From assembly GCA_030390025.1 (NCBI GenBank), contig CM059435.1:94364001-94428000 (forward strand): a stretch of DNA of 64,000 nucleotides, given 5' to 3'. The notes under the pieces are model-generated. The model had not been told where the DNA came from and made no database searches. It worked only from the letters and a program-made list of their open reading frames with translations. A program made the translations under genes and the position numbers. Within the stretch, counting starts at the first letter, position 1; every line of letters starts with the position of its first letter. This stretch comes from Squalus acanthias. Its lineage: Eukaryota. Below, in pieces: positions 1-64,000 of this stretch.

Positions 1-226
1 CAAAGCGATTCACAGCCAATGAATTATTTTTGAAGTGGAGTCACTGTTGTAATGTAGGAAACGTGGCAGCAAATTTGCACACAGCAAGCTCCCACAAACA
101 GCAATGTGATAATGACCAGATAATCTGTTTTAGTGAAGTTGGTTGAGGGATAATTATTGGCCAGGAGACCGGGGAGAACTCCCCTGCTTTTCAAATAGTG
201 CCGTGGGATCTTTTACATCCAGCTGA
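1..226 (-). mobile_element. Deu-domain tRNA SINE fragment (SacSINE1-like), truncated by window start
   Basis: Similar to the interrupted copy at 27641-27710/29251-29613 (cacagccaatgaa...ttttga...aatttgcacacagcaag.tcccaca...aatgaccag.taatct.ttttagtga.gttggttgagggataatt.ttggcca); resembles recalled shark DeuSINE consensus. Confidence 0.8.
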
Positions 227-446
227 AAGTACTGAACAGTTAATAAAACATGACTTGGTGTAGTTGAGATATGGAAAAGATGCTTTCCTCGGGCTGCACC
301 ATGTTCGAGTTCCACCACACTTTGAATGGAGCAGTGGAAGTTGATTTCACACCCAGGATTGAATGAGTTACTGATTCTCAATTGTGCAATCTATGGGGAA
401 ATACTGAGCAGAGACCAAGCCTTAGGGAAGGAGTGAGAATCACCAA

Positions 447-1453
447 GGCTGTGATTTCGCCTACCGAGGTGGGTCTGGTGCAGCCGGGGTCGGTGGCTAT
501 TAATGTGTTGTCAAACATTGAAATCTTTATTTTCAACACTTTGCATTCTTGGACAGATTTGTGTGCACCTTTGGAAGTGGCTTAGTGAATTGCAGTGAAT
601 GGTGAGACATAACGGTAGCCCCCACAATGGCGATGAGTGTGAAAGGAATGGCTTGGGCGTTGTAGGGAGGCCTTATGGTATTGGTGTGGGGTGGTGCCAA
701 CCTGGCGCATCATGTGACAGCCAGAGTGTACAGCGTCAAGTGAAGTAAATCTGGCTATGGTGAGGCCATCCCTGGCGTCCTGGGCAGCAATGTGATTGGG
801 TGCTGATGCCCTGTGTCCTGTGCAGCATCAGTTGATTGCGGAGAAGGTTGGTGTTGTTGTTGGTGCTGCTGGTATGCCTGGTGCAGCTGGTGTTGGGGCT
901 GATCGTGGTGGGATTCTGAGGACCAAGATGAGATAGTTTCAAGGGCACCGATGTTGATGGAATAGATGGCAGGTGAAGTTGAGATGACAGAAGCGATCTG
1001 TCAATGGTGAGAGAGGTTGTTCCAATGAGATGACACTGGAGAGAGAGTTTGCTCCAAACACTTGCAAGCTGCATAAAGTTCAATCTGTCTTCCAAATGCA
1101 GTAAGCAACAGCTTCTAACCTTGGAAAGTGAACAGCTATGAAATGGGAGCTTTTATAGAACATTTGCAGCTGTCAAGTTAAGAAATCATCCCATGCTGAC
1201 ACAACTCCCGACCTGCTTACCTGACGTGATCCCCAAGCAGCGGGGAAGCCGTGAGTGAACTCTTTAAAATCTAAAGGTGAGCTTAAAATAGTTTTTAAGT
1301 GCCTGTTAACAAGCTCTTAATAATCTAAATTACCTCCCCCACCGCTTGGTGTCGGGTCTGTTCAGCGATGACAAACCCGACATCAGGGAAACTAGTGTGG
1401 AGGTGGTTGACAGCAGGTTCCCTACCCGCTGTCAAAAAATTCCCCCCCCCCCC
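447..1453 (-). mobile_element. Non-autonomous PIF/Harbinger deletion derivative (family A)
   Basis: Left end GGCTGTGATTTCGCC, right end AAAAATTCCCC(n), flanked by 3-bp direct repeat CAA (444-446, 1454-1456); 500-1350 is the reverse complement of the 52770-53600 part of the larger copy; minus strand encodes IAAQDARDGLTIARFT, like a Harbinger transposase C-terminus. Confidence 0.8.
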
Positions 1454-2210
1454 CAAGGGTCCCAATCTTACAGCTTCTGTTATTGAGAAGTGGGGTAAGT
1501 GCATGACTCGGGGAGACCTCAAGAAGGAAAAAAGGAAGGAGAAAAATAAAATAATATACAACAAGGTCCTCCCGCAGGACTTTTTCCTCAGAGAAATAAA
1601 AGATAACTCATATTCAGAAAGAAAGTGAAGTTCATACAAAACTAAACATTTAGTTGGCTTCTGCTTCAACGAGCACATACATGGGGAACTCGCATAGTTC
1701 ATGAATTTGTGTATTTTATTTTAATCTGCAGAATTGGTCAATGTGCTATCTTCCCCTCAGTTCTTTCTCTAACCCACTAAGCTATTTTGGTTATTTGGGA
1801 ATACAGGTCAGTCCTGGCAGGATAGCACGAGATGACTTGCCACCAATGTTGCTCCCTATCTGACCAAAGACGGGTGAACTTTGAGCAGGCTAAAATGAAG
1901 TGTCAGTTTTTCTTCCCTTTTGCAGGTGGAAAGTTGCAGGCTGCACCATCTAGGTTCCTGCTGAGAACTTACCACAAGTTCCAAGGCTTCGAATGCCACA
2001 CAGCATTGCCCATCTCGGGGATACTTGCTCTGGTCATTATGTAATGACATTGTAAATATGTTCTTTTTATTTACGCATTTAAGATCATTATAATCATTTG
2101 AAAATCGGGTATGCTATCAGTGTGTTCAGCTCTCTTATCTTGTCTGAGAAAGGATGAACAATTATGTTACTAGTTTCTCTGTGAAAGTTCAGCCCAGAAT
2201 ACAAGAAAAT

Positions 2211-2700
2211 GGGGTCAATTTTCACTGGAGTACCTGGCGTTAACGGGACGGTAACGACCTCAAAATAAGGTTGGTAACTTTACCATTAACACCAGCGATG
2301 CGGTCAGCTACATTTGAAATCCGCCTACCAGCGGGTGTCCAAAGCGACTGCCCCAATTGCCATTTTAGATCGGAACTCTTCGGAGCCTGCGCGCACACAC
2401 TTAGACCAGTTCCACAGGCAATGAAACTGAAGAGGCCCGGCAAAGGTAAGAGTCAAATTATTTTTGTGGACCCCGGAGGAGCAACAGTGCTCCACTGAGG
2501 CCCACAAAAATAATCTTGGCCGCTGCCACCCTAAGACCCCCACCCTCTGCAATCACGACCGACGCCCCCCCCCCCCCCCCCCCCCCGCCACAAGCTGGTG
2601 GCTGCCACAGCCCTATTGTGAGGCTTCAATCCGACGAGCTGTATCAGGATGTCTGTTCGGCCCCCACATCACACCTGCCAATTTAAATGCTGCTAGGTTT
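2211..2700. mobile_element. GC-rich MITE-like DNA transposon remnant (TIR GGGGTCAATTTT family)
   Basis: Starts GGGGTCAATTTT; internal block gaagaggccc.gcaaaggtaag...ggccgc...atcacgacc..C-run shared with 43620-43962, which ends in the complementary AAAATTGACCC; right end not resolved. Confidence 0.65.
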
Positions 2701-3323
2701 TGTGGTCCATATTGTCCTACCTCAGTTGCCTTTCTTGTTCTGAAACCCTGTACGTGATATTGCATTTAGCATTGTACCCACCTTAAAGGCAGCATCAGAT
2801 AACATAGCTGATATGTTCGATTAACAACAGTTCTATGATCAGTGTGAAAGAGCCATAGCACGAGGCAGTCACTTTTGAAATGTTCTGTTATTGTATGACT
2901 GTATGGATGCTGATGGAAGCCTGAGCTGATCATTGAATCCTAGAACAACATTTGCTGCTATAATCATTAATGTTATTTCACATGCATAAATTGTTCTTTT
3001 GGATTTTTACACATGAGACATTGACCCTATGGCTGGTAAAATGACCAGTTTGTACCCACAGCACAGAAAGGTATACCTGGCAATGATTTCAGGACAGAAA
3101 TCTGATGGAGCAGCTTGATAATGTCATGATCTGAAGTGTGAAAATCTAGTGGCTTAGAACTATCATTTGAAGCCTGAAATGAGGCTACAGCTTTAAAATC
3201 ACCATAGGACATTTTCTATCTTTATGCCAAGTATGTAACTTGATGGGATGGGTTTATTTAATGTTGGGTCTGGTTTTCTTTTGCTGATTTCAGTGCAAAC
3301 ATTGATTAGTAGAGCACTCTAAT

Positions 3324-3456
3324 GGGGTAATTTTAACTTTTTGGCAATAGTGTAAGCGGGGCGTTATCTGATTGGACGTCTGTTATACCCCCTCCCGATT
3401 TTCATTCCAATGAAAGCTAAAAGTTTACACTATTGCCGAGAGCTAAAATTTCCCCC
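3324..3456. mobile_element. Small MITE with ~33-bp imperfect terminal inverted repeats
   Basis: Left ggggtaattttaactttttggcaatagtgtaa vs reverse complement of right end gggggaaattttagctctcggcaatagtgtaa. Confidence 0.8.
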
Positions 3457-3564
3457 ATTCTAAAGCATAAACATGATCACCAGAAATTACAAAAAGTATA
3501 TTTCCAGGTGATTATCAGAAAATAATAAGGCCAATACATGTCATTAGTTGCTATTCTAATGCTG

Positions 3565-3695
3565 GAAGTCGCACAACACCAGGTTATAGTCCAACAGCTT
3601 TATTTGAAATCACAAGCTTTCGGAGCGCTGCTCCTTCGTCAGGTGAAGTCTTCTCACATTTGTCCACCCCAGTCCAACACCGGCATCTCCACATC
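3565..3695. mobile_element. 131-bp Penelope-like non-autonomous retroelement with internal inversion
   Basis: Perfect 12-bp TSD ATTCTAATGCTG at 3553-3564 and 3696-3707; contains hammerhead core on minus strand; resembles recalled shark Penelope pLTR repeat. Confidence 0.8.
3610..3646 (-). ncRNA. Minimal type I hammerhead ribozyme motif
   Basis: Minus strand reads UCAC-CUGACGA-A-GGAGC-AGC-GCUCC-GAAA-GC-UU-GUGA: stem I UCAC/GUGA, core CUGANGA, 5-bp stem II, GAAA, palindromic AGCU in place of stem III, NUH site CUU. Confidence 0.75.
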
Positions 3696-4719
3696 ATTCT
3701 AATGCTGAGCTTTGTAGAGCTGGTAAAATGTAAGTGTGCACATATAAATAGTCCAGAAAAATGGTTTTGTTTTTGACTAGTAATTAAAGTGGCACCATCT
3801 TCATTAAAGTTTTTGCCACTGTTTTTTTCTTGTATTGCAATGCTGTAAATTGCATTGGAACACATTATTGCTTCACATGTGTGTAATATCACGGTGGCAA
3901 AAATAATCCACAGCTCTTCATTCTTCCTAAACTAGAAAAAAGGTTTACAAAGCACTCCCCCTCCCCCCACCCTCCCCATGGGTGGGCAGGACCCTGACCC
4001 AGCCAAACCCCAAGGACTGCTGTCACATTATCCTGACCCTTAAATTGTGTGCAGTTTTCAACATGTGAACAATCATATCAGTCCCCTTAAATATATTTTC
4101 CTGTAAATACCACAACACAAAACGACACAGTGACTTCGCAAAATATATATGTGTTCCCTTTTCTGTAATAAAATAAAGTCAAAACTTTTTTGTGAAGAGG
4201 GTGCACTTTATTACAATATAAAATGAGCCAAACTGACCAGACACAATCTGGATACTTCATTGCATTACTTGACCATCTGATACCCAGCAACAACAAAAAA
4301 TGAATACATAAAGAAGAGGGGTGGAGTAAAGTCTATTGGTCTCTTTATGTATTAAACTTTCTGTGGGGAAAAAAGTACAACATTATTATTGTTTGCATAT
4401 GAATTATTATATATATTCAGAATTTGAAAAGGTTTGAAGCTGACATGCTAAATGATTACAACTGCAGAACATCAGCAGAATACTGATCCTCTTGTAGCTG
4501 GAACTCTGAAATTGTATTTGTTAATAGCTGTGCCCATATCCCTTAATTGGCTTGTTATACATTCTTGCGAGGTTACGTAATTTTAAATGCTATATTCCCT
4601 TACAGTATAAAACTGTGAATAGTCTATATATAAAAGCATAATGAATGAAATGTAAAAAAAATCAAAACATAGTTCTAAATAATGTTTTTGGTGAATTTCT
4701 GTGCTCATTGATGACCCAG

Positions 4720-5052
4720 TATTAGTATCTAGCACTTCACTGCTCACCCCCAGCCTCTGCTTCTTAACCCCAACAACAGAAGGGCACCCCTTGTTGCACG
4801 AGAGTGATTTTCTACACTTCCCACACCATTCCTATGGCCTCTATGAATGAGATTGTCAATTTAATGCCATATTGTGTCAAATTAGGGATGGTGTTGCGCT
4901 GTGGTCCATACCCATTAGGATCTACATTAGAATTGCCCAAGACTATTTCCACTTACAACCAGCAGGGAGAAAAGAATTTTGTCCCATTAATCTGTAAATT
5001 CTAACTTGGATCTCTGAGCTATAGGTCAATATCTAATCCACTACATCACCTG
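4720..5052 (-). mobile_element. Ancient LF-SINE-like SINE relic
   Basis: Reverse complement has tRNA-like head and ccacagc.caa.ac.atcc..aatttgacacaa..tg..a.taaatt...a.tctc core shared with 62221-62635. Confidence 0.55.
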
Positions 5053-5223
5053 GGCACTCTAATTATAGATGCTTAAGTCACATTGATACGAGTCTGAAGT
5101 GACTCCAGTAAAATTTAGTCAGAGTCTTGTTAACATAAAGTACTCTGGTAATTGGTAAGTGTGATGAAGGGTGCCACCAAGAAGACAGCTAATTTCACTT
5201 TATTAATATCTGTGCTGCCAATT

Positions 5224-5462
5224 ATAGAACCATAGAATCATACAGCATTGAAGGAGGCCATTCGGCCCATCATGCCCATGCTGGCTCTTTGAAAGAGCTA
5301 TCCAATTAGTCCATAGCCTGCAAATTTTTCATTTTCAAGTGTATATCAAATTCCCTTTTGAAAGTTACTATTGAATCTGTTTCCACCACCCTCTCAGGCA
5401 GGGCATTCCAGATCGTAACAACTCGCTGTGTAAAAAAATGTTTCCTCATGTCGCCTCTGGTT
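5224..5462 (-). mobile_element. CR1 LINE 3' end fragment
   Basis: Reverse complement of the 15200-15460 CR1 end (tttttacacagcgagtt...atctggaatgc...tggcctcctt...gattctatg). Confidence 0.9.
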
Positions 5463-7459
5463 CAGTCAGTACTAGTACGTGGGGGATATGGGGATTCTGG
5501 ATTAAAACCTGCATTAAATTTACACAGTTGCACTTTTAGAGTCTGCAGAGGTCTTTTCTATGGTGGTGTAACAAAGAAGTGAGTAATTTGGTATTTTAGG
5601 TGCAGCGGCAGTTTTACTCCAGGTTCGGATCCCCTTTGGATTCATTTTGGCACAAATTTGTAGTGTAAATGAGACATTAGATTCACAGCTTGAGGCAGCA
5701 CAGATCAACGTAGTGATCAGCTCTCAAATGTGTAAAAGATTATGAACCAACATTGTGCCACGTCAGTGAATATGAGAGACTGTTTTAATCCACTGCTTGA
5801 AACTGTGAATAACGAAATATGGAGAATCTTCAGGACTTCAGGCTTGCCCTTTGTCTGTATTTAACTCTTTGAAGATTGAAGGATTTTTATAATGACTATG
5901 TAAAATTAATCTGTTTTCCAGTCATCATGAATATTATAAAACCCAGACTATATGAAATATGCACCAATCAAACGATACTAAAAAGAGGAAAATGAAATGT
6001 ATGTTTTTTTTTTGATATATGCTTCACTAATGGGTTTTTAGCCTTCCCAGTATGAATAAGAAGACAATCCATGCAGGCTTTTAATTTTTACACTTAGTCA
6101 TTATTAAATAATATTTCATATAATTGTCAACTTGCAAAATAGTATCATGGTTTTACCAAAAAATGAAGCAAAATGAGTTAGTCTGCGATTTAAAAGGGCA
6201 GTTTTCACCCATTTCATCTTTTATTAATTTAATTTTACATACTCTAATTATCAGTGGAAATTCATCAATTTTAAAGAAAAATCAACTCCCAAAATTGCAC
6301 GGAAAAATGTTGAAGGGACCAATGGAACATTTTTAGATGCAAAAAATTGTCATGATATTATCTGTATGCACCATTTTTTTCTTATAGATTGAAATTTATC
6401 ACCTTAGTTCGTTTTTCTTTATATGGACATTGCTTCAGAGTGGAATGCCTGCCGACACTATGCATATCAGATCAGCCTACTACGACTTCTTTGCACTATA
6501 TTATTTGGCAATCATAAATTTGTAATTTGCATGAAATTGCTTAATTAAAATACAGTCACTAGGGGTATTAATTTCTCTGGCAGTTGAGATGAACCAAATG
6601 CAGACTACAGAACGTGTAAGATCCTGTCAAATGTAGCTGTAAAATAGTGAAAAATGTTCTCTTCGCTTCTTGCGTATGCCAGGGAAAGATTTCCTTTTTT
6701 AACGGAAGCAGAAATGCAAACATACACTTAATTGTAAATGCCTTGCAAAAGGTAGTATTTTGAATATTGGGTACAAATAGAAATCCTTGGTGAAGCATGA
6801 AATAAAGACAGATTTGAATTTTCCATCTTCACGTTTGAATATCTCTGCACCCTGCATTTCTTACCCTTTTGTCTTAAATATCAAAGGGACAGCATACGTG
6901 TTAACATTTTAATAATTTCAAAAGCTACAAAAGAATGGGACAATGAAAAGGCTGAATGTACTGAAGTGGCACACATCAAATGAAAGAGTATTTTTCACGG
7001 TGCTGCTTAGGACTATTTTGACTGGATTCAGAACCCTTGTACCATTCACAAGCTACAAAGACACTCACAGTGATGTGGAGTCAAGGCCTAATTAAAATCC
7101 TTTAACAGATTGAAAGTCCAAGGATTGACACACATTCAAGAACTACAGTTCAAACGGGCTTGTAGCTGGCAGAATCAAACGGCTAGAAAGTGTGGCTTTG
7201 CTGCCCTCAACAGCTTTCTAGTGTAAGCACGCCACCCAATTTGTGAGGGAGCTAATTGGCTCTTTGATGTCTCAGGCAAGGTGTGGGAAAAGGATATGAA
7301 GCCCTTTTGCTACAGATTCACTGTTTATTTAAAAAAAAAACCTTTTGCTGTCTTTTTTCTTGCCTTGTCACCTTGCTGTTATCCTATCTCACGGCTCTTC
7401 TCTGGGTCACAATTTTTGGACTAATTTTCACTTGCTAATTTCCCAGCATAAAAGTGGGA

Positions 7460-7727
7460 NNNNNNNNNNNNNNNNNNNNNNNNNNNNNNNNNNNNNNNNN
7501 NNNNNNNNNNNNNNNNNNNNNNNNNNNNNNNNNNNNNNNNNNNNNNNNNNNNNNNNNNNNNNNNNNNNNNNNNNNNNNNNNNNNNNNNNNNNNNNNNNNN
7601 NNNNNNNNNNNNNNNNNNNNNNNNNNNNNNNNNNNNNNNNNNNNNNNNNNNNNNNNNNNNNNNNNNNNNNNNNNNNNNNNNNNNNNNNNNNNNNNNNNNN
7701 NNNNNNNNNNNNNNNNNNNNNNNNNNN
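7460..7727. other. N-run (268 nt)
   Basis: Undetermined or masked bases in unique non-repetitive sequence. Confidence 0.99.
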
Positions 7728-7803
7728 CTTTAGCTCCCTGCATCAAAGTCCCTCATATGATGTAGACTGTAAATTTGTACCATCTTTGTGGCTTGTCACT
7801 GAT

Positions 7804-7820
7804 TCAAGGTCACATGTGAC
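7804..7820. promoter_or_regulatory. Overlapping ERR/NR5A-type site TCAAGGTCA and 12-bp palindromic E-box GTCACATGTGAC
   Basis: Exact motifs at 7804-7812 and 7809-7820; TCF/LEF-type CATCAAAG at 7741-7748 nearby; function not demonstrated. Confidence 0.3.
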
Positions 7821-10800
7821 GAAGGACTGGCTTCTGTGTAATGCAACTATATGGCTTTAAACCGACCTGCCCAAAACCGATCTCCTCGGGAAAAATAAAG
7901 TGGGTGTGCCATGATAATTGATTGTGAACCCTTCACAGATATTGTTTAAATCTTTGGCATCCAGTTTAGTTAGTTTATAAACCCGGTGCTACATTATAAG
8001 TGAGAAAGTTTAGGACTTCTAAATGTTTGCTCGAAATCTGACAGATTTTCCATGGTGGTCTTGACTTCTGCACTTGTTGGCCATTCACATGCACTGTCAG
8101 TTAAATAGCACATGCCTGTTGGGATGCGTTGAGTTATGAACATTAAATCATCCATCTGCATGGGCGTGAGTGAGCTGCGTTACATATGGTTAATTTTCTG
8201 CAATTCTCTACTTTGTGATTTTTTTTTCTGCACCAGATGTTCAGTGGATTTTTTTTAAGTATCAGTTGTTTCTTGTTTTTTTAACGATGACTTGTGTTAC
8301 ATAGAAGAGGCATGTAACACTAGACACCATCATGAGGTTGGTGGCTTGAAAGCATTAATGCTGTGATCGAGCAGAAGTTTGTGTTATGGGAGCTTACTTC
8401 TGCATTTATAGGTGCATTTAAAAAATGAGAGTTGGAATATGTAAAAGAGTAGCAGGGAAGGAGAAGAGCTCCGATAAAAACAAAACAATGAAGACAGTGA
8501 GACAGAGACATGTAGGTGTAAGAGAAGAACAAACAAGGATCAGACATGAAATGTCGAAGAGGAAAGTGAATAACTGCTGTCAAGAAAGCAGTCCATGCAC
8601 AATCATTCCAGCAAATGGCAGATAGGACCATAAACTATTGATCATAAAGCACTACTGGTAAAATTGTGTGCAAAACACATATTTGCCTGAAACAGCAAGA
8701 GCCAAGAATACCACCCCCCCCCCCCCACCCCGCCCCATGGTGTAACACTCAGGATGTGTTACTGTTTTTACATATAAAAGGAGGAAAAATAAAGACATAA
8801 TATGGTTTCCATATGTTTATGACATACATATAAACACAATGACTGTCTTAGATACATGGCTGTATTATATTGTACTATGTCAGATCATTTACAGGCCAAG
8901 TGTCAAAGAAATGGAGCAGCACTGTTGCGGCCAACATATTTATTCAATATGCATGCAGTTATTTCCAAGTAAATCCATCTGGTTTCAATACTAATGATCA
9001 TGGGTTTGGAATAAATAATATTTAAAATTAGCTGCTATATTTCTGGTTACTTGACCTCATTAATATCATCACACTGTGCCTGTGGAGCTGTACACTGCAT
9101 AGTACTCCCTGATCACAAGACCAGAGATATCAGAACTGTATATTGAATAAAGTATGCTGATGTAACCCTTTAAAAATTCAGGAAACAATTTAAAAAGATA
9201 CAGAAATGACCCACTGTCTGCTCTTATTAAAAAATCTGGGTTTTTTATACTGATTGTATTTCACACTCACCAAAGTCTAGATGTAGCACATTATACGGTA
9301 ATCAGTTTTAATATTGTGTATACAGTATTTTGATTTGAATTCACATTTAAAGAGGTTTATTTGTGTGTCTTGAATATTTTATTGTTTTCTTTCTTTGAAG
9401 AATTACTTTAAAAAAATTAAATTTGACAAATATTAACCCTTTTGAGATTGTATTACAACCTCAAGGATGATAGGCAGACACTTGATCCAGTCCATTGTGA
9501 TAGTTCCACCCATGCAAAAGGCAGAGTGTGTGATGCTGGATATTTACTGGCAGTTCTTTGCAGTGAGGTGGGTGGCACTCACAACTAGACAAGTAGTTTT
9601 CCATATGTGACCTATTGAAATGGACAAGTACCTGTTGATGAATTCCCTGAACCTGATTTAAAAAAAAATAGATGAAGATCCTATTTTTCTTAGGCAAATA
9701 CTTAACTAGAGTCCAACGTGCATAAAATATTCAAAATTACATACACCTGTGGTTTAAAAAAAAGGCTGTTTGTCATAGCTTCAATATGCATGTGGCTGAC
9801 AAAATATAGTCGCATTCTCTTAGGCATATTTTGGCGCTTCTCTATTGTTTTGTGATCTGTGTGTTCTGACTTTTCATTCTAATAAACCGATATGAAAATC
9901 ATACAGAAAGCCAATAGTAAAATTATTAATACAAGGGGTAGTGTTTTGAAAAAAATATACATGCACTGTGCAGTATTAACTGTATATCCTAAATGCTGAT
10001 AGCTTCATATTTGTAGAAATATAACTTTGTATCTCCATGATTTAAGGTACACTTGTGTACAGCCTTTACCATATAGGAAGCGATCTTTGAAATTGTTTTG
10101 TGTGTTGAATGCTAAGAGGATGTTCTTTCAGTAACCGATCCTTCTGTTCATAGCCCCACAGTTTGAAGACTCGCTGTTCCTGGTATTAATTATCTTTTGT
10201 TTGCCCTTGATAATCCTGAGGTCGGTATGTAGTTAATGAAGGCAGCAGAATCATCTCATGGTAAAAATGCTGGCATGGTAATTACTGCATCCCGACATGT
10301 GAAAAAAAGGAATGTTTCACACGTTAAAAAGAGACACACTTGGCAGAATACCTATATGAATAGAATAAATTATAGATATTGCGGCAGTACAATTTATTAA
10401 ATACACCTCAGTAGTTAGGAAAAATACATGAAACATTCTGTAGTTTGCATAATAAAAAGTTTGAGATTGAAGCATAGGTAAAAAAAAAGGACACTGGTTA
10501 GAAACTCTTAAATGCTTACAGCAGCATTTTACATTTTCGCACGTAACACAATTTTTGTCTATATCCAGAGATCGCTGTTAATAAGGGAATCGCTCATCTC
10601 TTCTGTGCTTTAATTTTCCTTTCTGGTCTTTCAGTGTATTGTCTGCTTTGAGAATGCAATCTTGTGTGGTCATAAGGACCAAATGATTATATAACCTTTC
10701 TATTGATGAAGCTGTTGGATAATTTGAACACTATGATGGCATTTTGCATCAAAATAATATAAAAATACAGGATTTTTTTTTGCTTTTAAAAGAAATGTGT

Positions 10801-11767
10801 GAATGAAGAATAGGGTTTGTGGATCTGCACTTTCTAAAAATTAGAACTTAAAATGTGTTTTTAAGGACAAAATTGTTCAATAGATGAATTTGCCAATCTA
10901 CTGTTGTTTCCATATTTTACCATCCTTTAGTGAGGCTCAGATGGAATGTGCTAAATTGTCCAAATTAATGTAAATAATGAAAATTTGAGTAATGGAAAGT
11001 TGCAAAGTTTTGATTGACTAGTGAAACATATTGAATCATTTTGAGACCAAAAATAAATCTAATCTCTCAATCAGTTGACTACACTTGTTTATATTCCTTT
11101 AAAATCAAGGTTAATGCTGATAATATCGGGTGATTGCGAGATATAATTGACTCCGCAGACCCAGCAACCTTGCAGAGGGTTTTTTGCAACCATTTGTACT
11201 CAGATGTAATCTTGAGCAGCACAATATAGGTGCAGTTTACTACCTCATATATCTGCTGTTTTTCATTCAGCAGTTCTGAAGAGAGGGCCAGAGAGCAGTA
11301 TTACTGACTATCTACATTGTCAAAAATGTCTTGGCGTTTTAAGGAAAGAATTTTTATTAAAACAGGCAATCGATTTAATGCAGTTGTAACATCTCTCTTT
11401 AGCAAAATGCAATATTTTTAGCCAGTCAATTTTGTTACTTTGTTTACACAAATATGAATTTTAAAATATATATATATAATTGCCCTGGAACAACAAAATA
11501 CCATTTATTAATAAAACCACATCTAAGTGGTTTAAGTTCAAACTGCTCTCACATATCTGCAAATAATCCTATTAAAAAAAATCTGTCTGATAGTTTCAAT
11601 TTTTCCTGCTACGACACAACATCTGAGATTAAAGACTATCCTCTATTTTGGAAATGGGAATCCAGCACTGCATGAGAAATTCCAGCATTGGAGCTTAACC
11701 TAGCACTGCCTCAGAAATTTATCATATTATTCTCGTTATGCCTCAAATATTTCAAATAAAAGATTGT

Positions 11768-11960
11768 GGGGGTGAAATTGGACTTCAGGGTAGTGCCAAA
11801 TGGGCGATAGCAAATCGGCAGCCCGTTTTACACCACCCCACCCTCCGCACTGCCTGATTTTATTTTATTTTCCATGGAAAAGGAAACCAGGCGGGATTAA
11901 AACGGGCTGCTGATTCGCTATCGCCCGTTTTGCGCTACTGCAAAAGTCGAATTTCACCTC
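11768..11960. mobile_element. MITE with ~60-bp terminal inverted repeats
   Basis: Left ggggtgaaattggactt...tgggcgatagcaaatcggcagcccgtttta; right-end reverse complement gaggtgaaattcgactt...cgggcgatagcgaatcagcagcccgtttta. Confidence 0.85.
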
Positions 11961-62220: not shown

Positions 62221-62635
62221 GGGGAGTGGATGGTGCAATTGGTTACAACAACACAGACCTTTTACCTCTAGGGCCTGTTGTAATTCAGCCCAGGCTGTTG
62301 TGCCCTGTTTCTGTCGCCTATAAGGGTCTTACCTGAATTATCTTACTACAGTCTTGTGCTGTTCCTGGTTGGTCCAAACCCACAGCACAAAACGATCCAG
62401 AATTTGACACAAATTGATACTAAATTAGAAGTCTCCTTCAAAGTGACTAGAAGGTCAACTGCTGTGGGAAATAGAGAAAAAAATCAACTAGATTAGTAGT
62501 AGATGCTGTTCTAAGCTTGGGATTCAGATATTTTGGGCAAAGCAAAGAGACCTTTAGTAAGCATTTGGCCTATGCAGTACTTGACTTGGGATTCCTAGAT
62601 TAAGTGGGAAAAGTAACCTCAGGGCTGACATCCCT
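62221..62635 (+). mobile_element. Near full-length LF-SINE-like relic
   Basis: ccttttacctctagggcctg...attcagcccagg...gttcctggttgg...ccacagcacaaaac...aatttgacacaaattgatac...agtctc...cagggctgaca collinear with recalled LF-SINE consensus. Confidence 0.62.
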
Positions 62636-63878
62636 TGACTTAATTAAGCAAAAAAAAAATCCAAAAAACTAAATTTGAATGAAAAGGAATATTAATGAAC
62701 ATTAAAAAAATGCCGTTCTGAAAATACTTAGAGAAGCACAAAGACTGAATTACCACATGGGGTGCAAAGAGATGCCAGGAGGAGTGCTTTTAAAAGCAGA
62801 GGGGCTTCTATTGGTATTGAGAAGAATAATGGTGAGGAGAAGGAAACCTAAATTTAGTATAGTGTGGGGTCAATGGCAATGCATCAAGAAATTGTATTTC
62901 ACTTTTATCCTAAGACACATTTGTCTCTTGACAGGATTCTCTTCTTAGATATAGAACAAAAGTGTACAAATCATTGGTTGCAGACATATAACAAAGATGA
63001 TGCCTGTGAACACTGGTCAGCATAGACAACCAACCTGTAGCAACCTTTAGTCATCAGCAACCTCCAACCCAACGTATTCACAACAGTTTCCTTCTTGCTG
63101 AATTAGAACTCTAGTCTCCTGAGGGTAAAGGTGACAGTTTAAGTATTGTTTCCCTGCTTTTGGGGCTTACATGAGACATTAATGGAATGCAACAACTAAT
63201 TAAATGCAATCATTTCTGGAGTTAGTCCAATGTTGTTATAATTATTTTGTATTTATAATTATTTTAGAATGTTCAGCATTAAATGCGATGTCATGTTAGT
63301 GATTTTCTAAATTTATACATTTTAAATATTGTCTGCTTTTACATTAGGTGAGAAGCCCAATCTGTTGTTTTGTATAGGGTGGTTTGATGAAAGCTGATTT
63401 TCCAGCATTTACAATAAGCATTGTTAGAAGGACTGGCAGTGGACCAACTACTTAGTACCGCACAACAGGAAATCTCACTCTCGTGCTAGTTTGAGATGGC
63501 ATGTTCAATGTGAAGGAAAATTATTCTCATTGTTTACATGCAGGTGGCATCACTCTTGGGAAATTCAATCATTTAAATGGTGATTTGCTAGTCTCTGTAA
63601 CACTGGTGATTTTTGACAACAAAGACTCAGTCAGTGATGCAGTTCCAGTTATACATTTCAAGGTTTTGTTTTACACTTCTATAAAATTTATTTTTATAAA
63701 TTATTTTGAAAATCAGAATAATATTGTATCGATAATCCTGATAAGCAGTGTTTTTCCTTTTTTTTTCCAAAATAGGTCTGCGTTTCATGTTGATGTATTG
63801 CTAAAACCAGGCAAGAGTTAATAGGATGCATTCCACTAGAAATAGGCAAAGAAATCTTTCCAGGAACAGCAGATATTA

Positions 63879-64000
63879 GGGAAGATTTTCTGAAGTCTGC
63901 GCCCGGGCGCACTGCGAATATTGGCTAATCGGGCTGCTTTATAGTCGTGGCTTTTGACCTGCCCCATTTTATCCAATATTTGCAGCACCCGGGTGATCCA
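63879..64000. mobile_element. Start of a GC-rich TIR element, truncated by window end
   Basis: GGGAAGATTTTC start followed by CpG-rich sequence, like the other Harbinger-type ends. Confidence 0.45.

Follow-up and report, generated by a model that had tools for sequence, protein, structure and literature searches.

A 131-bp insert in the genome of Squalus acanthias, flanked by a target-site duplication (TSD) and containing a minimal hammerhead ribozyme motif, is a rearranged 5′-end scrap of a common Penelope-type element and no mobile unit itself. It lies in a 64,000-nucleotide stretch of DNA, here called the window, and comprises an inverted and a direct piece of the 5′ end of a Penelope-like element (PLE), which were probably laid down in one dead-end integration with both cut target strands priming reverse transcription. 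This reading is carried by the identity of both pieces with a parent locus, L074, by their orientation, by empty sites in related organisms, by the rarity of the inner junction and by the fixed outer ends of the sister copies. Judged by its sequence, the window copy is a genuine and recent insertion, a dead-end stub left by a Neptune-like Penelope element; the locus as such is ordinary. The preliminary description of this DNA had taken the 131 bp for a young, retrozyme-like parasite of a PLE: the PLE hammerhead, the partner element and the youth hold up, whereas the 131 bp as a mobile unit does not.

The family itself is of modest importance, in that it bears on how PLEs make inverted ends and tails (PMC8557442, PMC11167929). 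We lean towards the view that its tens of thousands of copies log Penelope integration, including twin-strand priming, cap copying and the joining of cDNA ends. A young family with an intact-looking parent yields exact predictions for the start site, the two priming sites, the cap base and the uncleaved template. It also carries a warning: in genomes of this kind, most hammerheads that stand alone between TSDs are debris and not retrozymes.

The insert and its parent element

The components of the insert are collected in Table 1, with PLE positions numbered from the A of ACTTCACC as +1. A TSD-like pair of matches is by itself not rare (12 of 100 shuffles), and ATTCTAATGCTG has no further match in the window when up to one mismatch is allowed. 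In contigs of runs X23 and X24, from related organisms, position 3552 is joined to 3696, with 143 letters skipped and one ATTCTAATGCTG kept; in a third organism (X19, X21), one contig crosses the site with 18 letters compared with 160 in the window. The insert is absent from all four contig sets compared, representing three related organisms. Empty sites with a single ATTCTAATGCTG establish a true target duplication and a genuine insertion, and the perfect 12-bp repeat reported earlier on both sides is therefore what it seemed. The insertion postdates the split from organisms with flanks that are a few per cent different. Its recent date, proposed previously, is borne out by this absence and by the two pieces of the insert, which show no differences from L074; the CpGs between 3565 and 3695 are indeed unmutated, although they number five and not the two originally counted.

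Table 1. Features of the insert in the window.
Feature	Position	Strand	Basis or remark
Left TSD copy, 12 bp, ATTCTAATGCTG	3553..3564	+	Single copy at the empty site of X23, X24
Inverted arm: PLE 5′-end bases +85 to +1	3565..3649	-	Identical to L074 +1..+85
Minimal type I hammerhead	3610..3646	-	Motif, place in PLE pLTR, covariation; predicted to cleave poorly or not at all
Hammerhead stem I	3646-3643/3613-3610	-	
Hammerhead CUGACGA, extra A	3642-3636, 3635	-	
Hammerhead stem II	3634-3630/3626-3622	-	
Hammerhead GAAA, GCUU	3621-3618, 3617-3614	-	
Inner junction GAAGT-C-TTC	3646..3653	.	
Direct piece, the PLE 'tail', bases +82 to +129	3650..3697	+	Identical to L074 +82..+129
Right TSD copy, 12 bp, ATTCTAATGCTG	3696..3707	+	Single copy at the empty site of X23, X24

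The make-up of the insert emerged from a genome search, which split the 131 bp into two parts found on opposite strands in other copies. At the inner junction, C3650 can be read either as +82 of the direct piece or as a cap-templated base of the inverted arm. The 3′ end of the direct piece is the AT of the ORF start codon and overlaps the right TSD by 2 nt; in long copies, the tail reads on into the ORF. The window copy has no TATA box, which was left behind, and no tandem array, and its hammerhead is antisense to its tail, from which it follows that the RNA template did not resemble the window DNA.

Among 20 long loci examined, only L074 retains an unbroken frame, of 891 amino acids. Its layout is pLTR, ORF and pLTR in direct orientation, with the pLTR hammerheads 3,132 bp apart and the tail leading into the ATG; it begins 7 nt upstream of +1 and has its own 11-bp TSD. 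The protein matches RVT_1 (E = 2.8e-9, above the Pfam cut-off), and its C terminus is GIY-YIG-like, with VY-x-C-x3-C-x4-YIG plus R, H, E and N, which we counted as a CCHH motif. A Pfam search of the protein gave no GIY-YIG match; it has Atlas neighbours at 0.97, with GIY-YIG on 31% of the members of one cluster. Its linker, read by eye, is C-HGNL-C-KT-C, that is, CX4CxxC. A CX2-5CxxC linker is described as preceding the C-terminal GIY-YIG in Neptune and as absent in Penelope and Poseidon (PMC8557442), and by this feature of its predicted protein L074 is classed as Neptune-like among EN+ PLEs. An autonomous PLE with the same pLTR, the search for which the preliminary description had proposed, has thus been found, complete with reverse transcriptase and a GIY-YIG-like end. 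The family is also present, across pLTR and ORF, in the assembled contigs (putative RNA) of four organisms, in a comparison that covered 4 of 24 contig sets; assembled contigs carry no information on start, strand or cleavage.

No host gene was identified in the window, which holds several other repeats. A 139-bp MITE-like element with 35-bp imperfect terminal inverted repeats adjoins the insertion (3321-3459) and is multi-copy in the contig sets of related organisms. Fragments of LINEs, which we take to be CR1/L2-like, lie at 13655-15441, 29032-29251, 31460-31660, 52019-52243 and 56166-56215 (reverse transcriptase C terminus; repeats D4, D6 and D7), and one repeat of at least 650 bp occurs at 501-1175 and, in opposite orientation and 87–88% alike, at 52927-53600.

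The hammerhead motif

The minus-strand motif (3646-3610: UCAC CUGACGA A GGAGC(AGC)GCUCC GAAA GCUU GUGA) has the core and stems previously described and corresponds to +4..+40 of the PLE, with the ATG from +128. It contains all of the features of a type I hammerhead (the CUGANGA and GAAA core, an NUH site, stems I and II, and a palindromic 15.2-16.2), with a predicted cut between 3614 and 3613, and its location within the pLTR of a PLE agrees with the suggested Penelope-type origin. A descriptor search found no second match in the window. The proposed check against Rfam covariance models came back negative, with no hammerhead match at the gathering score nor at E ≤ 10. The folding energy of the motif is unexceptional compared with shuffles (z of −1.1 to −1.4), and the 131 bp and the region +1..+150 are likewise not beyond shuffles. 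Because the fold is unexceptional, the identification rests on the motif, the PLE pLTR setting and covariation, not on energy.

Covariation in stems I and II, another check suggested at the outset, was found. Among 19 subfamily variants (drawn from 26 that occur at least twice), compensatory changes from C-G to U-A affect stem I in five rows and stem II in two, with variation also at N7, in loop II and at the cut base. Of the stem cells, 98.8% are paired, with slid controls at 49% or less, although this percentage and the invariance of the core are partly built in by a filter that demanded the core and most pairs. Because both stems show compensatory change, the motif appears to be kept by selection in active lineages, with the caveat that the core was required by the filter. 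In the small set of young arms (n = 35), mean divergence is 2.1%, with changes mostly at CpG and subfamily sites; 30 of 122 arms surveyed were left unparsed.

Variants of the motif occur elsewhere in the family. In one subfamily (L090, L121 and L131), C replaces U4 to give a CCGACGA core, in most cases accompanied by a compensatory U-A pair in stem II. In L074, a second, broken hammerhead lies just 3′ of the ORF stop (1700-1750, minus strand), about 320 nt upstream of the working motif, with CUGACGU, a 5-bp stem and GAGU replacing GAAA. It recurs in L061, L062, L064, L066 and L070, and is likely a relic of an older pLTR, present in all of the matching long copies checked.

On the minus strand of the window, stems I and II are predicted to be able to form, with pair probabilities of 0.37 and about 0.5, respectively; in two-armed copies, the predicted pair probability is 0.0, such that the stems could not form. 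Cofolding of two hammerhead units gave a swapped stem II and not the active dimer, in an energy model that is silent on activity. Because a lone minimal hammerhead did not cleave in PMC4209133, poor or no cleavage is predicted here and activity is unlikely.

Junctions, 5′ ends and the proposed integration

Exact matches to a 31-mer from the tail number 32,980 in the genome; the window junction type has five, with T as the centre base in two and A in three. Loop II, position +52, the tail variant and the outer end are not the same among these five copies, and such unlike backgrounds indicate that they arose separately. Sister copies were sampled as the first 90 of 100 tail matches listed, on contig C1 (0–8.3 Mb). 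An adjacent inverted arm is present in 51 of them; among the 39 in which our parse detected none are second arms, copies without inversion and members of older subfamilies. The inverted arm starts at +86..+97 in 46 of the 51, the direct end falls at +122..+139 in 89 of the 90, and the TSD is 12–13 bp in 36 of the 51. The inner junctions are of 45 kinds among the 51 inverted copies: in 13 the inverted arm extends 5′ of the direct arm by a margin of at least 10 nt, and in 8 the reverse holds. The window copy is the extreme end of this junction continuum. Of the 51 copies, 3 were dropped for a short TSD; among the 48 parsed, an overlap of at least two bases between target and element occurs at the inverted end in 20 copies and at the direct end in 14 (11–12 of the 48 values are negative, with point changes or added bases). 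The target end AATGCTG is an imperfect match to the RNA near +85.

Two further models of copy structure were set aside. A perfect palindrome as the main form reflected query bias, near-perfect centres numbering 1,001 sites and junctions being variable, and a master palindrome that flips was dropped on the same grounds. Some copies deserve mention in their own right. L122, L125 and L126 have a common inner junction (-7|-73) at two independent sites (L125 and L126 share a TSD and represent one duplicated insertion, whereas the TSD of L122 is different), which may reflect either a joint that recurs or a small lineage of master copies. L031, L033, L044, L048 and L224 join the ORF interior directly to +1, at GAC in three; these look like cDNA that ended at the cap and jumped onto RNA, and may represent a route to partial tandems.

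Position +1 behaves as a 5′ stop. A non-native base stands just before +1 in 2,651 arms, compared with 146 for the same test before -3, although about one in six of the 2,651 belong to a sister subfamily with a native T (5 of 30 read). Counted by hand, the first 100 such arms listed have G at this place in 66 cases, where the partner arm would predict 38% (P = 1e-8); among 25 true breakpoints examined in their sequence context, 18 have G. The parent base is C. All 23 pattern-matched arms have TATATATG, a TATA box, 30-34 nt ahead of +1 with a diverging spacer, and +1 falls inside an Inr-like TTCACT, a type of motif noted in rotifer pLTRs (PMC3846280). From these sequence features, we infer that +1 would be a capped Pol II start, with the cap copied as an extra base. 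The cap reading has a caveat, in that G is abundant at the end of the partner arm and most G junctions are also readable as 1–2 nt of microhomology. A splice acceptor at +1 was rejected, there being no AG before +1 and the upstream partners differing. Arms continuing past +1 to -6 number 5,791, which exceeds 2,651 and indicates that a second, longer template is commoner than the one ending at +1; the 3′ pLTR of a long RNA would fit this longer template.

Palindrome centres agree with this reading. In a hand count of the first 50 of the 1,001 near-perfect centres, 22 are GAAG(T/A)CTTC, 8 have an additional G or C that neither arm supplies, 4 are simple blunt joins, 11 are ambiguous (GAAGTGACTTC; compatible with or without a cap) and 5 are other. 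Relative to the tail, the centre base of the 22 is T in 8, A in 11 and unparsed in 3. Two GTC-3′ ends pairing across a T:T mismatch would give GAAG(T/A)CTTC, with T or A decided by a coin-flip at the centre.

That copies reach +1 implies an uncleaved template RNA. At the predicted cut (+37) there are 409 breaks, compared with 147 at +41 and 91 at +33, and for about a third of 30 such breaks read in context, stem I microhomology suffices. The excess at the hammerhead cut is modest and in part microhomology; a minor cleaved-template class is possible.

Two nearly fixed outer ends about 40 nt apart, together with the likeness to a lizard PLE, point to two primings on one sense template. We propose that an endonuclease would make a 12–13-nt staggered cut, after which priming would begin near +129 from one target strand and near +85 to +92 from the other; the tail would be the stretch in between. 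Each cDNA would extend towards the RNA 5′ end at +1, and the two would be joined wherever they stopped; in the window copy, one would have reached +1 and the other would have stopped at about +82. The template would be a capped sense RNA, uncut by its own hammerhead, with the cap copied as an extra base and the hammerhead as a passenger in the insertion. From the sister copies, it is likely that the element copies capped, uncut RNA from both sides of a DNA break. If true, this mechanism would explain the inverted pLTRs, the tail and the T/A alternation at palindrome centres, and one-armed copies would both exclude fold-back and be rare copies in which the hammerhead is free to fold.

The same parent and priming could instead have produced a perfect two-armed palindrome, from which a deletion driven by the hairpin, running from one CTTC (or GACTTC) repeat to the other, later removed +2..+81 of the direct arm. 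At this locus the two histories are indistinguishable, since loss of the direct arm between two CTTC copies gives the same junction. Its register is moreover that of the commonest perfect centre, three of the five one-armed junctions are A-type with 6 nt of homology, and the predicted fold of two-armed copies is a hairpin of 85 bp at about −184 kcal/mol. We nevertheless regard later deletion as unlikely: the window copy lacks any other accumulated change, asymmetric junctions form a continuum in which several have added bases typical of integration joining, and the relatives compared carry an empty site, with no two-armed ancestor seen.

Twin priming also has to be weighed against a model of self-priming or folding back in which the template is antisense. 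Head-to-head palindromes of rotifer Penelope elements are interpreted in this way (PMC3846280), and under such a model the G before +1 would be microhomology only. Some junctions do coincide with palindromes inside the element, AAGCTT at +31 (L106, L153) being one case. A fold-back copy of the direct arm, however, cannot at insertion yield the 13 of 51 copies in which the inverted arm extends further 5′; these, and the window copy, hold sequence missing from the direct arm and fit only with a later deletion. The two outer ends have fixed positions that overlap the TSD, and the stops accumulate at the sense-strand Inr, making self-priming very improbable. Least credible is the original proposal of a protein-free, retrozyme-like 131-bp unit, transcribed, self-cleaving and mobilized by a PLE. 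The motif is intact, young and bounded by a TSD, its stems can form on the window minus strand but not in two-armed copies, and the -7|-73 junction at two independent sites leaves room for recurrent or master forms. The count of the window junction, five against 32,980 tails, has already largely refuted this proposal; those five copies share no common background, there is no tandem and no internal TATA box, and hammerhead and tail are on opposite strands.

Comparison with known systems

The architecture of inverted pLTR, tail and TSD is already published (PMC3846280, PMC8557442), and the cap-base evidence would appear to be our sole addition to that picture. A literature search, mostly outside subscription journals, returned nothing on shark PLE hammerheads, PLE twin priming or a cap-derived G in PLEs. 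The closest architectural match is Pen2a_Av (PMC3846280; scheme in PMC8557442), for which EN+ PLE insertions are described with an inverted, 5′-truncated pLTR, a 30–40 bp tail and a TSD. Shared features are the inverted pLTR beside direct sequence, a tail of about 40 bp on one side, the TSD, a pLTR with a TATA box and Inr-like TCACT, and a tail running into the ORF start. The window insert differs in having no ORF and a direct arm that is little more than the tail, and TSDs here are 12–13 bp compared with 8–10 in Pen2a_Av-type insertions. In contrast to the self-priming on antisense template described in PMC3846280, our evidence favours two primings on sense RNA.

As in the metazoan PLE pLTR hammerheads of PMC4209133, stem I is 4 bp, an extra base lies between A9 and G10.1, G10.1-C11.1 is paired and a palindromic AGCU replaces stem III; stem II is 5 bp here compared with 7–8 bp in Schistosoma, and U occupies the cut position. 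That work describes opposite-strand hammerhead pairs 100–700 bp apart and single motifs from truncated PLEs, and its available text includes none from cartilaginous fish. The window copy resembles the non-LTR (animal) retrozymes (bioRxiv 10.64898/2026.07.22.740005) in being short, protein-free and derived from a PLE pLTR with a type I hammerhead. Retrozymes are described there as head-to-tail tandem repeats with the hammerhead in at least two consecutive units, unlike the window copy, which is single, internally inverted and unamplified.

In mechanism, the nearest system is PAc, a Poseidon element of Anolis carolinensis, for which both target strands are reported to be extended in vitro, two reverse-transcription starts bound the tail and uncleaved RNA is the main template (PMC11167929). 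Our family would share all three properties, as far as its sequences suggest. The PAc hammerhead overlaps the start codon, whereas here it ends 87 nt before the ATG; PAc primes 111–118 nt inside the ORF, whereas priming here would be at or just before the ATG (PMC11167929). L074 also has a Neptune-type CX4CxxC linker, unlike Poseidon PAc. A cap-derived base goes without mention in the available text of PMC11167929. Such a base does have a counterpart in LINE-1 and SVA, whose full-length 5′ ends can carry an untemplated G that is interpreted as a copied cap (PMC4859970). LINE-1/SVA twin priming likewise gives a 5′ inversion within the TSD and small indels at the joint (PMC4859970); the PLE family differs from it in enzyme class, in having no poly(A), in a second priming site that is nearly fixed and in inversion being the rule.
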